A DNA stretch of 64,000 bases, taken from Ignavibacteriota bacterium (GTDB lineage: Bacteria; Bacteroidota; Ignavibacteria; UBA10030; UBA6906). Below are positions 1 to 64,000 of the stretch, piece by piece (the first letter of the stretch is position 1; the number at the start of each line of letters is the position of its first letter). A model generated the notes under the pieces. That model saw only the letters and a list, made by a program, of their open reading frames with translations, had not been told where the DNA came from and did no database searches. A program made the position numbers and the translations under genes. Where the stretch lies: NCBI GenBank assembly GCA_016707525.1, contig JADJHP010000003.1, positions 76,677-140,676 of the forward strand. The letters run 5' to 3'.

Positions 1-164
1 AGTCCGGCTTTGCTGAGCCGCTGGAGAACCTTCGCGAGGAGGTCGTAAGGAATGCCGTAGCGGTCGGAGATCTCCTTCGCGGTCACAAGGTCACCCCCCG
101 ACCGCGCAGCGATATCGCGGATGGCGATGAGCCCATATTCTACTCGTTTTGAGAGTCTGACCAT
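1..164 (-). CDS. Rrf2-family (IscR/NsrR-like) transcriptional regulator, 5' part only; gene runs off the left edge of the window
   Basis: Minus-strand ATG at 164-162 opens a frame reading MVRLSKRVEYGLIAIRDIAARSGGDLVTAKEISDRYGIPYDLLAKVLQRLSKAG, the winged-helix N-terminus typical of Rrf2 regulators. Absent from the ORF track because no stop lies in the window. Confidence 0.7.
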   Translation of the reverse strand, partial: MVRLSKRVEYGLIAIRDIAARSGGDLVTAKEISDRYGIPYDLLAKVLQRLSKAG

Positions 165-201
165 GTTCGATATACGACCAATACAGTCCGAGTTACCTGC
201 C

Positions 202-223
202 GAAAAAATGCGCCTTCAGGCGC
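202..223 (-). terminator. Candidate intrinsic terminator downstream of the dienelactone hydrolase gene
   Basis: Minus strand reads GCGCC-TGAA-GGCGC followed by ATTTTTTCGG. The stem is short (5 bp). Confidence 0.4.
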
Positions 224-337
224 TGTACCATAATAACAGCGGAACGGGCATATTCGTTCCGAAACCATCAAAAGATAATGGTTTTCATCGTATTTTTCAA
301 TACCCCATCGACGGGGCGGTGGCCCGGGGGGCCCCCA

Positions 338-357
338 GGGCGGTGCATGCACCGCCC
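338..357. repeat. 20-nt perfect palindrome GGGCGGTGCATGCACCGCCC (REP-like element, copy 1)
   Basis: Read directly; self-complementary. Lies 11 nt downstream of the hydrolase stop. A half-copy GGGGCGGTG sits at 313-321. Confidence 0.9.
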
Positions 358-367
358 CCAATCCTGC

Positions 368-1144
368 CTATTTGAAGGTCTCGGTAAAGAGCGCCTTCAT
401 ACGATCGAACGAACGGGCATCGGCAGAAGCATTGTAAGCGGCTCCTTTGGAAGGATCGTCGCCGGCACCCTTTTGACTGAACGCGTGAACCGCCCCCCCG
501 TATGCTGTGAATTCCCAATCCACATGGGCGTCACGCATTTCCTTCTGAAACGCCTCCACCGCCGGGCCCGGAACGTACGGATCGTCGGCACCGTGCAAAA
601 CCAGAACCCTCCCCTTGATCTGTTTCGCATCGTCGGGGTTCGGGGTATCGAGGTTCCCGTGGAAGCTGATCACGCCACGCACCTGAGCGCCGCTGCGGGC
701 AAGTTCAAGGACAGTGCCGCCGCCAAAGCAGTACCCGATCGCCGCAACCCTCTGCGCATCCACTCTCTTGTTCGCTGTGAGCTGATCAAGTGCCGCCTGT
801 GCCCGGGCACGCAAGAGCGGACGATCGCCCCGGTAGATGCCTGCCTGCTTTGAAGCCTCCTGCACATTCACCGGCCGGACGCCCTGCCCATAGATGTCGG
901 CCACGAACGCGACATAGCCCATCTCCGCAACCTGCCGCGCACGCATCTGCACGTACTCGCCGACACCCATCCAGTCGTGCACCAAAACCACACCGGGGCG
1001 CGGCCCCTTCAGCGCAGGGTCATAGGCAATGAACCCCTCAAGGACGGTATCGCCGTGTTTGTAGGTCACCTTCTCCATTTTCACTTCACTGAAGGAAGGC
1101 ACGGCAATGAGGACTGCGAGCAGGGCGAGAATGAAGCTCTTCAT
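368..1144 (-). CDS. Secreted dienelactone hydrolase family protein
   Basis: ORF 368..1252 trimmed to the internal ATG at 1144 (MKSFILALLAVLIAVPSFS signal-like N-terminus). Contains VLVHDWMG, GYCFGG nucleophile-elbow and HGADD motifs typical of DLH alpha/beta hydrolases. Confidence 0.85.
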   Translation of the reverse strand: MKSFILALLAVLIAVPSFSEVKMEKVTYKHGDTVLEGFIAYDPALKGPRPGVVLVHDWMGVGEYVQMRARQVAEMGYVAFVADIYGQGVRPVNVQEASKQAGIYRGDRPLLRARAQAALDQLTANKRVDAQRVAAIGYCFGGGTVLELARSGAQVRGVISFHGNLDTPNPDDAKQIKGRVLVLHGADDPYVPGPAVEAFQKEMRDAHVDWEFTAYGGAVHAFSQKGAGDDPSKGAAYNASADARSFDRMKALFTETFK

Positions 1145-1166
1145 AGGAACTCCCGGTTGGTGTGTG

Positions 1167-1187
1167 GGGCACGATGCATGCACCGCC
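1167..1187. repeat. Degenerate copy of the GGGCGGTGCATGCACCGCCC palindrome
   Basis: GGGGCACGATGCATGCACCGCC shares the right arm and centre with the 338..357 element. Another decayed copy (GGGGCG..N16..CGCCCCTACAA) lies at about 1234..1270. Confidence 0.5.
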
Positions 1188-1304
1188 ATTAGAACCGCGT
1201 GGGACGGACAGAGGTTCCCGCGAGACCTAAACGCGCGGGGGCGATCCCACAAGCAGGACCGCCCCTACAAGATCTGGCCACGGCATCATCGGATACCTGT
1301 GTAC

Positions 1305-1430
1305 GGGCGGTGCATGCACCGCCCTACAAACCTCGATCGGCGTACCGGGATCCGCAGCCCCTGAGGGCGGTGCACCGCCCCTACACAACCCCTCCACGAT
1401 CGGCGTGACCCGGGATCCGGGAACCTGCCC
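1305..1430. repeat. Two tandem ~60-nt units, each starting with the GC-rich palindrome (GGGCGGTGCA[TG]CACCGCCC) followed by (C)TACA(C)AACC..CGATCGGCGT(G)ACC(C)GGGATCCG
   Basis: Unit A at 1305..1364 and unit B at 1365..~1430 align by eye with a few indels. Unit B overlaps the last ~16 codons and the stop codon of hemL. Confidence 0.85.
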
Positions 1431-2748
1431 CCCAGATCCCCACGACAGAACCTCTTTCGCCGCGTCCGACCGTTCCGACGTCCTCACCGCTGCGGTCGAT
1501 GTCCGCGTCCGAATGCGCGATGGACATGAACCCGGCCTCGAACTGCGACGGCGCAAGGTTGATCCCCCGCTCAAGCATCCCGCGGAAGAACGCGCCGAAC
1601 TTCGCACGGTCTGCGACCGCGGCCGTGGTGTAGTCCGTCACCGGCCCCTTCGTAAAGAATGTGGTGAACATCGCGCCGACACGGTTCTGTACGAGCGGAT
1701 ATCTCCCATCGTCAAGGACCTTCTGCATGCCGCTGGCGAGGCGTGCGGACTTCGCCTCGAGCCGCGTATAGAATGCCGCATCTTCCTGGATGATCGAGAG
1801 CGTCTCGAACCCTGCAGCCATCGCCAGCGGGTTGCCTGACAACGTGCCGGCCTGATACATGGGTCCGGCCGGAGCCACCATCGACATGATATCCTTTCGC
1901 CCGCCGTACGCACCCACCGGCAATCCTCCGCCGATGATCTTGCCGAGCGTCGTCAGGTCGGGTGTGATCGCATACAGCTCTTGAGCCCCGCCGCGGGCGA
2001 CACGGAAGCCCGTCATCACTTCATCGAAAATGAGCAGGATCCCTTCCTTCGTGCAGATCGTCCTGAGGCCCTCGAGGAACCCTGGCTGCGGGGGGACGCA
2101 TCCCATGTTCCCCACGACGGGCTCGACGATGATGGCCGCTACCGCGCCGCGGTTCGCATCCACCAGTGCCTGCACGGACGGCAGACTATTATATGCTGCC
2201 GTGAGGGTGCCATTGGCAACGCCCGCCGGCACACCGGGGCTGTCCGGCACCCCCAGCGTCATTGCGCCGGAGCCTGCCTTGATCAGGAACGCATCGCCGT
2301 GGCCATGATAACACCCTTCGAACTTGATGATCTTCTCCCGACCGGTGAACGCGCGGGCAAGCCGGATCGCGCTCATTGTCGCTTCCGTGCCGGAATTCAC
2401 CATGCGCACCATCTCGATCGACGGTACGATGCTGATGATGAGTTCCGCCATGCGGATCTCCAGCTCGGTGGGTGCGCCGTAGCTGGTCCCCTCCAGGGCG
2501 GCCTTCCGCACCGCATCGATCACGCGGGGGTGGGCATGGCCGAGGATCATGGGCCCCCAGGAGCCGACATAGTCGATGTACTCGTTCCCATCCACATCGG
2601 TGATGCGTGAACCGGCAGCCTTCGCAATGAAGAGCGGGTTGCGGCCCACCGATGCGAATGCGCGCACGGGGGAATTGACGCCACCGGGGATCACCATCTT
2701 CGCCCGGCCGAACAGCGCGTCGGAGGTCTTCGTGGTCATGGAGGTCAT
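1381..2748 (-). CDS. hemL: Glutamate-1-semialdehyde 2,1-aminomutase
   Basis: 455 aa. Has [12 protein letters not shown], class-III aminotransferase body and the [11 protein letters not shown] region. The C-terminal ~35 aa are atypical (Gly/Arg-rich) and partly repeat-encoded. Confidence 0.93.
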
Positions 2749-3737
2749 CTCTTTTTCAGGATCGTCGCTGCTTCTTTTGCAAAGTACGTCAGGATCATGT
2801 CGGCACCCGCGCGCTTGATGCTCGTGAGTACCTCCATCATCACCCGTTCGCCATCCACCCAGCCCTTCGCGGCCGCGGCCTTGATGAGCGAATACTCACC
2901 GCTGACGTTGTATGCCGCAGTGGGCATATGGAATTCATCCTTCACGCGGCGGATGATGTCGAGATAGGACAGCGCGGGCTTCACCATGACGATATCCGCA
3001 CCCTCGCGGATATCCTGCGCCACCTCCCGCAGAGCTTCGTCGGCATTGGCGGGGTCCATCTGATGCGACCGCCGGTCGCCGAACTGTGGCGTGCTCTCTG
3101 CCGCTTCGCGGAACGGGCCGTAGAAGCCCGAGGCATACTTTGCCGCATACGACATGATCGGAAGGTTCGTATACCCGTTGGCATCCAGGACGCGGCGGAT
3201 GGCACCGACCCGGCCATCGAACATGTCCGACGGCGCGACCATATCGGCCCCTGCCTGCGCATGGGTGAGCGCTTCCTTCGTCAGGAGCTCCACCGAGGCG
3301 TCGTTCACGATCTCATCGCCCTTCACGATGCCGCAGTGGCCATGCGATGTGTACTCGCACATGCACACATCCGTGATGAGGTACAGTTCCGGGACCTCCT
3401 TCTTGACAGCGCGGAGGGCAGTCTGCACGATCCCGTGTTCGTCATACGCACCGCTCCCGACCTCGTCTTTCTTCGGCGGGATGCCGAAGAAGATGACGGC
3501 AGGGATACCCAGGGCGTGCACATCGACACATTCGCGCACGATCTCATCCACGGACATCTGATAGACGCCGGGCATGGACGAGATCTCCTTCTTCACTTTC
3601 GTCCCGGGCACCGCGAAGAGCGGATAGATGAAGTCGTTCACCGACAATTCCGTTTCGCGCACCATGGCGCGGAGCACGGGACTCATGCGGGTGCGACGCA
3701 ACCGGCTGACCGGGTAGTTGCCCTCATATATCGACAT
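2745..3737 (-). CDS. hemB: Porphobilinogen synthase (delta-aminolevulinate dehydratase)
   Basis: ORF 2745..3776 trimmed to the ATG at 3737 ([17 protein letters not shown]...), which has GGAG 8 nt upstream. Typical ALAD sequence ([24 protein letters not shown]). ATGA overlap with hemL. Confidence 0.93.
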
Positions 3738-3790
3738 GATCGGTCTCCATAAACTCGTTTGAAGTTCCCATGACAATGCAATGCAGATAT

Positions 3791-3814
3791 CAGATATCTG
3801 AATTCAGATATCTG
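3791..3814. repeat. 24-nt perfect AT-rich palindrome CAGATATCTGAATTCAGATATCTG in the hemY-hemB spacer
   Basis: Read directly. An extra CAGATAT half-site lies at 3784..3790. It sits between the hemY stop (3817) and the hemB start (3737). Confidence 0.85.
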
Positions 3815-3816
3815 AA

Positions 3817-5199
3817 TCAGCTTCTCACGATCCTCTCGGCAACATCCCGCCCGTTCCGCACACAATCCCCTACCGCAATGCCGCCACGGTAGTTCGCGCA
3901 CACCACGAGTCCGGGGTGCGAGGCTTCCAGCGCGTCCACCATCGTCATGATCTTCCCGTGACCCAGATTGTACTGGGGGATCGCACGGTCCCACCGGATG
4001 ACCCGGGCATACGCCGGCTCGCCCTGCACTGCCATGATCGAGGCCAGTTCCGAGCGCACCATCGCGAGGATCTCCGCATCCGTCTGCGCGAGGAGTTCGG
4101 GCTGGCGCGACCCTCCCACAAAGGTCGTCAGTGCACAATGCCCCTCCGGCGCCCGGCCGGGGAACAGAGCCGAGGACCAGATCGTCCCGAGGATATTCCG
4201 CTTCTCGACCGCGGGGATGAGGTACCCGAACCCATCCAGCGGGCGCCCGCACTGGCCGGTGCGGTATCCGAGATACACTTCCGCCACGGGGGGATAATAG
4301 ATCCCCCGGAGTGCACGCGCGAGGTCCGCTGCATGCGGCTGGAGCAATCCTGCTGCCGTGTACGACGGCACCGCGAGCACGACATCCGAGGCCTCCAGGC
4401 GCGAGGCCCTTCCACCCAAGGTATAGTCGATCGAAAAGCCCTGCCCCTTCCCCTGCGCAGACGGCTGCACGCCGATCGCGGTGACGGTGCAGTTGCATTG
4501 CACCGCCATGCCGAGACGATCCGCAATGGCTTCCGGGAACTGCTGCATGCCCCGCACGAACGAGAACATCCGTGCGCGGTCTTTCGCGACCTCTGCGCGC
4601 TTCTTGCGCTCGCGCGCACCGCCGATCATGCCACGGATCAACCCGCCATACTTCTCTTCCAGTGCGTAGAGCTTCGGGAAGGCGCTCCGGACGCTCAACT
4701 CTTCGGGGTTACCGGCATACACCCCGGCTACGAAGGGATTGATCGCATAGTCCAGGAATTCCCGGCCCAGGCGGCGTTCCACGAACTCGGCGATGGTCTC
4801 CTCACGGGCAGCGCGACCCACAAACGGTTCTTTCAGGAGCCGCAGTTTCCCGGGAACGGTCCACAGGCGCGACCTCAGAAAAGCCGGCGGGGACATGGGC
4901 AGAGCATGCAGCTGCCCGTTGCGGAGGATGTATCGGTTGTTGGATGCATCGTCCGCATACAGCCGGTCGCGCGTGAGTCCGAGGATCCCGAACATCTCGC
5001 CGAAGACCGGAGTGGTCTCCAGCGCGCTATTCGGCCCGGTCTCGACCATCCAGCCGCCGTCCTGCATCGTACGCATGGTCCCGCCCGCAACGCTCTCGCG
5101 TTCCAGGACGGTGACAGGCACACCGTTCTCTTTCAGCCAGAAGGCTGCGGTGAGTCCGGAGATCCCCCCGCCGATGACGACAACATGTTTCGTGCTCAT
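3817..5199 (-). CDS. hemY: FAD-dependent protoporphyrinogen/coproporphyrinogen III oxidase (HemY type)
   Basis: 460 aa with N-terminal VVVIGGGISGLTAA dinucleotide-binding motif. HemY-like throughout. Confidence 0.9.
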   Translation of the reverse strand: MSTKHVVVIGGGISGLTAAFWLKENGVPVTVLERESVAGGTMRTMQDGGWMVETGPNSALETTPVFGEMFGILGLTRDRLYADDASNNRYILRNGQLHALPMSPPAFLRSRLWTVPGKLRLLKEPFVGRAAREETIAEFVERRLGREFLDYAINPFVAGVYAGNPEELSVRSAFPKLYALEEKYGGLIRGMIGGARERKKRAEVAKDRARMFSFVRGMQQFPEAIADRLGMAVQCNCTVTAIGVQPSAQGKGQGFSIDYTLGGRASRLEASDVVLAVPSYTAAGLLQPHAADLARALRGIYYPPVAEVYLGYRTGQCGRPLDGFGYLIPAVEKRNILGTIWSSALFPGRAPEGHCALTTFVGGSRQPELLAQTDAEILAMVRSELASIMAVQGEPAYARVIRWDRAIPQYNLGHGKIMTMVDALEASHPGLVVCANYRGGIAVGDCVRNGRDVAERIVRS

Positions 5200-6161
5200 G
5201 TGAGTTGCGCCTGTGCCAGTTCGGCCAGCGCACCGATGAATGATGGATTGGTATTGAGTGCCGGCATCATGTCATAGTATTGGATCCCGCGCGACCGCGC
5301 ATGACGCCGCACTTCGATGTTGATCTCCCACAGCGTTTCGCTGTGGTCGGACACGAACGCCACCGGTACAACGATCACGTGCGTGGCGCCTTCGTCCGCC
5401 AGCCGGTCCAACGTCTGCAGCAGCGAGGGCTCCAGCCATTTCTGCGGGCCCACCTTGCTCTGATAGCAGAGGTGATGGGGGATGCCGAACTTCCCTTCCC
5501 GGACCACCGCTTCATAGGTCCGCACCACCTGTCCCTGATACGGATCCCCCTCCCGTACAAGTTTCATCGGTGTGCCGTGTGCGCTGAACACGATGTGGAC
5601 ATTCTTCCGGTCCGCCTCCGGGACGCGCCGGAGAGCGATCCCGATATTGTTCACCAGCGCCCGGATCAGGAGCGGATGTTCGCAGTACTCCTCGACCACC
5701 GAGACCTCTGGCGCATATCCCACGCGGGCGCAGATCCGGTTCCACTCGTTGACGGCAGAGCCCGTCGTGCTCTTCGAAAAGTGGGGGTAGAGCGGCAGGA
5801 GCACCACGCGTTCGATCCCATCCTTCATGAGGCGTGCAATGGCTTCATCGGTCATAGGATGCCAGTACCGCATCGCGACATACACCGGCATCCCGGTACG
5901 GGCAGCAAGCGCATTGGCCTGACGCTGGGTCAGCCGGAGGATCGGCGATCGTCCGCCGATGTTCCGGTAGTACTCCTGCACTTTCGGGGCACGCTTGCCA
6001 GAGATCAATCGTGCGAGAGGCTTTCGGAACAGGAACGCGAGGGGCAGATCGATGATGTCCGGATCGCAAAAGAGGTTATACAGGAACGGCTCGACGGCCC
6101 CGAGGGCATCGGGTCCGCCGAGCTGAAGGAGAACGATGGCGGTGCGGGTGGACGGGGTCAT
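5196..6161 (-). CDS. hemH: Ferrochelatase
   Basis: 321 aa with LLQLGGP, FSAHGTP and VSDHSETL motifs. 4-nt overlap with hemY. Confidence 0.93.
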   Translation of the reverse strand: MTPSTRTAIVLLQLGGPDALGAVEPFLYNLFCDPDIIDLPLAFLFRKPLARLISGKRAPKVQEYYRNIGGRSPILRLTQRQANALAARTGMPVYVAMRYWHPMTDEAIARLMKDGIERVVLLPLYPHFSKSTTGSAVNEWNRICARVGYAPEVSVVEEYCEHPLLIRALVNNIGIALRRVPEADRKNVHIVFSAHGTPMKLVREGDPYQGQVVRTYEAVVREGKFGIPHHLCYQSKVGPQKWLEPSLLQTLDRLADEGATHVIVVPVAFVSDHSETLWEINIEVRRHARSRGIQYYDMMPALNTNPSFIGALAELAQAQLT

Positions 6162-6164
6162 GCT

Positions 6165-7220
6165 TCAACCCCGCCGGTGGAAGGCCGGGCTCAATTCCTG
6201 GACGGCGCGCACCATCGCGCGGGCGTGGTCCGGAGGAACATCCGGCAGGATGCCATGGCCCAGGTTGAAGATGTGTCCGGGCCCATCGCCGTACTTCTTG
6301 AGGATCGATCCGACCTCGTGGCGTATCCGTTCGGGCGCGGCGTACAGGTACGCCGGGTCCAGGTTCCCCTGCAGCGCGACACGGTCACCGACGAGCTCAC
6401 GCGCCTCACCGATATCGACCGTCCAATCGACGCCGACGACATCAGCCCCGATGGTCGAAAGTTCCTTCAGCGTCCCATGGATCCCCTTCGAGAAGACGAT
6501 CACCGGAACGCCGCCGCGGTGCATCCGGGCAACGATGTCTGCGATCCATTCGAGCGAGAACTTCCTGAAATGGTCAGGAGCGAGGATGCCGCCCCATGTA
6601 TCGAAGATCTGTACCGCGTCGACCCCTGCCGCGATCTGTGCTTCGAGGTAGTTGCGCACGGAGACCGAGAGCTTCTCCAGCAACGCCATGAGTGTCGCGG
6701 GCTCATCCAGCATCATCTTCTTGATCACGCTGAAGTTCTTCGTCCCGCCACCTTCGACCATATATGCAGCCAGTGTCCAGGGTGCCCCCGAGAACCCGAT
6801 CAGCGGCACGCGCCCCTGGAGTTGCCGCTTGACGAGCGACGCCGCATCGGTGACGTACCGGAGGTCCCTGTCGGGATCGACCACCGGCAACGCATCCACC
6901 TGGCCGGCCGAACGGATGGGCATCGGGAAGCGTGGGCCGCGGGCCTCTTCCATGACCAGGTGCATGCCCATCGCTTCCGGGATCACGAGGATATCGGAAA
7001 AGAGGATCGCGGCATCGACACCGATGAGGTCCACGGGCTGGATGGTCACTTCGGCCGCCAGTTCCGGTGTCCGCACCATCGTGAGGAAATCCGACTTCGC
7101 TCGCACGGCACGGTACTGGGGCAGGTAGCGCCCGGCCTGGCGCATCATCCAGACCGGCGTTCGTTCAACATGCTGGCGCCTGCATGCGCGGAGGAAAAGA
7201 TCGTTCTGTAGAGTAGCCAT
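6165..7220 (-). CDS. hemE: Uroporphyrinogen decarboxylase
   Basis: 351 aa with PVWMMRQAGRYLPQYR signature and FDTWGG. Confidence 0.95.
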   Translation of the reverse strand: MATLQNDLFLRACRRQHVERTPVWMMRQAGRYLPQYRAVRAKSDFLTMVRTPELAAEVTIQPVDLIGVDAAILFSDILVIPEAMGMHLVMEEARGPRFPMPIRSAGQVDALPVVDPDRDLRYVTDAASLVKRQLQGRVPLIGFSGAPWTLAAYMVEGGGTKNFSVIKKMMLDEPATLMALLEKLSVSVRNYLEAQIAAGVDAVQIFDTWGGILAPDHFRKFSLEWIADIVARMHRGGVPVIVFSKGIHGTLKELSTIGADVVGVDWTVDIGEARELVGDRVALQGNLDPAYLYAAPERIRHEVGSILKKYGDGPGHIFNLGHGILPDVPPDHARAMVRAVQELSPAFHRRG

Positions 7221-7253
7221 ATGTTCCCGTTATTCACAAGGGCACAGCGTTTT

Positions 7254-8051
7254 TTACCTGCCGGCGGCGGTGGCAACGTATGCCACGAGCGCCTCGACCA
7301 GTCCCTCATCGCTCGGCGTCGCGGCGATACCGTGCACAGGCACACCGCAACGGGCCGCCGCCGCACCGGTGGTCGACCCTATCACCGCCACCACACAGCC
7401 GTGCAGGAAGTGTTCGAGCTCCCCGGCGGCAAAGATCCCGCAACATTCCTCCACGGCAGAAGGACTCGCGAAGAGGAGCGCCTTGGGGGTCGCCGGGCGG
7501 AGAACCTCGCGCAAGGCCGACGCAGTGGCCGCATCGGGACCCGCCGTACGATACACGACGACGGGTACGATCTCCGCTCCTGCCGCTGCGAGGGCATCGG
7601 CGATCTCTTCCCGTCCGCGGTCGCCCCGCGGAAGCAGGAAGCGTTTCCCGCGGATATCCATGGATCCGAGCAATGCTCCGAGTGCGGCACCGGTGGCGGC
7701 GGCGGGGACCGCACGGGCGGTGATCCCGTAGTCGTTCAGAGCATCGGCGGTCTTCGGGCCGACGGCAAACGCCCCGACATTCCGCCACGCGTTGGCGGGT
7801 ATGCCCAGCGCCTTCGCTCTCCGAAAAAATGCATGGACGGCATTCGTGCTGGCGAACACCATACCGTGATACCCGGTCCGATGCAGCAGTGCTTCATCAC
7901 ACGCCACGAAGCTCCCGGGCGGAAGGATACGGATCATCGGCAGAAGCACAGGGATCCCGCCGGCACTGCTGACCGCTTCCGCGGTCCGTGCGCCCTGGCC
8001 TTCCGGGCGCGTGATGATGACCCTCAGGCCATCAAGGGTTGTTCGCTTCAT
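7254..8051 (-). CDS. hemD: Uroporphyrinogen-III synthase
   Basis: ORF 7254..8267 trimmed to the ATG at 8051 (MKRTTLDGLRVIITRPEGQG...), which gives a 20-nt overlap with hemC. HEM4-like two-lobe sequence. Confidence 0.8.
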   Translation of the reverse strand: MKRTTLDGLRVIITRPEGQGARTAEAVSSAGGIPVLLPMIRILPPGSFVACDEALLHRTGYHGMVFASTNAVHAFFRRAKALGIPANAWRNVGAFAVGPKTADALNDYGITARAVPAAATGAALGALLGSMDIRGKRFLLPRGDRGREEIADALAAAGAEIVPVVVYRTAGPDAATASALREVLRPATPKALLFASPSAVEECCGIFAAGELEHFLHGCVVAVIGSTTGAAAARCGVPVHGIAATPSDEGLVEALVAYVATAAGR

Positions 8052-8982
8052 GCCGGATCGCTTCCAGGATAGCGCGGGCACCGAGGGCCAGCAGATCATC
8101 CGCGAGCGAGCGCCCGAGGGCATCCGCTTCTGACGGTGCTGCGTGTTGAGACCCCCGCACCACCTGTTTCCCGTCGAGCGAGCCGACCATCGCGTCCATG
8201 ATGAGCTCGCCCTTTTCGATCCGGGCATAGGTGCCGATGGGGACCTGGCAGCCACCTTCGAGTGCACGGAGCAACGCCCGCTCCGCGGTCGTCGCCTGGC
8301 TGGTCACTTCATGATGCAGACATTTCACTACTTTCCGGATCTTCCGGTCTTTGGACCGGACCTCGATCCCGAGCGCCCCCTGCCCTACGGCAGGCAGCAT
8401 CACGTGCGGATCGAGCGTCTCCCCGATCCGGTCCGCCCACCCCAACCGCACCACACCAGCGCGGGCGAGGATCATGCCGCCCCAGGTGGAGCCGGTGAGT
8501 TTTTGATACCGTGTATTCAGATTGCCACGGAGATCGATGACCGAGAGGTCCGGGCGCCGATGCAGGAGCTGTGATGTGCGGCGCAGGCTGCCCGTCGCGA
8601 TCACGGCACCGGCCGGCTGGCCCGTCAGCGTCCGTTCTTTGGCATTCGGGCGCGGAAGGAACACGTCGCGCACATCCTCGCGCTCGGTGACCGCGGCGAG
8701 CACCAGCCCATCGGGCAGGTGTGTGGGCAGGTCCTTCAGGCTGTGCACCGCGAGATCGATGGCACCATCGAGGAGGGCACGTTCGATCTCCCGCGTGAAG
8801 AGGCCCTTGTCGCCGATGCGCGACAGGGGTGCGTCCAGGATCCGGTCGCCGGTCGTCTTGATGATGACGATCTCGACGCTGGTGGACGGGAATGTCTGCG
8901 TGAGGCGGTCGCGTACCCAGTGGGCTTGCCAGAGCGCCAGGGCGCTCCCGCGGCTGCCGATGCGGATGATGTCAGTCGCCAT
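8032..8982 (-). CDS. hemC: Hydroxymethylbilane synthase (porphobilinogen deaminase)
   Basis: 316 aa with IRIGSRGSALALWQA, GNLNTR and AERALLRALEGGCQVPIG. Confidence 0.95.
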   Translation of the reverse strand: MATDIIRIGSRGSALALWQAHWVRDRLTQTFPSTSVEIVIIKTTGDRILDAPLSRIGDKGLFTREIERALLDGAIDLAVHSLKDLPTHLPDGLVLAAVTEREDVRDVFLPRPNAKERTLTGQPAGAVIATGSLRRTSQLLHRRPDLSVIDLRGNLNTRYQKLTGSTWGGMILARAGVVRLGWADRIGETLDPHVMLPAVGQGALGIEVRSKDRKIRKVVKCLHHEVTSQATTAERALLRALEGGCQVPIGTYARIEKGELIMDAMVGSLDGKQVVRGSQHAAPSEADALGRSLADDLLALGARAILEAIRHEANNP

Positions 8983-10255
8983 GTGATTCGTTCTTTGTCA
9001 GGCCGAACAATTCACGGAGCACTTTGATGCGCTGCAGCGTATCAGGCCCGTGGCTTCCGTTCTCCGCCCCTTGCTTCAGCGTCGTCAACGGTTGGTGCAG
9101 GATCTTGTTCACGATGCGTTTCGTGAGCATCTCCACCAGCTCGCGGTCCTCAGGCGTGAACCTGTTGATATTCTTGTGCACTTCCTCGGCACGGATCGCT
9201 TCGAGGGTGGTACGGAAATCCTGGATCGTGGGTGCGACCTGCAGCGACTTGTGCCACCGGAGGAACTCCGCCATCTCCTCGCGCACGATGCGCGTGACCG
9301 CGGGCATTTCCGCCGTCCGCTTCTGCAGGTTCCGGTCCACGATCGCGCTGAGCGCGTCGATGTCGTACAGGAACACGTTCTCGATGCGACGTGCGGCCGG
9401 GTCGACGTTGCGCGGCACGCCGATGTCAATGATGAAGAGCGGGTTGTTCCCGCGGCGGCGCATCACCTTCTGGACATCCTCCGGCCCGACGACGTAGGTC
9501 GGGCTGTTCACGGACGTGATGACGATGTCCGCGACGCGGAGCCCCTCCGCCATCTGCTCGTAGTCCACCACTTCGCCGCCGAGTTCGGCGACAAGCGCCT
9601 CGGCGCGGGCACGGGTCCTGTTAGCAACACGGACGGTCCCGATCCCCTTCCCTACCATGTGCTTCAGTGTCAGCTCGCCCGTCTCGCCGGCACCGATCAG
9701 CAGGACCGACTTCCGGGAGAGGTCGGCGAAGATCTTGCTGGCAAGTTCCACGGCCGCATAGCTCACCGACACCGCGCCCTCGCAGATCGACGTCTCGGTG
9801 CGGACCCGTTTCCCCACATGCAGGCTTGCCTGCATGAGCCGGTTCATCACGGGGCCCAGGGCGCCGGCATCGCGCGCGAGCTGGAACGCTTCCTTGACCT
9901 GATTCAGGATCTGGATATCGCCGATGACCATCGAATCGACGCCCGCCGCCACCTTGTAGAGGTGGTTCAGCACGGCACCGTCACGCCATGCGGTGAAATG
10001 CTCGGGGCGCACGGATCCATCGGCATGCTTGAGGTCGAGGAGCGTGGCGATCACATCGGTGTGATGGAGAGAGGCGTCGCGCGGGACACCATACAGCTCC
10101 GTGCGGTTGCAGGTGGAGACCAGCATGCACTCGTCAAAGAACCGTTCCTTCAACAGCGTCACAGCCTGCCGGGCTTCGTCGGTCGAGAGCCACATCCGTT
10201 CACGCACTTCCACCGCGGCGGTGTGGTGACTGATACCGATGGAAAAGAGATTCAT
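8972..10255 (-). CDS. hemA: Glutamyl-tRNA reductase
   Basis: 427 aa with VSTCNRTELY active-site motif and the LIGAGETG NADPH-binding motif. Confidence 0.95.
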   Translation of the reverse strand: MNLFSIGISHHTAAVEVRERMWLSTDEARQAVTLLKERFFDECMLVSTCNRTELYGVPRDASLHHTDVIATLLDLKHADGSVRPEHFTAWRDGAVLNHLYKVAAGVDSMVIGDIQILNQVKEAFQLARDAGALGPVMNRLMQASLHVGKRVRTETSICEGAVSVSYAAVELASKIFADLSRKSVLLIGAGETGELTLKHMVGKGIGTVRVANRTRARAEALVAELGGEVVDYEQMAEGLRVADIVITSVNSPTYVVGPEDVQKVMRRRGNNPLFIIDIGVPRNVDPAARRIENVFLYDIDALSAIVDRNLQKRTAEMPAVTRIVREEMAEFLRWHKSLQVAPTIQDFRTTLEAIRAEEVHKNINRFTPEDRELVEMLTKRIVNKILHQPLTTLKQGAENGSHGPDTLQRIKVLRELFGLTKNESHGD

Positions 10256-10273
10256 CCTACCCGCACGGCCCGT

Positions 10274-11104
10274 CTAGTGAAACGTGTGAAAGCTGCTGAG
10301 AAAGAGATTGATCACCATCATGGAGATGAACACGAACAGGAATCCGACCAGCGACACGATCATCGTCTTGCGCCCCTGCCACCCTCCGCGGCGCTTTGCC
10401 GTCAGGGCCAGGGCATACAGGCACCAGATCGCGATCGTACCGATGAGTTTCGGATCGAAATACGAGATATCCTTGAAGACGATCGGCAGCCAGACCACCC
10501 CGACAAGGATGGCGATGGTCAGCATCACGAACCCGAAAGCCTCCGAACGGTGGCTCATCGTCTCCAGGGTCTCCAGGTTCGGGAGCCGGCTGTAGACGAT
10601 GCCGAAACGGCTGGACTTGATCTCGTGATACAGCATCAGATACAACAGGCCGTAGACCGCGGAGATGGAGAGTGCGGTGTACCCGAGGATCGCTGCGGAC
10701 ACATGGAAGCCGAGCAGCCGGCTGTGCAGGTAGTCCGGGATCACCAGGAGGTCCCGGATGAACAACGACGAGATCGTCTGGAAGATGAACGCCAGCGTCA
10801 GGACGAACAACCCTGTATTGTGCACCCGCGTACGGAATTCGAGGTACAGGTACGCACCGCCGATGGAGGCGGCGAGCAGCGTCATGATCTCGAACAAGGA
10901 CGTGATCGGCGGATGGTCGAAGAGCACCGTCCTCGCACCCAGGAACACCAGGTGGAGGACGATGATCACGATCAGCGCCGGATGCTTGATCCTCTCAAGC
11001 ACGGGTGCACTCCTGAAGAACGTGATGCCATACACGGCCACGAGTGCAGCGTACAGCACCGGCAGGAGCACCTGCAGGGCATCAACGATAAGGCGGACAT
11101 CCAT
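10274..11104 (-). CDS. Cytochrome c assembly family membrane protein (CcsA/HemX-like), first gene of the heme operon
   Basis: 276 aa, polytopic membrane protein. Its position directly upstream of hemA matches hemX in Bacillus-type hem operons. Confidence 0.7.
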   Translation of the reverse strand: MDVRLIVDALQVLLPVLYAALVAVYGITFFRSAPVLERIKHPALIVIIVLHLVFLGARTVLFDHPPITSLFEIMTLLAASIGGAYLYLEFRTRVHNTGLFVLTLAFIFQTISSLFIRDLLVIPDYLHSRLLGFHVSAAILGYTALSISAVYGLLYLMLYHEIKSSRFGIVYSRLPNLETLETMSHRSEAFGFVMLTIAILVGVVWLPIVFKDISYFDPKLIGTIAIWCLYALALTAKRRGGWQGRKTMIVSLVGFLFVFISMMVINLFLSSFHTFH

Positions 11105-11153
11105 AGTATTTAAATATACGTATTTGGCGATTGAAAATGAAACCGCGGACCGG

Positions 11154-13046
11154 TCACTCTTCCAGCGTCGTGAGGTCCTTCGGATCCTGCCCGAGTGCCC
11201 TCGCCTTCAACACGCGGCGCATGATCTTCCCGCTCCGCGTCTTCGGCAGCACATCCATGAACTGAATGCTGTCCGGCTTGGCGATGGGGCCCATCTCGTG
11301 CGCCACATGTGCACGCAACTCATCGATCAGCTTGTCCGTCTTCTCGATGCCGGACTTCACCGTGACGTACGTATGGATGGCATTCCCCTTCACCTCATGG
11401 GGGAGCCCGATCGCTGCGGCTTCGGCGACGGCCGGATGGCTCACGAGCGCGCTCTCGATCTCGGCGGTGCCCAGGCGGTACCCCGATACCTTGATCACAT
11501 CGTCCACACGGCCGATCACCCAGTAGTATCCGTCCTCGTCACGGCGCGCGGAGTCGCCCGTCATGTACACGCCGGGGAACTTGGTCCAGTATTGCGCTTT
11601 GTACCGTTCGGGGTCCTTGTAGATCGTCCGCATCATGGCCGGCCACGGGGTCTTGATGATCAGGAACCCCTCCTCATTCGCACCGACCGGGGTCCCCTCT
11701 TCATTCACGATATCCATCTTCACCCCGGGGAACGGGCGCGTGCCTGAACCAGGCTTCAGCGCCACAGACGGCATCGGCGTGATCATGAACATCCCGGTCT
11801 CCGTCTGCCACCAGGTATCCATGATCGGACATTTCCCCTTGCCGATCACCCGGTGGTACCATTTCCACGCTTCGGGGTTGATGGGTTCACCGACGGAGCC
11901 CAGCAGGCGGAGCGACGACAGGTCGTGCCGGTTCGGCCAGTTCTCTCCGAATCGCATGAGTCCGCGGATCGCCGTGGGCGCCGTATACAGGATGTTGATC
12001 CCGTACTTCTCCACCATCGACCACCACCTGTTCGGATACGGATAGGTGGGTGCTCCTTCATACATGAAGGACGTGGTGCCGTTCAGCAGCGGGCCATACA
12101 CGATGTAGCTGTGGCCCGTGATCCATCCCGGATCCGCGGCACACCAATACCTGTCCTCCTCATGGATATCGAAGACGTACTTGAGAGTGGTGTATGTCCC
12201 CACCATGTACCCGCCATGCGTGTGGAGGATCGCCTTGGGTTTGCCGGTGGTGCCTGACGTGTACAACATGAACAGCGGGTCTTCGGCGTCCATCACTTCG
12301 ATATGGCAACCGCCGCCGGCGATCGGGAGCGCCATCAACTCGTGATACCACATGTCGCGCCCGGATTCCATGTTCACCGGCTCACCGGTGCGCTTCACCA
12401 CGAGCACGCTTTCCACCGTTGCCGCACGCTGGAGTGCTTCATCGGCGATCGCCTTCAGTGGCACGACCTTGCCGCGCTGGTAGGACCCGTCCGACACGAT
12501 CAGCACCTTGGACTGGCTGTCCTCGAGGCGCTCGTGGAGCGCTTCCACCGTGAACCCGCCATACACCACCGAGTGGATCGCCCCGATACGCGCACATGCC
12601 AGCATACCGATCACGAGTTCCGGGATGCGGCCCATGTACAGCGTGACACGGTCGCCCTTCTGCACGCCCAGGCTCCGCAGCACGTTCGCAAAGCGGCAGG
12701 TGTCGCGACGGAGCGCGAAGTAGCTGAACGACTTGAAATCGCCGTTCTCTCCTTCCCACATGAGTGCCAGTTTGTTGCGCCGGGCTGTTTCGGTGTGGCG
12801 ATCGAGACAGTTGTAGACGATGTTCGTCTTGCCACCCGTGAACCATTTGTAGAACGGCGGATTGGTGTCGTCGAGCACCCTGTCCCAGTGTTCGAACCAG
12901 TGCAGTTCATTCGCCTCCTTCGCCCAGAAGCCTTCGAGATCGCGCTCGGCGTCGGCCGCGAGCTTGTTCCAGTCAGGGACATGCGCGTGGCGGACCACGT
13001 CAGCGGATGGATAGAACACTTCACCGGACATGTGTGTGTCTGGCAT
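11154..13046 (-). CDS. acs: Acetyl-CoA synthetase (acetate--CoA ligase)
   Basis: 630 aa with YTSGTTGKPKA AMP-binding motif, WWQTETG and the SGKIMRR C-terminal motif. The start could be the ATG at 13031. Confidence 0.93.
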   Translation of the reverse strand: MPDTHMSGEVFYPSADVVRHAHVPDWNKLAADAERDLEGFWAKEANELHWFEHWDRVLDDTNPPFYKWFTGGKTNIVYNCLDRHTETARRNKLALMWEGENGDFKSFSYFALRRDTCRFANVLRSLGVQKGDRVTLYMGRIPELVIGMLACARIGAIHSVVYGGFTVEALHERLEDSQSKVLIVSDGSYQRGKVVPLKAIADEALQRAATVESVLVVKRTGEPVNMESGRDMWYHELMALPIAGGGCHIEVMDAEDPLFMLYTSGTTGKPKAILHTHGGYMVGTYTTLKYVFDIHEEDRYWCAADPGWITGHSYIVYGPLLNGTTSFMYEGAPTYPYPNRWWSMVEKYGINILYTAPTAIRGLMRFGENWPNRHDLSSLRLLGSVGEPINPEAWKWYHRVIGKGKCPIMDTWWQTETGMFMITPMPSVALKPGSGTRPFPGVKMDIVNEEGTPVGANEEGFLIIKTPWPAMMRTIYKDPERYKAQYWTKFPGVYMTGDSARRDEDGYYWVIGRVDDVIKVSGYRLGTAEIESALVSHPAVAEAAAIGLPHEVKGNAIHTYVTVKSGIEKTDKLIDELRAHVAHEMGPIAKPDSIQFMDVLPKTRSGKIMRRVLKARALGQDPKDLTTLEE

Positions 13047-13079
13047 GACGCTCTCCTGGGTGGTTGGGTTGAGTGATCG

Positions 13080-14654
13080 TTACATGGAAAGGCTAAAACT
13101 GCCGGGTCCCCCGACCACGGTCAGCATCGGCTCGAACATCGCATTCGCTTCCTGGCACTCCACGACCACCTGCGCAAACCGCGTGAAGCGGCCGGCAGGG
13201 ACCTCGAAGGCGGCTTTCAGGATAGGCTTCCAGTCCTCGGATGACCCGCTGCCCAGGCCCACCATCGACTCGACCGTATGGGTGTCCGATGCACCGGCAA
13301 GCCGCTGCAGGATCGATTCCGCAAGTTTCTTTTCGCGATTGAGAAGGCGTTCCAGCGTCTTGATATCCGTCTTCCTGGTGGCCGCGGAGACGCGCGCCCG
13401 TTCGGAGTCGTGCCGCCCTCCCCGCGACGGCGATGTCTCTGCGGGAAGCATCCGCTGGACATGGGCATCGAGGACGAAGGCATGCACGCGCCACGTGCTG
13501 AGCGTGGAAAGCCCGACCAGGATCTCGAACAATGCATCGCGCCGGAGATCGACGCGGCGCAGAAGATCGTTCCGGCCGAACACCACGGTGCCCGGTTCAG
13601 CGGGAAGGACGAGTGACCGCAGCCGCAGCGTATTCACCAGGGATTCGTGAACGTTGCGGTGTCTGATGGATTCCTGCTTGCCCAGAAGCAACATGCCTGT
13701 CCTGCTCACACTTGCTTCCTGGTTCTTCAGCGTGCTGAGGAAGAACCTCATGCCGGCATGATCGAAGGCAAAGATCTCGCTGCCGCGCTCCACACCGTCG
13801 ACGCCGACGCCGAAGGCGTGCGGGGATGGCGTATCCTGCAGAGAGATCAACCCGGCCGCAAGAACGAAGGCGGTCTGCTCATCGAATGCAATGCGCACAC
13901 GCACTGACGGCGTATGCAGCGGCGATGGGGGATCGGGGACGTATGGCTCAGCCGGTGCGGGCGCAGGCGCAGGCTGATGCGGCGGAACGAACGGCGCCGG
14001 TGCTTCCACCGGAATTCGGGGCGCAGCAACCTGAGAAACCGCGGGCCGCTTCGGTTCGGGAACAGATGATGGTGGCACCGGTGGGGTGACCGGTACAGGC
14101 CGGGAGAGTTCAACCGGCGGATGCGGAACAGCTACAGGACGTGACGCCTCAACCGGTGGTTTCGGAACAGCGAGGGCGGAGGCCTCAACCGGCGGTTTCG
14201 GAAAGCGACGAGGACGTGACGCCTCAACCGGTGGTTTCGGAACGGCCACAGGCCGTACCTGTGGCGCCGCTGGATCGGAAGCCTCGATGCGCCGGGGTGT
14301 TGGAGCCACGACCGACGTGGGAGCGTCGGGGGTGACCTCCGGAACAGGCCGCGGAGCCGGCGGTGCAGAAGCAGGGACAGGAATTTCGGGAACCGGAAAA
14401 GGCTTCCGCAGCGGCTCCTCTTTCAGCGGGGGCGGAGGAGGTGTAGAAAACAGCGCGGGCTTCTGGTGGACCGGCGGAGGAGGCGGAGCGGCGCCTTCCG
14501 CGGCAAGTCGTTCCACTTCGCCGACCATCCTGCGGACGACCGCATCAGCTTCCTCTGCCGGCACCCCACCGAGGGATGTGCGGAGGGCAGAGCTCCTGGC
14601 AAGTGCTCCCAGGAGTTCACCGAGGAGTGCGGCACCCATGATGTCTTTCATCAC
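13080..14654 (-). CDS. GvpL/GvpF-family domain protein with N-terminal helix and long Pro-rich repeat linker
   Basis: The C-terminal ~260 aa follow the GvpF/GvpL pattern as I recall it: conserved H..V.E...... LP.(R)FGTVV block, W-V-x-F-V block and AAF.VP....F.Q.V block. The N-terminal half is proline-rich with PKPPVEAS repeats. Identified by eye, not by HMM. Confidence 0.6.
   Translation of the reverse strand: MMKDIMGAALLGELLGALARSSALRTSLGGVPAEEADAVVRRMVGEVERLAAEGAAPPPPPVHQKPALFSTPPPPPLKEEPLRKPFPVPEIPVPASAPPAPRPVPEVTPDAPTSVVAPTPRRIEASDPAAPQVRPVAVPKPPVEASRPRRFPKPPVEASALAVPKPPVEASRPVAVPHPPVELSRPVPVTPPVPPSSVPEPKRPAVSQVAAPRIPVEAPAPFVPPHQPAPAPAPAEPYVPDPPSPLHTPSVRVRIAFDEQTAFVLAAGLISLQDTPSPHAFGVGVDGVERGSEIFAFDHAGMRFFLSTLKNQEASVSRTGMLLLGKQESIRHRNVHESLVNTLRLRSLVLPAEPGTVVFGRNDLLRRVDLRRDALFEILVGLSTLSTWRVHAFVLDAHVQRMLPAETSPSRGGRHDSERARVSAATRKTDIKTLERLLNREKKLAESILQRLAGASDTHTVESMVGLGSGSSEDWKPILKAAFEVPAGRFTRFAQVVVECQEANAMFEPMLTVVGGPGSFSLSM
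14104..14243. repeat. Imperfect 36-39-nt tandem repeats (core GCCTCAACCGG[T/C]GGTTTCGGAA) inside the GvpL/F-like gene
   Basis: Near-identical copies at 14137..14168 and 14212..14243, a variant at 14176..14204 and a degenerate copy at 14104..14129. They encode PKPPVEAS(RPxxx) repeats on the minus strand. Confidence 0.85.
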
Positions 14655-14807
14655 GCCCCTTCGTTCAGACCGGTGTATTTCATAGAACGCCTCTCAGACG
14701 AAGATACATATTGCGGGCGAAAACATCAAACTTGCGAGTGGTTTCAGGTTTTGGTACGTTAGTGAAACATTCCCTGACTCTTCTTCCTCCGAAAGAGCAT
14801 CTTACAA

Positions 14808-15431
14808 GTGACACAGCGATCTCCCCGGCTGTTGCCGGACGACGAGCTTATCGGGCTGGCCCGCGGGGGCGACGCGCGGGCATTCACGGAGCTCGTGAAG
14901 CGCTACGAGGACACGGTGTATCGGTTCTCGTACAAGATCTGCCGGGACAGCGAGGCGGCATCGGAGACCCTTCAGGACACGTTCATCAATGTGTACCGCA
15001 AATTGAACAGTTTTGACGGGAAATCCAAGTTCTCGACCTGGCTGTACACGATCGTGACCAATAATTGTCTGATGAAGCGCCGGAAGCGGAAGAGCGATCT
15101 GATGGAAGAGTCCCTCGAGGCCTACGATCATCCCCCCGGCCAGTCCGGCGGCACGCCACGGCAGAAACCGGTACACACACCGGAGACGCCGGCGGATGTC
15201 GTGATCGGGCGTGAACTCAAGACCTTGCTCGAAGATGCCATGGCAAAGCTTCCTGAAGAATATCGTGTGGTCTTCACCATGCGGGATGTCGAGGGGCGAT
15301 CCACGGAGGAAACCGCCGGGGTGCTCGGACTGTCGGTGGAAGCCACCAAGTCGCGCCTTCGCCGTGCACGGGCGTTCCTCCGCGACCAACTGCAGCCACA
15401 CCTGACGGCACATCCGGAGATCCTGACATGA
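14808..15431 (+). CDS. ECF-type RNA polymerase sigma-70 family factor
   Basis: 207 aa, GTG start. Region 2 (FTELVKRYEDTVYRFSYKICRD...DTFINVYRKL, STWLYTIVTNNCL) and region 4 (VFTMRDVEGRSTEETAGVLGLSVEATKSRLRRAR). Confidence 0.9.
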   Translation: MTQRSPRLLPDDELIGLARGGDARAFTELVKRYEDTVYRFSYKICRDSEAASETLQDTFINVYRKLNSFDGKSKFSTWLYTIVTNNCLMKRRKRKSDLMEESLEAYDHPPGQSGGTPRQKPVHTPETPADVVIGRELKTLLEDAMAKLPEEYRVVFTMRDVEGRSTEETAGVLGLSVEATKSRLRRARAFLRDQLQPHLTAHPEILT

Positions 15432-15703
15432 AGTGCGGGGACGTGTATCTCCATATATGTGACCACCTCGACGAGGACATCAATTCCGAGCGTTGCCGCC
15501 AGATCAAGCAGCACCTTGCAGAATGCCCGAATTGCAGCGAATACCTGAGCTCGCTCAAGCAAACGATCACGTTGTACCGTGCCCTCCCCCCTCCGCGCAT
15601 TCCGGCAGGAGCGCATCGCGACCTGTTCAAGACGATCTCATCGCTTACGGCAGAAGCGGCACCGGGGGCATCAAAACGCGGACGGAAAGCGAAGCGGGCC
15701 TGA
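15428..15703 (+). CDS. Zinc-finger (ZAS, HxxxCxxC) anti-sigma factor, soluble RsrA-like
   Basis: 91 aa with a 4-nt overlap with the sigma gene. CGDVYLHICDHL...HLAECPNC motif. No transmembrane segment is visible. Confidence 0.75.
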   Translation: MKCGDVYLHICDHLDEDINSERCRQIKQHLAECPNCSEYLSSLKQTITLYRALPPPRIPAGAHRDLFKTISSLTAEAAPGASKRGRKAKRA

Positions 15704-15778
15704 CCCTTCCGGCCCCCACCGTGCATCCTATGGACACAATTCGGGGGTCCCGTCCACACAGTACAGGAGTTTGATCGC

Positions 15779-15991
15779 ATGACAAAGAACGTAGGTCCGG
15801 CTGACCGGATCGTCCGCACCCTGCTCGCCATCGTCCTTGGCATTTTGATCTTCACCGGCGAAGTGACCGGCACGCTTGCTATCGTCCTCGGTGTCCTGGC
15901 TGTCGTTCTGCTCGCGACAAGCGCCGTGAGTTTCTGCCCGCTGTACACCATCGGGAAGATCTCCACCGCAAAGGACGGGGCGAAGAAGTAA
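15779..15991 (+). CDS. Small membrane protein, DUF2892 (YgaP C-terminal-like)
   Basis: 70 aa. GPADRIVR..L.. two-TM pattern ending in the SFCPLY motif typical of DUF2892, as I recall it. Confidence 0.65.
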   Translation: MTKNVGPADRIVRTLLAIVLGILIFTGEVTGTLAIVLGVLAVVLLATSAVSFCPLYTIGKISTAKDGAKK

Positions 15992-16224
15992 TGGGTCCGT
16001 CGTCCGGGAGTCCGATCTCCGGTTCGATGCAGGTCGAGGAGTTGTTGGAACGATATCCGATGGCAACGGGACTTCTGCTACAGCACGGGGTCCCCTGTCT
16101 CGTGTGCGGTGAACCGGTGTGGGGCACGCTCGGCGAGGTTCTGGGAAGCCATGGCAAGAAGCCGGAGGAGGCCGCCGCGATCGTGCAGGAACTCAAGAAG
16201 GAGCTGGAGGTGAAACCCCTATGA
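15991..16224 (+). CDS. DUF1858-like redox-disulfide protein (hybrid-cluster-protein-associated type)
   Basis: 77 aa. VEELLERYP...L..HG..CLVCGEPVWGTL motif. TAATG overlap with the upstream gene. Confidence 0.6.
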   Translation: MGPSSGSPISGSMQVEELLERYPMATGLLLQHGVPCLVCGEPVWGTLGEVLGSHGKKPEEAAAIVQELKKELEVKPL

Positions 16225-16403
16225 TGCGTAGCATATGGTTCAAACGCGCGGCTGCGGTGCTGCTTGGCAGTGCCGGCGGCTTCGCGTACTATTATTTCAT
16301 CGGGTGTGCGAGCGGAACATGTCCGATAACGTCCAGCCCGTACATCAGCACGGGATACGGGGCGTTGATCGGCGTGATACTCACAACAGGACGGAAGTCA
16401 TGA
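16221..16403 (+). CDS. Small membrane protein with GCxSGxCP motif (DUF6132-like)
   Basis: ORF 16119..16403 trimmed to the ATG at 16221 (ATGA overlap). MMRSIWFKRAAAVLLGSAGGFAYYYFIGCASGTCPITSSPY... Confidence 0.55.
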   Translation: MMRSIWFKRAAAVLLGSAGGFAYYYFIGCASGTCPITSSPYISTGYGALIGVILTTGRKS

Positions 16404-16789
16404 CGACCATCGGGGTGGTGCTCGGGATCTTCGCCTCGCTGCTGATCATACTGCAGCTCGTGATCGTGATCAATGCGAAGAAACGGAGAGGGCGCCGTAT
16501 CCTCGGCGTGGGTGGGCCACTCGGTGAGGCGGTCAATTCGGGCGACCGCGTTCTTGCCTATTTCTACTCTCCGACCTGCTCGGAGTGCAAGACCCAGACG
16601 CCGATCATCGACATCCTTCAGCGCGAATACCCCAATGTGTACAAGGTCGACGTTGCGGAGCATTTCGAAGCCGCGCGGGCATTCGGTGTGATGGCGACGC
16701 CGACGACCGTCCTCGTTGACCAGAGCAAGATCGTCGACGTCTTCGTCGGCACCCGCAGTGAAGCGGTCCTCCGGGAAGCACTGCTGTAA
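16400..16789 (+). CDS. Membrane-anchored thioredoxin-fold protein (CxxC = CSEC)
   Basis: ORF 16235..16789 trimmed to the ATG at 16400 (ATGA overlap). N-terminal TM helix, then YFYSPTCSECK and the MATPTTVL cis-Pro region. Confidence 0.75.
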   Translation: MTTIGVVLGIFASLLIILQLVIVINAKKRRGRRILGVGGPLGEAVNSGDRVLAYFYSPTCSECKTQTPIIDILQREYPNVYKVDVAEHFEAARAFGVMATPTTVLVDQSKIVDVFVGTRSEAVLREALL

Positions 16790-16801
16790 CACTCTCCTGT
16801 C

Positions 16802-18320
16802 TCAGGTGGCGGAGCCGGACAACCGGCTCTTCCTCCATCCGAAGACGGCATACACCACGAGTCCGGCGGCAAGCCACGTACCGAAACGGATCCACGTGAT
16901 CTCCGGCAATCCCATCATCAGGTAGATGCAGCTCGCGATCCCGAGGATCGGGACCAGAGGCACCAGCGGCGTGCGGAAATGCACGTTTCCGGTGGGGGTC
17001 CTTGACGCGGAGCACGATCACACCGGCACACACGAGCATGAATGCGAACAGCGTCCCGATGTTCGTCAACTCAACGATCTCATTGATGTTCGCCACCGCG
17101 GAAACGACCGCAACCCCAACACCGGTCCAGAACGTCGTGATGTGCGGCGTCTTGTATTTCGGGTGCACGCGGGAGAAGTACGCCGGCAATAATCCATCGC
17201 GCGACATCGCAAAGAAAATGCGGGGCTGGCCGTACTGGAAGACCAGAAGGACCGCGGTCATGGAGACCACGGCGCCTACGGCAACGATCCCCGCGGAGAC
17301 ATCGGAGTGGACATACGCGAATGCCGCCGCCAGCGGGTCCGCGACGCCCAGGTGCTGCCACGGCACCATCCCGGTGAGCACGAGCGCCACCACGATATAG
17401 ATCACCGTACAGACCGCCAGTGATCCGATGATGCCGATCGGCAGATCGCGTTCCGGGTGTTTGCATTCCTCCGCGGCGGTCGAGATCGCATCGAACCCGA
17501 TGTAGGCGAAGAAGATGAGCGAGGCGCCGACCCACACGCCGGAGAACCCATTGGGCATGAACGGCGACCAGTTCTCGGGTTTCACGAATTGTGCGCCGGC
17601 ATAGACGAAGAACATCAGGATGACGAGCTTCACGATCACCATGACGTTGTTGACCCGTACGGACTCCTTGACGCCGATGATGAGCAGCCAGGTGATGACC
17701 GCCACGATGCCAACGGCAAGGGCATTGAAGATGATGGGGATGCCGAGGAAGGTGGGGTGTGCACGCCAGGCTTCGAGCGGCAGAAGGAGCGAAGCATCCA
17801 CCTGTCCACCCGCTTTCAGGGCCGCCTCGGCCGCCTGGGCAGCGGATCGATAGTCCACCGCCAGCCAGGCCGGGATGTGCCATCCGATCCCCTCGCAGAG
17901 CTGATGGAAGTAGGCGGCCCAGGCGATGGCGACCGCGACATTCCCTACCGCATATTCGATGATCAGGTCCCACCCGATGATCCACGCAACAAGCTCACCC
18001 AGCGTCGCATAGGAATACGTGTACGCGCTTCCCGAGATCGGCACGAGCGACGCGAATTCCGCGTAGCAGAGCCCGCAGAACGCGCACGCGACCGCCGTCA
18101 GTCCGAACGAGAGGACGATCGCCGGGCCGGCACCGGGGCGCATCGCATCACCCGCCACAGCGGTCCCGATGGTGGCGAAGATGCCTGATCCGATGATCGC
18201 GCCGATACCGAGCATGACGATGTCGAATGGCCCGAGCGCCCTCTTGAGCTGATGCTCGGGGTTCTCCGCCTCGCGCATGATCGCATCAAGGCTCTTCGTG
18301 CGGAACAATTGACGGAACAT
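16802..18320 (-). pseudogene. APC-family amino acid permease interrupted by a +1 frameshift near 16977..16979
   Basis: The 571-aa ORF is permease-like up to ...LRVKDPHRKRAF, then turns into an Arg-rich tail that overlaps the thioredoxin gene. The 60-aa ORF 16802..16984 (..FRTPLVPLVPILGIASCIYLMMGLP..) is the expected permease C-terminus. Removing one T from GCATTTCCG restores RKRAFRTPLVP. Confidence 0.85.
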
Positions 18321-18403
18321 GTTCCCTCTGGATGGTGCAGGTGAGAACAGCGGAACCCCGCAGGCACCGGGGTGTACGGCGCGCTGCGTGGGCCACGAAC
18401 GGA

Positions 18404-19450
18404 TCAGTTGAAACGGTACTTGCGGTAGGTGCTCACGCCTTCCTGCAGGACGACCTTGAAGAAGCCTGCGACCGGCACGGCGAGCAGCATGCCGAGGATC
18501 CCAAACAGCTCTCCGCCGATCATGATCGCGATCAGAACGAGGACCGGATGCATCTCCACGCTGGAGGCGACGATCGTCGGTGCCACAACGAAATCGTCGA
18601 GCAATTTCAGGATGAAGTACGCGATGATCACAGGGGTCGCACTGTTCAGATCGCCGCTCCCCAGCACGGCAACGATCGCCGCGGGGATCACCCCGGCGAT
18701 GGGTCCGACATACGGGATCAGGTTGGCGAGACCGGCAAAGACACCCAGGAACACGAAGTAATTCACACCGAGGATCCAGAGCGCAAGGATGGACATGAGG
18801 CCGAATGCCACGGCATCCACGAACTGGCCACGGAGATAGTTCCCCAGCTGCATGTCCATCTTGTACAGCAGGTCCAGGGTGAACTCAAAGTACCGGTTCG
18901 GCACCATACTCACCAGTTTCTTCTTCATCTCCCTGCCGTCCTTGAGGAAGAAGAACATCAGGAACGGGATCGTCACCGCATTCACGATCAGACTGAGGGA
19001 ATCGCTCAACAGGAATGAGAAGACACGTTCGGCGATGGATTGTTTGATGGTAGCGATGCGGCCGAGGAGGTCAAGGTCCTCAAGCCCGAGGAACGCGAAC
19101 GAGGTCTTCAGCGAGCGTTCGATCCCCCGGATCGCCTCCGCGGCCTGTTCGGTGGTCGCGCCCGACTGCAACGCGCCCATCTGGTCCATGATGGCCGGGA
19201 CAAGGAGATACGCCGTTCCACCGATGACCAACGTCAAGGTGAGCACGACGAGAACGACGGCAAGCGTCCGGCTCATCCCCCGCGCCTCGAGTGCCGTGGC
19301 AGCGGGATCCAGGATGTACGCCAGGAGCAACGAGAGGATGACCACCTGCGCCGCACCTCCGAGAAAGAGCAGGAGGATCGCGATCGTCATCGCGGCCAGC
19401 AGCGGCACCAATTCGTGCGACGGACGCGTCGGAGGAATGGTCGGGGTCAT
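18404..19450 (-). CDS. AI-2E family (PerM/UPF0118) transporter
   Basis: 348 aa, 7-8 TM pattern, conserved C-terminal IIGGELFGILGMLLAVPV segment. Confidence 0.85.
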   Translation of the reverse strand: MTPTIPPTRPSHELVPLLAAMTIAILLLFLGGAAQVVILSLLLAYILDPAATALEARGMSRTLAVVLVVLTLTLVIGGTAYLLVPAIMDQMGALQSGATTEQAAEAIRGIERSLKTSFAFLGLEDLDLLGRIATIKQSIAERVFSFLLSDSLSLIVNAVTIPFLMFFFLKDGREMKKKLVSMVPNRYFEFTLDLLYKMDMQLGNYLRGQFVDAVAFGLMSILALWILGVNYFVFLGVFAGLANLIPYVGPIAGVIPAAIVAVLGSGDLNSATPVIIAYFILKLLDDFVVAPTIVASSVEMHPVLVLIAIMIGGELFGILGMLLAVPVAGFFKVVLQEGVSTYRKYRFN

Positions 19451-19974
19451 CGGGCCGCCGGGCCGTTCAGCGCGTTCACGCGTTCTGTCAACGCCAGCAC
19501 CTGGACGTTCGCCTTGCGCAATCTGTCACCCAGGATCTTCGCAAGCCGGATCACGATCTTCACCCCGAAGCGCGGGTCGCGTTCGATGAGTGCGAACAGG
19601 TCGGACTGAAAGAACCCGAGGATGAGGCAGTGGGTCCTGGCCACGACCGTTGCAGAACGTGAGGTCTCATCGAGCAGAGAGACCTCACCGAAGAAGTCGC
19701 CATCCCCGAGGGCCGAGAGCTGCACGTCGTCGCGGCCGGAGATGACCGCGGCTTCACCGGACTGGATGATATACATCCCGAGGCCCGGCTCATCCTGACG
19801 GATGATCACTTCACCCGGAAGATACTCACGCTTGTGCAGGACGCGTCCAAGGGCCGCGAGTTCACGTGGCGAGAACCCTTCGAAGACCGGGATCTTCTCG
19901 AGGATGGCCTGCAATGCTTCGTCGGGCTTCGCTTTACGATTGTAGCCGAAGACCCGCGCGCGGAAGTCGTTCAT
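19447..19974 (-). CDS. Cyclic nucleotide-binding domain protein
   Basis: 175 aa with GDFFGEVSLLDETSRSATVVA, the cNMP phosphate-binding cassette pattern. 4-nt overlap with the AI-2E gene. Confidence 0.8.
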   Translation of the reverse strand: MNDFRARVFGYNRKAKPDEALQAILEKIPVFEGFSPRELAALGRVLHKREYLPGEVIIRQDEPGLGMYIIQSGEAAVISGRDDVQLSALGDGDFFGEVSLLDETSRSATVVARTHCLILGFFQSDLFALIERDPRFGVKIVIRLAKILGDRLRKANVQVLALTERVNALNGPAAR

Positions 19975-20039
19975 GGTGTAAGGCCTCAGTGGGGGATCGA
20001 TCGGTGCAATATAGGGGATTCGGTGGTAAAAATCACCAC

Positions 20040-22793
20040 CTACCGCGAGAGGAGAAGCGTTCCGTACTTCTCAACGATACTCCGGACCTCCTCGAGGCGG
20101 ATCGGCTTGCTCAGGAAATCATCCATGCCGGATGCCATGCACGCCTCACGGTCGTTCGCCATGACATTGGCTGTCAGGGCGACGATCTGGGGTCTGTCAT
20201 CCCCGGTGTAGCGCTCCCGGATGATCCGGGTGGCGCGGAGGCCGTCCATGACGGGCATCTGGACGTCCATGAAGATCAGGTCATACTGTTGCCGTTCAAG
20301 AGCATCGATGGCTTCCTGGCCGTCGGCGGCCACATCCGCACGATACCCCATCTTGCGCAGGATCGCGAGGGCCAGGGCCTGATTCACGGGATTGTCCTCC
20401 GCGACCAGGATCCGCAGCGGCAGCCGCAGCGCCAGCGTTTTGTCCAGGACCGTGCTGCCCACCGCACGTATCTGCTGGGGGGGGCCGCCGGGTGCCAGAC
20501 GGATGGCCTTCAGGATCTGCGCAGGCTTCACCGGCTTGAGGGTTTGACCGGCGAAGAGTCCGACAACGTCCTCGCGCACCATGCCCGCTCCCGTAGCCAT
20601 GAGGACCATGGGCAACGAAGCTCCGGTCGCGAGGGTGCGGACATGGCGTGCAAACTCGATCCCGGACATCTGAGGCATGACCGCATCAACCAGGAGAACG
20701 TCCACATGCCCCCCGGCGGCCAGCGTAGCCAGAGCCCGGGCAGGATCCGTGAATGCACGGACGCGCATCCCTTCCGATTCGCACACCCGTTGCAGCAACG
20801 CTGTCACGGTCGTATTGTCATCCACGATCATGATATCGGTCGGACCAGCAGGCCTCTTCCCGTCAGCCTTCTCTTTCGGCGCCACCGCGGCGACCGGAAC
20901 GCACAGAGCGAAGAAGAATGTCGCACCCAGCCCCTCCGTGCTTTCTACCCAGATGCGCCCCTCCATCAGTTCCACCAGGCGCTTGGATATCGCCAGGCCG
21001 AGCCCCGTGCCACCATATTTACGATTCACGGAACGGTCGGCCTGCGAAAACGGCTGGAACAACCGGTGCCTCGCGGACTCGGCGATGCCAATGCCTGTAT
21101 CCTTCACGCTGACGAGGAGTTCAACCCGATCACCATCGGTCAACCGGCCCACGGCATTGACCGCAACCTCCCCCTGTTGCGTGAACTTGACGGCATTGCC
21201 GACGAGATTCGCGAGTACCTGACGGACACGGGAGGCATCGCCCATCAGGACCTCGGGAACCGTTGGGTCCACGGACCCGATCAATTCGATGTTCTTTTCT
21301 GCGGCTTTCCCTGCGAAGAGATCGAGCACCTCTTCGATGCAGGAGTGAAGAGAGAAGGGCTCCCGCTCAAGGTCGATCCGTCCCGATTCCACTTTCGAGA
21401 AATCCAGGATCTCATTCAGGATCCCCAGGAGCGATTCCCCGCTGTTCCGGATGGTCTCGGCATATTCGCGCTGCTCTTCGGTGAGCCCGGTCTCAAGGAG
21501 CAGACTGGTCATGCCGATGACGCCATTCATCGGCGTGCGGATCTCATGGCTCATGGCAGCGAGAAAACTCGCCTTCGCTCTCCCTGCTTCCTCCGCCTCG
21601 TCTTTCGCAAGGCGCAGCTGTTCCGCATAGAGCCGGAGTTCCTCTTCGGACTGCTTTCGCTCCGTGATGTCCTGCATCGTCGAGCGAATACCGATCACGT
21701 TCCCTGCACTGTCCAGCTGTACACGGTCCTCGACAAGGACCGGCACTTCCGAACCATTGCTCCTGCGGAACACCCGCTCATACGGCTCCTTGGGAGCGGC
21801 CTCACCGTTCATCTTGCGGGCGACCGCCTTGCGGGAGGTCTCCGGGTCGGCAAGAAAATCCCACACCGGACGGCCGAGCATCTCTTCTTCGGAATATCCG
21901 AGCATGGCCTGCTCGGTCCGGTTCACACGCGTGAAGATACCGTTCCTGTCGATCTCATGGTACCCCACCGGTGCATCGTCGTACAGGTCGCGGAACCTCT
22001 GTTCGCTTGCCCGCACGGCTTCCTCCGCCTCCCGGTCTTCGGTGATGTCCCGGAAGATACCGAAGGCCCCGGCAAGGACGCCGCGCCCGTCGAATTGAGG
22101 TGTTGCGGTAACGAGGAGTGTCCGGTGCTTGCTGTCCGGACGGCGGATCATGATGTTGTACGTGCTGCGGATGCCGGTCCCGCGGATGCGGGTCTGTTCC
22201 CGGATGGACGCGAACACCTCCGGCGTGGTGAACTCACCGATGCACCGCCCCTTCAACGTCCCCTCTTCTACACCGAAGATCGTCTCCGCTGCCGGATTCA
22301 CGAACGTGAACCGCTCGTCGAGATCGACGAAGACGATCCCCTCCCCGGTATTCTCGATCAGCGTGCGGTACAGCTCTTCGCTGGCCCGGAGTTTCTGTTC
22401 CGCGTGATGGCGGTACAGTGCCATCTCCACCGTCGTAGCAAGCTCGCGTTCATCGAACGGCTTCAGGACGTAGCCGAACGGACCGATCTGCTTCGCCCGA
22501 TGGAGGGTCTCCTTATCCGAATACGACGTCACAAAGATGACCGGCACATCGACCTCGGCCCGGATCTTCTCCGCGGCGGTGATGCCGTCGTACTCACCGT
22601 CCATCCCGATATCCATCAGCAACAGGTCGGGCCGATGCTCTATCGCTGCATGATAGGCATCCACCCCGCTGCCGACCACAGCAACGACTGAGCAGCCAAG
22701 CGCGAGCATGCGCTTCCGCAGATCGGCAGCGACGATGCGTTCGTCGTCGGCAATGATGACCCGGGCATTCTCGGGTGTCATGAGACCATTCAT
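20040..22793 (-). CDS. Hybrid sensor histidine kinase: REC-PAS-PAS-HisKA-HATPase-REC-REC
   Basis: 917 aa. N-terminal receiver (DLLLMDIGM), two PAS-like segments, H-box SHEIRTPMNGVIGM, N/G boxes, and two C-terminal receivers (the last has DLIFMDVQMPVMDG). Confidence 0.9.
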   Translation of the reverse strand: MNGLMTPENARVIIADDERIVAADLRKRMLALGCSVVAVVGSGVDAYHAAIEHRPDLLLMDIGMDGEYDGITAAEKIRAEVDVPVIFVTSYSDKETLHRAKQIGPFGYVLKPFDERELATTVEMALYRHHAEQKLRASEELYRTLIENTGEGIVFVDLDERFTFVNPAAETIFGVEEGTLKGRCIGEFTTPEVFASIREQTRIRGTGIRSTYNIMIRRPDSKHRTLLVTATPQFDGRGVLAGAFGIFRDITEDREAEEAVRASEQRFRDLYDDAPVGYHEIDRNGIFTRVNRTEQAMLGYSEEEMLGRPVWDFLADPETSRKAVARKMNGEAAPKEPYERVFRRSNGSEVPVLVEDRVQLDSAGNVIGIRSTMQDITERKQSEEELRLYAEQLRLAKDEAEEAGRAKASFLAAMSHEIRTPMNGVIGMTSLLLETGLTEEQREYAETIRNSGESLLGILNEILDFSKVESGRIDLEREPFSLHSCIEEVLDLFAGKAAEKNIELIGSVDPTVPEVLMGDASRVRQVLANLVGNAVKFTQQGEVAVNAVGRLTDGDRVELLVSVKDTGIGIAESARHRLFQPFSQADRSVNRKYGGTGLGLAISKRLVELMEGRIWVESTEGLGATFFFALCVPVAAVAPKEKADGKRPAGPTDIMIVDDNTTVTALLQRVCESEGMRVRAFTDPARALATLAAGGHVDVLLVDAVMPQMSGIEFARHVRTLATGASLPMVLMATGAGMVREDVVGLFAGQTLKPVKPAQILKAIRLAPGGPPQQIRAVGSTVLDKTLALRLPLRILVAEDNPVNQALALAILRKMGYRADVAADGQEAIDALERQQYDLIFMDVQMPVMDGLRATRIIRERYTGDDRPQIVALTANVMANDREACMASGMDDFLSKPIRLEEVRSIVEKYGTLLLSR

Positions 22794-22932
22794 ACGACTC
22801 CATAGTGCAAGAGCTGTACCAACGAGGGAATGCCCGGAGGAACGTCAATCGGGGGGAGAAAGAGGCGAAATCAGGCCAATTTCGAGAACCAGTGGTCAAC
22901 CACGGCCAGCTGCTCTCTATTAAACAGGCATG

Positions 22933-23790
22933 CTATTGAAGTTTCTTCAGCAGGTCGAGGCGGAGAGATTCGTTCTTACCGTATCCGAGGATGCCATACA
23001 CGTCGGAACCCCGGACCACGATGTCCAGCGGACCGTGGTGGGGATCGATCAGGTGCGTCGTTGCAGGTCCGGCCGGAGAACCCTTGCCCCCCGCCGTCCT
23101 GACGAACGATGCACGAATACGCTCCGCGGCGTCGGGAGACGCGGTGCGGATGAGGAAGGCCTGTGCACCCTCCCCGCTTCCGTAGCGGGCCAGGTACACA
23201 CGGGAGAGAAATCCGTACCCGAGAAAATCGCTCGCAATATACTGCTCCGACCGGGGTATGCGTCCGCCCGAAGGCAGCGCAGCGAATTCCGGAGGGAGCC
23301 CGCGCGGCGACCCCAACACAACATCAAAGGACCGCGCGAGCAGCAGGAGATCATCGCGTCCGACAGCAGGAGGCGACGACAACTTGAGATACCAGCGGCC
23401 GAAAACAACGATCATCATCCCGGCATCCGCGCATCCTTCGTTGCCCACCTCGACGGCAGCGTTGTCAGGCGAACGTTCTTGCGAGTACATGCCATACGCA
23501 TCAGATACTCCGGCATGGCGATACAGCTCCGCACGCACCTCCTCACCTGACGGCGTGCGGTAGGTCGCACATTGCAGGCGCTCAAAACCATAGATCACAA
23601 AAAGATCCGCGGCACCGTCGATGTACTCCCAGAGATCGTCCGGGCCGTAGACAGCCGTGTCGGCCTGCACAGTCCACCCCCCGGGGACAGGGAAGACGAA
23701 CGCGTCACGGTCGTCCTCGCTCCTTGCAGGGATCGCACCCGAGAGAGCGATGAGGGCGGGGAGGACGAGCGCACGGACCGCCCGCGTCAT
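22933..23790 (-). CDS. Secreted hypothetical protein (DUF6599-like by recollection)
   Basis: 285 aa with a signal peptide (ALVLPALIALSGAIPARS) and a DLWEYIDGAADLFVIYGF motif. 4-nt overlap with the upstream reductase gene. Confidence 0.5.
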   Translation of the reverse strand: MTRAVRALVLPALIALSGAIPARSEDDRDAFVFPVPGGWTVQADTAVYGPDDLWEYIDGAADLFVIYGFERLQCATYRTPSGEEVRAELYRHAGVSDAYGMYSQERSPDNAAVEVGNEGCADAGMMIVVFGRWYLKLSSPPAVGRDDLLLLARSFDVVLGSPRGLPPEFAALPSGGRIPRSEQYIASDFLGYGFLSRVYLARYGSGEGAQAFLIRTASPDAAERIRASFVRTAGGKGSPAGPATTHLIDPHHGPLDIVVRGSDVYGILGYGKNESLRLDLLKKLQ

Positions 23791-24974
23791 GACAGGAACT
23801 CTTCCGGGATCTGGCCGACACGCCTCACGTCAGCGATCCGGTCGCGGACCGGGAATCCCTTCACGCAGGAAGCGGAGCAGGTCTCACAATCGTGACACGG
23901 GTCGTTGCCACCGTCATGCTGCTTCACCACCGCATGGGCCATGGCAAGGTCGCGATAGCCATAGGCGTACATGAAGGCACGCATATATTCCGGGATCGAC
24001 AGGCTGCGCGGACAGCCGGCCACACAGTGCTCACACCCCTGGCAGTACAATCCACCTTCCAGCCGCCCTGCCACGAGCGAGTCCTGTTCCTCTTCGGTCA
24101 TCGTCAGATCCTGATTCACACTGGCGTTCTCGTCCAGTTGATCGAAGGAGGTGATACCGGGGATCGTGGTCGCGACATTCGGATCCTGCAGCACGAATTT
24201 CAGCGCGGCCTTGCAGTTGATGGGCTTCGTCTTCTCTTTGTCGAGGAACCCCCCGGCCATCGTCTTCATCCCGACGATGCCCACGCCCGCCTGCGCAGCA
24301 CGTGCGATCGCAGCCTTCACGGAGGGATAGTGGTCCTGTTTGAAATTCACGGCGGTCAGGACGACGTCGTACACGCCGCAGTCGACGGCGGCATCGATCA
24401 CATCGGGTTCGTTCTTGTGCGTGGAAACCCCGAGGAAACGCGTGTAGCCCTTATCCTTCGCCTGCTGCAAGGCATCCAGCATGGCCGGCGCACAGGTGTC
24501 GTCCTTCGACGAGGTCGAATGCAGATACAGAATGTCCACATGATCCAACTTGAGCCGTTGCAGGCTCACCTCGACGAGGCTGAGCCACTTCCGTACCGCA
24601 GCCGTGGAGTCGCCAGTTTCAGACGGGACCTTCGTCGAGATCACGTACGAGTCGCGGGGCACATTGGCAAGGAACTTGCCCAGCATCACTTCGTTCATTC
24701 CCCGCTGGTACCCATGGGCCGTGTCCAGGTGCAGGAACCCCTTGTCGAGCGCGGCACGGACGAGACCGGGATTGTCCGAACGCATGACACCCATGCTCAC
24801 GACGGGAAGCATCAGCCCCGTCCGCCCGAGCTTCCGTGTATGCTTCACGGCCACGATGGGCGCCGGTGCGGATGATCCCCCGTTCTCCTGCGCATGCAGC
24901 GACCCGGTCAGGACCGCGCCGGAAGCAGCAACGAGTGAGGTCTTGAGAAAGCCGCGGCGGTCGAACTGTTCCAT
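23787..24974 (-). CDS. Tat-signal aldo/keto reductase with C-terminal Cys-rich (Fe-S) domain
   Basis: 395 aa. RRGFLK twin-arginine motif, AKR core (LDTAHGYQRG, DILYLHS), and C-terminal CQGCEHCVAGCP...CHDCETCSASC cysteine clusters. Confidence 0.8.
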   Translation of the reverse strand: MEQFDRRGFLKTSLVAASGAVLTGSLHAQENGGSSAPAPIVAVKHTRKLGRTGLMLPVVSMGVMRSDNPGLVRAALDKGFLHLDTAHGYQRGMNEVMLGKFLANVPRDSYVISTKVPSETGDSTAAVRKWLSLVEVSLQRLKLDHVDILYLHSTSSKDDTCAPAMLDALQQAKDKGYTRFLGVSTHKNEPDVIDAAVDCGVYDVVLTAVNFKQDHYPSVKAAIARAAQAGVGIVGMKTMAGGFLDKEKTKPINCKAALKFVLQDPNVATTIPGITSFDQLDENASVNQDLTMTEEEQDSLVAGRLEGGLYCQGCEHCVAGCPRSLSIPEYMRAFMYAYGYRDLAMAHAVVKQHDGGNDPCHDCETCSASCVKGFPVRDRIADVRRVGQIPEEFLS

Positions 24975-25000
24975 GGAGCCTCTCGAAGTGATGGGCGTGC

Positions 25001-26704
25001 CTAGTGATGATCCCTGCGGAGCGCAGTCGGGATATAGAGATGGCGCTTGATCTTCTGTGTCGGTGTTTTCTGGAACGGTTCCGCCTGCTCGATGATCCGG
25101 TGGATGCGCGCATACAACGGCACCCTGTCGTTGATCTCCTTCTGCAGGTCGGCAAGGAGTGCGTTCGCCTTCTGACGGATATCGGATTCACTGAGCGATT
25201 GCAGTGCCTTCTGCAGGCGCTCGTAGTCGAGATGCACCAACGCCACGAGTCGCTTCTGGTGCTCATACACCACCGATTCGCGGACGTGCTCGAACTCGTT
25301 GATAACGGCTTCGATCTCTTCGGGATAGATGTTCTTCCCGCTCGGGCCCAGGATCATGTTCTTGGAACGGCCCTTGATGAAAATGAAACCATCCGCATCG
25401 ATCACGCCAAGGTCGCCCGTGCTCAACCACCCGTCGTCGCTCAGGACCTGCCGGGTCTTCTCTTCATCTCGGTAGTATCCCTTCATCACCGTGGGGCCCT
25501 TCACCATGATCTCGCCCTCCCCCGTCCGGGGATTGGGATCCTGGATACGGATCGTCGTCCCACGCAGTGCGGGGCCGGTCGAGCGCAACCGCGTCCGTTC
25601 GGGACCGGTGCCCGCGATCAGGGGTGCGGTTTCCGTAAGGCCGTAACCGATCGCATACGGGAACTTCGCTTCGCGCAGGAACGACTCCACGTCGGGTGCC
25701 AGCGGCGCGCCATCGATGCAGAACAACCGCAGCTCACCACCGAAGGTCCGCAGGAGTTTCTTGCCGGCGATCCGGTGGAGTGCCTTGCGCAGCACCGGCA
25801 CCCCTATCGCCTTTCTCAAGAGCGCACTCTTCATCAGCTCCGGCTGGATCTTCGCCTTGTAGATCTTTTCGATGATCAGCGGTACGGACAACATGACCGT
25901 GGGCCGAACCCGTGTGAGCGCCGGGAGAAGGACCGGGGCGGTGGGCGGTTTGTCCATATAGTACACACTGGACCCCCTCACGATCGGCAGGATCATGCCA
26001 AGGGTGCTCTCATACGTATGGGGCAAGGGGAGGATCGACAGCATGCGATCGGTCTCGTCCAGCGACACGATCGTCATTGTTGCTTCAACATCCGACAGCA
26101 GGTTGCCATGCGTGAGCATCACGCCCTTGGAGTGGCCCGTCGTCCCCGACGTATACACGATCGACGCCAGGTCATCGGCAACCGGGAGGCGTTCGGGCAC
26201 GGCGTACACCGTGGACGGTGCCGCGTGCACATCCAGGATCGGTGTTCCATCGTCAGGATCGGTCTCTCCGGCGATGACCTGCTGCCAATTCTCGAGGAGC
26301 ACGATCGCCCCCGTTTCCGACGGGGCAAGCTCGCCGATCTTCGTGAGAAGGCGGCGCGACACGAACACCGCTTTGATCTCGGCGTGACGCAGGATCCGGG
26401 CGATGTCCGACGAATGGAAATCCGGGAGAATAGGCACCGCAACCGCACCGGACGCGGTGATGCCAAAGTACGCCGCCACCCAGTTCGGCATATTCTCGGA
26501 CAGTAGTGCGACGCGGTCACCGAAGCCGATGCCCGCTCCCTTCAGGAATGCACCCACCTGCTGTGCACGCTGCCAGAGCACATCATAGGTCATAGAGTCG
26601 CCGTCGACCAAGGCGACCGACGGACGGGAGCCGAAGCGTTGCGCGGACTGCTCGAGCGCACGACGCAGTGAACGGGGGAATGATGACATGGGTCCTGCCT
26701 GCAA
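25001..26704 (-). CDS. AMP-dependent synthetase/ligase (long-chain fatty acid--CoA ligase-like)
   Basis: 567 aa with YTSGTTGHSKGVMLTH and GYGLTE motifs and the DGWLSTGDLG region. Confidence 0.85.
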   Translation of the reverse strand: MQAGPMSSFPRSLRRALEQSAQRFGSRPSVALVDGDSMTYDVLWQRAQQVGAFLKGAGIGFGDRVALLSENMPNWVAAYFGITASGAVAVPILPDFHSSDIARILRHAEIKAVFVSRRLLTKIGELAPSETGAIVLLENWQQVIAGETDPDDGTPILDVHAAPSTVYAVPERLPVADDLASIVYTSGTTGHSKGVMLTHGNLLSDVEATMTIVSLDETDRMLSILPLPHTYESTLGMILPIVRGSSVYYMDKPPTAPVLLPALTRVRPTVMLSVPLIIEKIYKAKIQPELMKSALLRKAIGVPVLRKALHRIAGKKLLRTFGGELRLFCIDGAPLAPDVESFLREAKFPYAIGYGLTETAPLIAGTGPERTRLRSTGPALRGTTIRIQDPNPRTGEGEIMVKGPTVMKGYYRDEEKTRQVLSDDGWLSTGDLGVIDADGFIFIKGRSKNMILGPSGKNIYPEEIEAVINEFEHVRESVVYEHQKRLVALVHLDYERLQKALQSLSESDIRQKANALLADLQKEINDRVPLYARIHRIIEQAEPFQKTPTQKIKRHLYIPTALRRDHH

Positions 26705-26734
26705 CGTCTGAGAGGGGAGATTTGGAAGTACGCC

Positions 26735-26777
26735 GTAAAATACACAATCCCCCGGATACTCACAAGCACCGGGGGAT
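26735..26777 (-). terminator. Intrinsic terminator of the trp operon
   Basis: Minus strand reads ATCCCCCGG-(13 nt)-CCGGGGGAT followed by TGTGTATTTTAC, about 35 nt after the trpA stop. Confidence 0.6.
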
Positions 26778-26812
26778 CGGGTGGAACGAGAGAACTGCCT
26801 GAGGGGCGGAAT

Positions 26813-27601
26813 TCAGATCGTATCGAGCGCCCGGCGGAACGCCGCGGTCCACACACGGGTGCCACCCGGCGAAGGATCGCTCTCCAGCTGCCGGAGAAGT
26901 GCCGAACCCACGATCACGCCGTCGGTGTCGCGGGCAAAGGTCACCGCATCCTCAGGCCGCGAGATCCCGAATCCCACGAGCATCGGGTTGCGCGTGACAT
27001 GCGCACGCACCGCACGGACGTTGTCGAGCGCCGAACCGGCCACGGCCCCGCCGGTCACGCCGGTGGTGGACACGCAGTACACGAATCCCGACGACGCAGC
27101 ATCGATCGCACGCACGCGCGCCGGAGGCGTCGTGGGCGTCGCGAGCAAGATCCCGGCCAATCCCGCGGATGTCACCGCCGGCGCATACGAGCTCCACTCC
27201 TCCAGGGGCAGCTCGGGAAGGATCAGGCCGTCAACCCCGGCAGCAGCCGCATCGACGAAGAATCTGTCCACTCCATAGCGCATGATCGGATTGAGATATC
27301 CCATGAGCACCAGTGGGACACCGGACCGCTGCCTGATCCGTGCAACGAGTTGCAGGATCCACGGCAGGGTCACGCCGTTCGCGATCGCCGTGCCGGACGC
27401 CTTCTGGATGACCGGACCATCGGCGAGGGGGTCCGAGAACGGAACCCCGATCTCCACGATGTCCGCCCCGCCATCCTCAAGTGCGCACACGAGGTCTGCC
27501 GTTGCATCCAGTGTCGGATACCCGGCGGTGAGGAACATGGCAAGCGACCGCCTGCCCTTCGTTGCATTGCCGCTCAACCGTTCTTGGAGTTTCATCGTCA
27601 T
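26813..27601 (-). CDS. trpA: Tryptophan synthase alpha chain
   Basis: 262 aa with [17 protein letters not shown] and GFGISRPE motifs. Confidence 0.95.
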
Positions 27602-28800
27602 AGGTTCGCGTATGTTGTCATATCCTTGTCACCCCGCCCCGACACGTTCACCAGGATGAGGGGTGAGCCGGTGGTGCGCGGCGCGAGCTTTTCCAGCCAT
27701 GCAAGAGCATGCGCAGACTCGAGCGCGGGGATGATCCCTTCGAGGCGGGAAAGCAGTTTCGCCGCGGCAAGGGCTTCCTGATCTGTCACGGCAACATACT
27801 CCACCCGCCCGGCATCCTTCAGCGCGCTGTGCTCGGGGCCGACGCCGGGATAGTCCAATCCCGCGGAGATCGAGTGGGCAAGTTGCACCTGTCCGTCATG
27901 GTCCTGCAGCAGATAGCTGAGGGAACCGTGCAGGACACCGGGAGCTCCCAGCGAGAGCGTCGCGGCATGCTGCCCGGACGTGAGGCCGTGCCCGGCAGCT
28001 TCGACGCCGATCATGCGTGCCCTCGTGCCCAGGAACGGCTCGAAGAGCCCGATGGCGTTGCTCCCTCCCCCGACGCACGCCAGCAGGATATCCGGATCGC
28101 GTCCTTCAGCGGCACGCACCTGCTGCATTGCCTCTTCACCGATCACGCTCTGGAAATCGCGAACGATGGCGGGGTACGGATGAGGGCCAACGACCGATCC
28201 GATGATATAGAATGTATCGCGGACGTTGGTCACCCAATCCCGGATCGCTTCGCTCGTCGCATCCTTGAGCGTGCGCGTCCCGGAATGGACCGGCACCACG
28301 CGCGCACCGAGCATTTCCATCCTGCGCACATTCAACTGCTGACGCTCGATGTCCTCGTCGCCCATGTACACATCGCAGGCAAGTCCCATCCGCGCGGCCA
28401 CCGTGGCCGTTGCCACCCCATGCTGCCCGGCACCCGTCTCGGCAATGATCCGCTTCTTCCCCGATCGTTTTGCCAGAAGGATCTGACCGATGGTGTTATT
28501 GATCTTGTGTGCCCCGGTATGGCAGAGATCCTCCCGCTTCAGGTAGATCTTCACCTTTCCGTAGTGTGCGGCAAGGCGGTCGGCGCGTGTGATCGGCGTG
28601 GGCCGCCCGGCAAAGGTCGTCAGGAGTTCGCGCAGCTCTGCCGTGAATGCCGGGTCCTTCCGCGCGTCCTGATACAACGCCTCGAGTTCGTCCAGCGCGG
28701 GAATGAGGGTCTCGGGCACATAGCGGCCACCGTACGCTCCGAAATAGCCCCGTGCATCGGGCATACCTCCGGGAGCAAGTGCAGCAGGAGCGTGTGTCAT
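27598..28800 (-). CDS. trpB: Tryptophan synthase beta chain
   Basis: 400 aa with [16 protein letters not shown] (PLP lysine) and the GGGSNAIG loop. Confidence 0.95.
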
Positions 28801-29828
28801 GTGGTGCTTCCTTCGTTCAGTGTTCTTCCAACCACCGGCGCGAGCCGGCGGATATCATCCATCAGCGCAGCAAAGCGGGATGGTTTCAAGGACTGTGCGC
28901 CATCCGAAAGTGCGGCAGCAGGATCCGGATGGACCTCGATCATCAGCCCATCCGCCCCCGCCGCGATCGCGGCCATGCTCATCGCCGGAACAGCTTCCCA
29001 GATCCCGACACCGTGACTCGGATCCACGATCACAGGCAGGTGGGTGAGCCGCTTGAGGACGGGGATCGCATTCAGATCCAGCGTGTTCCGTGTCGCCGTT
29101 TCGAACGTCCGGATCCCCCGCTCGCACAGGATGATCTGCAGGTTGCCGCGGCTCGCGATGTACTCTGCCGCCATCAGCAGTTCCTCGATCGTCGCGGCGA
29201 TGCCGCGTTTGAGCAGCACCGGTATGCGGAGTTCGCCGACGGCCTCCAGGAGACTGAAATTGCTCATGTTCCGTGCGCCGATCTGCAGCACGTCCGCCAC
29301 TTCCGCCACGGCGGGGAGGGTGCCCGTATCCTTCACTTCCGTCACGATCGCAAGCCCCGTCTTCTCGCGCGCCTCGCGGAGAAGGACCAATCCTTCTTCC
29401 TTCATGCCCTGAAAACTATACGGCGACGAACGTGGTTTGAATGCGCCGCCCCGCAAGAACTGTGCACCTGCCGACTTCACGTTTCGCGCAACGGTAACGA
29501 TCTGCTCCCGGCTCTCCACCGAGCAGGGCCCGGCCATCACCGCAAGTTCGGGCCCTCCAATGCTCGCTGTCCCGACCTTGATCACGCTGCTCTCCGGCCT
29601 CGCCTCACGACCGACGAGCTTGTACGGCTTGGAAACCGGTATCGCCCGTTCCACACCGGGCAGGATCGTGAACACATCCGCGGCGATCGCGCCGTGATTA
29701 CCGGTGATGCCGATGGCCGTCCGCTCCGCCCCGGGTATCTCGTGGGCCCGGAATCCGAGATCGCCGATCTTCAGCATCACTTCCCGGACCTGGTCCGGCG
29801 TCGCATCCTGTCGCATCAGGACGAGCAT
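28797..29828 (-). CDS. aroF: 3-deoxy-7-phosphoheptulonate (DAHP) synthase, class I-beta with N-terminal regulatory domain
   Basis: 343 aa with [29 protein letters not shown] and VDPSH motifs. The ~70-aa N-terminal ferredoxin-like extension resembles Thermotoga-type enzymes. The gene is embedded in the trp operon with 4-nt overlaps. Confidence 0.9.
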
Positions 29829-29831
29829 CTG

Positions 29832-30476
29832 TCATCTCCCTTGTGCTTCACGTGAACGATCCCATGCCAACGCCTTGAGTGCCGCATGGACGAACGCCCT
29901 CACCTTCTCATGATCCTTGATACCCGGCGCCACTTCCACGCCGCTGCTCACGTCCACACCCATGGGACGTGCTTGTCTGATCGCTTCCGCAACATTCGCC
30001 GGCGAGAGTCCGCCGCCCAGGATCACGGGCCCATGCCCGGCAGCCGCCCGTGCGATGCTCCAATCGAACACCTGGCCGGTACCGCCATGCACACCGGCAA
30101 CGAAGGTGTCCAGCACGTGGGCATCCACGCGATATGTTCCCACGCTGGCCGGATCGAAATCGGGTCCCACACGGTGTGCCTTCAGGACGCGGACCGGCAG
30201 GCCTTCCGTCTCCGCCGGCGACTCCTCCCCATGCAATTGTACCGCCTTCACCCCGCTCCTCCGGATCGCATCGAGGATCGCGGCGCGTGGCGCATTGACG
30301 AACACGCCGACCGTCACGATATCATTCGGGATGGACCGGACGATGTCCGCAACGGCATCAGGGCTGATGCACCGCTTACTCGAAGGCACGAAAATGAAGC
30401 CCAGCATGTCGGCACCCGCATCGAGCGCGCACAGGGCATCGTCACGCCTGGTGATCCCGCAGATCTTCACCCTCAT
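29832..30476 (-). CDS. trpF: Phosphoribosylanthranilate isomerase
   Basis: 214 aa. VKICGITR N-terminus and LAGGL-like GGGLSPANV. Confidence 0.9.
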   Translation of the reverse strand: MRVKICGITRRDDALCALDAGADMLGFIFVPSSKRCISPDAVADIVRSIPNDIVTVGVFVNAPRAAILDAIRRSGVKAVQLHGEESPAETEGLPVRVLKAHRVGPDFDPASVGTYRVDAHVLDTFVAGVHGGTGQVFDWSIARAAAGHGPVILGGGLSPANVAEAIRQARPMGVDVSSGVEVAPGIKDHEKVRAFVHAALKALAWDRSREAQGR

Positions 30477-31261
30477 GCGCGGACCCCGGCAAGCACGTCC
30501 CGGAGTGCCTCACCGGGATCGGGAGCCCGCATGAACCCTTCGCCGATCAGGAATGCATCGATGTTGTGGGACCGCAGCATGCGTATATCTGCAGCGGACT
30601 GGATACCTGACTCGCTCACGCAGACCACATCGGAACCGATCAGGCCGCGCAGTCGCACCGACGTCTGCATATCCGTCGCAAATGTCGCAAGGTCACGATT
30701 GTTGATCCCGACCACGGGGAATCTTCCGCCCTCCAGCGCACCCACTTCCTCTTCATTGTGCACTTCCACGAGGACGCCGAGGCCGAGTTCATCGGCAAGG
30801 GCTTTGAGCTCATTCAGCAGGATGCGGTCCAGGGCGGCGACGATGAGCAGGACCGCATCGGCCTGGTACGCTCGCGCTTCATGAAGTTGATAGGGGTCAA
30901 GGATGAAATCCTTGCGGAGGACAGGCACCGCATGTCCTGCACGAGCAAGCGCCATGTAGTCCAGATGGCCCTGGAAGAACGGAACATCCGTGAGCACGGA
31001 GAGCGCCGCGGCGCCCGCCGCTACATACGACCGTGCGATCGCCGGTACGTCCATATCAGCGCGGATGACGCCCCGGGAGGGCGATGCTGCCTTGATCTCC
31101 GCGATGACCGCGGGGGAACGTTGGCGCAGGGCAAGTTCGAATGGCCGGCGGGGCACGTGATAGCCGGGCATATCCATCAGTGCGGCAAGCGGGGCCCTCT
31201 GCTTACGGGCGTCCAGGTCCTCCTGTGTGCGCCGGAGGATCGCGTCGAGATAGGTGCTCAT
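30473..31261 (-). CDS. trpC: Indole-3-glycerol phosphate synthase
   Basis: 262 aa with VIAEIKAASPS, LRKDFI and VGINNRDL motifs. Confidence 0.95.
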   Translation of the reverse strand: MSTYLDAILRRTQEDLDARKQRAPLAALMDMPGYHVPRRPFELALRQRSPAVIAEIKAASPSRGVIRADMDVPAIARSYVAAGAAALSVLTDVPFFQGHLDYMALARAGHAVPVLRKDFILDPYQLHEARAYQADAVLLIVAALDRILLNELKALADELGLGVLVEVHNEEEVGALEGGRFPVVGINNRDLATFATDMQTSVRLRGLIGSDVVCVSESGIQSAADIRMLRSHNIDAFLIGEGFMRAPDPGEALRDVLAGVRA

Positions 31262-32271
31262 GCTCTGTTCGTGAACTCCACCAGTGCCTTGAGGGTTGCC
31301 AGCGCGCGGCCCGAGTCGATCGCTTCCGCCGCGAGGCGTGTCCCGGCCGTCAGGTCGGCGGCCTTGCCTGCCACAAAGATCCCCATCCCTGCGTTGGCGA
31401 GAACGATATCACGACCCGGAACCGGTTCGGCCTGGAGGATGCTGAGCGCAATACGGGCATTTGTTTCAGGATCCCCACCCTTCACGGCGTCGTGCGGCGC
31501 TGTCGCAAGCCCGAAATCGGAAGCTTCGACGATATACCTGCGCACAGGCCGATCCCCTCCCACCTCGTGGACCGACGTCGGCCGTGCGAGGCTCACTTCA
31601 TCCATCCCGTCATCGCTGTGGATCACGCACGCTTTGTCCGTGTCCAGCACGTGCAGCGCACCGGCGAGCCGCCGGGCCACATCATGATGATAGGTCCCGA
31701 GCACCTGGCGCCGCACGCTGGCAGGGTTGGTGATCGGACCGAGCATATTGAAGATGGTCCTGACGCCAAGCTCCTGACGCGCTTTCGCCGCGAACTTCAT
31801 CGCGGGATGGAACAACGGAGCGAACAGGAACCCGATCCCGACGGTATTCACGCACGCCTCCACGCGGTCCGGTGCCAGTTGTGTCTTCACGCCGAGCGCA
31901 GCGAGCACATCGGCGCTGCCGCTGCGGCTCGACACGGAGCGGTTGCCGTGCTTCGCAACGGTCACGCCCGCGCCGGCAGCCACGAGCGCGGCCACCGTGG
32001 AGATATTGAACGTATCGCGTCCATCCCCACCGGTACCGCACATATCGATGGCGTCGCCATCGTCGGTGGTGATCCGGACCGCATGGGCACGCATCGTTCG
32101 CGCGAACCCGACGACCTCGGATTCGCTCTCCCCTTTTGCGCGGAGTGCGATGAGCAATCCGGCGATCTGCGCATCCGTAGCGGTGCCGCTCATGATCCTC
32201 TCCAGGGCATCCGCTGCCTCGTCGATCGACAGGTCCTGCTTCTCCAGACACTTCTCGATATAGTGCTTCAT
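31258..32271 (-). CDS. trpD: Anthranilate phosphoribosyltransferase
   Basis: 337 aa with CGTGGDG, KHGNRSVSS and NMLGPLTNP-like (NMLGPITNP) motifs. Confidence 0.95.
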   Translation of the reverse strand: MKHYIEKCLEKQDLSIDEAADALERIMSGTATDAQIAGLLIALRAKGESESEVVGFARTMRAHAVRITTDDGDAIDMCGTGGDGRDTFNISTVAALVAAGAGVTVAKHGNRSVSSRSGSADVLAALGVKTQLAPDRVEACVNTVGIGFLFAPLFHPAMKFAAKARQELGVRTIFNMLGPITNPASVRRQVLGTYHHDVARRLAGALHVLDTDKACVIHSDDGMDEVSLARPTSVHEVGGDRPVRRYIVEASDFGLATAPHDAVKGGDPETNARIALSILQAEPVPGRDIVLANAGMGIFVAGKAADLTAGTRLAAEAIDSGRALATLKALVEFTNRA

Positions 32272-32837
32272 GACAGCCTCTCCACCCAGTTCCTGAGAAT
32301 TTGCATGCCCTCTGTGGTCAGGATCGATTCGGGGTGGAATTGCACGCCTTCCACCGGCAACGTCCTGTGACGCACGCCCATGATCACGCCATCCTCGGTC
32401 TCCGCGGTGATCTCCAGAGCATCAGGCAGCGAGGAACGCTCGACGACCAACGAATGGTAGCGCGTCGCATCGAAGGGATCCGACACGCCCCGGTACAGCG
32501 ACGTTCCGTGATGCCGCACGCGCGATGTCCGTCCGTGCATCAGCGACGGCGCGTGGATGACGGATCCGCCGAAGGCGGCGCCGATCGCCTGATGGCCGAG
32601 GCAGACGCCGAAGAGCGGGAACGAGGTACTACAGTGGCGGATGACGTCAAGGGTGACGCCGGCATCCTCCGGTCGGCCGGGGCCGGGGGACAACAGGATC
32701 CCGTCCGGCGCCAATGTTGTGATCTCGTCGACGGTCACGGCATCGTTGCGGCGCACCAAGAGATCGGTGCGGAAGGTGCCGAGTGCCTGCACGAGATTGA
32801 ACGTGAAGGAATCATAGTTGTCGATCACGAGGATCAT
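32268..32837 (-). CDS. trpG: Anthranilate synthase component II (glutamine amidotransferase)
   Basis: 189 aa with ILVIDNYDSFTFNL, GVCLGHQ and the FHPES triad region. Confidence 0.93.
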   Translation of the reverse strand: MILVIDNYDSFTFNLVQALGTFRTDLLVRRNDAVTVDEITTLAPDGILLSPGPGRPEDAGVTLDVIRHCSTSFPLFGVCLGHQAIGAAFGGSVIHAPSLMHGRTSRVRHHGTSLYRGVSDPFDATRYHSLVVERSSLPDALEITAETEDGVIMGVRHRTLPVEGVQFHPESILTTEGMQILRNWVERLS

Positions 32838-34324
32838 TGTGCACCTTCCTCCTGCCCGTCGGGCGCGGCGAGCCCGCGTGAGGCGAGACGTATCGCCTCC
32901 ATGAGCACCCGCGCCTTGTTGACCGTTTCGTCGTATTCATTCGACGGCACGGAGTCGGCAACGATCCCCGCGCCCGCCTGCAGCTTCAACGTTTGTCCAT
33001 GCGCGAACACCGTGCGTATCGCGATACAGGTATCCATCGTGCCGTCCATGCCGAAATACCCCACGGCGCCTGCGTACGCTCCACGCGGAAAGGGTTCGAG
33101 GTCAGCGATGATCTCCATCGCACGCACCTTCGGGGCACCCGAGACCGTCCCTGCAGGGAAGCACGATTCAAAGATGCCCACCGCGTCGATGTCCGGACGG
33201 ATCCGGCCGCGCACTTCCGAAACGATGTGCATCACATGCGAATAGCGGTCCACGCGCTTGAAGACCGGCACTTCCACGGAACCGTACTCGGAGACCCGGC
33301 CAACGTCGTTGCGCCCGAGGTCCACAAGCATCACATGCTCGGCAAGTTCCTTGGGATCGGCGAGAAGGTCCAGTTCAAGACGTTTGTCGTCGGCTTCATC
33401 CACACCGCGGCGCCGGGTACCGGCGATCGGCAGAAGCTCCACTGTGCCGCCGTGTGCCTGGATGAGCATTTCCGGCGAAGAGCCGGCGAGTTTGGTAGCG
33501 CCGAAATCCAGGAAGAAAAGGTACGGGGATGGATTGATGATGCGCAGGGAACGATAGACGGCAAAGAGATCGCCGGTGAACGTACTGCGTGTCCTTCGTG
33601 AGAGCACCACCTGAAAGATATCGCCTTCGGTGATGTGTTCTTTCGCACGAAGCACGGCCTGCTCGAACCCCGCGCGGTCCGGTTCACCCGCTCCATCCAT
33701 CGCACAACTGAACGGCGTGGCCGGTGCGGTCACTCTCCGCAGGCGGAGTTCCAGCGCAGACAGGGCGGCCTTCCCCGATTCGTACTGGTCTTCCAGTGGC
33801 GCCGCCGGGTCGATGAAGACATTGTGCATGAGCGTCATGACCTGCCGGTGATGGTCGAACTGCACGACCGAGCCGAACAGGCCGAGGATCGCATCGGGCT
33901 CCTCACCCGCTGCGGGCGTGATAGGTATCCGTTCGATGTGCCTGACGCAGTTGTACCCGATGTATCCCACAAGTCCGCCAAGCAGCCCGTGGGGCTCCTG
34001 CACCGGTGCGATCCTGTGCGGTGCGAGGATACTGCGGATGACGGAGAACAGCGGGCCCTGCACCTCCTCCGTTCCCCTGGCATCGCGCACGGTCACCGAT
34101 CCGTTGCGGGCTTCGAGGATCACCCGCGGACGCGTGCCGATGAACGAAAAGCGTCCGATCTTTTCGTTCGGTTCGACGCTCTCCAGGATGAAGGACGGCA
34201 CCCCCTCTTCACGGAGCGTGAGGTAGGTCAGGACCGGGGTCAAGGTATCCGCCACCAGGGTCCGCACGAGCGGGATCACGGTGTACGAAGCTGCCAGTTG
34301 CCTGAATGTTGCGAACGGTATCAT
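32834..34324 (-). CDS. trpE: Anthranilate synthase component I
   Basis: ORF 32834..34384 trimmed to the ATG at 34324 (MIPFATFRQL...) with GGGAGG just upstream; the longer version would read through the attenuator hairpin. Chorismate-binding motifs GAYAGAVGYF and IRT are present. Confidence 0.93.
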   Translation of the reverse strand: MIPFATFRQLAASYTVIPLVRTLVADTLTPVLTYLTLREEGVPSFILESVEPNEKIGRFSFIGTRPRVILEARNGSVTVRDARGTEEVQGPLFSVIRSILAPHRIAPVQEPHGLLGGLVGYIGYNCVRHIERIPITPAAGEEPDAILGLFGSVVQFDHHRQVMTLMHNVFIDPAAPLEDQYESGKAALSALELRLRRVTAPATPFSCAMDGAGEPDRAGFEQAVLRAKEHITEGDIFQVVLSRRTRSTFTGDLFAVYRSLRIINPSPYLFFLDFGATKLAGSSPEMLIQAHGGTVELLPIAGTRRRGVDEADDKRLELDLLADPKELAEHVMLVDLGRNDVGRVSEYGSVEVPVFKRVDRYSHVMHIVSEVRGRIRPDIDAVGIFESCFPAGTVSGAPKVRAMEIIADLEPFPRGAYAGAVGYFGMDGTMDTCIAIRTVFAHGQTLKLQAGAGIVADSVPSNEYDETVNKARVLMEAIRLASRGLAAPDGQEEGAQ

Positions 34325-34336
34325 GGACCTCCCATA

Positions 34337-34400
34337 AAAACGAAAAAACCCTTCCTGGCTGTCAGGAAGGGTTGTGCATGGCACAACGATGGAAAAGACA
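34337..34400 (-). promoter_or_regulatory. trp attenuator: 7-bp hairpin (34372..34388), then an 11-bp terminator hairpin (34348..34374) and a U-tract (34337..34347)
   Basis: Minus strand reads GTTGTGC-CAT-GCACAAC, then AACCCTTCCTG-ACAGC-CAGGAAGGGTT followed by TTTTTTCGTTTTT, ending 12 nt before the trpE ATG. The leader-stop region CAGGAGGTT is partly complementary to the 5' terminator arm. Confidence 0.7.
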
Positions 34401-34484
34401 CTAACCTCCTGCAGGTTGCGGGCTCATCATCGTGCGCCACCACCAGGACGACAGGTTTGTGCGATATGCGTTGACGGATTTCAT
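34401..34484 (-). CDS. trpL: trp operon leader peptide, 27 codons with three consecutive Trp codons
   Basis: Hand translation of the minus strand gives ATG AAA TCC GTC AAC GCA TAT CGC ACA AAC CTG TCG TCC TGG TGG TGG CGC ACG ATG ATG AGC CCG CAA CCT GCA GGA GGT TAG = MKSVNAYRTNLSSWWWRTMMSPQPAGG*. The UGG triplet is at 34445..34437. Too short for the supplied ORF track. Confidence 0.7.
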   Translation of the reverse strand: MKSVNAYRTNLSSWWWRTMMSPQPAGG

Positions 34485-34492
34485 GATGGTGC

Positions 34493-34521
34493 AATATACG
34501 TGCAGAGGGGTGTCGTGTCAA
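34493..34521 (-). promoter_or_regulatory. Near-consensus sigma-70-type promoter of the trp operon (TTGACA-17 nt-TATATT)
   Basis: Minus strand has TTGACA (34521..34516), a 17-nt spacer and TATATT (34498..34493). Only 8 nt separate the -10 hexamer from the leader ATG. Confidence 0.55.
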
Positions 34522-34542
34522 GCGAAAAGTGGCAACGCGGTG

Positions 34543-38943
<4,401 letters not shown>

Positions 38944-39119
38944 GGTTCCCAGTTGAGCTGTGGCCGATATCAGCCCAATGGCTGATGATGGTCGACGGCT
39001 TTCCCCCCGCGTTCAGGAATTGCGCCTTCTGCGACAGGGCGAGCAGGGGGAACCGCCTTTTCATGAACTATCTGCCTCCAGGAACGCAATCATCATGCCA
39101 TTGTCACTCTATTGTATGC

Positions 39120-42100
39120 CTATTGGCTGAATTTCCACTCAAGAACGCCCGAGGAAAGGCCCTTCTGGAGCTGAACTTCCATGCGCAAACCTCTGGTCGT
39201 GACCGGTGTGAAGCGGACGACATTGAGCGCGTCCTTCTCCGTTGCATATGCCGACTGCGCCTGAACAGGAACCCACGCATCACCCGCCCGATAGAGGATC
39301 CGCCATGACTGCGGTACCCGGGAGAAACCATCGACTCCATCGTCGAACCAATACACGGAGCAGGAGGAAACCGACTGCTCTGATGGGAGATCGTACTGGA
39401 TCCACTCCGCGGTCCCCTTGTGATCCCACCAGCTCATGCGCGTGATGCTCTCATCGTTCGAAGCCTTCGGCTCGAAGCCATCGGCGACCGCTTCAGGATC
39501 TTCATATCGATTGATATACGAGTAACTGATCGTGAACGGGATCGGACGCGGGCGTTGCGGCGGCACCCATTCCACCCCCCGCGCATCCGTCGTCACCGTG
39601 GGGAACGATGTGATACGGAGCCGCGCCGTACCCATGGGCACGAGCGTGAGCGGTTCTTCAGGTGCGGCCGTACGTGCTGGACTCTTCTGCAGTGGCCCGA
39701 CCAGGTTACGGTAGTCGGCCTGCCACCCATCGATCCTCCGTCCCGTGGCCTTGATCACGAACGGCAATGCCGCAGGGGTCCAGGGGAGCGCATGCGGATC
39801 CGGCGTGCGGGGTTCGACGGTGAACGACCGGGCTGCATCCACGGAGTCGAGCACCAGGCCGTAGTTCCAGGCCGTCGTGGGGAACACTTCCCACTCCGGC
39901 CACGCGGTGTTGGTGCCGTACTTTTCCCACCGTTCGCCGATGCTCAGGGAGAAGGTCAACGGGCCGCGATTCACGGACACGGAGTTCTGATTCTTCTCCC
40001 ACCGTTGTACCTGCAGCGGCATCGCGAAGGTGATCACGACCTCGTCACCCGGCGACCACTGCCTGTCGATGCAAGCGAACATCCCGCCGGATGAAGGCAA
40101 TGCGGTCGCGGCGCCATTGATGCTGACCGATGCCTCCGCGCACCAGCCGGGGATGCGGACGTAGAGCGGAAAGCGTACTTTCTTCGCCGGTGTCACGCGC
40201 AATCGAACCACACCGTCGTAGGGATAGTCCGTCCGCTCCTCGATGCCCACGGCGATGCCATCTCCTACCACCGCGCGCACCTGCGAGGGAGCGTAGAGAG
40301 AGGCGCACAGGCCGCCATCACGCGTCGCAAGCCACATCTCCTCTGCGAAGTACGGCCAGCCATGGGCGACGTTGTGCTGGCAACAGCGGTAGGTCTGGAA
40401 AGGACTGTACGAGAACATCGTGCCGCCGTTCTGGATCCCCGGCGTCTTCAGCTCCTTGTCCAGTTGCACCTGATTGGCACAGGTAAGATAGTGCAACCCC
40501 TTCTGGTCCGGTGTGAGGGCCACGGGCAGGCTGTTGAACGCGAGCTCTTCGCAGCGGTCGGACCAGACCGTACCGCCGCCCGTACGCGTGAGCATTTCGA
40601 AGCTGTGCATGAACTCCACGATCCCGCATGTCTCAAATCCCTGACGGGGGTCGATGAAGCCGGGCCGCGCATTCTCATCGGCCGCGAAACCGCCGCCGGG
40701 AAATTGGCCGTACATCCCGCGGACCTGGCGGTAGTTCCGCTCCACGGCATGCAAGAGGGAGAAGTCGCGCGCCACCGGATAGTACATCGCCGGGCCACGG
40801 AACCCCTGGGCGATGTTCACATTGTGCCAGTTCACGACCGTGGAGTCCCACCGCGACATGTTACGATGCATCTTCCCCGCAAGGTCGAGCAGCCACACTC
40901 TCCCCGTTCGGTTGTACAGCCACACCACGCTCTCGATGTTGTCTCCCATCCTCGTCTTGGGCCAGTAGCCCTCACCGAAGGCCGTCTCCGGAAGCGTGTT
41001 CTCCCATGCGAAGTACTTCTCCATGAACGGGATCACGCGCGGGTCTGCGGTATATTCATAGTAGGATTGCAGGACGTTGAGCATGACCATGTGCGGCCAG
41101 AGATCGGGCTTCCCCTCGAGCGAGGTGAGCAGATCGCGCGGGCCGAACCAGCCGTCCTCGCGTTGCGACGAGAGCATCGCCTCGATCCAGAAACGTGCCT
41201 TGCGCTGTATGGAGGTATCCCCGAGGACGTAGCCGAGATCCCCATACCCTTTCAACCAGTACGGGAGTTCCTCCCACCCGCGCGAGCCCTTTCCCTCTGC
41301 GTTCGCCCACGCGCTCGTTGAAGGATCGAGCCAGGGAGAGATCTCGGCCAGGTGCCCGACCATGCCATCGCGTTCGATCTCCAGCATCCGCTGGAGCCAC
41401 CCTTCGGGCCTGATGCTTCCGATCGGCAACCGCGTCATCGGCGTGCCCACAAGGGGTGGCCGGTTCCACTGGCTCCCCGTCGAGGTGTGCGGCGGATCGA
41501 TCACGGCATGCAGGGAGATGCCGTTCGCAGGCGCGGGAGGAGTGATCGCACCACGGTTCGCTTCAGCGACCAGGTGCGCCGGTGCCTTGACGACCATCCT
41601 GTCGTAGGTCATCAGGCCGTTACATTCCACCTCGACGTCCGTGATCTGCGTGTACACCGCGGCACAGAGCCCATCGGTATCTTTGAGCCGGCGTACCGAA
41701 CCGAGGAACTGTGCATACGTGGACGTCAGTTCCTCTGCATCCTTCATCCCCTTGTATCCCCAGTGCTCCTTTTTCCACGTGTGTCCGGGCAGGGCGAGGC
41801 CAAGTCCTCCGAACTCGCCGAGGACGATCGCGCGTGCCGATTCCGCGATCGGCGCCGCCGGTTTCGGGTAGGAATGAATGTCCATGACATCGCCGGCATT
41901 CTTGTCGGTCCAACCGCTGGCATTGTTCACCAGCCGCGCCGGATCGAGCTGCTTCACATGGGCCGTCAGACGTTCGGTGTCGTACTGCCCCCACCCTTCA
42001 TTGAAGACCACCCACATGATGATGGACGGATGGTTCCGGTGCGTCGCCACGAGCCGGTCGAGTTCGGCCTCGAACTGGGTCCGCGAAGCAGGGGTGGTGT

Positions 42101-43352
42101 TGTTCGCGCTTGGCATGTCCTGCCACACCAGAAGGCCGAGACGATCCGCCCAATAATACCACCGCGCCGGCTCCACTTTCACATGCTTGCGCGTCATGTT
42201 GAAGCCGAGTTCTTTCGTGATCTCGATGTCGTACCGGAGTGCGGCATCTGTCGGTGCGGTGTAGATGCCGTCAGGCCAGAAGCCCTGATCGAGGGGACCG
42301 ACCTGGAACACAGGCTTCCCGTTGAGCATGAGGCGTTGGATCCCGCGCGCGTCGCGTGCCACGGCGATCGTGCGGAGGCCTGCATAGCTTCCGACGGCAT
42401 CGATCGTCTTCCCATTGCGGACGAGTGTCACCTTCAGATCATAGAGGAACGGCGTCTCCGGCGACCAGAGTCTCGGGGAGCGTACACCCACACTGATGGG
42501 TGCCCCGGGTGTGCCGCGCCCCTTCCCCACTTCTTTCCTGCCGTTGAATACCGTCACGATGCACTCCGTACCCGCAGGCTCACCGCTGGCATCCACCGTC
42601 ACCATGAATGACGCGGCATCCTTCCCTGTCTCGATGCGGAGGTCCCTGACCGCGGTGGCGGGTACAGGTTCACACCATACCGTCTGCCAGATCCCGGTGC
42701 AGGGGGTATACCAGATGCCGCCAGGTTTCCGCACCTGCTTTCCGCGGGGCTGATCGCCTGCATCCGACGGATCGTGCACACCAACCACGATCTCCTGTGC
42801 GCCCGACGACTTCAGCGCATCCGTGATGTCGAAGGAGAACGGGTCGTAGCCGCCCCGGTGTGTTCCGACCCGGGCACCGTTCACGAAGACCACCGATTCC
42901 CAATCCACCGCGCCGAAATGCAGAAGGATCCGTTTGCCGGCCCAGGCCTTCGGAACGGAGAACATCCGCCGGTACCATATCCGGTCCGTGCGCTTCATGA
43001 CACCGGAGAGTGCTGATTCTACAGGGAAGGGCACAAGGATCTGTGAAGACAGGTCCTTCCCGAAAGGCGGCGTGTCCAGAGTTGACGGCAGCTCATATCC
43101 CCAGAGTCCGTTGAGGTTGAGCCACTCCTTGCGCGTCATGATGGGCCGCGGGTAATCCGGGAGCGGCTTCGCGGGATCCACTTTCGCCGACCAGGGGGTG
43201 AGAAGCGGCGCATCGGCAGGCAGGCGCCATGCGTCCCCGGCCCGGCAGAACGCAGCAGAGAGCATCAGGGCAAGCACGGGGACAAGGATACGGGAGACTG
43301 TGTGCATAGGTGTTCTCACAGAGTGAAGGAGAGACGAGGACAGTGATCTCAT
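39120..43352 (-). CDS. Secreted multidomain glycoside hydrolase: GH2 module + GH127/GH146-like (DUF1680) module + F5/8 type C (discoidin-like) domain
   Basis: 1410 aa. N-terminal GH2 pattern (LHFGAVDWESVVFVNG, GGYDPFSFDIT, VFNEGWG). Central six-hairpin module with ETCG and YRCCQHN Cys motifs like beta-L-arabinofuranosidases. C-terminal WWDHKGTAEWIQYDL...GVLEWKF carbohydrate-binding-like domain. Confidence 0.8.
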   Translation of the reverse strand: MRSLSSSLLHSVRTPMHTVSRILVPVLALMLSAAFCRAGDAWRLPADAPLLTPWSAKVDPAKPLPDYPRPIMTRKEWLNLNGLWGYELPSTLDTPPFGKDLSSQILVPFPVESALSGVMKRTDRIWYRRMFSVPKAWAGKRILLHFGAVDWESVVFVNGARVGTHRGGYDPFSFDITDALKSSGAQEIVVGVHDPSDAGDQPRGKQVRKPGGIWYTPCTGIWQTVWCEPVPATAVRDLRIETGKDAASFMVTVDASGEPAGTECIVTVFNGRKEVGKGRGTPGAPISVGVRSPRLWSPETPFLYDLKVTLVRNGKTIDAVGSYAGLRTIAVARDARGIQRLMLNGKPVFQVGPLDQGFWPDGIYTAPTDAALRYDIEITKELGFNMTRKHVKVEPARWYYWADRLGLLVWQDMPSANNTTPASRTQFEAELDRLVATHRNHPSIIMWVVFNEGWGQYDTERLTAHVKQLDPARLVNNASGWTDKNAGDVMDIHSYPKPAAPIAESARAIVLGEFGGLGLALPGHTWKKEHWGYKGMKDAEELTSTYAQFLGSVRRLKDTDGLCAAVYTQITDVEVECNGLMTYDRMVVKAPAHLVAEANRGAITPPAPANGISLHAVIDPPHTSTGSQWNRPPLVGTPMTRLPIGSIRPEGWLQRMLEIERDGMVGHLAEISPWLDPSTSAWANAEGKGSRGWEELPYWLKGYGDLGYVLGDTSIQRKARFWIEAMLSSQREDGWFGPRDLLTSLEGKPDLWPHMVMLNVLQSYYEYTADPRVIPFMEKYFAWENTLPETAFGEGYWPKTRMGDNIESVVWLYNRTGRVWLLDLAGKMHRNMSRWDSTVVNWHNVNIAQGFRGPAMYYPVARDFSLLHAVERNYRQVRGMYGQFPGGGFAADENARPGFIDPRQGFETCGIVEFMHSFEMLTRTGGGTVWSDRCEELAFNSLPVALTPDQKGLHYLTCANQVQLDKELKTPGIQNGGTMFSYSPFQTYRCCQHNVAHGWPYFAEEMWLATRDGGLCASLYAPSQVRAVVGDGIAVGIEERTDYPYDGVVRLRVTPAKKVRFPLYVRIPGWCAEASVSINGAATALPSSGGMFACIDRQWSPGDEVVITFAMPLQVQRWEKNQNSVSVNRGPLTFSLSIGERWEKYGTNTAWPEWEVFPTTAWNYGLVLDSVDAARSFTVEPRTPDPHALPWTPAALPFVIKATGRRIDGWQADYRNLVGPLQKSPARTAAPEEPLTLVPMGTARLRITSFPTVTTDARGVEWVPPQRPRPIPFTISYSYINRYEDPEAVADGFEPKASNDESITRMSWWDHKGTAEWIQYDLPSEQSVSSCSVYWFDDGVDGFSRVPQSWRILYRAGDAWVPVQAQSAYATEKDALNVVRFTPVTTRGLRMEVQLQKGLSSGVLEWKFSQ

Positions 43353-43371
43353 AGGGGCACGTTCTGCAACG

Positions 43372-44781
43372 TCAATGTGTCAGTTCCTGTTCGATGAGTT
43401 CCAGGGACTTTCCCTTGGTTTCAGGGACGCGGAACCAGACGAAGACAAAACCTGCGATACAGATGGCGGCATAGAGCCAGAACGTCCCTGATACGCCGAG
43501 GGCGGCGTTCAGGAAGGGGAAGGTGTACGTCAGGAGGAAGCAGGCGATCCAGAGCGCAGAGACCGCAACGGCAACGGCCGCCCCCCGGATCCTGTTCGGG
43601 AACAACTCCGAGATCAGGACCCATGTGATCGGTGCAAGCGACATGGCATAGCTTGCGATGGCCAGGAGGACGAACGTGATCACCACCGGGCCCGTCCAGT
43701 GCAGCAGGTAGGCGAGACCGATGAGGATATGAAAGAGACCGATCCCGGCACACCCGATGAGCAACAGCGCGCGCCGTCCGAACCGGTCCACCGTGCCGAA
43801 GGCGATGAACGTGGCCACCATGTTCACGATGCCGGTGATGACGATATTAAAGAGGATCGAACTCACCCCGTACCCGGCGGTGCGGAAGATCTCTTCCGCA
43901 TAGTTGAAGATCACATTGATGCCGCTCCACTGTTGCAGCACGGCGAGGGTGACACCGACGAAGAGGATGCTGCGCACACCGGGGGCAAGGAGGTCGCGGA
44001 AGTGCACCTGCCGTACCTCTTCCGTGGCGATGGTCTCCTGGATCGTGGCACATTCCGCTGCTGCGTACGCTTCACCACCGATGCGCCGCAGGACCTCCCG
44101 GGCGCGGTCCACGGCACCGTTCTTGATCAGCCAGCGTGGACTTTCGGGAATGGCGAGTGATCCGAGAAAGAAGGCAACCGCGGGGATCGCGACCACCGTG
44201 AACATCCAGCGCCACCCTTCCTGTCCGTTCCACGACATGCGGATGAACTCCGCTGTTGCGGCATCCGGTACGGGTTCCGCGATGCGCCAGTTGACCACCT
44301 GCGCGGCGAGGACGCCGATGACGATCGTGAACTGGTTCAGCGAGACCAGCCGCCCCCGCAGGTGGGCCGGGGCGATCTCGGCGATGTACATGGGTGAGAG
44401 TGCGCTGGCCATCCCGATCGCAACGCCCCCGGCGATGCGCCAGGTGACGAACGCGGTGAAACTGCCCGCCCAGCCCGTCAGGATGGAGGAAGCGGCAAAG
44501 AGCACGGCCGACAACAGGAGCAGTCGTTTCCGTCCGAAGCGATCGCTCACGCCTCCTGTGAAGAGCGCGCCGAGCAGACACCCGAGGAGAGCGCAGCTAT
44601 TGGCCCATCCGCGAACGGCCTCATCCTCGAGCCCGAAGTACGGCTCAAAGAATGGCTTTGCTCCCCCGATCACCACCCAGTCGTACCCGAACAGCAGTCC
44701 GCCCATCGCGGCGACGGCGGAGATGAGCCATACAAAACGCAGATCGAATGATGCAGAGAGGTCCTTCGAAGCTGATGTCAT
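43372..44781 (-). CDS. MFS sugar porter (sugar:H+ symporter, XylE/AraE-like)
   Basis: 469 aa, 12 TM. GRKRLLL, PESPRWL and PETKG signatures of the sugar porter family. Confidence 0.9.
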   Translation of the reverse strand: MTSASKDLSASFDLRFVWLISAVAAMGGLLFGYDWVVIGGAKPFFEPYFGLEDEAVRGWANSCALLGCLLGALFTGGVSDRFGRKRLLLLSAVLFAASSILTGWAGSFTAFVTWRIAGGVAIGMASALSPMYIAEIAPAHLRGRLVSLNQFTIVIGVLAAQVVNWRIAEPVPDAATAEFIRMSWNGQEGWRWMFTVVAIPAVAFFLGSLAIPESPRWLIKNGAVDRAREVLRRIGGEAYAAAECATIQETIATEEVRQVHFRDLLAPGVRSILFVGVTLAVLQQWSGINVIFNYAEEIFRTAGYGVSSILFNIVITGIVNMVATFIAFGTVDRFGRRALLLIGCAGIGLFHILIGLAYLLHWTGPVVITFVLLAIASYAMSLAPITWVLISELFPNRIRGAAVAVAVSALWIACFLLTYTFPFLNAALGVSGTFWLYAAICIAGFVFVWFRVPETKGKSLELIEQELTH

Positions 44782-44820
44782 AGCGATGTTCCGTTTGCAG
44801 TGTGACGTGGATCGGTCGTT

Positions 44821-46857
44821 TCAATGGAGGGGGCGCACCCTGACGAACATGACGCCCCTGGCTGGCACGCGGTACGTCAACGACCCCGCGGCGGTACCGA
44901 TATCCTTCTGCCGCCACAGATCGCGGAGAGTGTGCGTTCCCTGAAGTCCGAGCACGCTCCAGGATGCCGTCAGATCCCGGTCGATCTCATCGCGGTTGAA
45001 GAACCCGACGGCCTTCGAGCCGTCCTCCATTTCTTTCACCATCACGAACGTTTCCTCGTCGAGCGGGATCATCGCAGCGCTCTGTCCCAACGGGTCCTGG
45101 TTCACCTCGTTCACTTCAGGATTGCAGAGGATGTTGAGCGTGAAGGGATCGAGCCGGTTCATATCGCCGCTGAAAAAGAGCGGCGATGCCATCAGAGACC
45201 AGAGCGACATGTACACATACTGCATGCGTGGCGGGACGGGTGTTGGTGTCGGTTCCCCTCCCGTAAATGCGCTCCCCACATACCCGATCTGAATATAGTC
45301 CGGATCGTTCCACGAGCCGGGGCCCGACCATGCACGATGCTCTGCGTTCTGGAGGGCGACCTCGAAGATCCGGTCAAGTTCGAATCCAAGATCACCCGCG
45401 GTCCGCCAGCATTGTCCACCCACGGCAGCACCCCACTCCCATACGTTGCCCATGCCGTACTGGCACAGATTCAACACGATGTCGCGGTCCTGCGAGGCCA
45501 GCACCTTGCCCATGATCTCGTAGGGCTTCCGGAGCGCGGCACGATCGGGATTATTTCCGGTGACCTCCGTGTAACTGCACCAGTCGTACTTCAGGAAGTC
45601 GAATCCCCATGCCGCGAACTGCTTCGCATCCTGTTCCTCATGGCCAAGTGTTCCTGAGAAACCCGCACAGGTGAGGCGGCCGGGCGACGTATAGATGCCG
45701 GCCTTCAATCCCAGTGCATGGATATGATCCGTGAGGCCGCGCATCGAAGGAAAGTGTTTGTTCGGCAGGATGTTCCCCTGCGCATCACGCAGCGGGCCGA
45801 CGCGGAGCGGATCGCTGTGCTGCGGCGCATTCATCCAGCAATCGTCGATGGACACATATTGATAGCCTGCGTCCGCCATGCCGCTGCGGACCATCACATC
45901 GGCCGCATCACGCATCAGTGCATCGGTCACGCGGTTGTAGTGCGCGTACCAGTGGTTCCAGCCCATGGGCGGCGTCAGCGCAAGCGTTGCGCCACTCACG
46001 ATCCGGAACTGTGTGGAAGCGGATCCCCGCGCGTTCGTCGCCGTGATCGTCACGCGGTGCGTCCCGGCCGCAGGAGCGGTGCCGCGGATGATCCCGGAAG
46101 AGGCGTCAAGCGTGAGTCCGGTCGGCAGGCTCACGGCTGTGAACTTCATCGGACGTTCGCCGGTGCATGGGATACGGTGGAGGAACGGGTGGCCGGGCCT
46201 GCATCCGATAACACGCGCACCATTGATGCGCGGGATCGGGCCCGGGGTCGGGGTCAGGAGGAACGGCTGTTCGGGGGCCGGCGTGAACGCCCGGGGCGGC
46301 ACACCCGAATACAGGATCCGTGCATCACACAGGTCCACGTGATCGTGGTCAATGCCATCCCCTGCATCCGTCGCCATGAGGATGAGCGTATCGATGCCGC
46401 GAAGATCGGTATCGATGGCCACCCCGCCCCTGCCTGTGCGAAGCGCACCGGACTCAAACAGGATCTTTCCGTCGCCGAGGAGCCGCACGCGTACGGACCC
46501 CGCGCCGTTACTGCTATCGTTCACCCCGGCGATCGCACGGAAGCGCACCGCGGATCCGTGCAGGTCGATCCGAAGAATGGCACGTGCATGAGTGCCGACG
46601 CCCTTCCGGTACGTGACGCCTCCGAGGCGCAGCGGCGATCCATCGACGGAAGAATCGGCCCTGGGCCTCCCCCACCCCTGCCGGAGATGGGTAAGATCGA
46701 GAGCGCCCAGCCACACGGAATCCTGAGGGGCTGGAGGAATGGCTGAGGCTTCCGTGAACGAGCACGCGAGAATTACGAGGACGAGAAGGATACGGCGGGT
46801 CACGGTTGAGTCTCCGGCTGGAAAGTGATCAGGGATGTCGTGCGGTGGCTTCATCAC
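44821..46857 (-). CDS. Secreted alpha-galactosidase (GH27) with N-terminal NPCBM-like domain
   Basis: 678 aa. NPCBM-like block (SVDGSPLRLGGVTYRKGVGTHA), then PPMGWNHWY, YQYVSIDDCW and LKYDWC GH27 motifs. Confidence 0.88.
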   Translation of the reverse strand: MMKPPHDIPDHFPAGDSTVTRRILLVLVILACSFTEASAIPPAPQDSVWLGALDLTHLRQGWGRPRADSSVDGSPLRLGGVTYRKGVGTHARAILRIDLHGSAVRFRAIAGVNDSSNGAGSVRVRLLGDGKILFESGALRTGRGGVAIDTDLRGIDTLILMATDAGDGIDHDHVDLCDARILYSGVPPRAFTPAPEQPFLLTPTPGPIPRINGARVIGCRPGHPFLHRIPCTGERPMKFTAVSLPTGLTLDASSGIIRGTAPAAGTHRVTITATNARGSASTQFRIVSGATLALTPPMGWNHWYAHYNRVTDALMRDAADVMVRSGMADAGYQYVSIDDCWMNAPQHSDPLRVGPLRDAQGNILPNKHFPSMRGLTDHIHALGLKAGIYTSPGRLTCAGFSGTLGHEEQDAKQFAAWGFDFLKYDWCSYTEVTGNNPDRAALRKPYEIMGKVLASQDRDIVLNLCQYGMGNVWEWGAAVGGQCWRTAGDLGFELDRIFEVALQNAEHRAWSGPGSWNDPDYIQIGYVGSAFTGGEPTPTPVPPRMQYVYMSLWSLMASPLFFSGDMNRLDPFTLNILCNPEVNEVNQDPLGQSAAMIPLDEETFVMVKEMEDGSKAVGFFNRDEIDRDLTASWSVLGLQGTHTLRDLWRQKDIGTAAGSLTYRVPARGVMFVRVRPLH

Positions 46858-46920
46858 AGCAATGTTACACCCGGTGCCCGGGGCGATCGGAACAGATGGA
46901 TGTGGCGGACAGTGGCGAGA

Positions 46921-47310
46921 TCAGGGGCCGGGCACCACGGCTTTGCGGAGCCACGCGATGGCCTCATCCCTGTCGTTGAACACGCGTGCATTGAACCCCC
47001 GGTTGCGGCACGCGGTCTCATAGAACTCTGCATGTTGACCGAGAGGCGTTCCCGGGGGAACGAGGACAGCTTCCCGGAAGCTCCGGTCGATCCCTTCCGC
47101 TTCGATACGCGATACGATGTCCATCAGATCAATGATGGAGTGGCCTCCGGTGAGCGAGGCCAGGTTCGCGAGGAAGAGCAGGCTCTGGCGCTGAGATCCT
47201 TCGGCAAGCGCAGCGTAGAATGCGGCTTCCAGGTCGGTGGGAGCGACGACACCTTCATAGATCACTTCGATGATAGCGGGAGAACCGGAGACCTCGAGTT
47301 TCCAGGGCAT
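46921..47310 (-). CDS. Hypothetical protein (129 aa)
   Basis: Clean ORF with composition like its neighbours and no competing ORF. I recognise no motif. Confidence 0.45.
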   Translation of the reverse strand: MPWKLEVSGSPAIIEVIYEGVVAPTDLEAAFYAALAEGSQRQSLLFLANLASLTGGHSIIDLMDIVSRIEAEGIDRSFREAVLVPPGTPLGQHAEFYETACRNRGFNARVFNDRDEAIAWLRKAVVPGP

Positions 47311-47496
47311 ACCGTAACTTTCTGTGTGGCTTCCCGGGAGGAGTGGCTATGCAGGTGAATGTACGCCGTGTTCTTGAGAGATGCAACGAGAGCCCGTGGA
47401 CAGATGTCTCAGACGGATGCCGCAAACGGATGACCCCGGGCGTCGGGCAGCAGCGCTCCGGGCTCTTGCCTTTGGCCGCCGGCTTTAGTATTCTGA

Positions 47497-48237
47497 GTGG
47501 TCGTTTCCTTTCACATGGACCACATGAACAGCGATCTGTATACCCTCATCGGCACTGCCGCATCACTCGGTTTCATCCACACCCTTGTCGGGCCGGATCA
47601 CTATGTGCCGTTCGTCGCTATGGCCCGCGCGGGCAAATGGAGCCGGCTCAAGACGTTGTACGTGACGGTACTCTCCGGCCTCGGCCATGTAGGGAGTTCC
47701 ATCCTCCTCGGAGCGGTCGGGATCGCATTGGGCAGTGCACTGTCGCATCTTGAGTGGGTCGAATCGATACGCGGTGAGGTTGCGGCATGGATGCTGACCG
47801 GCTTCGGACTGGCATACATGGTCTGGGGGATCTGGCACGGGATCCGCTCCCGCCCGCATTCCCATGCACACGCCCATGCAGATGGCGCGGTGCACGAGCA
47901 CACGCACACGCATCACTCAGCGCACGCGCATCCCCATGAACACGGCAAGCCCGCGAACCTGACGCCCTGGATCATCTTCAGCATCTTTGTCTTCGGCCCG
48001 TGCGAGCCGCTGATCCCGTTGCTCATGTATCCCGCGGCCATCCACTCGTCGCTCGGCGTGGCCCTCGTTGCGACGGTCTTCGCCCTTACAACGATCGCAA
48101 CGATGCTCGGCATGGTCTTCCTCGGATTGGCCGGCGTCGAACTGATCCCCTTCCCCCGCCTCGAACGCTACATCCACGCCATGGCAGGCGGGATCATTGC
48201 CATGTCGGGGCTGAGCGTGCTCTTTCTTGGCCTCTAA
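47497..48237 (+). CDS. His-rich NicO/RcnA-like metal (Ni/Co) transporter
   Basis: 246 aa; the start may be the ATG at 47515 or 47524. Six TM helices, GFIHTLVGPDH motif, and a central His-rich loop HSHAHAHADGAVHEHTHTHHSAHAHPHEH. Confidence 0.65.
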   Translation: MVVSFHMDHMNSDLYTLIGTAASLGFIHTLVGPDHYVPFVAMARAGKWSRLKTLYVTVLSGLGHVGSSILLGAVGIALGSALSHLEWVESIRGEVAAWMLTGFGLAYMVWGIWHGIRSRPHSHAHAHADGAVHEHTHTHHSAHAHPHEHGKPANLTPWIIFSIFVFGPCEPLIPLLMYPAAIHSSLGVALVATVFALTTIATMLGMVFLGLAGVELIPFPRLERYIHAMAGGIIAMSGLSVLFLGL

Positions 48238-48274
48238 GAATTAAGAACTAAGAATTCTTAGTTCTTAATTCTTA
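48235..48274. terminator. 40-nt perfect AT-rich palindrome between convergent genes (bidirectional terminator candidate / six-frame stop element)
   Basis: TAAGAATTAAGAACTAAGAA|TTCTTAGTTCTTAATTCTTA. Three TAAGAAN heptads and their inverted complement. The outer TAA triplets are the stop codons of the two flanking genes. Confidence 0.7.
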
Positions 48275-51200
48275 TTTCGTCAGGCCAAGATACACGTACT
48301 CCACCGTCATCGCTTTCTGCGCATGGATGCCGATCCGGTTGAGCCCCTGGAGCAACGACGGCTCAACGGAGAACTCGACCGACTTCTTCACATCGGGAAG
48401 TTGGCGGACCACCTTCTCGGGAAAGATCTGTGGAGCGGCGGGCATGTGGCCGTCCTGCAAGCGTATGCCATTGAAGAAGACCACCACATCCTCCAGCTCC
48501 ATATCCTCCTTGCACTCGATCCGCAGCACCAGTGTCCGCGGAGGCATGGACTCTTTGACTCTCAGCTCTACAGTCTCGAGTTGAGCCTTGCGCAACGCGA
48601 GTGGAAGCTGCGATGTCAAGCTTACGCCGGGCACCGGGAACCACGCCGGCGCAAGCGAGTACAGTTTGTCCTTCCCTTCCAACAGTGACGGATCGATCAG
48701 CTCATGCAGGACCTCCAGATCAGGTTCGATCCCTCCATCCCATGCCACGAAGTAGTTGAACAGGTAGATCCCGTCAGCGCCGTTGGCGTAGTGCAACGCA
48801 GCTGTTGCCCGCTTTTCCCCCGCGTCATCTGACGGTTCCCCATGGTGAACTCCTGCGCCGCATACACGGGCACAGGGCCGCAGACCGCCTTGAACTCGCG
48901 CGCATTGATGTCATTCTCGGTCGACAGGAACGGTGCGATCGCAAGAACGTCGATCATGCCCTTCGTGCACCAGGTTGCCGGATCCACACCAAGATATGCG
49001 CACCCTTTGAGTGATGAAGGCACCCGGGCGGTAAGGAGTATCCGATGCCCGCGCGCAACCGAGATGCTGTCCACCACTCCCCTCACGCGGCCGACAAAGT
49101 CCGTCAGGATGCCTGCGAAGTGGGTCATCGAATCCGGCTTCAGCGGAAAATAGTACGGGAAACGCATGAAGTCGAGTTCAAAGCCGTCCATGTCGTACCG
49201 CTCAAGCGCTTCCCTCACGAGGGAGTAGAAGTATGCACGCACCTCGGGCACCGCGTAGTTTAGGGCCTCTTTTCCCCAGCCGGCATATCCCCCCACCCGC
49301 CACTCCGGGTGGGCCTTCCAGAAATCGCCGAGCAGAGGGCTCTCGGGCTTGTCCACATCATGCAGTTCATTCATGCGGAAGCTCAGGAAGGCCTCCATGC
49401 CGCGCAGCCGGGCACGATCAAGGACGATCCGCACCTGGTCGAGGGAGTCGGTGCCGAAGCGTGCGAGGTTCCTGCTCATCCTGGCCCCCAGCAACGGCCA
49501 TCCCTCTTTCGCATGCACCGGGGCATCCGGCCAATGGAACATGGACTCAACGCTGCTCGGGTACCCCGGGTTCTGTCCGGGATTGATATTATAGATGAAC
49601 GTCGTCACCCCGGCCTCCGCAATGGGATCGACACGGCCGTGGATGTCGCGCACGGTGAGTGAATCGAAATCCATCGGGATGCTTGAACCGTCATTATTAT
49701 AGATGAGGCGCCGGGCGAACCGGGGCGGCAGGGTCGCATCCCCTACCGGAGCCGAAGAAAGGGCCGCAGACAGATCGAAGGGGCGGAAGCCAAGCGCGAA
49801 TGCCGGCGAACCCTCTTTGAGCCGGAAATCGCCTCCGGCGGCATCGGCGAACCCGGGGTCAGCGACCAGGGAATGCACGTCGCGTCCGGTACGCTGCCAG
49901 CCGCTGAAATCGAGGGAATCGTACCGGAACGACCCCTGCACCGGCCAGTACAGATTCCGGTCCATGATGAGATTGCTGTCGCGCATCGAACCGAAGAGCA
50001 CGGGCCCACCGCTCCAGAGAATGATATTGCGTTCGAATGCGAAACTCATGTGGGGTTCGAAGCGGGTCCGGGCGACCTGATACTCCGCGCCGAACGCCAG
50101 GATATTGTTCCGGAAGATGTTCTCCTTCCCGTAGTGCTGATGGAACCCCCCGTGCTTCGTGCGGTACACCAGGTTCTCCTCGGCGCGGATATTCGTCGTC
50201 CCCTCATCGAAGTAGATGCCCCATCCGCCGTACACCCGTCCCGCGATATCATGGAAGACGTTGCGCCGAATCTCGGTCCCGCGTTGATAGCCAAGCGTGT
50301 AGATGCCGCCGAGATCGCTCAGCATCGGCCCTTCGCCATTGCTCAGGACACCGATGTGATGCACATGATTCAGCTCGACGATATTCCCGTACGCAAGCGC
50401 CGGCCCATACCCCCACGTCCACCCGATCGAGATGCCGGTATACTCGAAATCGTGAATATGGTTGTGGATGAGGCGGTTGAACGGGCTCTGGCCGATCCAC
50501 ACGCCGATGGCACTGTGGAAGATCTTCCCCCCGCTATGGATATGATTATCGAGGAGCCGGTTCCGCTGCGTCAACAATGCACGATCGTTCTCCAGGGTCT
50601 TGAGGCCAAGGAAGACGCCCCCGGCGCCAAGATCGGCGATCTCGGACCGCTGAATGAGATTGTCCTGGCATGCGGCCCCGAGGGAGATGCCGTAGGTTCC
50701 GGTGTGTGTGATCGCGCACTCCTCGAACGTGACGTGCCGCATCCCGGTGCACGCTACGGCCGCGGGCACTCCTGTCGCGGCCTGATTGAATCCGCCAACA
50801 TCCGGATTGCGCGAATCGGTCGTGTATCCTTTCGGGAAGAACCACTCGGCATGGCTGAAACCGATCCCGCGGAAGACGACGTGTTCCACCCAGCGGCCTC
50901 GTGCGGGTTCGCCTTCGATCCGCATCACCTGCTCCAGGACGGGCACGACCGCATCGATGCTCCGGATGTCCTCACCCGGCATCGGCAGATAGTAGATCTT
51001 CCCCTGTTTCTCGTCGAGCCACCACTCCCCCGGTACGTTCAATGCGCCACGCGCGGACTGGATATAGTACACATCACCGGGATCGATGCGGAACACCGAC
51101 CTGCGCGCGAAACGGAACGTGCGCGACGCCGGTTCATAGGTTGTCACGGGCAGGTACGACTCGACCCATTTTGTGGAGAGGACGACCTGCGCCCCTCTGA

Positions 51201-51828
51201 GGTCGAACTTCGGCGGTACGGTCCCCGGTTTCGCGACGAAGGAACGCTGACCCTCCATCCAGTCCATGGACGGCGTGATCTCAGGGATGGTATCGACGGA
51301 GAGATAGCCGGAATCGGGAAAGCGTGCCGGAGATCTGCGCTCACCGTTCACCCACAGTTCGCGCACATCGGGATTGGACCTGCGTACCTGTGCGGGCAAC
51401 GCGGCAACCCAGACGTTCTTCCCATCGAGGGTGGTCCGGGTCCACTGTGTGAGGACGGCGCCGCCGCTGAGCACAGGCGATGCGCCCGGGAGGGCCGCGA
51501 TGACTGTGGGCGATGTTGCGGAACCGCTGATCCCGGATCCCAGATGGAGAGGTGCGTTCAGGAAGTACCGTCCGCCATGGAGCAGGACCAGCACGGTATC
51601 CGTGAGGCCTGGCCGGGCCGACCGGAGATCCTGCACTGCCCGGGCAGCCCGGGCAAGCGATGCGAACGGGTGGGCGGCATCACCCACAGCGCGGTCGTTG
51701 CCAGAAGGCGCAACATGGAAAACGGCGGCCGGGGGGAGGGCCCAGGCAGCACTGATGGACAACAGCAGACTGAGGGCGGCGATACGGAATGAGCGGGAGA
51801 ACATCGGAGGCCTCTGCTTGTGGGACAT
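48272..51828 (-). pseudogene. Secreted right-handed beta-helix + glycoside-hydrolase-like TIM-barrel protein, split by a frameshift at the C5 run 48817..48821
   Basis: The 1043-aa ORF (48697..51828) has a signal peptide, parallel beta-helix repeats and a GHL10-like domain (FELDFMRFPYYF), then degenerates after ...FTMGNRQMTR. The 174-aa ORF (48272..48796) continues in another frame. Adding one G to ACGCGGGGGAAAAG gives ...TRGEKRATAALHYANGADGIYLFNYF. Confidence 0.75.
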
Positions 51829-51966
51829 GCCAATGTAGCAAGTGCATCAGGACGATGCAAGCAAGAACAGCACCAATTTAAAGGAGTTAACAACCTCTCG
51901 TTAAACCGCTGTCCTTCTCCTCCGGTCTAATGAGGACGAATCTCCGATACCACCCCGGGCCACCCG

Positions 51967-54799
51967 ATGCGCATTCTCACGTTCTGCATTCTCACCGCCT
52001 TATTCGCCTTCCCGGCGAGGTCCCGATCGCATGAGATCCATGGATGCGTTCTTGCCATGGATTCACGCATCCCTGTCTCCGGCGCGATCATCACCCTTTC
52101 ACACGACACAGACACCGCCGTTGTTCATCGCACCTGGACCGATACCAGCGGCGTCTTCAGGTTCGCAGAGATCGATCCCGGCACGTATCTCCTGCAGGTC
52201 AACCATCTCGCCTACCATCACGCACGGCGGACCATCACGATCACGGCTTCCTCAGGACAGATCGAAGATGTCCTGTTGCGGCCACGCACGATCCCTATCG
52301 GTGAAGTCCTGGTCCACGCAACCCCTCCCGCCGTCCAGAAGGCCGACACAACGGAATATGTTGCCGACGCGTTCAAGCTCCATCGCGATGCGCAGGCGGA
52401 AGACCTCTTGATGAAGCTTCCCGGTGTCTCGGTGACGGAGGGCATCGTGCGTGCCGGGGGTGAAGAGGTGAAGCAGGTCCTGGTGGATGGCCGCCCGTTC
52501 TTCGGCACCGATCCGTTGATCGCTCTGCGCAACATCCCCGCCGACGCCATCGAGAAGGTGCAGGTCTTCGAGAAGATGAGCGAGCAGTCGGAGTTCACCG
52601 GGTTCGATGACGGCCAGTCGATGCGGACCATCAACATCATCACACGTGAAAGCCGGCGCCGGTCGCAATTCGGACGCGCATCCGCAGGCTATGGTGAGAG
52701 CGGCAGGTATGTCGCCACCGGCTCCGGCAATATTTTCAACGGCACCCAGCGGATCTCCCTGCTGGGGCAGAGCAACAACGCGAACCAGCAGAACTTCTCG
52801 GCACAGGACATCCTGGGCAGCCTGGGAGGCCCACCGGGTGGAGGTGGGCCGCGGGGAGGATTCGGTGAGGGGCGGCCACGCGGTGGACCGGGAGGCGGGC
52901 CGGGCGGCGGAGCCGGGGGTGCGCCTCCGCAGGGGGGGATGGGACGCCCGGGAGGGACCGTCGAACTCGCCAACAGCATGATCGGGATCCAGAGCGGCAT
53001 CTCGACGGTCCACTCGATCGGAACGAACTATACCGATATGTGGCAAAGCGGTGTGAACATCACAGGAAGCTACTTCTTCAACCGGTCGGACAACGAGAAC
53101 GACCGATCAACGCATCGCGACTACACCATCGCCGGCGATACGCGGACCGCATACGAAGAGCGGTCGACGGGCTCCACCGGTAATGGCAACCACCGGTTCA
53201 GCATGCGGCTCGACGTTCCGATCGACTCCATGAACTCGTTGCTGTTCGTTCCCAACGTCAGCTATCAATCCACCGACGGCATCAGCGTCATGGATGGTGC
53301 CTCGCTCTTCGCGGGCGGATCGTCCAGCGTGGCATCGACCGACAGTTGGTCCAGCAGCACGGGGTACACCCTTTCGCAGAACGTGTTGTACCGTCACAAA
53401 TTCGACCTGCCGGGGCGCACCATCTCGGTGGACGCCACGCTTTCCGGGAACGCCCGCGACCGGGACGCGACGCTGGGGTCTTCGGTATCGACCGACGGCA
53501 ACCTGGCCGATCTCACGCGGCAACAACGATCGACGGAGATCTCGGGGCTGGGATACTCGGCGCGTGTGGCATACACAGAACCCATGACGGTGAACAGCCA
53601 GGCGCAGGTCGAAGTGCAATCCTCGCTCACGCGGTCCGCATCGGACACGCGGACGTACAACGAGGATAGCATTGGCGTGCGCACCCTCGATCAGGCATTG
53701 TCGAACAGCTACGACAACCTGTACTGGTCGCAGCGCGGAGGAGTGAGTTATCAGATCAGGACAACGTCAACACGGTTCACTGTCGGAGCGGCGCTGGAGA
53801 GGGCCACGCTGGAGGGTGAGCGGAGGTATCCGTCCGACGCGGAGTCCAGGTATACATTCTGGTCCGTGCTGCCAAGCGTGACACTGGATCACTCCCCTGC
53901 GCTCGGACATCACTTCCGGGTGAACTATCGCGGTTCGACACAGGCACCGTCGATCACCCAGTTGCAGGATGTCGTGGACAACAGCAACCCGCTCTTCCTG
54001 AGCGGCGGCAATCCGTCCCTCCGGCAAACGTACACCCATTCGCTCACCGCGCGGTTGCTCGAGACCGAAGCGGACCGCGCGACAAGCAGGATGTTCATGG
54101 TGATGGTGTCGGCGGCCAATGACTACGTCGCGAACCACATCCGGACGCTTCATGCGCGACACGATCCTTGCCGGTGGTGTTGGAGCGACCGCCGGGAGTC
54201 AGATCACGACACCGGTGAACATGTCGGGTTACTGGAGCGTTCGCGGGAATGCGGACTTCGGATTCCCTCTCGAAGACATCTCCAGCAACCTCAATTTGAG
54301 CACCAATGCCTCCGTGAGCCATTCCCCCGGCATGTTGAATGACTTGGTGTATGCCACGACGGGTTGGTCCTTCGGAGGGGGCCTCGCGGTGGGAACGAAC
54401 GTGGGCCGTGAAGTGGATGGGCATCTGACGTACAACGCAACGTACACGACGAGCAGGAACACGCTCACGCAGAATTCGCAGGCGTCATACCTCACCCAGA
54501 CAGCGAGTCTGCGATCCACGCTCACATTCTGGGACATCGTGGTGGTACGCAATCAAGCGTCCTATATGCTGCGGACGGGATTGGCCGGCGGACAGGACCA
54601 GGACAGTTTTCTGTGGACGGCGACGGTGGGGATGAAATTCCTGGCCGAGAGCCGGGGGGAGGTGCGGTTGACGATGTACGACATCCTGGATCAGAACAAG
54701 AGCATCGGGAGGACGGTAACGGAATCCTACATTGAGGACACCACGAACCGTGTTCTCCCGCGGTATCTCATGCTCACGGTCGAGTACATGTGGCGGTAG
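51967..54799 (+). pseudogene. TonB-dependent-receptor-like outer membrane beta-barrel (CarboxypepD_reg + plug + OMP_b-brl_3-like), split by a frameshift near 54140..54155
   Basis: The 791-aa ORF has a signal peptide, a carboxypeptidase-regulatory-like domain, a plug-like segment, a Gly/Pro-rich insert and beta-strand repeats. Its last ~65 aa are Arg/Cys-rich junk, while ORF 54119..54799 continues barrel-like and ends in an aromatic-rich terminal strand (LMLTVEYMWR). Confidence 0.7.
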
Positions 54800-54892
54800 G
54801 AAGAAGCATCCCGCCACGAGCAGCATAGCGGGATGCGCACCACAACCGTGAGGCTGCCTGCAATTTGTCTGGCAGCATCTATTCATGTGGCA

Positions 54893-56272
54893 TTACAGGA
54901 GCGTCCCCGCCAGGATGAAGGAAGCGACGCTGAAGTAGATCACCAGTCCTGTCACGTCAACAAGCGTTGCCACGAACGGTGCCGATGAAGCCGCGGGATC
55001 TGCACCGAGTGCCCTGAGGAGGAACGGCAGCATCGATCCGGACAAGGTACCCCACATCACCACCCCCACCAGACTTCCCGAGACGGTCAGCCCCACCAGC
55101 AGCCAGTGTTCGCCGTAGATCGGCGAGAATGCCGACCAGACTGCAATGCGAAGGAATCCGATTGATCCGAGGATGAGGCCAAGGATGAGTCCGGAGAGAA
55201 GCTCGCGTCTCATGACACGCCACCAGTCCGCCAGCCTGATCTCTTCGAGTGCCATCGCACGGATGATCAGGGTCGCGGCCTGCGACCCGGAATTGCCCCC
55301 GCTGGAGATGATCAGGGGGACGAACAACGCGAGGACGACGGCGCGGGCGATCTCGTTCTCGAAGTAGCCCATGGCCGTTGCCGTGAGCATCTCCCCTAGG
55401 AAGAGAACCACCAGCCATCCGGCACGCTTCCACACGAGCGTGAGGAGTGGTGTTGCGGCATACGGGGTCTCGACCGCTTCCAGACCGCCGAATTTGTGAA
55501 TGTCTTCGGTGTGCTCTTCCTGCGCAACGGCCAGGGCATCGTCGACGGTCACGATGCCGATCAGGACGCCTTCTTTATCGACCACCGGAAGTGCGGTCCG
55601 CCCGTAGCGCTGGAACATCTGAATGGACGCTTCCCTGTCTTCCGTGACGTTCAGGGAGACGACGATCCCGTCGGCGATCGATCCGATGGACACCTCGGGG
55701 GGAGCGAGGAGGAGTTCGCGGAGCCGTACGTCATCCAGAAGGACTCCCTTGGTGTTGACGATATAGATGACATCGAACGTCTCGCTGTCGCGTCCGTGTT
55801 TCCGGAGGTTCTCCATGACCGCCGCAATGGTCGTTTCAGGCCGGACGGCAAGGTACTCGGGCGTCATGAGGCGCCCGATGCTGTTCTCGGGATATCCCAG
55901 CAGGGCCTGAGCAACGCGCCGTTCGTCGGGAGAGAGAGATCCGATCAGGTCACGTGCGATCGTACCGGGAAGGTCCTCGAGCAGTGCGGTACGGTCGTCG
56001 GGGTGCATCTCGTCCAGCAGCGAGACCACCTCGGCCTTGCCGAGTTCGGCGAGCAGTTCCCGCTGGGCGGTGCCGTCCAGGTATTCGAACGTCTCCAGGG
56101 CGATCTGTTTCGGGAGGAGGCGGAACAGGACGGCGCGGTCGGTCGGTTTGATATCCTCGATCACCTCGGCGATATCGGGGACGAGCATCTCTTTGAAGAC
56201 GGCCTGCAGGCCGCTGAAGTCGCGCGAAGCGATGAATGCTTCGAGTTCCGGTTGGATGATCTTGCCGATCAT
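54893..56272 (-). CDS. mgtE: Magnesium transporter MgtE
   Basis: ORF 54893..56467 trimmed to the ATG at 56272 (MIGKIIQPELEAFI...). MgtE N-domain, two CBS domains, and a C-terminal TM domain with GNSGSQ and the DVTGL region. Confidence 0.9.
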   Translation of the reverse strand: MIGKIIQPELEAFIASRDFSGLQAVFKEMLVPDIAEVIEDIKPTDRAVLFRLLPKQIALETFEYLDGTAQRELLAELGKAEVVSLLDEMHPDDRTALLEDLPGTIARDLIGSLSPDERRVAQALLGYPENSIGRLMTPEYLAVRPETTIAAVMENLRKHGRDSETFDVIYIVNTKGVLLDDVRLRELLLAPPEVSIGSIADGIVVSLNVTEDREASIQMFQRYGRTALPVVDKEGVLIGIVTVDDALAVAQEEHTEDIHKFGGLEAVETPYAATPLLTLVWKRAGWLVVLFLGEMLTATAMGYFENEIARAVVLALFVPLIISSGGNSGSQAATLIIRAMALEEIRLADWWRVMRRELLSGLILGLILGSIGFLRIAVWSAFSPIYGEHWLLVGLTVSGSLVGVVMWGTLSGSMLPFLLRALGADPAASSAPFVATLVDVTGLVIYFSVASFILAGTLL

Positions 56273-56460
56273 GGGGTGTTCTCTACGATGGTTCGTTCGC
56301 TGAGCGAAGACAGGTAAAAAGCGATTATCAGCACCGTGACGGCGATTCCGGGCATGGACGATCAATGGACAAGGGTGGAGACGGTACGGACCTTCTGAGG
56401 ACTGGAGGTGGTTGGCCCAAGATACCATCATAAGGTCGGAGAGTGGCGAGGAAAAAGCAA

Positions 56461-56489
56461 TTGACATTTTCCCCGAGAAGCATTATCTT
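56461..56489 (+). promoter_or_regulatory. Candidate sigma-70-type promoter upstream of tRNA-Asn (TTGACA-17 nt-TATCTT)
   Basis: TTGACA at 56461..56466, a 17-nt spacer and TATCTT at 56484..56489, about 70 nt upstream of the tRNA. Confidence 0.3.
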
Positions 56490-56557
56490 GAAAATATCCT
56501 CCGGGTTGGACAATGAGCGGTACATCGCGGTGGTTCAGCGAAGAGGATGAGGTAGAT

Positions 56558-56629
56558 TCCGCGATAGCTCAATGGTAGAGCATGCGGCTGTTAACCGCAG
56601 GGTTGCAGGTTCGAGTCCTGCTCGCGGAG
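56558..56629 (+). tRNA. tRNA-Asn (anticodon GTT)
   Basis: Hand-folded cloverleaf. Acceptor TCCGCGA/TCGCGGA, D arm GCTC-AATGGTA-GAGC, anticodon arm TGCGG-CTGTTAA-CCGCA, T arm GCAGG-TTCGAGT-CCTGC, discriminator G. No encoded CCA. Confidence 0.93.
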
Positions 56630-56634
56630 CACAA

Positions 56635-56672
56635 GAAAGCCCCGGAAGAAATTCCGGGGCTTTCTGCGTTTT
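56635..56672 (+). terminator. Intrinsic terminator after tRNA-Asn
   Basis: GAAAGCCCCGGAA-GAAA-TTCCGGGGCTTTC (13-bp stem) followed by TGCGTTTT. Confidence 0.8.
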
Positions 56673-56722
56673 GGAACACGCCCTACGCTATGCAATCGTG
56701 GCATCCCTGATGGCGATCACCA

Positions 56723-59413
56723 CTACCGGAGAACCAAAAGCCTCCCGGGTCTCCGTGAAGTTGCCCCCTGCAGTCTATAGAAATAGACCCCGCTTGAAAA
56801 TCCTCCCGCATCGAATTGCACGCTATGATCCCCCGCATCCTGTTCTCCATCCTGCAGAACGGCGACCTGCTGGCCGAGAACGTTGAACACCGTGAGCTTC
56901 ACGCGCATGCGTGCAGGCAAGGCGAACCGGATGGTAGTTGTCGGATTGAAAGGATTGGGAAAGTTCTGCGCAAGCATGAATCCTCCAACAGGATCGGCAC
57001 GCCTCTCCCGGACGGCAGTAACCGACGACCCGGGACTTTTCAGCAGCGTTCCCGCATTGCCGGCGATGAGCTGGGTCTGCCCGTTCACAACCGCGATGGT
57101 ATGCAGATCCTGCGTCGTCCCGCTCACCATGTACCCCCACGTCGCTCCTCCATCGGTCGTCCTGAGGATCGTGCCCCGGGCTCCCGCCACCCAACCGGAA
57201 TCGCGGCCGGAGAATGCAACGGCATTCAGGGATGATCGCGTTGGGACCCCCTGTTGCAGGATCCAGACTTCGCCACCATTCGTTGTCCGGTAGATACGGC
57301 CGAAGTCCCCCACGAGGTATCCTGTCAGCGAGTCTGCGAATGTCATGCTCTGCATGGTGAGCGTATCGGTAAAGGTCCAGACCGTCCAGGTGGCACCGCT
57401 GTCCTGTGTCGCCGCCAGAGTGCCATGGTCCCCCATCGCCCATCCTCGCGATGGATCAGCGAAGTATACACCCCGGAGAGTCCTGGTGGTCGACAACGGT
57501 ACGAGCGTCCAATGTATGCCGCCATTCGTGGTCGTGTAGAGCACACCTCCCGTTCCCACAACCCATCCACGGGTGGCCGAGAGCATCTGGATCGCGCACA
57601 GGCGGCCACCCTCAGGCACGCTGACAAGCGACGGCTCCCAGGAAACACCGCCGTCTGATGTGCGGTTTATCGCCGCAGAGTCGATGACCCAGCAACGGAG
57701 TGGATCCACCGCACTCACTCCATATGACGGTTTGTTTGATTGAGAAGATACGGCCGCCCAGGTGAGTCCGGCATCCGTTGATCGAAGGAGCCCCGACTCT
57801 CCCGCCAGCCACCCTGACGCAGGGCTCGTGAAAGTGACCGCATTGATCGCCCCGGGCGTTGGTGAAGCAACACGCTCCCACGCAGGAGGGGCGGGCTTCA
57901 TGTTCACCGTGAATGTGATGCTGTCTCCCGGGAAACCGATCTCCGAGAGATCCAGATTCCCCATCAGCCCTGATGCGAGGATGCACGCCGGATTCGTCAT
58001 CCCGCTGATCGCCGTGCGTGCTGGCCTGCAGAATGCAGCGGAATCCAGCGTGCCGTTCAGTTGGAAACCAAGGTAGGGATTGCCGCCCGGTCGATAGGGA
58101 TACACTTCATCGGGAGGGCCATCCGCATTTCCGCGAAGGAGACTATCGATCCGGTATACCAGCAACCCTTCGCCCGGAAGAATGCTCTCAAAGATGGAAG
58201 TCCGCTTCCGATACTCAAGGATGAAGCACTCGCCTTCCACAGGAGAATCGATCCTGTAGCAGTTGTTCGAGGGTGAAGTCAAGGGCCGAAGAGAATAGCG
58301 CCCCGATGTTGTGATCCGCGGGATCGTGTCGATCCATCCCAGGTATTTGTACCGGAGCCATGCCCCGGTGTGTTGAGGGATCTCCCGGGTATCCGCCATG
58401 AGATCCCAACGACCGACTGGAACAACGTTATCCGATGTGGTGTACCGATACGTGTCAGGCGCACCAAGCGAATGTAACATTTCATGGACGAACACGGCAA
58501 CGGTGGCACGCGACTGCATCTGGACATTGAACAAGTTCACCTTCTTCGTCCCGATCATCGGGCCCATATCCCGCATCGACGACATATGAGGCCAGAGGAA
58601 GGTACCCCGTGCAACAGGATCACCCTGTATGATGAAGCACACGTTGTCGACATACCCGTCCCCATCGCCGTCGAGCACAAGGCCGTTGGGGATCTGGCCA
58701 GCGATAGCGCTGATCGCCCGGTCAGTGAGTTCCCGTTCGCGGATGTACCGTTGCGAGGGTGGATAGCCGATGGTGTCGCTTGCGCTGTACGGATAGTAGT
58801 ACGCGCGGGGCCGGACATCCAGATACGAGAGGACCGTGGATCCCGGCTGTGTCGGGAAGAACGATGTCATCACCTCAAGCCGGCCGAACGATATCTCCCG
58901 GATGTAGTTGTACACCGAGCTCACTCCAGGAGTGGCCTCATTGAATTTGGCGACATACTGCGCGAAGCTATCCCCGAATGCGTCATCATCACTGAAGCGT
59001 ACGAAGATGACCAGGTTGGACATCACGCCGGTCCTCGGCGTGGCCGCGTGCACTGGCGGTGCATACTCCGGCGTCAGGGCACGGATCGCCTCTTCCGCCT
59101 GGAGGGAAATGTTCGCGTGCGGAAGCAGCCCTGCGCCGGCGGGATCATCTCGGCCGGGGAGTTCGGCTGTCGGGACAAGCAACTCTCCCCTCCGCTCGGC
59201 GTACACGTAGAACCCACTCGTCCGGTCCTGGATGATGGTGAACCCGTTGCGGTCGTGGAGCCAGTTATGATACTCGTCGCCTGTCGCAAAGCATTGCAGC
59301 GTACTGCCGTCCGGTTGCCGGACGGTGACCGGAACATCGTGCAGGTACGCCGTGTGTGAGATGAACGGAAGGAGAAAGAGGCACGTGATAAGAATGGCAA
59401 TGCGCATGTGCAC
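56723..59413 (-). CDS. Secreted M6-like metalloprotease fused to a BNR/Ycf48-like beta-propeller, with a T9SS C-terminal sorting domain
   Basis: 896 aa. Signal peptide, M6-type N-terminal region with HEMLHSLGAPD (HExxH), repeated G..(L/Y)(R/T)T.DGG.(T/S)W propeller blades, and a C-terminal FPNPFNPTTTIRF...GVYFYRL sorting-domain pattern. Confidence 0.85.
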   Translation of the reverse strand: MHMRIAILITCLFLLPFISHTAYLHDVPVTVRQPDGSTLQCFATGDEYHNWLHDRNGFTIIQDRTSGFYVYAERRGELLVPTAELPGRDDPAGAGLLPHANISLQAEEAIRALTPEYAPPVHAATPRTGVMSNLVIFVRFSDDDAFGDSFAQYVAKFNEATPGVSSVYNYIREISFGRLEVMTSFFPTQPGSTVLSYLDVRPRAYYYPYSASDTIGYPPSQRYIRERELTDRAISAIAGQIPNGLVLDGDGDGYVDNVCFIIQGDPVARGTFLWPHMSSMRDMGPMIGTKKVNLFNVQMQSRATVAVFVHEMLHSLGAPDTYRYTTSDNVVPVGRWDLMADTREIPQHTGAWLRYKYLGWIDTIPRITTSGRYSLRPLTSPSNNCYRIDSPVEGECFILEYRKRTSIFESILPGEGLLVYRIDSLLRGNADGPPDEVYPYRPGGNPYLGFQLNGTLDSAAFCRPARTAISGMTNPACILASGLMGNLDLSEIGFPGDSITFTVNMKPAPPAWERVASPTPGAINAVTFTSPASGWLAGESGLLRSTDAGLTWAAVSSQSNKPSYGVSAVDPLRCWVIDSAAINRTSDGGVSWEPSLVSVPEGGRLCAIQMLSATRGWVVGTGGVLYTTTNGGIHWTLVPLSTTRTLRGVYFADPSRGWAMGDHGTLAATQDSGATWTVWTFTDTLTMQSMTFADSLTGYLVGDFGRIYRTTNGGEVWILQQGVPTRSSLNAVAFSGRDSGWVAGARGTILRTTDGGATWGYMVSGTTQDLHTIAVVNGQTQLIAGNAGTLLKSPGSSVTAVRERRADPVGGFMLAQNFPNPFNPTTTIRFALPARMRVKLTVFNVLGQQVAVLQDGEQDAGDHSVQFDAGGFSSGVYFYRLQGATSRRPGRLLVLR

Positions 59414-59856
59414 CCCCAGCGTGAAGCGGTCTGAAATCTGGAATCACGGGAGGAAAGGGATCAGGACGGGATTGATACGAATCCCCCACTCCGATCAATC
59501 AACATCATTAGGTGGGGGCATCTGCTCCTCTCTCCCTTTCCGGTGAGGTGTCGAATTGTCCGACATGGCATTGCTGATCGGTCAAGGGCCATATCGTTCC
59601 CCGGTGATGCCATTCAATAATACGGCTCGGCAGCGAGGTTGTCAAATCCGATGTGAACCACGAATGATCACCGCGAACGAACTTTCCGTCACTTCATGTC
59701 CCGTCTGGGAGTCGATGTTGCTCATCATACGATCCATTCATTCAGCAGAAGATATGTACCATCCGTGATAGGAGACCCCGCCTTGCCTGCCATCAAGCAG
59801 CTTGGGCGATGATCCAAGAAGAAGAGGTAGATGTGGACCCGGCTACCCAGCCTTTT

Positions 59857-60162
59857 TCACATACCCTTCAGCACTCTGCTTACCCAGACCCTGATCACTC
59901 CCAAATGCTGGGCCAGATCCGTTTGCGTCGTGAATGGTCCGTCGTCAAGCATTCGGCGGTACAGTCGTTGTAGCGCCACATAGTCGATTCGTGATCTGGT
60001 GATCCTCTCCGTAACGAATGGGAGTATCAGACCGCACTCACGCAAGTGCATGATTCCGCCCGCCGATATCTCCCGCGACGAATGGAGAGTCGCTTCAGTG
60101 ATCGAAAAGACCTTCTCACCATGTGCGGAATTGCGGATTTCAAGGGGAATCCGGACCAACAA
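59857..60162 (-). CDS. Possible small HTH DNA-binding protein (uncertain gene)
   Basis: 101-aa ORF (or 64 aa from the internal Met). The C-terminal TQTDLAQHLGVIRVWVSRVLKG looks like a helix-turn-helix. It lies in the lower-GC region with no other support. Confidence 0.3.
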   Translation of the reverse strand: MLVRIPLEIRNSAHGEKVFSITEATLHSSREISAGGIMHLRECGLILPFVTERITRSRIDYVALQRLYRRMLDDGPFTTQTDLAQHLGVIRVWVSRVLKGM

Positions 60163-60193
60163 AAGTTTGAGTTATGGTGTCTTTCGCGGAGCA

Positions 60194-60229
60194 AGGGGTC
60201 CCCTCAGACGGGACCCCTTTTTCTTTTTT
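60194..60229 (+). terminator. Strong plus-strand intrinsic terminator with no obvious upstream gene
   Basis: AGGGGTCCC-CTCAGAC-GGGACCCCT followed by TTTTTCTTTTTT. The U-tract exists only on the plus strand. Confidence 0.6.
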
Positions 60230-60387
60230 GTCCAGTGTTGCAGGCTGAGTCCCGATGCCCTTCATCGGGACGAAATCCCTCCGTTCGTTAGCGGGATGCG
60301 AGTTGAGCCCCTCAATTTTGCACATAGTCTCCCCCGTTGCATTAGCAGGATCCTGCTCGCTGGCCCCCCCGATTGTACTGGAGTAAG

Positions 60388-60431
60388 TCCACATATTTAG
60401 TTAAATTTGTGGAGTCATCATCCACATATTT
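60388..60431. promoter_or_regulatory. Three copies of an 11-nt motif TCCACA(T/A)ATTT (one inverted) just upstream of the ATPase gene; operator-like
   Basis: TCCACATATTT at 60388..60398, its near-complement AAATTTGTGGA at 60403..60413, and TCCACATATTT at 60421..60431. The GTG start is at 60444. Confidence 0.45.
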
Positions 60432-60443
60432 GGGGCCCGCATT

Positions 60444-61658
60444 GTGATCGAAAGAGCACTTCATATTGAACGGCTTCTGAAACCCAGGAAGGTCCTGATC
60501 ATGTACGGGGCCCGTAGGGTTGGCAAGACGACCCTCCTGAAAGACTTCCTGTCTCATTCGAAGCTCAAATACCGTATTGATTCCGGCGACAATATCAGGC
60601 TCCAGCATGTGTTCGAGTCGCAGGACTTTGAGGCATTGTCCGATTACGTCGAAGGGTATGAACTGATTGCGATTGATGAAGCGCAGCAAATCAGGAACAT
60701 CGGCATGGGCCTGAAGATCCTTGTGGACCAACACCCGTCTCTCAAGATCATCGTTACAGGTTCCTCTTCTTTCGACCTGTCACAATCGGTCGGTGAACCA
60801 TTGACGGGCCGCAAGAAAACGGTGGTCCTCTATCCGATGTCGTTGTTGGAACTCGGCGCCCTCTACAATAAGCAAGAACTCTCAGAGCAACTGGAAAACT
60901 TCTTGAGATTCGGGCTGTATCCTGAGATCATCACGACGAAAAGCAAGAAGGGAAAGATGGAAATCCTGCGGGAACTTGTCGATTCCTACCTCTTGAAGGA
61001 CATTCTCAGCCTCGAAAAGATCAAGGGTTCGCGCCAGCTTCTGGATCTCCTCAAGCTTCTTGCATTCCAGATCGGCAATGAGGTGTCTTTCACTGAGTTG
61101 GCCACACAGGTCCGGCTGGATGTGAAGACCGTAGCACGCTACCTCGATATCCTGGAAAAAGGATTCGTGATCCAGCGCATCGGTGCATTGAGCCGGAATC
61201 CGCGCAAGGAGGTGACCAGCAAAGCGAAGTACTATTTCTTCGATGTCGGCATCCGGAACGCCATCATTTCGCAGTTCAATGAGATCGGAGATCGGAACGA
61301 TACAGGAAATCTCTTCGAGAACTTCATCGTCATGGAGCGCCAGAAAACGAATGCCTACAAGCAGAGGATCTCTCAGACATATTTCTGGCGAACCTACGAC
61401 GGACAGGAAGTCGATGTTATTGAGGAACAGAATGGCAGGATCCACGGCTATGAGGTGAAGTCGTCTCCGGGAAAGAAATCCAGAACACCCTCATCGTGGA
61501 AAACAACATATCCGGATGCCCTTCTGACGCTGATCAACAGAGAGAACTATCTCCCGTTCATTCTGGATGAAAAGCGTAGAGAGAAGCAATTGCGCGAGGA
61601 CATACCGCAGATCCGGGGAAATGAACGCGTAGAAGTTCCGGTCTATTGCCCCCCGTGA
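60444..61658 (+). CDS. AAA+ ATPase with C-terminal DUF4143-like domain (COG1373-type)
   Basis: 404 aa, GTG start. Walker A GARRVGKTT, Walker B IAIDEAQ, and a typical C-terminal ...YFWRT..G.EVD... block. Visibly lower G+C than its neighbours. Confidence 0.8.
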   Translation: MIERALHIERLLKPRKVLIMYGARRVGKTTLLKDFLSHSKLKYRIDSGDNIRLQHVFESQDFEALSDYVEGYELIAIDEAQQIRNIGMGLKILVDQHPSLKIIVTGSSSFDLSQSVGEPLTGRKKTVVLYPMSLLELGALYNKQELSEQLENFLRFGLYPEIITTKSKKGKMEILRELVDSYLLKDILSLEKIKGSRQLLDLLKLLAFQIGNEVSFTELATQVRLDVKTVARYLDILEKGFVIQRIGALSRNPRKEVTSKAKYYFFDVGIRNAIISQFNEIGDRNDTGNLFENFIVMERQKTNAYKQRISQTYFWRTYDGQEVDVIEEQNGRIHGYEVKSSPGKKSRTPSSWKTTYPDALLTLINRENYLPFILDEKRREKQLREDIPQIRGNERVEVPVYCPP

Positions 61659-61665
61659 TACCAGG

Positions 61666-64000
61666 CTACTTCACAACCAACCGATACGTCTCGATCGCCT
61701 GATGTCCGACGGGTACCGATATACGGTTCCCGCTCTGGTTCATGGGACCGACTTTCACCTCAATGATGTCCGTCGAGAACGATGCCTTCGCTTCGAATGG
61801 AAGCCCAATGCGGGCCGTCGCGCTCTCCCTGTCCGCCTCGTAGAGCCGGAGGATCACATCATCGTTGTCTTCCGCCTTCTTCATCGTGCTCAGCACGATA
61901 TTGTCCGCCTCCACCGAGAGAAAACTCTTCGATCCGGGAAGCGTCCCGCCCGCATGACCGGGATCGAGCACGACCGCTGTCAGCGGAGAATTCGCCTCGA
62001 CGCCGAACCGGCGCCCGTTTCTCCATCCGGGTTGATGCGATGTGAGAGAGAATCGGAAATCATGATCGCCGGTCTGCGGATACCAGTTGCCTTCCCAGTG
62101 GCAGCTCTTCCGGGAGGCCAGGAGGATCGGCTGCAGCAACGTCGCGGTATCCGTGCTGTCGGTCGGATTCCGATAATCCCATACGGCGACGCTTGAGCTC
62201 AACGTGATCCCGAGGTCATTGTCCGAGGCGTTGATCCAGTTCTGGATCGTGCGCGGACGGACGCCCGGAGCCGGACTGGTATACCGCTCTCCCGGCGCAC
62301 CGCGCATTTCGTCCTTCCCTATCTCGACCGTTTCGAACGGTGCTTCGTACGCAACCGTGCCCCGGTTGACGTTCACCGGGAACGCCAGACGGAACTCGCG
62401 GTAGTGCGTTCCATCCCATCCAAGCAGCGATGTTGAGAAGTCGATCTGCCTGAGGGCATGATACAGAGTGATCCGCTGTACCACGGTCGTGTGCTCGATC
62501 GGCTGGCGGAGTTCAAGTACATCTCTGACCGGTCCCTGCTCAAGGACATACCAGCGCGAGGGATGATTGCTCATCCTGTCGAATCCCTCCATCGTCGGAT
62601 ATTGGGGGTCAGCCCATTCTCCCGCATCCTCGCCGATCGACTGCATCGTGAAAAGTTCGCCTCCAAGAAACGCCGAGCGTGCCAGCAAATTCTTTCCGAG
62701 CTTCTTGTCGGTTATCTGCTTCACGCCGCCAGGCGCGAGGGCGATGCGGTAGTGCTCGTTCTCAATGATGCTGGGGGCCGGCGCATTCGCCGGCGAACCG
62801 GAAACCGCATTGCCACCGACAACCCGGTACGTCGCATACCCGATGGAGGGGACCCCGGCGGCGATGAAGGTGATCTCGGCGCTCCGTATGCTTCCATCGT
62901 CAAAGCGCTCGAGTCTGCTCACCTGAGCCGGGATCACTTCTCCCCCTGTCCCCTGATCCCCACTCCCTTCTTGAACATCCCCTTGGCCGGTTCCACCGTG
63001 CACGTCACTGCCCCTGTCCGCTTCCAGCTGAGCCGATTGAAGACCACAACGGGGATACCTCCCTTCGTGTCCCTCCTCACCATCTTTGCGATATTCTTCG
63101 TGGCTTCGCCATAGATCTCTTTGGACATATCGCGGGCCGTCCGGTACTTCGCCAGGAAGGTACTATCCGTGACGTCGCCGTTCTTGCCGCCCCATCCGTG
63201 ATCAGGATAGAGCTGCGCTTCCCACGCCGCCGTCAGGCGCGCGGCGGGGTAGCCGGAGAACGAACGGGCGAGAAGTGCACCGATCGTGGAGAAGGTCTCC
63301 GCCGCGGTGAGGTACGTGTCCGCCTCCCGCTTGGCGTCGATCGCCCAATGATGGGTCGGCCCGTGAATATACAGCCAGATGTTCGGCCGTTCCCCGCGGA
63401 TCTCCGGGAAGGAGCGGCCTTCCTTTGCGACCTGATCCAGCCACCCGGCTGCCGTCGAGTACTGCAGGGCAGGCAGACGGAGGGGTTGACTCTCGCCGGA
63501 TTCCGACGTGATGGAACTCAGGCTGTTCCAGGTGTGCATGAAGTCGCCATAGTTGATCGGGGCGCTCATGTCACTCATCGAGATCACAGGGATGGCTCTG
63601 GTGCCATTGGGAATGCCGACGGCCCAATCGCGGGAGAACGATGCGAGAAACCCTGCAGCCTCGTGGAACGGCTTCCCGAGCGAGCGTTCGATGAAGAGTG
63701 CATAGTGCGCAGGACTGAAAACAGTGATCGACGAGCTGTCGTAACTCTTCCAGGTGTACAGTCCTTTTTCCTGACGGCTCACGATGAGCGCCGGGACGCC
63801 GGCCTTCGCCATCACCTGGGGCATCTGTCCGGCCCGCCCCGGGACGTCCGGGTTCCATGCAACTCGCGAATCGCATCCGGGGAAATTCGTCAGGAGCCAT
63901 TTCTTACCCGCGTAGAACTGGCGGACCAGCATTTCGCCCGAGCAGAGATCTTCGTACGGCATATTGTAGCTGGCGCCGATACCGAGCCGTCCGTCGGCGA
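61666..64000 (-). pseudogene. GH38 alpha-mannosidase, 5' end beyond the window, interrupted by a frameshift at the C5 run 62942..62946
   Basis: The upstream frame (62934..64000, open to the window edge: ..DGRLGIGASYNMPYEDLCSGEMLVRQF..) and the downstream ORF 61666..63003 together form a GH38 central and C-terminal region. Adding one G to GGACAGGGGGAG gives ..GIRGQGGEVIPAQVSRLE... Confidence 0.75.

Follow-up and report, generated by a model that had tools for sequence, protein, structure and literature searches.

Palindromes around a dienelactone hydrolase gene as probable GTAG-tagged REPs of an uncultured lineage filed under Bacteroidota

A genome with a REP family carries many scattered copies of it, often over 100. 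Several of the described systems are close to the repeats reported here. GTAG REPs have stems of 6–13 bp; they occur in pairs (dimers) and in clusters that have been reiterated along with the DNA beside them (Di Nocera et al. 2013, PMC3733652). In the 2013 survey, they were recorded in Proteobacteria, Cyanobacteria, Chloroflexi and the PVC group, with only CGTC repeats in Bacteroidetes (PMC3733652). The substrates of group 3 TnpA-REP are small perfect palindromes next to GTAG, a tetranucleotide that is needed for cleavage (PMC8266576). In a further arrangement, the REPIN, the whole element is copied about the genome as one unit (Bertels and Rainey 2011, PMC3116915).

Here we describe the palindromes on both sides of a dienelactone hydrolase (DLH) gene in a 64-kb stretch of DNA (hereafter the window; 61.6% G+C). 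They probably represent a GTAG-tagged REP family, with BIME-like clustering, of an uncultured lineage filed as 'Bacteroidota bacterium'. As in REPs, the unit is a short (20–40 nt) stem-loop palindrome with GTAG or a near variant at one end and an extragenic location; as in BIMEs, several copies occur at regular spacing with conserved linker motifs. Given that Bacteroidetes have been listed with CGTC repeats only, GTAG REPs in this lineage would be a modest extension, adding a GTAG-type family for a lineage filed under Bacteroidota.

Palindromic copies and linkers at the hydrolase locus

All genes at the locus are encoded on the minus strand in the order hemL, DLH and Rrf2-family regulator, and the window also carries hemB and protoporphyrinogen oxidase genes beyond hemL (Table 1). 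The 20-nt perfect palindrome GGGCGGTGCATGCACCGCCC has two exact matches in the 64-kb window and its 16-nt form GGGCGGTGCACCGCCC has one, all three where the first-pass annotation had placed them. These numbers are far above shuffle expectation for the 20-mer: with up to three mismatches allowed, 0.01 matches to GGGCGGTGCATGCACCGCCC are expected, and none of 100 shuffles gave two or more. The 16-mer is expected about 0.12 times from shuffled sequence, and the gapped pattern GGGCGGT..ACCGCCC has three matches in the window against none expected. The hairpin list and a half-site search yielded no further palindrome copies in the 64-kb window, the family being confined within it to two spacers about 1 kb apart. 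The earlier statement that all copies sit in these two spacers needs one correction: as hemL reads in the window, its open reading frame takes in, at its 3' end, the tail of tandem unit B.

Table 1. Genes, REP copies and linkers at the hydrolase locus (window positions)
Feature	Position	Strand	Remarks
Rrf2-family regulator	3–164	-	N-terminus
Remnant of second T1 copy	313–337	-	GGGGCGGTG + GC-rich filler; half-site CACCGCCCC on the minus strand
T1 REP copy	338–357	-	perfect 20-nt palindrome; as single strand, 8-bp stem + CATG loop; degenerate tag TTGG
DLH gene	368–1144	-	context, not repeat; Pfam DLH, 2.9e-45
Degenerate REP copy	1165–1190	-	TAAT-GGCGGTGCATGCATCGTGCCCC on the minus strand; just upstream of DLH start codon
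T2 REP copy	1238–1268	-	GTAG head; GTAG-GGGCGGTCCTGCTTGTGGGATCGCCCC on the minus strand
T1 REP copy, tandem unit A	1305–1327	-	20-mer at 1305–1324; GTAG head overlaps first palindrome G
Linker A	1325–1364	-	shortened copy of the ~56-nt inter-REP linker
Short T1 variant, tandem unit B	1365–1384	-	16-mer at 1365–1380; GTAG head at 1381–1384
Linker B	1381–1434	-	second ~56-nt linker copy; read as last codons of the extended hemL frame
hemL (glutamate-1-semialdehyde aminomutase)	1381–2748	-	context; 455 aa

Read on the gene-sense (minus) strand, the copies take the form of GTAG plus palindrome, and GTAG/CTAC flanks three of the window copies. The dispersed unit is (T)GTAG joined to a perfect hairpin rich in G+C, beyond which the complementary CTAC often follows. 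On many copies GTAG and CTAC occupy both sides and extend the palindrome to 28 nt; GTGG, GTAT and TTGG occur as tag variants. At least two hairpin subtypes are distinguishable. T1 is the 20-nt perfect palindrome, GGGCGGTG-CATG-CACCGCCC, and T2 is a 26–28-nt hairpin, GGGCGGTCCCGC-AA-GCGGGACCGCCC, with the consensus GTAG-GGGCGGTCCCGCAAGCGGGACCGCCC and intact copies in relatives. Along the sense strand from hemL, linker B is followed by GTAG-GGGCGGTGCACCGCCC, linker A, GTA-GGGCGGTGCATGCACCGCCC, 36 nt and GTAG-GGGCGGTCCTGCTTGTGGGATCGCCCC; after about 50 nt comes the degenerate copy, which ends 21 nt before the DLH start codon. Past the DLH stop codon, there are 10 nt, the 20-mer, 17 nt of GC-rich filler and the right half-site. 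Two of these elements had been described as decayed copies, and both exist. The one nearest the DLH start codon (about 1167–1187) is indeed degenerate, the orthologous position in the relative BIN5, described below, holding an intact GTAG-T2 (L126, ~9948–9978). The other (about 1234–1270) is a copy of subtype T2 and not a worn-out T1; three of its stem positions are G-T/G-U wobble pairs on the sense strand. As for the half-site beyond DLH, this second T1 copy is complete, with the full linker, in the contig of a 99%-identical strain (L125).

The two tandem units of about 60 nt with a shared tail, as first proposed, were recovered at 1305–1364 and 1365–1434. Each consists of a REP plus linker, and the shared tail is the ~56-nt linker (GTACAGGGGGCATACGGTTTCCGGATCCCGGGTCACGCCGATCGTAGGTTTTGTAG). 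This linker is common to both spacers that flank DLH, in the case of the DLH–Rrf2 spacer in related strains, and the same 56-nt sequence is present in contigs L125, L150 and L153. It was not found outside this locus and is absent from every BIN5 locus examined. Since the linker was found at this locus only, the cluster appears to have grown here by local duplication, not by transposition of the whole doublet. The hemL–DLH spacer is therefore a BIME-like cluster of reiterated copies and ~56-nt linker, composed in the window of linker–T1s–linker–T1–T2–decayed copy, and the DLH–Rrf2 spacer is a second, partly deleted cluster. All window copies are in the sense (transcribed) orientation at the ends of transcription units, namely the hem operon and DLH. 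The bracketing of the hydrolase gene, as the first-pass annotation described it, looks incidental, these spacers being the two sizeable ones at operon boundaries. Both are to be labelled REP clusters and not regulatory sites of the hydrolase gene.

The cluster also bears on the 3' end of hemL. The window HemL has 455 aa versus 428–429 aa in relatives, in which the canonical protein ends at 428 aa with the stop codon TGA. In conspecific contigs (L150–L152), HemL ends in ...TIQASKDVLATVV and its stop codon TAG is part of the GTAG of a T1 copy. In the window, the native stop is lost and 27 extra codons run through linker B, up to a stop (1381–1383) that is the TAG of the next GTAG head. Thus three different hemL 3' ends exist in near-identical strains, and all coincide with REP junctions. 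Assembly error may account for part of this, but the REP cluster has remodelled the window hemL 3' end, and the 455-aa HemL is to be read accordingly. We consider it extremely unlikely that mis-joined or collapsed repeats produced the tandem units together with this odd hemL end. The window hemL 3' end does differ from conspecific contigs by indels and the extension, assemblers fail at repeats, and every short-read contig breaks here. However, the palindromes, tags and linker recur in many independent assemblies (ENA, Logan, JGI and NCBI), and an artefact could affect the copy number in the window but not the existence of the family.

Dispersal in a relative and turnover between strains

A scan of the 20-mer against 185,579 species genomes gave at least 120 loci, and the matches listed fall into three classes. 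The first comprises Solirubrobacterales arrays, in which palindromes all centred on GCATGC or ACATGT are arranged head to tail. There the 20-mer lacks GTAG and is one of very many different array palindromes, so we rejected these MAGs as carriers of the same family. The second class consists of single hairpins flanked by an A-run and a T-run, that is, terminators in unrelated genomes (L001, L087, L092). In the third class, GTAG and/or CTAC flank the 20-mer exactly as in the window; it comprises copies in the MAG 'Bacteroidota bacterium BIN5' and a few Chloroflexi. The window organism has a syntenic relative in BIN5 (JAUQWO01, 62–64% G+C), whose contig JAUQWO010000071 shows the order hemA-C-D-E-H-Y-B-L-DLH as in the window lineage, with DLH 84% and HemL 93% identical to the window proteins.

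In BIN5, at least 10 exact 20-mers are scattered over at least eight contigs in unrelated contexts, including the space between divergent genes, and about ten variant copies, among them intact T2 (GTAG-GGGCGGTCCCGCAAGCGGGACCGCCC-CTAC), lie within the same 8-kb blocks. GTAG/CTAC accompanies almost every BIN5 copy listed. A family-wide alignment revealed conservation from TGTAG through the hairpin and not beyond, the flanks being unrelated between loci, and in the listed BIN5 loci each doublet has a different linker. Moreover, the repeat lies within 150 nt of a contig end in five of the ten BIN5 loci listed. Under a crude gene model, intergenic sequence makes up 11.5% of the lineage DNA, and 21 of 25 heads fall within it. 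Of the four 'coding' exceptions, three lie in open reading frames that were called too long, beginning before the true start, and the fourth is a chance head match without a hairpin; in the window, one copy overlaps the hemL stop codon. The family is therefore dispersed and intergenically biased in the syntenic relative; together with the tag and the clustering of REP plus linker, this bears out the REP/BIME-like character that the first-pass annotation had suggested.

These observations also bear on the possibility, named in the first-pass annotation as one that would refute it, of a purely local duplication at the hydrolase gene that belongs to no genome-wide family. All window copies do lie in two spacers 1 kb apart, and the 56-nt linker is found only there. 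Nevertheless, the identical tagged palindrome in unrelated contexts across the BIN5 contigs contradicts this explanation for the lineage, and assemblies of the species break at the repeat. We thus judge it very improbable, and favour a dispersed REP family that has been reiterated locally.

Comparison of related strains revealed that copies were gained, lost and decayed between close relatives. In the DLH–Rrf2 spacer, contig L125 (DLH 99% identical) has T1, the 56-nt linker and a second T1; the window has the first T1, the 17-nt filler and half of the second T1; and L127 and L128 (93%) retain the first T1 with a decayed second element. In the hemL–DLH spacer, which is 114 nt long in BIN5, that relative has a single T2 copy, L154 (HemL 96%) has two copies, one T1-like and one decayed and proximal, and the window and L153 (98%) have from about three to at least four. 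The T1-like copy of L154 carries GCAG/CTGC on both sides instead of GTAG/CTAC, a change that selection on pairing fits as well as selection on the tag. All the while, hemL–DLH–Rrf2 synteny is stable across relatives of 84% to 100% identity. Among short-read contigs of the window species (at least 98% HemL or 93–99% DLH identity), all seven that reach the locus end inside the cluster, as is expected of a multi-copy repeat. The REP family thus accounts for the breaks that short-read assemblies of this wastewater lineage show here, and the cluster provides a marker that varies between strains and is usable for strain typing.

Folding, possible role and mode of spread

As single-stranded DNA, T1–linker–T1 folds into one long hairpin (-40.9 kcal/mol, z = -7.4), and the RNA of the whole cluster folds better than its shuffles (z = -3.4). 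No T-run follows any copy, and the terminator-like sites within 1–1700 all lie elsewhere, none of them coinciding with a copy. Hairpins without T-runs are not classical (Rho-independent) terminators, so this part of the initial proposal and the candidate class of intrinsic terminators are set aside. All copies lie in the direction of transcription where the hem operon and the hydrolase gene end, and on this ground they probably act as stable RNA stem-loops, which would protect upstream mRNA 3' ends or attenuate read-through. An Rfam search assigned no family, giving only a weak NLPC-P60 match far below threshold (E = 0.58), and a search of viral contigs gave no match.

Could the copies be selected RNA stem-loops instead of mobile DNA, kept at gene ends as 3'-end protectors, attenuators or unusual terminators, and alike through local duplication and convergence and not through spread by a transposase? 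In favour of this, all window copies are in sense orientation at transcription-unit ends, the linker is local to this locus, several variant copies keep sense-strand pairing by G-U wobble, and the same 20-mer forms an A-run/T-run-flanked terminator in unrelated genomes (L001, L087, L092; L091). However, no family copy is followed by a T-run, and identical 20-mers recur at many unrelated BIN5 loci, including between divergent genes. A protective hairpin could do without GTAG/CTAC, which is nevertheless the best-conserved flank. As to the wobble pairs, sense RNA folds better than antisense in seven of 12 variant copies, a mixed result that is suggestive only, and the inconsistency of this advantage counts against selected stem-loops. 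Selected stem-loops are in any case compatible with exaptation of REPs and are a rival only as to origin, and as an origin we find them improbable.

Another explanation invokes a different mobile element, either an IS200/IS605-derived MITE or PATE, or attC-like sites that would make the hydrolase gene an integron-type cassette. Palindromic doublets of about 100 nt on both sides of a single gene are suggestive of such an element, and IS200/IS605 ends also use subterminal hairpins and a 5' guide tetranucleotide (PMC8266576). On the other hand, terminal inverted repeats and target duplications are missing, as are conserved left and right ends, and no GTTRRRY core was found on reading of the spacer sequences. 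The annotated neighbours included no integrase or transposase that we noticed, searches for a Y1 transposase in the window and the fetched loci were negative, and the synteny of the three genes is stable across relatives. We regard this origin as highly unlikely. Because conservation is limited to tag plus hairpin and the linker is local to the locus, the MITE-like alternative raised by the first-pass annotation is also discarded. A CRISPR array was rejected as well, its would-be 'spacers' being copies of one linker.

In keeping with the preferred reading as REPs, we searched for a RAYT. Neither the 64-kb window nor the fetched loci, which at about 1.17 Mb cover only a small part of any one genome in the lineage, contained a Y1 transposase or RAYT detectable by a motif regex in all six frames or by phmmer. 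The phmmer queries were an E. coli YafM sequence and a RAYT-like protein from L091; the targets were stop-to-stop frames of at least 80 aa in the window and loci and of at least 60 aa in the metagenome loci L129–L149. The RAYT-like gene of L091, which has its own flanking REP, served as a positive control. It lies 1 kb from an exact 20-mer, in that case a hairpin adjoining tRNA-Asn, and was rejected as the cognate enzyme, since the REP that flanks it is a different one.

The repeats have the tag, the perfect 8-bp stem and the short loop seen in group 3 TnpA-REP substrates, and on this ground a putative model can be proposed. Copies would be seeded through single-strand cleavage and joining by a RAYT (TnpA-REP, a Y1 HUH transposase) whose gene would lie elsewhere in the genome, with the hairpin and GTAG as its presumed recognition elements. 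Replication slippage or recombination between copies would then expand and delete the clusters. Finally, the host may either tolerate the copies or use them as mRNA-end hairpins.

Recurrence of the core and comparison with known systems

A metagenome scan with GTAG plus the 20-mer gave 21 loci. They belong to several unrelated backgrounds, and the conserved flank differs from one background to the next. The identical tagged core occurs in at least four to five unrelated backgrounds, some of them low in G+C. It was found in Dehalococcoidia (L016, L132, L133 and L141), in Anaerolineae (L115, L118 and L146) and in an organism of 65% G+C (Ga0209642 contigs), where it forms the apex of a ~70-nt hairpin. 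In contigs of 38–43% G+C (L135, L140 and L143–L145), a palindrome of 80% G+C lies about 35 nt upstream of a start codon. It is conceivable, if rather unlikely, that the 24–28-nt core GTAG-GGGCGGTGCATGCACCGCCC(-CTAC) marks a REP/RAYT-type system transferred across phyla, or else a recognition module subject to exceptionally strong constraint. Either, if true, would run counter to the current view that REP–RAYT pairs are lineage-specific and inherited vertically. The recurrence is plausibly a coincidence among very many G+C-rich GTAG-tagged palindromes, whose sequence space is limited, in an exact-match search of more than 600 Gb. Only if the core is identical across phyla because of transfer would the repeats bring new biology.

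Compared with REP/BIME of E. coli, the locus is similar in its mosaic clusters of palindromes with conserved linkers and in its position in intergenic spacers at operon ends, and the roles proposed there are likewise mRNA 3'-end protection and attenuation. The palindromes of E. coli REPs, however, are imperfect and have a bulge that is needed for function (PMC8266576), unlike the perfect T1. The linker here is locus-specific, and neither alternating Y/Z orientation nor IHF or gyrase sites are demonstrable. As in REPINs (Bertels and Rainey 2011, PMC3116915), two REPs and a short spacer give a long single-strand hairpin, whereas the doublet with the 56-nt linker turned up nowhere but in the two spacers on either side of DLH; since the linker is not dispersed, we do not class this doublet as a REPIN. 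From GTAG REPs, the repeats differ in that many copies are tagged on both sides and in that the host is filed under Bacteroidota. In other respects they resemble GTAG REPs: GTAG stands beside a short G+C-rich perfect hairpin (8-bp stem, 3–4 nt loop), several hairpin subtypes coexist per genome as singles, as dimers with inward tags and as clusters reiterated with flanking DNA, and the copies are extragenic, mostly downstream of genes. The closest described elements in form are the SMAG of Stenotrophomonas maltophilia, GTAG families 6–9, small perfect palindromes that are handled by group 3 TnpA-REP (PMC3733652, PMC8266576).

Stop codons and tags at REP copies

The 3′ end of hemL takes three forms among near-identical strains (window 1381-1520, minus strand; 6080-6125 and 2200-2250 in L150 and L153, contigs of near relatives). 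The canonical form encodes 428 residues. In the second, of 429 residues, the last 12 are altered and the stop codon is made by the GTAG of a REP. The third, found in the window, extends to 455 residues, the REP linker being read through as far as the next GTAG. Compared with L153, the window carries an 18-nt insertion plus +1/+2 indels at this end, which could be either genuine or assembly errors. At the dienelactone hydrolase gene of the syntenic relative BIN5 (L126 10774-10833), the GTAG head likewise includes the stop codon TAG (TTCAG-GTAG-GGGCGGCC...). One copy in another near relative (L154 3160-3260) has both tags altered jointly, from GTAG/CTAC to GCAG/CTGC, and its 32-nt palindrome is preserved.

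Other repeats in the window

Upstream of the Rrf2-family gene, the inverted repeat AAAACCATTATCTTTTGATGGTTT is kept in all strains, whereas the adjacent REPs differ. The repeat, a candidate operator for the Rrf2 regulator, partly coincides with a sigma-70-like promoter match (300-272). Of two perfect A+T-rich palindromes, TCAGATATCTGAATTCAGATATCTGA may serve as an operator or hairpin inside the hem operon, and TAAGAATTAAGAACTAAGAATTCTTAGTTCTTAATTCTTA is set in a genome of 62% G+C. The direct repeats, 72-76% identical at an offset of exactly 14,533 nt, are probably paralogous gene segments.

Repeats and palindromes in the window and in other loci
Feature	Position	Strand	Setting
Inverted repeat AAAACCATTATCTTTTGATGGTTT	window ~260-285	minus	upstream of Rrf2-family gene
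Counterparts of AAAACCATTATCTTTTGATGGTTT in relatives	L125 975-1000; equivalents in L127 and L154		
Perfect A+T-rich palindrome TCAGATATCTGAATTCAGATATCTGA, 26 nt	window 3790-3815		40-nt spacer, hemB / protoporphyrinogen oxidase gene
Four tandem repeats, 36-39 nt each, AGGACGTGACGCCTCAACCGGTGGTTTCGGAACAGC-like	window 14097-14246		long open reading frame 13080-14654
Direct repeat pair	window 21170-21566 and 35703-36099		long open reading frames
Perfect A+T-rich palindrome TAAGAATTAAGAACTAAGAATTCTTAGTTCTTAATTCTTA, 40 nt	window 48235-48274		between two convergent open reading frames
Solirubrobacterales arrays (examples)	L006 3700-3800; L012 1650-1800; L051 3750-3900		

The 20-mer in other genomes

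In Solirubrobacterales genomes (within L003-L120, from the species-genome scan), perfect palindromes of 20-24 nt, of many different sequences, are packed head to tail into dense arrays. All of them are centred on GCATGC or ACATGT, and the G+C-rich arms differ from unit to unit. Among the matches listed, the arrays occupy many loci in each genome and lack the GTAG tag; the window 20-mer is merely one of many arm variants there. The identical GTAG/CTAC-tagged 20-mer occurs in contigs of 38-43% G+C (L135 4477-4540, L140 1058-1130, L143-L145), where it precedes a start codon by about 35 nt and leads into a conserved A+T-rich tail. In an organism of 65% G+C (Ga0209642 contigs, L130-L139), the 20-mer (T1) caps a longer hairpin, GGGGGCAGGnGGC...GTAC-T1-CTAC-CCCCGCCCTCCTGCCCCC.

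A Bacteroidia genome of 43% G+C contains a typical REPtron (L091 1887-2656), in which a RAYT-like gene with the motifs HLHLL ... YIHYNP is flanked by hairpins TCCTCGCC-nnn-GGCGAGGA; the exact 20-mer lies 1 kb from this gene, in a separate hairpin adjoining tRNA-Asn.

Follow-up and report, generated by a model that had tools for sequence, protein, structure and literature searches.

The trpL leader of E. coli is the system that the leader described here most resembles in plan. Each has a short open reading frame (ORF), placed between promoter and trpE, in which Trp codons stand in tandem, and four RNA segments with the alternative pairings 1:2, 2:3 and 3:4 (predicted in our case), of which 3:4 is the intrinsic terminator. 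In both, segment 1 contains the regulatory codons, and the position of the stop codon is such that a ribosome terminating there would mask segment 2. The two leaders differ in their dimensions and their setting: the ORF here has 27 codons as against 14 in E. coli trpL, the Trp codons number three, at positions 14-16, rather than two at positions 10-11, and the Trp run lies 11 codons from the stop instead of 3. Unlike E. coli trpL, the leader here lacks a Shine-Dalgarno sequence, its start lies 8 nt past the -10 box, there is no evident TrpR-type operator, and the operon also has a DAHP synthase gene. There is no sequence or covariance-model similarity to trpL or to its Rfam family, RF00513.

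Within the FCB group, a Trp peptide leader named Bacteroid-trp (RF01692) was predicted in Bacteroidetes by Weinberg et al. 2010 (PMC2864571 supplement); it is presumed to be a peptide-leader attenuator, and its structure is, in its authors' words, "a loosely conserved hairpin" (PMC2864571). The preliminary description of our locus remarked on trp attenuation in an FCB-group genome, and such an attenuator is indeed predicted here, but the novelty implied was overstated in view of that prediction from 2010 (PMC2864571). Like the leader studied here, Bacteroid-trp belongs to the FCB group, lies upstream of trpE (or, in its case, trpB) and has a short ORF with at least two UGG codons; a Bacteroides leader, MMTMQVNTYWWWRPLQLRQS as translated from the seed sequence, even shares the WWWR run (UGGUGGUGGCGC). 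When the Bacteroidetes promoter consensus is used to place the -7 box in the Flavobacteria and Cytophaga seeds, that box lies 2-11 nt before the AUG, and these leaders, too, are near-leaderless. Bacteroid-trp leaders, however, are AT-rich with Bacteroidetes-type promoters, whereas the leaders related to ours are GC-rich, with TTGACA/TATATT promoters, a conserved CCCUUCC/GGAAGGG terminator, and a Trp run at codons 14-17.

Leaderless attenuators are also described outside the FCB group. The trpL of Sinorhizobium meliloti carries three tandem Trp codons, and the trp operon of that organism is constitutively transcribed and controlled by attenuation, as we propose here. Its leader (rnTrpL / peTrpL), located before trpE(G), is leaderless, with a transcript that starts at the trpL ATG (PMC7298713). 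The phylum and the sequence are unrelated to ours, the peptide has 14 amino acids, and trans-acting roles are documented there for both the attenuated RNA and the peptide. Among the Actinobacteria, the trp leaders of Corynebacterium and Streptomyces are leaderless leader-peptide attenuators with, likewise, short ORFs rich in the cognate residue, and mycobacterial poly-Cys leaderless short ORFs attenuate downstream biosynthetic genes (bioRxiv 10.1101/834739). The phylum is again a different one, and some of these systems control translation instead of using an intrinsic terminator. Among the papers searched, no relevant report of a leader peptide in Ignavibacteria was found. Here we describe the leader of a trp operon from this lineage, which, judging from its sequence, is very probably a ribosome-mediated (leader-peptide) transcription attenuator like E. 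coli trpL.

Results

The leader lies on the minus strand of the window, by which we mean the whole 64-kb stretch of DNA that was analysed, between a hybrid histidine kinase gene, whose stop codon is at 34543, and an operon in the order trpE-G-D-C-F-(DAHP synthase)-B-A that runs down to about 26813 on the same strand. NCBIfam matches support every trp operon gene checked; trpA fell outside that scan and is assigned by position and size only. The preliminary description had placed the genome in the FCB group, in agreement with its nearest genomes, which are Bacteroidota/Ignavibacteria MAGs, and an identical TrpE is recorded from an Ignavibacteriae MAG. The features of the locus are as follows.

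34521..34493, minus strand: predicted sigma-70-type promoter, TTGACA-17 nt-TATATT, matching 11 of 12 consensus positions (-35 box 34521..34516, -10 box 34498..34493)
34484..34401, minus strand: leader ORF (trpL-like), 27 codons plus UAG stop, inferred translation MKSVNAYRTNLSSWWWRTMMSPQPAGG
34432..34461, minus strand: segment 1, leader nt 24-53, CACAAACCUGUCGUCCUGGUGGUGGCGCAC, containing the Trp codons and pairing with segment 2
34445..34437, minus strand: three tandem UGG codons (codons 14-16), TGGTGGTGG, the putative regulatory codons
34399..34425, minus strand: segment 2, leader nt 60-86, GAGCCCGCAACCUGCAGGAGGUUAGUG, the last leader codons and the UAG stop, partner of segment 1 or 3
34387..34371, minus strand: local hairpin GUUGUGC-CAU-GCACAAC, 7 bp, -7.5 kcal/mol
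34359..34376, minus strand: segment 3, leader nt 109-126, CACAACCCUUCCUGACAG, including the terminator 5' arm (34373..34363)
34373..34347, minus strand: terminator hairpin AACCCTTCCTG-ACAGC-CAGGAAGGGTT, stem of 11 bp, 6 of them G-C, loop of 5 nt
34336..34357, minus strand: segment 4, made up of the terminator 3' arm CAGGAAGGGUU (34357..34347) and the U-tract UUUUCGUUUUU (34346..34336)
34346..34336, minus strand: U-tract TTTTCGTTTTT, directly after the terminator stem
34333..34328, minus strand: trpE Shine-Dalgarno sequence GGGAGG
32834..34333, minus strand: trpE with its Shine-Dalgarno sequence, ATG at 34324, 496 aa, first gene of the operon
26813..27601: trpA

A longer, GTG start for trpE at 34384 was considered and rejected, since the TrpE proteins of the closest relatives (57-93% identical) align from residue 1 of the product that begins at the ATG at 34324, and the Shine-Dalgarno sequence is located there.

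The promoter is not part of the preliminary description and was found on follow-up. The leader ATG lies 8 nt past the end of the -10 box. This would probably leave a 5' UTR of only 0-3 nt, making the leader leaderless or nearly so. Every related leader keeps the pattern TTGAC(A/T)-N16-18-TATA(T/C)T, and across leaders the AUG consistently follows the -10 box by 6-15 nt, without a Shine-Dalgarno sequence. Translation of the leader would depend on leaderless or short-leader initiation, a mode that is unproven in this lineage.

Both the 27-codon ORF and the three in-frame UGG codons at 34445..34437 are present as first reported. The 9-mer TGGTGGTGG has a single copy on both strands of the window, and WWW occurs once across all six reading frames. 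Chance alone would give about 0.7 copies of the 9-mer in a window of this size, so its mere presence carries no significance; for WWW in one given 27-codon ORF the expectation is about 1e-4. The weight of WWW comes from its position, in frame, in an ATG-started ORF, within the roughly 220 nt upstream of trpE.

Downstream of the ORF, the 11-bp GC-rich hairpin with its U-tract (34373..34336) and the 7-bp hairpin upstream of it were both recovered. The terminator has a predicted energy of -17.9 to -18.5 kcal/mol, and 11 nt separate the U-tract from the trpE ATG. A terminator hairpin of -13 to -25 kcal/mol with a U-rich tail is found in all 19 distinct related leaders examined (window included), and it is fully paired in all sequences, with compensatory changes. 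The 7-bp hairpin is retained only in the closest relatives. It overlaps the terminator by 3 nt (AAC), so that the two cannot both be complete at once, and whether it would be a competitor or a helper of the antiterminated state is uncertain.

Folding the leader RNA in silico gave the three alternative pairings 1:2, 2:3 and 3:4. Segment 1 is a near duplicate of segment 3, and segment 2 can pair with either. The 1:2 hairpin is the minimum-energy fold of leader nt 1-86 (-20.3 kcal/mol), in which CCGCAACC pairs with the UGG codons; pairing holds for 88.7% of its cells in the subgroup alignment, and one compensatory pair, A29-U81 to U29-A81, occurs in two sequences. The prediction is weaker in some distant relatives. 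This hairpin, which holds the Trp codons, is a further feature absent from the preliminary description. Complementarity between the sequence across the leader stop and the terminator 5' arm had been pointed out and was found again (CAGGAGGUU, ending in the first base of UAG), but the pairing is longer than was stated: the 2:3 antiterminator is a helix of 15 bp between leader nt 71-86 and nt 109-126, at -13.9 kcal/mol. Within the window, no site pairs better with the terminator 5' arm than the one in segment 2 (p about 0.003 against shuffles), and both this pairing and segment 2 are unchanged throughout the subgroup of closest relatives. In the alignment 93% of the cells of the 2:3 helix are paired and none covaries. 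In the window the energy of the antiterminator is 2.3-3.9 kcal/mol higher than that of the constrained minimum-energy fold. Support for the antiterminator comes from energy models and conservation rather than from covariation, and the models favour it only marginally.

The switch was assessed by duplex searches against shuffles and by co-transcriptional snapshots; whole-leader minimum-energy folds with ribosome masks were noisy, gave no uniform switch across relatives, and were set aside. In the model, the probability that upstream sequence holds the terminator arm is 0.35 on ribosome-free RNA. It rises to 0.74 when a ribosome stalls at W16 and is 0.44 when the ribosome has reached the stop codon, where it would cover leader nt 67-94 and hence most of segment 2 (nt 67 to its end). 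This ribosome-dependent pattern is repeated in relatives L001, L166, L164 and L079, but simple energy models give no clear switch in the L003 group, L084, L161 or L167/168. The best partner of the terminator 5' arm is always found in the last leader codons, or across or just past the stop, with p values against shuffles from 0.003 to 0.53 in loci other than the window. The more distant FCB-type loci L079 and L147 have the same design, with sharply defined 2:3 antiterminators. An unconstrained fold of the full leader favours a long-range helix (nt 42-62/88-111) over the local 1:2 hairpin, which leaves the exact "off" structure ambiguous. Upstream helices are not alignable between leader subgroups, and a consensus fold across subgroups (RNAalifold on a MAFFT alignment of 13 leaders) returned only a mis-registered terminator.

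The module of promoter, ORF and terminator is present in 23 of the 24 related loci with usable upstream sequence, whose TrpE proteins are 55-93% identical. The ORF has 24-31 codons in the loci with the module and 24-34 across all relatives, and diverges in its N-terminal half, while the Trp run is kept in the same proportion of loci, being missing from one of the 24. Within the clade the run, which reads WWW, WWWW, WCWW or WRWW, begins at codons 14-17; the distant L079 has it from codon 20, and in L085 (WCRW) and L006 (WRLW) the Trp codons number two and are not adjacent. From the stop codon to the terminator arm the distance is 24-38 nt. Leader and promoter are 94% identical to those of the closest relative, L001, as against 82-84% for the flanking coding sequence and 60% for trpE third-codon positions. 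As a control, about 90 Chloroflexi trpE loci were searched, and none had a short ORF with tandem Trp codons. Acidobacterial "WW" ORFs before trpE (MLVAQAERQFAWWTG...) were rejected as probably the C-terminal end of the upstream gene; they are conserved in sequence, and several reach or enter the trpE start.

In an Rfam scan of the whole window at gathering thresholds, only tRNAs pass. RF00513 (Trp_leader) had no cmscan match in the window at the gathering threshold, nor any at E up to 10 over 34250..34600, and RF01692 matched neither the window nor the 19 related loci, assuming that the family is retained in Rfam release 15. The window scans gave no match to a T-box covariance model. A weak rnk_leader match corresponds to the terminator hairpin only, and an RcsR1 match (E 1.4) is noise.

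Discussion

The trpL-type logic first proposed for this locus is supported: all of its sequence-level hallmarks are present, and the module is kept with trpE in nearly all of the relatives. The operon is most likely switched on only when tryptophan is short. A strong constitutive promoter would give a transcript whose 5' end is the leader AUG or lies no more than about 3 nt from it. On RNA free of ribosomes, segment 1 would pair with segment 2 once both are made, the 3:4 terminator would form, and termination in the U-tract would leave an RNA of about 140-150 nt. When charged tRNA-Trp is plentiful, a ribosome would pass UGG codons 14-16 and reach the UAG, where its footprint would mask segment 2 (CAGGAGGUUAGUG); segment 3 would then pair with segment 4, and transcription would end. 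When Trp is scarce, a ribosome would stall at the UGG codons, and its footprint (leader nt about 25-58) would melt segment 1, so that the freed segment 2 could form its 15-bp pairing with segment 3 before segment 4 is made; the predicted interacting sites are CAGGAGG (34411..34405) and CCUUCCUG (34370..34363). The antiterminator would block the terminator, and the polymerase would read on into the genes from trpE to trpA, the DAHP synthase gene included. We infer the transcription start, the translation of the leader, the coupling between ribosome and polymerase, and the response to Trp from sequence features.

Could the hairpin simply be the terminator of the upstream kinase gene, with the WWW ORF a chance frame in GC-rich intergenic DNA? 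No second terminator was found between the kinase stop codon and trpE, the 9-mer is expected nearly once per window, and 27-codon open frames are no rarity at 62% GC. The module, however, stays with trpE where the upstream neighbour is a different gene (DNA polymerase III delta in L167/168, others in L003, L004 and L006), a consensus promoter separates the kinase gene from the hairpin, the leader is better conserved than the flanking genes, and the Trp run, ORF length and stop position, kept in 23 of 24 loci, are absent from the Chloroflexi controls; this explanation is already close to refuted. Hardly more credible is trans-acting control by a TRAP-like RNA-binding protein activated by Trp, a T-box responding to uncharged tRNA-Trp, or a riboswitch for a small molecule, with the ORF incidental. 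The TRAP and T-box systems of Firmicutes likewise have a terminator in a trp leader as their output, and the ORF here has no Shine-Dalgarno sequence. Against this, there is no match to T-box or other Rfam models at E up to 10, nor in the 19 related loci, and only 3 (G/U)AG triplets are present, at most 2 of them with TRAP-like spacing, where TRAP needs about 9-11 spaced by 2-3 nt. The features that are conserved are, moreover, those that a ribosome can read (an ATG at the 5' end, an open frame, the UGG run, the stop position), while the N-terminal codons drift.

A more serious alternative, although still an unlikely one, accepts that the ORF senses Trp by stalling but assigns it an output other than the 2:3 antiterminator. 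The 7-bp hairpin or another upstream partner might disable the terminator, the output might be through Rho or mRNA stability, or the long-range helix might be the real "off" structure. The lack of covariation in the 2:3 helix and its position slightly above the minimum-energy fold in the window speak for such an output, as do the preference for the long-range helix at full length, the 3 nt of the terminator base that the 7-bp hairpin occupies, and the several relatives with a different predicted partner or no switch. Pointing back to antitermination by 2:3 pairing are the invariance of segment 2 in the subgroup and its rank as best partner of the terminator arm, the near duplication of segment 3 by segment 1, as in classical attenuators, the compensatory change at A29-U81 in support of the 1:2 hairpin, and the unambiguous antiterminators of L079 and L147, which share the layout.

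Attenuation of this kind is a textbook-type mechanism, a known kind of switch, and current understanding is not overturned; the one unusual feature of this attenuator is its probably leaderless start. We suggest, tentatively, that the leaders may form a distinct non-Rfam family of leaderless or near-leaderless Trp attenuators in a GC-rich, Ignavibacteria-like branch of the Bacteroidota, with ancestry shared with the AT-rich Bacteroid-trp. If this were true, ribosome-mediated attenuation in the FCB group would generally use initiation at a 5' AUG without a Shine-Dalgarno sequence, with the ribosome loading at the 5' end of the nascent RNA, and, as in Sinorhizobium, further trans-acting roles might fall to the peptide or to the attenuated RNA, which would be abundant and about 145 nt long.

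For the uncultured Ignavibacteria-like lineage itself, the leader gives the trp operon a concrete regulatory annotation and implies that the DAHP synthase gene within it is Trp-controlled. Classical leader-peptide attenuation would extend to a branch of the FCB group that is GC-rich and overlooked by current Rfam models, and a new covariance model could be built from the roughly 19 distinct leaders. The short distance from -10 box to AUG that the leaders share, in the absence of a Shine-Dalgarno sequence, would also make a natural test case for leaderless initiation coupled to transcription in attenuation.

Results

The minus strand of the window carries, ahead of trpE, a promoter, a short ORF with Trp codons and a terminator, a module laid out as follows.

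Features of the trp leader and operon (all minus strand)
End at 34543: hybrid histidine-kinase gene (1466 aa), upstream neighbour of the leader
34521..34493: near-consensus sigma-70 promoter, TTGACA-17 nt-TATATT, 11/12 consensus positions
34484..34401: leader ORF, 27 codons, ATG start, MKSVNAYRTNLSSWWWRTMMSPQPAGG and stop
34445..34437: three UGG triplets (Trp codons, UGG14-16) within the leader ORF
34373..34347: terminator hairpin, AACCCUUCCUG-ACAGC-CAGGAAGGGUU, 11 bp, GC-rich
34346..34336: tract after the terminator hairpin, UUUUCGUUUUU
34333..34328: trpE Shine-Dalgarno sequence, GGGAGG
34324: trpE ATG
28797..29828: DAHP synthase gene (NF006421, 3-deoxy-7-phosphoheptulonate synthase), inside the trp operon in the trpF/trpB interval

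The preliminary description had claimed a trpL-type attenuator here, and the 27-codon ORF, its three consecutive UGG codons and the GC-rich hairpin with its U-tract (34373..34336) are all present before trpE, which confirms the observation in full. The triplet run, TGGTGGTGG, has a single copy in the window, both strands counted, and its WWW is the only one across all six frames of the 64 kb. NCBIfam matches place trpE, trpG, trpD, trpC, trpF, DAHP synthase and trpB closely packed in succession, with a 262-aa ORF occupying the trpA position after trpB. The 21 nt between the kinase stop codon and the -35 box (34522..34543) hold no terminator; the attenuator hairpin is the first one downstream of the kinase gene, so that kinase read-through transcripts would end there as well. 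The genome is ~62% G+C, and long spurious antisense ORFs cross 34250..34600 (for example 33635..34474, plus strand, 279 aa); a longer trpE frame, opening with GTG at 34384, would take in the terminator, and gene callers could mis-start trpE and leave the attenuator hidden.

The leader ATG lies 8 nt past the -10 box, and in the window no Shine-Dalgarno-like sequence precedes it. From this promoter geometry, and from the 6-15-nt spacing between -10 box and leader ATG kept in all relatives, we infer that transcription starts at the AUG or at most ~3 nt before it. Translation of the ORF would have to proceed with no Shine-Dalgarno sequence. The absence of this sequence looks like design, since the window's trpE is preceded by a strong one, GGGAGG, and upstream sequences inspected by eye have purine-rich GGAGG-like motifs before the trpE ATG in most relatives.

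For comparison, trpE loci were gathered blind to the leader: 80 from species-representative genomes, 80 from metagenomes and 9 through an exact-protein look-up. Bacteroidota/Ignavibacteria MAGs, whose TrpE is 57-93% identical, are the nearest genome records. One locus (L008, a short contig labelled Chitinophagales, TrpE 55%) was left out because its upstream sequence was unusable. The ORF and its Trp codons proved to be conserved: of the 24 loci that had usable upstream sequence and a TrpE identity of 55% or more, 23 carry the module. These relatives have a TTGAC(A/T)-N16-18-TATA(T/C)T promoter and a leader ORF of 24-31 codons, in which the Trp run begins at codon 14-17 and reads WWW, CWWW, WCWW, WRWW or WWWW (in two leaders, two Trp codons stand apart instead), and the stop codon falls 24-38 nt ahead of a GC-rich hairpin that ends in a U-rich tail. 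From one subgroup to another, the peptides are unrelated in their N-terminal halves. L079 and L147, more distant FCB-type loci, repeat the layout in different sequence, and in the control, ~90 Chloroflexi trpE loci, none had tandem Trp codons in a short ORF ahead of the gene. Between the window and its closest relative (L001), promoter and leader are 94% identical, against 82-84% for flanking coding sequence and 60% for trpE third-codon positions; this shows a non-protein-coding stretch to be under strong purifying selection.

The gene upstream of the module varies by locus (kinase, DNA polymerase III delta, others), so the module travels with trpE. This conservation independent of synteny, and the promoter intervening between the kinase gene and the hairpin, contradict the explanation that a chance ORF happens to precede the kinase gene's own terminator. 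Control of the leader by a T-box, TRAP or a riboswitch would be another explanation, for which no model matches; the leader, moreover, holds only three of the (G/U)AG triplets that bear on TRAP. No Rfam match, including Trp_leader (RF00513) and Bacteroid-trp (RF01692), was found in the window or 19 related loci. The element is very probably a Trp leader-peptide attenuator.

Several loci differ in arrangement. L086 (TrpE 56% identical) is missing both leader ORF and terminator; ~130-190 nt upstream of its trpE it has two palindromes of 19 bp, TAGTGTACAATGTACACTA and TAGTATGCAATGTATACTA, that overlap promoter-like hexamers and resemble the operators of a DNA-binding repressor, which may have replaced the attenuator. 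In L007 and L087, leader and terminator sit ~235 nt upstream of trpE, separated from it by an unexplained GC-rich spacer of ~150 nt that matches no Rfam family. Loci with TrpE 44-49% identical (L089-L094, L147) have differing Trp-rich short ORFs upstream of trpE: the '..SWRC(A/V)LWWR..' ORFs have no obvious U-tract terminator, and L147 has '..NSWWWQF..' plus a terminator and a sharply defined predicted antiterminator, GGAAAGTGGG with CCCACTTTCC.

Folding models give the leader the classical four segments, numbered here from the AUG (window coordinate = 34485 - n).

Predicted RNA segments of the leader (minus strand)
Segment 1, nt 24-53, 34461..34432: CACAAACCUGUCGUCCUGGUGGUGGCGCAC, contains the Trp codons, near-duplicate of segment 3
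Segment 2, nt 60-86, 34425..34399: GAGCCCGCAACCUGCAGGAGGUUAGUG, spans the UAG stop (nt 82-84)
Segment 3, nt 109-126, 34376..34359: CACAACCCUUCCUGACAG, takes in the terminator 5' arm
Segment 4, nt 128-138, 34357..34347: CAGGAAGGGUU

The 1:2 hairpin, which pairs the UGG codons with CCGCAACC and AACCU with AGGUU, is the minimum-energy fold of nt 1-86 alone (-20.3 kcal/mol), and 88.7% of its cells are paired in an alignment of the six closest leaders. The 3:4 terminator (-17.9 to -18.5 kcal/mol) is fully paired in all sequences; those of L007 and L079 keep its shape in wholly different sequence. Pairing of the stop-codon region with the terminator 5' arm, as originally proposed, was recovered as a 2:3 antiterminator of 15 bp with three small bulges (-13.9 kcal/mol). 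Compensatory changes, sought among relatives, were found in the terminator (A-U to G-C in L165, U-A to C-G in L002) and at one pair of 1:2 (A29-U81 to U29-A81 in L164 and L161); the 2:3 core, CAGGAGG with CC(UU)CCUG, is unchanged throughout the subgroup of closest leaders, so that covariation speaks neither for nor against the antiterminator.

By trpL logic, ribosome position would decide between termination and read-through. With no ribosome, or one at the stop codon, segments 3 and 4 would end transcription; a ribosome stalled at UGG14-16 would sit on segment 1, freeing segment 2 to capture segment 3, and polymerase would read into the operon. To model this, the transcript was folded as far as the terminator loop with 28 nt masked as the ribosome footprint; in the stalled state the A site holds the last Trp codon.

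Probability of the terminator 5' arm being held by upstream sequence
Leader: no ribosome; stalled; at stop
Window: 0.35; 0.74; 0.44
L001: 0.31; 0.80; 0.43
L166: 0.53; 0.82; 0.47
L164: 0.36; 0.86; 0.26
L079: 0.39; 0.98; 0.39

The stop-codon ribosome masks nt 67-94 and thereby most of segment 2, namely everything in it from nt 67 onwards. Duplex searches placed the best partner of the terminator arm, in all leaders, within the last leader codons, or across and just after the stop codon (p against shuffles 0.003 in the window, 0.003 to 0.53 elsewhere). Simple models give no clear switch in several subgroups (L003 group, L084, L161 and L167/168). Folded as a whole and unconstrained, the window leader prefers a long-range helix of nt 42-62 with nt 88-111, which likewise leaves the terminator intact. 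A Trp-sensing leader with some output structure other than the 2:3 antiterminator is a reading that we consider improbable. The terminator and leader ORF are thus firm, and least certain is the exact form of the antiterminator; we hold the specific 2:3 pairing to be somewhat more likely than not.

Discussion

The element is real and conserved, and belongs to a textbook class in which it had not been catalogued before. Vitreschak et al. reportedly predicted amino-acid attenuators in Bacteroidetes/Chlorobi too, in 2004. Our literature search found no report of a leader-peptide attenuator in Ignavibacteria; as a kind of element, an FCB Trp leader is not new, since Bacteroid-trp, which lies upstream of trpB and trpE in Bacteroidetes and is presumed to be a Trp peptide leader, was described in 2010 (PMC2864571 supplement), and a Bacteroides leader in its seed alignment, translated here, reads MMTMQVNTYWWWRPLQLRQS.

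Added interest lies in the probable leaderless start. Leaderless attenuator ORFs are known in Actinobacteria (bioRxiv 10.1101/834739), and a leaderless Trp leader is documented in Sinorhizobium meliloti (PMC7298713). The Flavobacteria/Cytophaga seeds of RF01692 have a near-leaderless layout parallel to that of the window, with the Bacteroidetes -7 box, TAnnTTTG, 2-11 nt before the leader AUG (PMC2864571 supplement file 136), so leaderless or near-leaderless starts may be general among FCB Trp leaders. The leader family could seed a new Rfam model, and because DAHP synthase lies inside the operon, the predicted Trp attenuator would gate an entry enzyme of the common aromatic pathway too.

Follow-up and report, generated by a model that had tools for sequence, protein, structure and literature searches.

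A natural, chromosomal heptanucleotide-repeat palindrome of a lineage-specific family, located between two convergent genes

The palindrome and its flanking genes

In the 64-kb window (the whole stretch of DNA that was analysed), a 40-bp palindrome lies between a NicO-like membrane transporter gene and a convergent beta-helix gene, with the following features:

47524..48237, + strand: NicO-like (PF13386, DsbD_2) membrane transporter gene, 237 aa when counted from the ATG of the homologues
48235..48237, + strand: stop codon of the NicO/DsbD_2-like gene, positioned as in the homologues (all 237 aa)
48235..48274, no strand: whole element, a perfect 40-bp palindrome of inverted, abutting TAAGAAN heptamer arrays (3 + 3 units) with the centre GAA/TTC
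48235..48254, + strand: left arm, TAAGAAT TAAGAAC TAAGAA, with TAA in + frames 1, 2 and 3
48255..48274, - strand: right arm, reverse-complementary to the left arm at every position, with TAA in all three - frames
48272..48274, - strand: stop codon of the convergent beta-helix/GHL10 gene, the outermost TAA of the element on this strand
48272..51828, - strand: beta-helix/GH141-like/GHL10 gene, a single gene that a frameshift near 48811-48817 splits into two frames

The letters of 48235-48274 read TAAGAATTAAGAACTAAGAA followed by TTCTTAGTTCTTAATTCTTA, forming a loop-less 20+20 palindrome. As the third heptad of each arm has only 6 nt (TAAGAA), with the arms meeting at the centre, the element is 40 and not 42 bp long. 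TRF reported a period of 7 on each arm. On the + strand, TAA starts at 48235, 48242 and 48249, which are the three frames, and the - strand is symmetrical; the right arm also brings a TAG at 48259 and a TAA at 48266 to the + strand. The stops in six frames follow from the TAA within the unit and from 7 being 1 modulo 3, the inverted array repeating the effect on the other strand. This anatomy, a perfect palindrome with phased TAA in six frames and a composition foreign to the GC-rich genome, had been described in an earlier note on this DNA and was borne out, with two corrections: the third heptad of each arm is the 6-nt TAAGAA, not a full TAAGAAT, and the counted G+C content is 20% (8/40), against the ~25% given there.

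The palindrome is far beyond chance expectation. The 40-mer is unique within the window, and 100 shuffles gave zero matches even when up to 3 mismatches were allowed. The second-longest perfect palindrome of the window measures 26 bp, and 30-nt windows with at most 30% G+C represent its lowest 0.1%. A generic detector of heptad-repeat palindromes yielded 2 in the 64 kb (1 TAAGAAN copy and 1 of another unit), compared to 0.017 expected from first-order Markov simulations.

Alignments of orthologues confirmed both gene ends, so that the outermost TAAs are, as had been proposed, the real stops of the two convergent genes. The tail of the beta-helix/GHL10 protein is 3 aa shorter than in element-free relatives. 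The nearest cluster of NicO proteins contains a protein from an Ignavibacteriota MAG, and exact-protein look-ups with the window proteins and P0137 returned no match.

The element is present at the same NicO/beta-helix junction in independently assembled relatives, where 37-39 of its 40 positions are identical. Identity to the window element is 38/40 in locus L005 and 39/40 in L094/L095, and the independent assemblies from other samples carrying it with 1-2 natural substitutions are ENA ERZ25039462, JGI 3300063112 and JGI 3300063010. Two further loci, L093 and L006, are empty sites; the two genes of L006 are 1 nt apart and their stops are TGA. At the junction of L091/L092 we found a same-length, C+T-rich spacer of 33 nt. 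These comparisons show that the L006 lineage had already branched off when the copy at the NicO junction arose, and that the copy was then inherited vertically.

Between orthologues, the element is 92.5-97.5% identical, whereas identity is 67-83% in the coding DNA on its flanks and drops to 52-55% at the third codon positions of NicO (binomial P of 1e-7 to 1e-10 for the element against third positions). It is conserved above neighbouring sequence in the orthologous pairs L001-L058 and L004-L073 as well. Judged by these alignments, the element is under sequence constraint, since the copy is nearly unchanged while the synonymous sites of the neighbouring gene are near saturation.

A family of heptad palindromes at gene ends

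The earlier note had proposed a search for further TAAGAAN heptad palindromes, and this search found identical or near-identical copies at ~20 unrelated gene junctions. With a strict 26-nt core, 4 loci in 2 MAGs were retrieved among 185,579 species genomes, 3 in Bacteroidota BIN5 and the remainder in Ignavibacteriae fen_1290. A looser core retrieved ~30 GC-rich (53-68%) metagenome contigs, and 21 non-orthologous loci were left once orthologues had been collapsed. Copies come from GC-rich metagenome contigs and MAGs that bear an Ignavibacteriota or Bacteroidota label; none of the viral contigs searched contained the family core. The element thus belongs to a lineage-specific set of intergenic heptanucleotide-repeat palindromes, of which it is a natural chromosomal member. 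Copy number seems low: the 64-kb window contains 1, and MAG BIN5 at least 3 that match the strict core. REP-type families usually comprise hundreds of copies.

The search pattern fixes AAGAA..AAGAATTCTT..TTCTT, so neither the centre nor the inner units can serve as evidence of conservation across loci. Each arm comprises 2-5 TAAGAAN units, and the two arms are often unequal. Orthologous pairs differ by whole units (3 in L001 vs 4 in L058; 3 in L003 vs 2 in L089). The C/G position of the unit varies across the family (C 16, T 10 and G 3 of 29), and the free positions +/-6 and +/-7 are Watson-Crick paired in only 15/21 and 12/21 copies, respectively. A single compensatory pair type was seen, and the substitutions in L005 and L094 disrupt arm pairs. 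RNA-level compensatory evolution was rejected as not seen, and pairing between the arms is not clearly selected.

Two other sets of matches were recorded. Those in low-GC metagenome contigs (G+C 0.24-0.35) are an unrelated A+T-rich repeat, the contigs being probably eukaryotic or organellar. Direct TAAGAAN arrays in viral contigs mostly lie in A+T-rich DNA (median 36% G+C), and only the GC-rich ones may matter.

Every interpretable copy is adjoined by at least one gene 3' end, and about two thirds of the adjoining genes (~14-16/22) stop on a TAA of the element. Around 7 copies lie between convergent genes, 4-5 between tandem genes and 0 between clearly divergent ones. The lengths of NicO (237 aa) and S13 (127 aa) are equal to those of element-free homologues. 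The ribosomal alpha operon contains one copy, in the rpsM-rpsK spacer, and relatives whose S13 is 93% identical have TGTGGAT palindromes of varying unit number in the same spacer. Another copy within an operon follows a sigma-54 activator gene and precedes lptE. In both L002 and L087, the TAAGAAN copy adjoins one canonical G+C-rich terminator, and a TTATCCA heptad palindrome (L002, 7291-7320) lies between two canonical convergent terminators; this member of the class may be in untranscribed DNA. Neighbouring genes recurred only as orthologous pairs and as two sigma-54 activator paralogues, and no recurring neighbour gene family was found.

Candidate roles and alternative explanations

On balance, we lean towards the natural heptamer-repeat palindrome being a REP-like hairpin or recognition element, kept under constraint, that marks gene ends and is not a canonical terminator. 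The RNA would be identical from either strand and would form an A-U-rich hairpin of 18-20 bp starting at the stop codon; as DNA, the element would present a symmetric array of heptad sites. The predicted folding energy is -35.2 kcal/mol (z = -8.9) for the RNA with its 81-nt context and -14.5 kcal/mol for the 40-mer as DNA. It could act as a candidate hairpin or recognition site at the 3' ends of transcription units and between cistrons, in a REP-like "punctuation" of gene ends. Because any adjoining ORF ends at once, the element fits flush between convergent genes and gives both their stops. Arm length may change via slippage of 7-nt units, and no sign of classical transposition as a spreading route was found at the loci collected. 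A purely structural role would need no constraint on sequence, which counts against this hairpin or punctuation reading; the constraint acts on sequence and not on shape alone, which points to a candidate specific partner. The seemingly low copy number, the lack of clear selection on pairing and the TTATCCA palindrome in possibly untranscribed DNA also count against this reading.

Such a partner is central to a tentative alternative, according to which the TAAGAAN heptads are candidate subsites in a sequence-specific DNA binding-site array for a small co-operative protein, like the omega repressor of pSM19035. These chromosomal sites, placed away from promoters, would possibly have an architectural, segregation or titration role. 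Six of the 7 unit positions are strongly conserved, both within the family and between orthologues, and the seventh varies; unit number is variable, and pairing between arms is not kept at the variable positions. The TTATCCA member between two terminators makes an RNA function unlikely there. The units of two other palindromes, TTATCCA (L002) and ATCCACA (L216-L225), match parts of the DnaA box TTATCCACA, although the likeness extends to only 7/9 positions and does not concern TAAGAAN itself. Direct TAAGAAN arrays are also found at gene junctions in GC-rich viral contigs. However, neither a candidate protein nor a recurring neighbour gene was found among the genes near the copies, and the sites are at gene 3' ends, not at promoters. 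Finally, two heptad types occupy the rpsM-rpsK spot in related lineages, so that a binding array would need a switch of binding protein.

We judge it unlikely that the element is a minimal non-autonomous transposable element (nano-MITE) or its footprint, made of 18-20-bp terminal inverted repeats with nothing between them and mobilised in trans. Such an element would insert at the TA of TAA or TAG stops and be tolerated because the stop is restored in any frame. The earlier note had mentioned the footprint of a mobile element, and the dispersal that this implies was found. Identical 40-mers lie at unrelated loci of different genomes (the window, L001 and L084), and subfamilies with diagnostic asymmetries occur at unrelated loci (e.g. 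TCAAGAA/TTCTTAG in L010, L076 and L089). Filled and empty states both exist at the NicO locus, and the element ends are TA...TA with A as the next base in 6 of 8 complete copies, as after insertion into TAA. Some MITEs, for instance MITEAba12 (PMC6382973), are known to carry stops in all six frames. Target-site duplication, separated arms and a transposase partner were not found. Beyond a possible TA, which is itself part of the unit and makes a putative duplication indistinguishable from the repeat, no direct repeat flanks the element, and terminal inverted repeats are trivially present in an element that is two inverted arms. Using regex and nhmmer on the window and 242 kb of GC-rich element-bearing loci (a limited sampling), we found no separated or solo arms and no extra degenerate copies; the arms always abut, which rejects a longer transposon with the same termini. 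None of the annotated genes near elements encodes a transposase. At 26-47 bp, the elements are to our knowledge smaller than any described MITE, and a synaptic loop would not fit between ends that abut. The conservation of orthologous copies is far above neutral, unlike that of a dead transposon copy, and arm lengths shift in situ by 7-nt steps.

Two other classes of mobile DNA were considered and rejected. Integron attC sites have R''/R' core sites (RYYYAAC ... GTTRRRY) and extrahelical bases, and form arrays beside an integrase. Here RYYYAAC/GTTRRRY is absent, the purine/pyrimidine pattern of TAAGAAC...GTTCTTA does not fit, the family varies at the C/G position and copies are single. An IS200/IS605-type hairpin or a REP head was discarded in view of the lack of a conserved flanking tetranucleotide.

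A broader proposal, to which we give little weight, is that heptad palindromes are a general, actively maintained gene-end punctuation system of the clade, with TAAGAAN, TGTGGAT, TTATCCA and CAGATAT as units that occupy sites of one kind and, at rpsM-rpsK, even one and the same site. If true, a dedicated process would install and homogenise them, and candidates would be a family of heptad-reading proteins or a break at which templated repeats are added to either end before the ends are rejoined. In the latter case an array would directly face its reverse complement, without a spacer or a target duplication, and each arm would have a length of its own, exactly as in these elements. Under this proposal, selection would have favoured the TAAGAAN type for being a universal translation stop.

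The earlier note had also regarded the hairpin as a possible bidirectional terminator, and we consider an intrinsic terminator common to the two convergent genes very unlikely. It is true that the element lies exactly between convergent genes with no other hairpin there, that the same long hairpin is predicted from both transcripts, and that copies of the family are over-represented at convergent junctions, with none at clearly divergent ones. However, only 4 of the 18 stem pairs are G-C, the tails of the two strands (TTTCGTCA and GAGGCCAA) bring no T-run on either side, and a consensus scan called neither a terminator nor a sigma-70 promoter at the element. Copies exist within operons (rpsM-rpsK; sigma-54 activator gene-lptE), others are located 3-10 nt from canonical G+C-rich terminators, and the relative L006 manages without a spacer at the junction. 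The element is probably not a classical terminator. A known RNA family was rejected too, as Rfam reported a single hit in the window above the gathering threshold, a tRNA. The CTTGGCC/GGCCAAG complementarity of the flanks was discarded as a coincidence: both proteins end in Leu-Gly, and it is absent in L005.

An engineered six-frame stop cassette, which the earlier note had evoked, would suit the perfect symmetry with a central EcoRI site, the stops in all frames and the foreign composition, as would a vector remnant or an assembly artefact, but the probability of any of these is negligible given the same locus in independent environmental assemblies and other MAGs (which by itself rules out an assembly artefact), ~20 further loci in environmental MAGs and contigs, no significant match among plasmids, and a literature search whose only match was a chance 13-mer in a virus paper of no relevant context.

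Comparison with known systems

Several bacterial phyla have an excess of short intergenic heptamer repeats whose origin and function still await an explanation, hence the interest of the TAAGAAN family. New here are an uncultured GC-rich lineage with a stop-encoding unit, whose six-frame translation stop can replace the stops of the genes on either side, purifying selection with a signal that can be measured (92-97% element identity vs near-saturated synonymous sites), and the rpsM-rpsK locus, where two different heptad palindromes substitute for each other. The family makes it testable whether architecture or sequence is important. It also carries a warning for annotation, as the gene ends set by these elements are real and the elements should not be taken for artefacts.

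The omega protein of pSM19035, a ribbon-helix-helix protein, recognises contiguous 7-bp units in direct and inverted orientation and in variable number at plasmid promoters. TAAGAAN units are likewise contiguous, 7 bp long, variable in number and found in both orientations; unlike the omega operators, which have a known cognate protein, they are candidate sites and lie at chromosomal gene ends. The mycobacterial MIRU-VNTR are reportedly direct repeats of 40-100 bp (Supply and colleagues, 1997). These share with our elements the intergenic position in a GC-rich genome, ends overlapping codons of the flanking genes (stop and start for MIRU) and varying unit number, but the TAAGAAN elements consist of 7-nt units arranged in a palindrome. 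With Rho-independent bidirectional terminators, they have in common a hairpin between convergent genes and the same fold in both transcripts; unlike these, they lack a G+C-rich stem and U/A tracts, and also occur in operons and beside true terminators.

Like MITEs (MITEAba12, Correia elements), the TAAGAAN elements are non-coding, bounded by inverted repeats and dispersed, and can fuse to or terminate adjoining ORFs. They differ from them in having 26-47 bp without an internal segment and constrained orthologous copies, and neither a demonstrable target duplication nor a parent IS was found for them. With REP and BIME elements they share the form of short dispersed extragenic palindromes located at gene 3' ends or between cistrons, with a hairpin just after the stop. 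REPs stabilise upstream mRNA, and those within ~15 nt of a stop codon are said to affect translation of the upstream gene (Liang, Rudd and Deutscher, 2015). Unlike a REP, the TAAGAAN element starts with TAAGAAT, the GTAG/GGAG head is absent and the flanks are unrelated between copies; no RAYT (TnpA_REP) was found among the genes annotated near elements. Unlike REPIN pairs, copies are single, A+T-rich, heptameric, and seemingly few rather than hundreds.

Heptanucleotide STRR repeats have reportedly been described in Calothrix by Mazel and colleagues in 1990. The heptamer repeats of Xanthomonas (GGGAATC) and Nostoc/Anabaena (GGGGAYT) are intergenic, lie near or overlap stop codons and are rare between divergent genes (PMC4692102). 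Xanthomonas has ~180 heptamer copies per genome (PMC4692102), and at ~70-75 of its heptamer sites the repeats form inverted pairs that could fold into stem-loops (Rehm et al. 2015, PMC4692102). In Xanthomonas and Nostoc, the heptamers are kept at orthologous loci across species, with unit number changing and type preserved, and have no link to IS elements (PMC4692102). The TAAGAAN family resembles them in its period of 7, its position at gene ends and stop codons, the lack of clearly divergent sites and its orthologous retention with unit changes. It differs by an A+T-rich unit that contains a stop codon and so has no G-quadruplex potential, by arrays that abut exactly and form a loop-less perfect palindrome, by a seemingly low copy number and by a host of a different phylum. 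The element belongs with these intergenic inverted pairs of heptamer repeats (Xanthomonas GGGAATC, cyanobacterial heptamers) and with REP-like elements.

Stop codons and synteny at the NicO/beta-helix junction

The element at window 48235-48274, TAAGAATTAAGAACTAAGAA|TTCTTAGTTCTTAATTCTTA, is a perfect 20+20 palindrome lacking a loop. Its unit is the heptamer TAAGAAN, with period 7 in both arms (TRF); each arm holds two full units and a third of 6 nt, so that the arms join at GAA|TTC. TAA triplets start at 48235, 48242 and 48249, one in each frame, and by mirror symmetry likewise on the opposite strand; the six-frame stop described in the earlier note is thus present, and follows arithmetically from a 7-nt unit containing TAA. 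We found no second copy of the 40-mer in the window with up to 3 mismatches (0 matches in 100 shuffles) and no paired TAAGAAN units elsewhere in it, and no other perfect palindrome in the window exceeds 26 bp. The composition is indeed foreign to the window (52-65% G+C), at 20% G+C rather than the ~25% first proposed. The outermost TAA triplets are as follows.

48235-48237, + strand: stop codon of the NicO gene
48272-48274, - strand: stop codon of the beta-helix gene

The + strand ORF left of the element encodes a DsbD_2/NicO-like transporter, which starts at the ATG at 47524 and whose homologues are nearly all 237 aa long. On the - strand, the ORF with its stop at 48272-48274 encodes the C-terminal portion of a beta-helix/GH141-like/GHL10 protein. 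When aligned with the 1178-aa homologue of locus L006, which is intact, the 1043-aa ORF (48697-51828) and the 174-aa ORF (48272-48796) form a single gene with a frameshift near 48811-48817. From these gene ends and homologue comparisons, both triplets are genuine stops, as had been claimed, and the element provides the stop codons of both neighbours. NicO and ribosomal protein S13 (beside another copy) have exactly the lengths of homologues without the element, and the beta-helix protein tail is 3 aa shorter in the window than in L006 and L093. The frameshift in the beta-helix/GHL10 gene (48272-51828, - strand) adjoins short T and C runs; either the gene is a pseudogene, or the frameshift is a sequencing error in a homopolymer. 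L005 too has its homologue called in pieces; L006 and the P0003 contig have intact ones.

Independent environmental assemblies have the same synteny (alpha-galactosidase, NicO, beta-helix gene, outer-membrane barrel) with the element in the same position. The junction carries TAAGAATTAAGAACGAAGAATTCTTAGTTCTAAATTCTTA in L005 (NicO 89% identical) and, in L094/L095 (NicO 81%), the window sequence except for GAATTC changed to GAGTTC. A 29-nt G+C-rich spacer takes its place in L093 (NicO 82%), and in L006 (NicO 73%) the genes lie 1 nt apart with TGA stops. In L091/L092 (NicO 83%) we found a C+T-rich spacer of 33 nt whose length and gene ends match those of element-bearing relatives (TTCTTCTCTCTGCTCTCTTCTCTCTTCATTGCT, L091 1338-1370 and L092 1075-1107, roughly periodic at 7 nt); this could be an element that has decayed or been replaced. 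A plasmid BLAST search returned only partial A+T-rich chance matches (E >= 0.03), and the sequence was not found in the literature in any relevant context. The palindrome is therefore real and natural, neither an assembly artefact nor the engineered stop cassette that the earlier note had considered, and it originated at this junction within the lineage.

The flanks CTTGGCC (48221-48234) and GGCCAAG (48281-48290) are complementary and lengthen the predicted RNA stem. This complementarity stems from Leu-Gly codons at the ends of both proteins and is probably coincidence, since it is missing from L005.

A dispersed and constrained TAAGAAN family

Further copies, for which the earlier note had suggested a search, do exist. 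Among 185,579 species genomes, a 26-nt core was found in two, at 4 loci: Bacteroidota bacterium BIN5 (3 loci) and Ignavibacteriae bacterium fen_1290 (1). A looser core matched 84 metagenome contigs, about 30 of which are GC-rich (53-68%) and carry clearly the same element, and had no matches in viral contigs. We discarded the A+T-rich remainder as an unrelated repeat: TTACTGATAAGAAAYAAGAATTCTTTGTTCTTTYCCC is conserved in metagenome loci of G+C 0.24-0.35 (e.g. L007, L015, L024, L061), on A+T-rich contigs from plant-associated samples, and appears to be a dispersed repeat of eukaryotic or organellar origin. Once orthologues were collapsed, 21 loci remained, with the exact window 40-mer also in L001 and L084. 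The copies adjoin housekeeping genes unrelated to one another (sigma-54 activator/LptE, gamma-glutamyltranspeptidase/DUF2062, hydrolase/DUF5916, histidine kinase, ribosomal protein S13). The window copy is thus one of a dispersed, constrained family of heptamer-repeat palindromes. Taxonomic indications for its bearers favour the FCB group and Ignavibacteriota; an Ignavibacteriota MAG protein falls in the 90% cluster of the closest NicO, and the window encodes a T9SS-sorted protein.

Arms comprise 2 to 5 units and are frequently unequal. Judged outside the positions fixed by the search pattern, the core AATTAAGAA-N-TAAGAA|TTCTTA-N-TTCTTAATT is well conserved, positions +/-13 to +/-16 being paired in 16-19 of 20-21 copies; roughly half of the arms possess a third unit. 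At the unit's seventh base, which varies among C, T and G, only 12/21 copies are Watson-Crick paired, so no selection on pairing as such is visible. Subfamilies share identical asymmetries at unrelated loci (e.g. TCAAGAA|TTCTTAG). Separated arms were never seen, and no extra or degenerate copies were found in the window and 242 kb of GC-rich loci.

Among the window, L005 and L094, NicO is 76-80% identical in DNA (52-55% at third positions) and the beta-helix gene end 67-82%, versus 37-39/40 for the element. This identity has a probability of 1e-7 to 1e-10 under the third-position rate, and of 1.6e-4 to 6e-2 per pair under the coding-flank rate. The orthologous pairs L001-L058 (39/40) and L004-L073 (36/40) behave the same way. 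The element is thus old and has been passed on vertically, with either selection or some efficient homogenising process maintaining it. Between orthologous copies, the number of whole units changes (3 in L001 versus 4 in L058; 3 in L003 versus 2 in L089), and the element appears to slip in 7-nt steps. In L073 (228-267, orthologue of L004 5832-5871), three parallel T-to-G changes turned all units of the gene-proximal arm (3/3) into GAAGAAN, and the ORF, a hydrolase, continues through the arm and is ~9 residues longer; this looks like a concerted change of units within the arm.

Gene ends and the terminator question

All interpretable copies adjoin the 3' end of one gene or more. Of 22 abutting genes, roughly 14-16 stop on an element TAA, and the rest stop 3-35 nt ahead of it. 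Contexts are convergent (~7) or tandem (4-5), with none clearly divergent; in L012 a start codon lies 6 nt from the element and the other side is ambiguous.

The bidirectional terminator suggested as possible from the hairpin is not supported. A consensus scan found no terminator or promoter at the element, and the long stem has 4 G-C pairs in 18 and no T-rich tail on either side. L003 and L089 have the element between the rpsM stop and the rpsK start, within the infA-rpmJ-rpsM-rpsK-rpsD-rpoA operon, a place where efficient termination would do harm, and in L002 and L087 a canonical G+C-rich terminator hairpin lies 3-10 nt away. The L006 NicO/beta-helix junction functions without any spacer. 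A weak barrier or mRNA-stabilising hairpin is a possible role. On the simplest reading, the element would be all that remains between ORFs in compact genomes, harmless as sole spacer because of its phased stops. We infer that it punctuates gene ends, as a hairpin or a recognition element.

Other heptad palindromes and known systems

In contigs with 93%-identical S13, the rpsM-rpsK spacer holds a different heptad palindrome, flush with the stop codon. In L220 it reads CAAT TGTGGAT TGTGGAT|CCACAAT CCACAAT TG, a perfect 34-bp palindrome centred on GGATCC, and contigs with identical S13 protein have 2+2, 4+1 or 5+1 units. These TGTGGAT/ATCCACA palindromes (L216-L225; L220 1279-1312, L218 905-960) directly follow the S13 stop, where L003/L089 have TAAGAAN, and their unit is identical to the DnaA box TTATCCACA at positions 3-9. 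Another, TTATCCA TTATCCA|TGGATCA TGGATAA, lies between two convergent canonical terminators (L002 7291-7320, MAG BIN5); its units are DnaA-box-like, and a 37-nt terminator-like hairpin, CACAAAAGCCCGCCTCCGGCGGGCTTTTGAA (L002 4320-4355, 7250-7285), precedes both it and a TAAGAAN copy 3 kb off. A generic heptad-palindrome detector returned two in the window (0.017 expected), at 48235-48274 and 3784-3820. The latter, also A+T-rich, has CAGATAT units, a 14-nt period and a GAATTC centre (CAGATAT CAGATAT CTGAAT|TCAGATAT CTGAAT, TCAGATATCTGAAT x2). A protoporphyrinogen-oxidase-like gene (3817-5199, - strand) stops with a TGA in the palindrome's edge (3817-3819), and the palindrome lies ~45 nt upstream of a likely hemB (ALAD) start; it may be an operator or may itself belong to the heptad-palindrome class. 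The architecture thus recurs (inverted arrays, stop-flush, variable unit number) with a different unit. Longer palindromes in L060 (2570-2640) and L080 (1775-1845) have a TAAGAA-like centre with GTTCGAA/CTCGAAC heptads on both sides, so arrays can be mosaics of different units.

Direct, non-palindromic TAAGAAN arrays occur at gene junctions of GC-rich (57-64%) viral contigs (L213, with four copies, L121, L189, L211; also L133, L138, L176, L184 and others). A viral 32-nt motif, GTTAAGAAATAAGAATTAAGAAATAAGAGTTA, is repeated between consecutive genes, directly after stops and 0-25 nt before starts, and may serve phages in regulation or initiation. Within the window, the G+C-rich palindrome GGGCGGTGCA(TG)CACCGCCC has three copies in 1.1 kb (338-357, 1305-1324, 1365-1380), each followed by a C(C)TACAA-like sequence; this repeat family of the genome resembles REPs or terminators. 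The region 56558-62000 may be an island: it has a tRNA-Asn (56558-56630) followed by a T9SS-sorted BNR protein, and a lower-G+C stretch (58-62 kb, 52-57%) with a DUF4143/AAA_14 ATPase gene and an A+T-rich imperfect palindrome (60388-60413).

The element is not a canonical terminator, an attC site or a known RNA. Six-frame stops are also present in some MITEs (PMC6382973) and so are not unusual by themselves. The dispersal over unrelated loci agrees with the mobile-element footprint suggested earlier, but apart from a TA that may simply belong to the unit no target duplication was seen, and no parent element turned up in the window and 242 kb of GC-rich loci, so that a MITE is unlikely. The family resembles REP elements in position but has no REP head. 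It fits a poorly understood class of heptameric repeats, GGGAATC in Xanthomonas and GGGGAYT in Nostoc (Rehm et al. 2015, PMC4692102). These repeats occupy intergenic DNA, with fewer than expected between divergent genes, and either overlap stop codons or lie at most 50 bp away; they form inverted pairs in 70-75 cases per Xanthomonas genome, have no link to mobile elements, and are kept at orthologous loci with differing lengths (PMC4692102).
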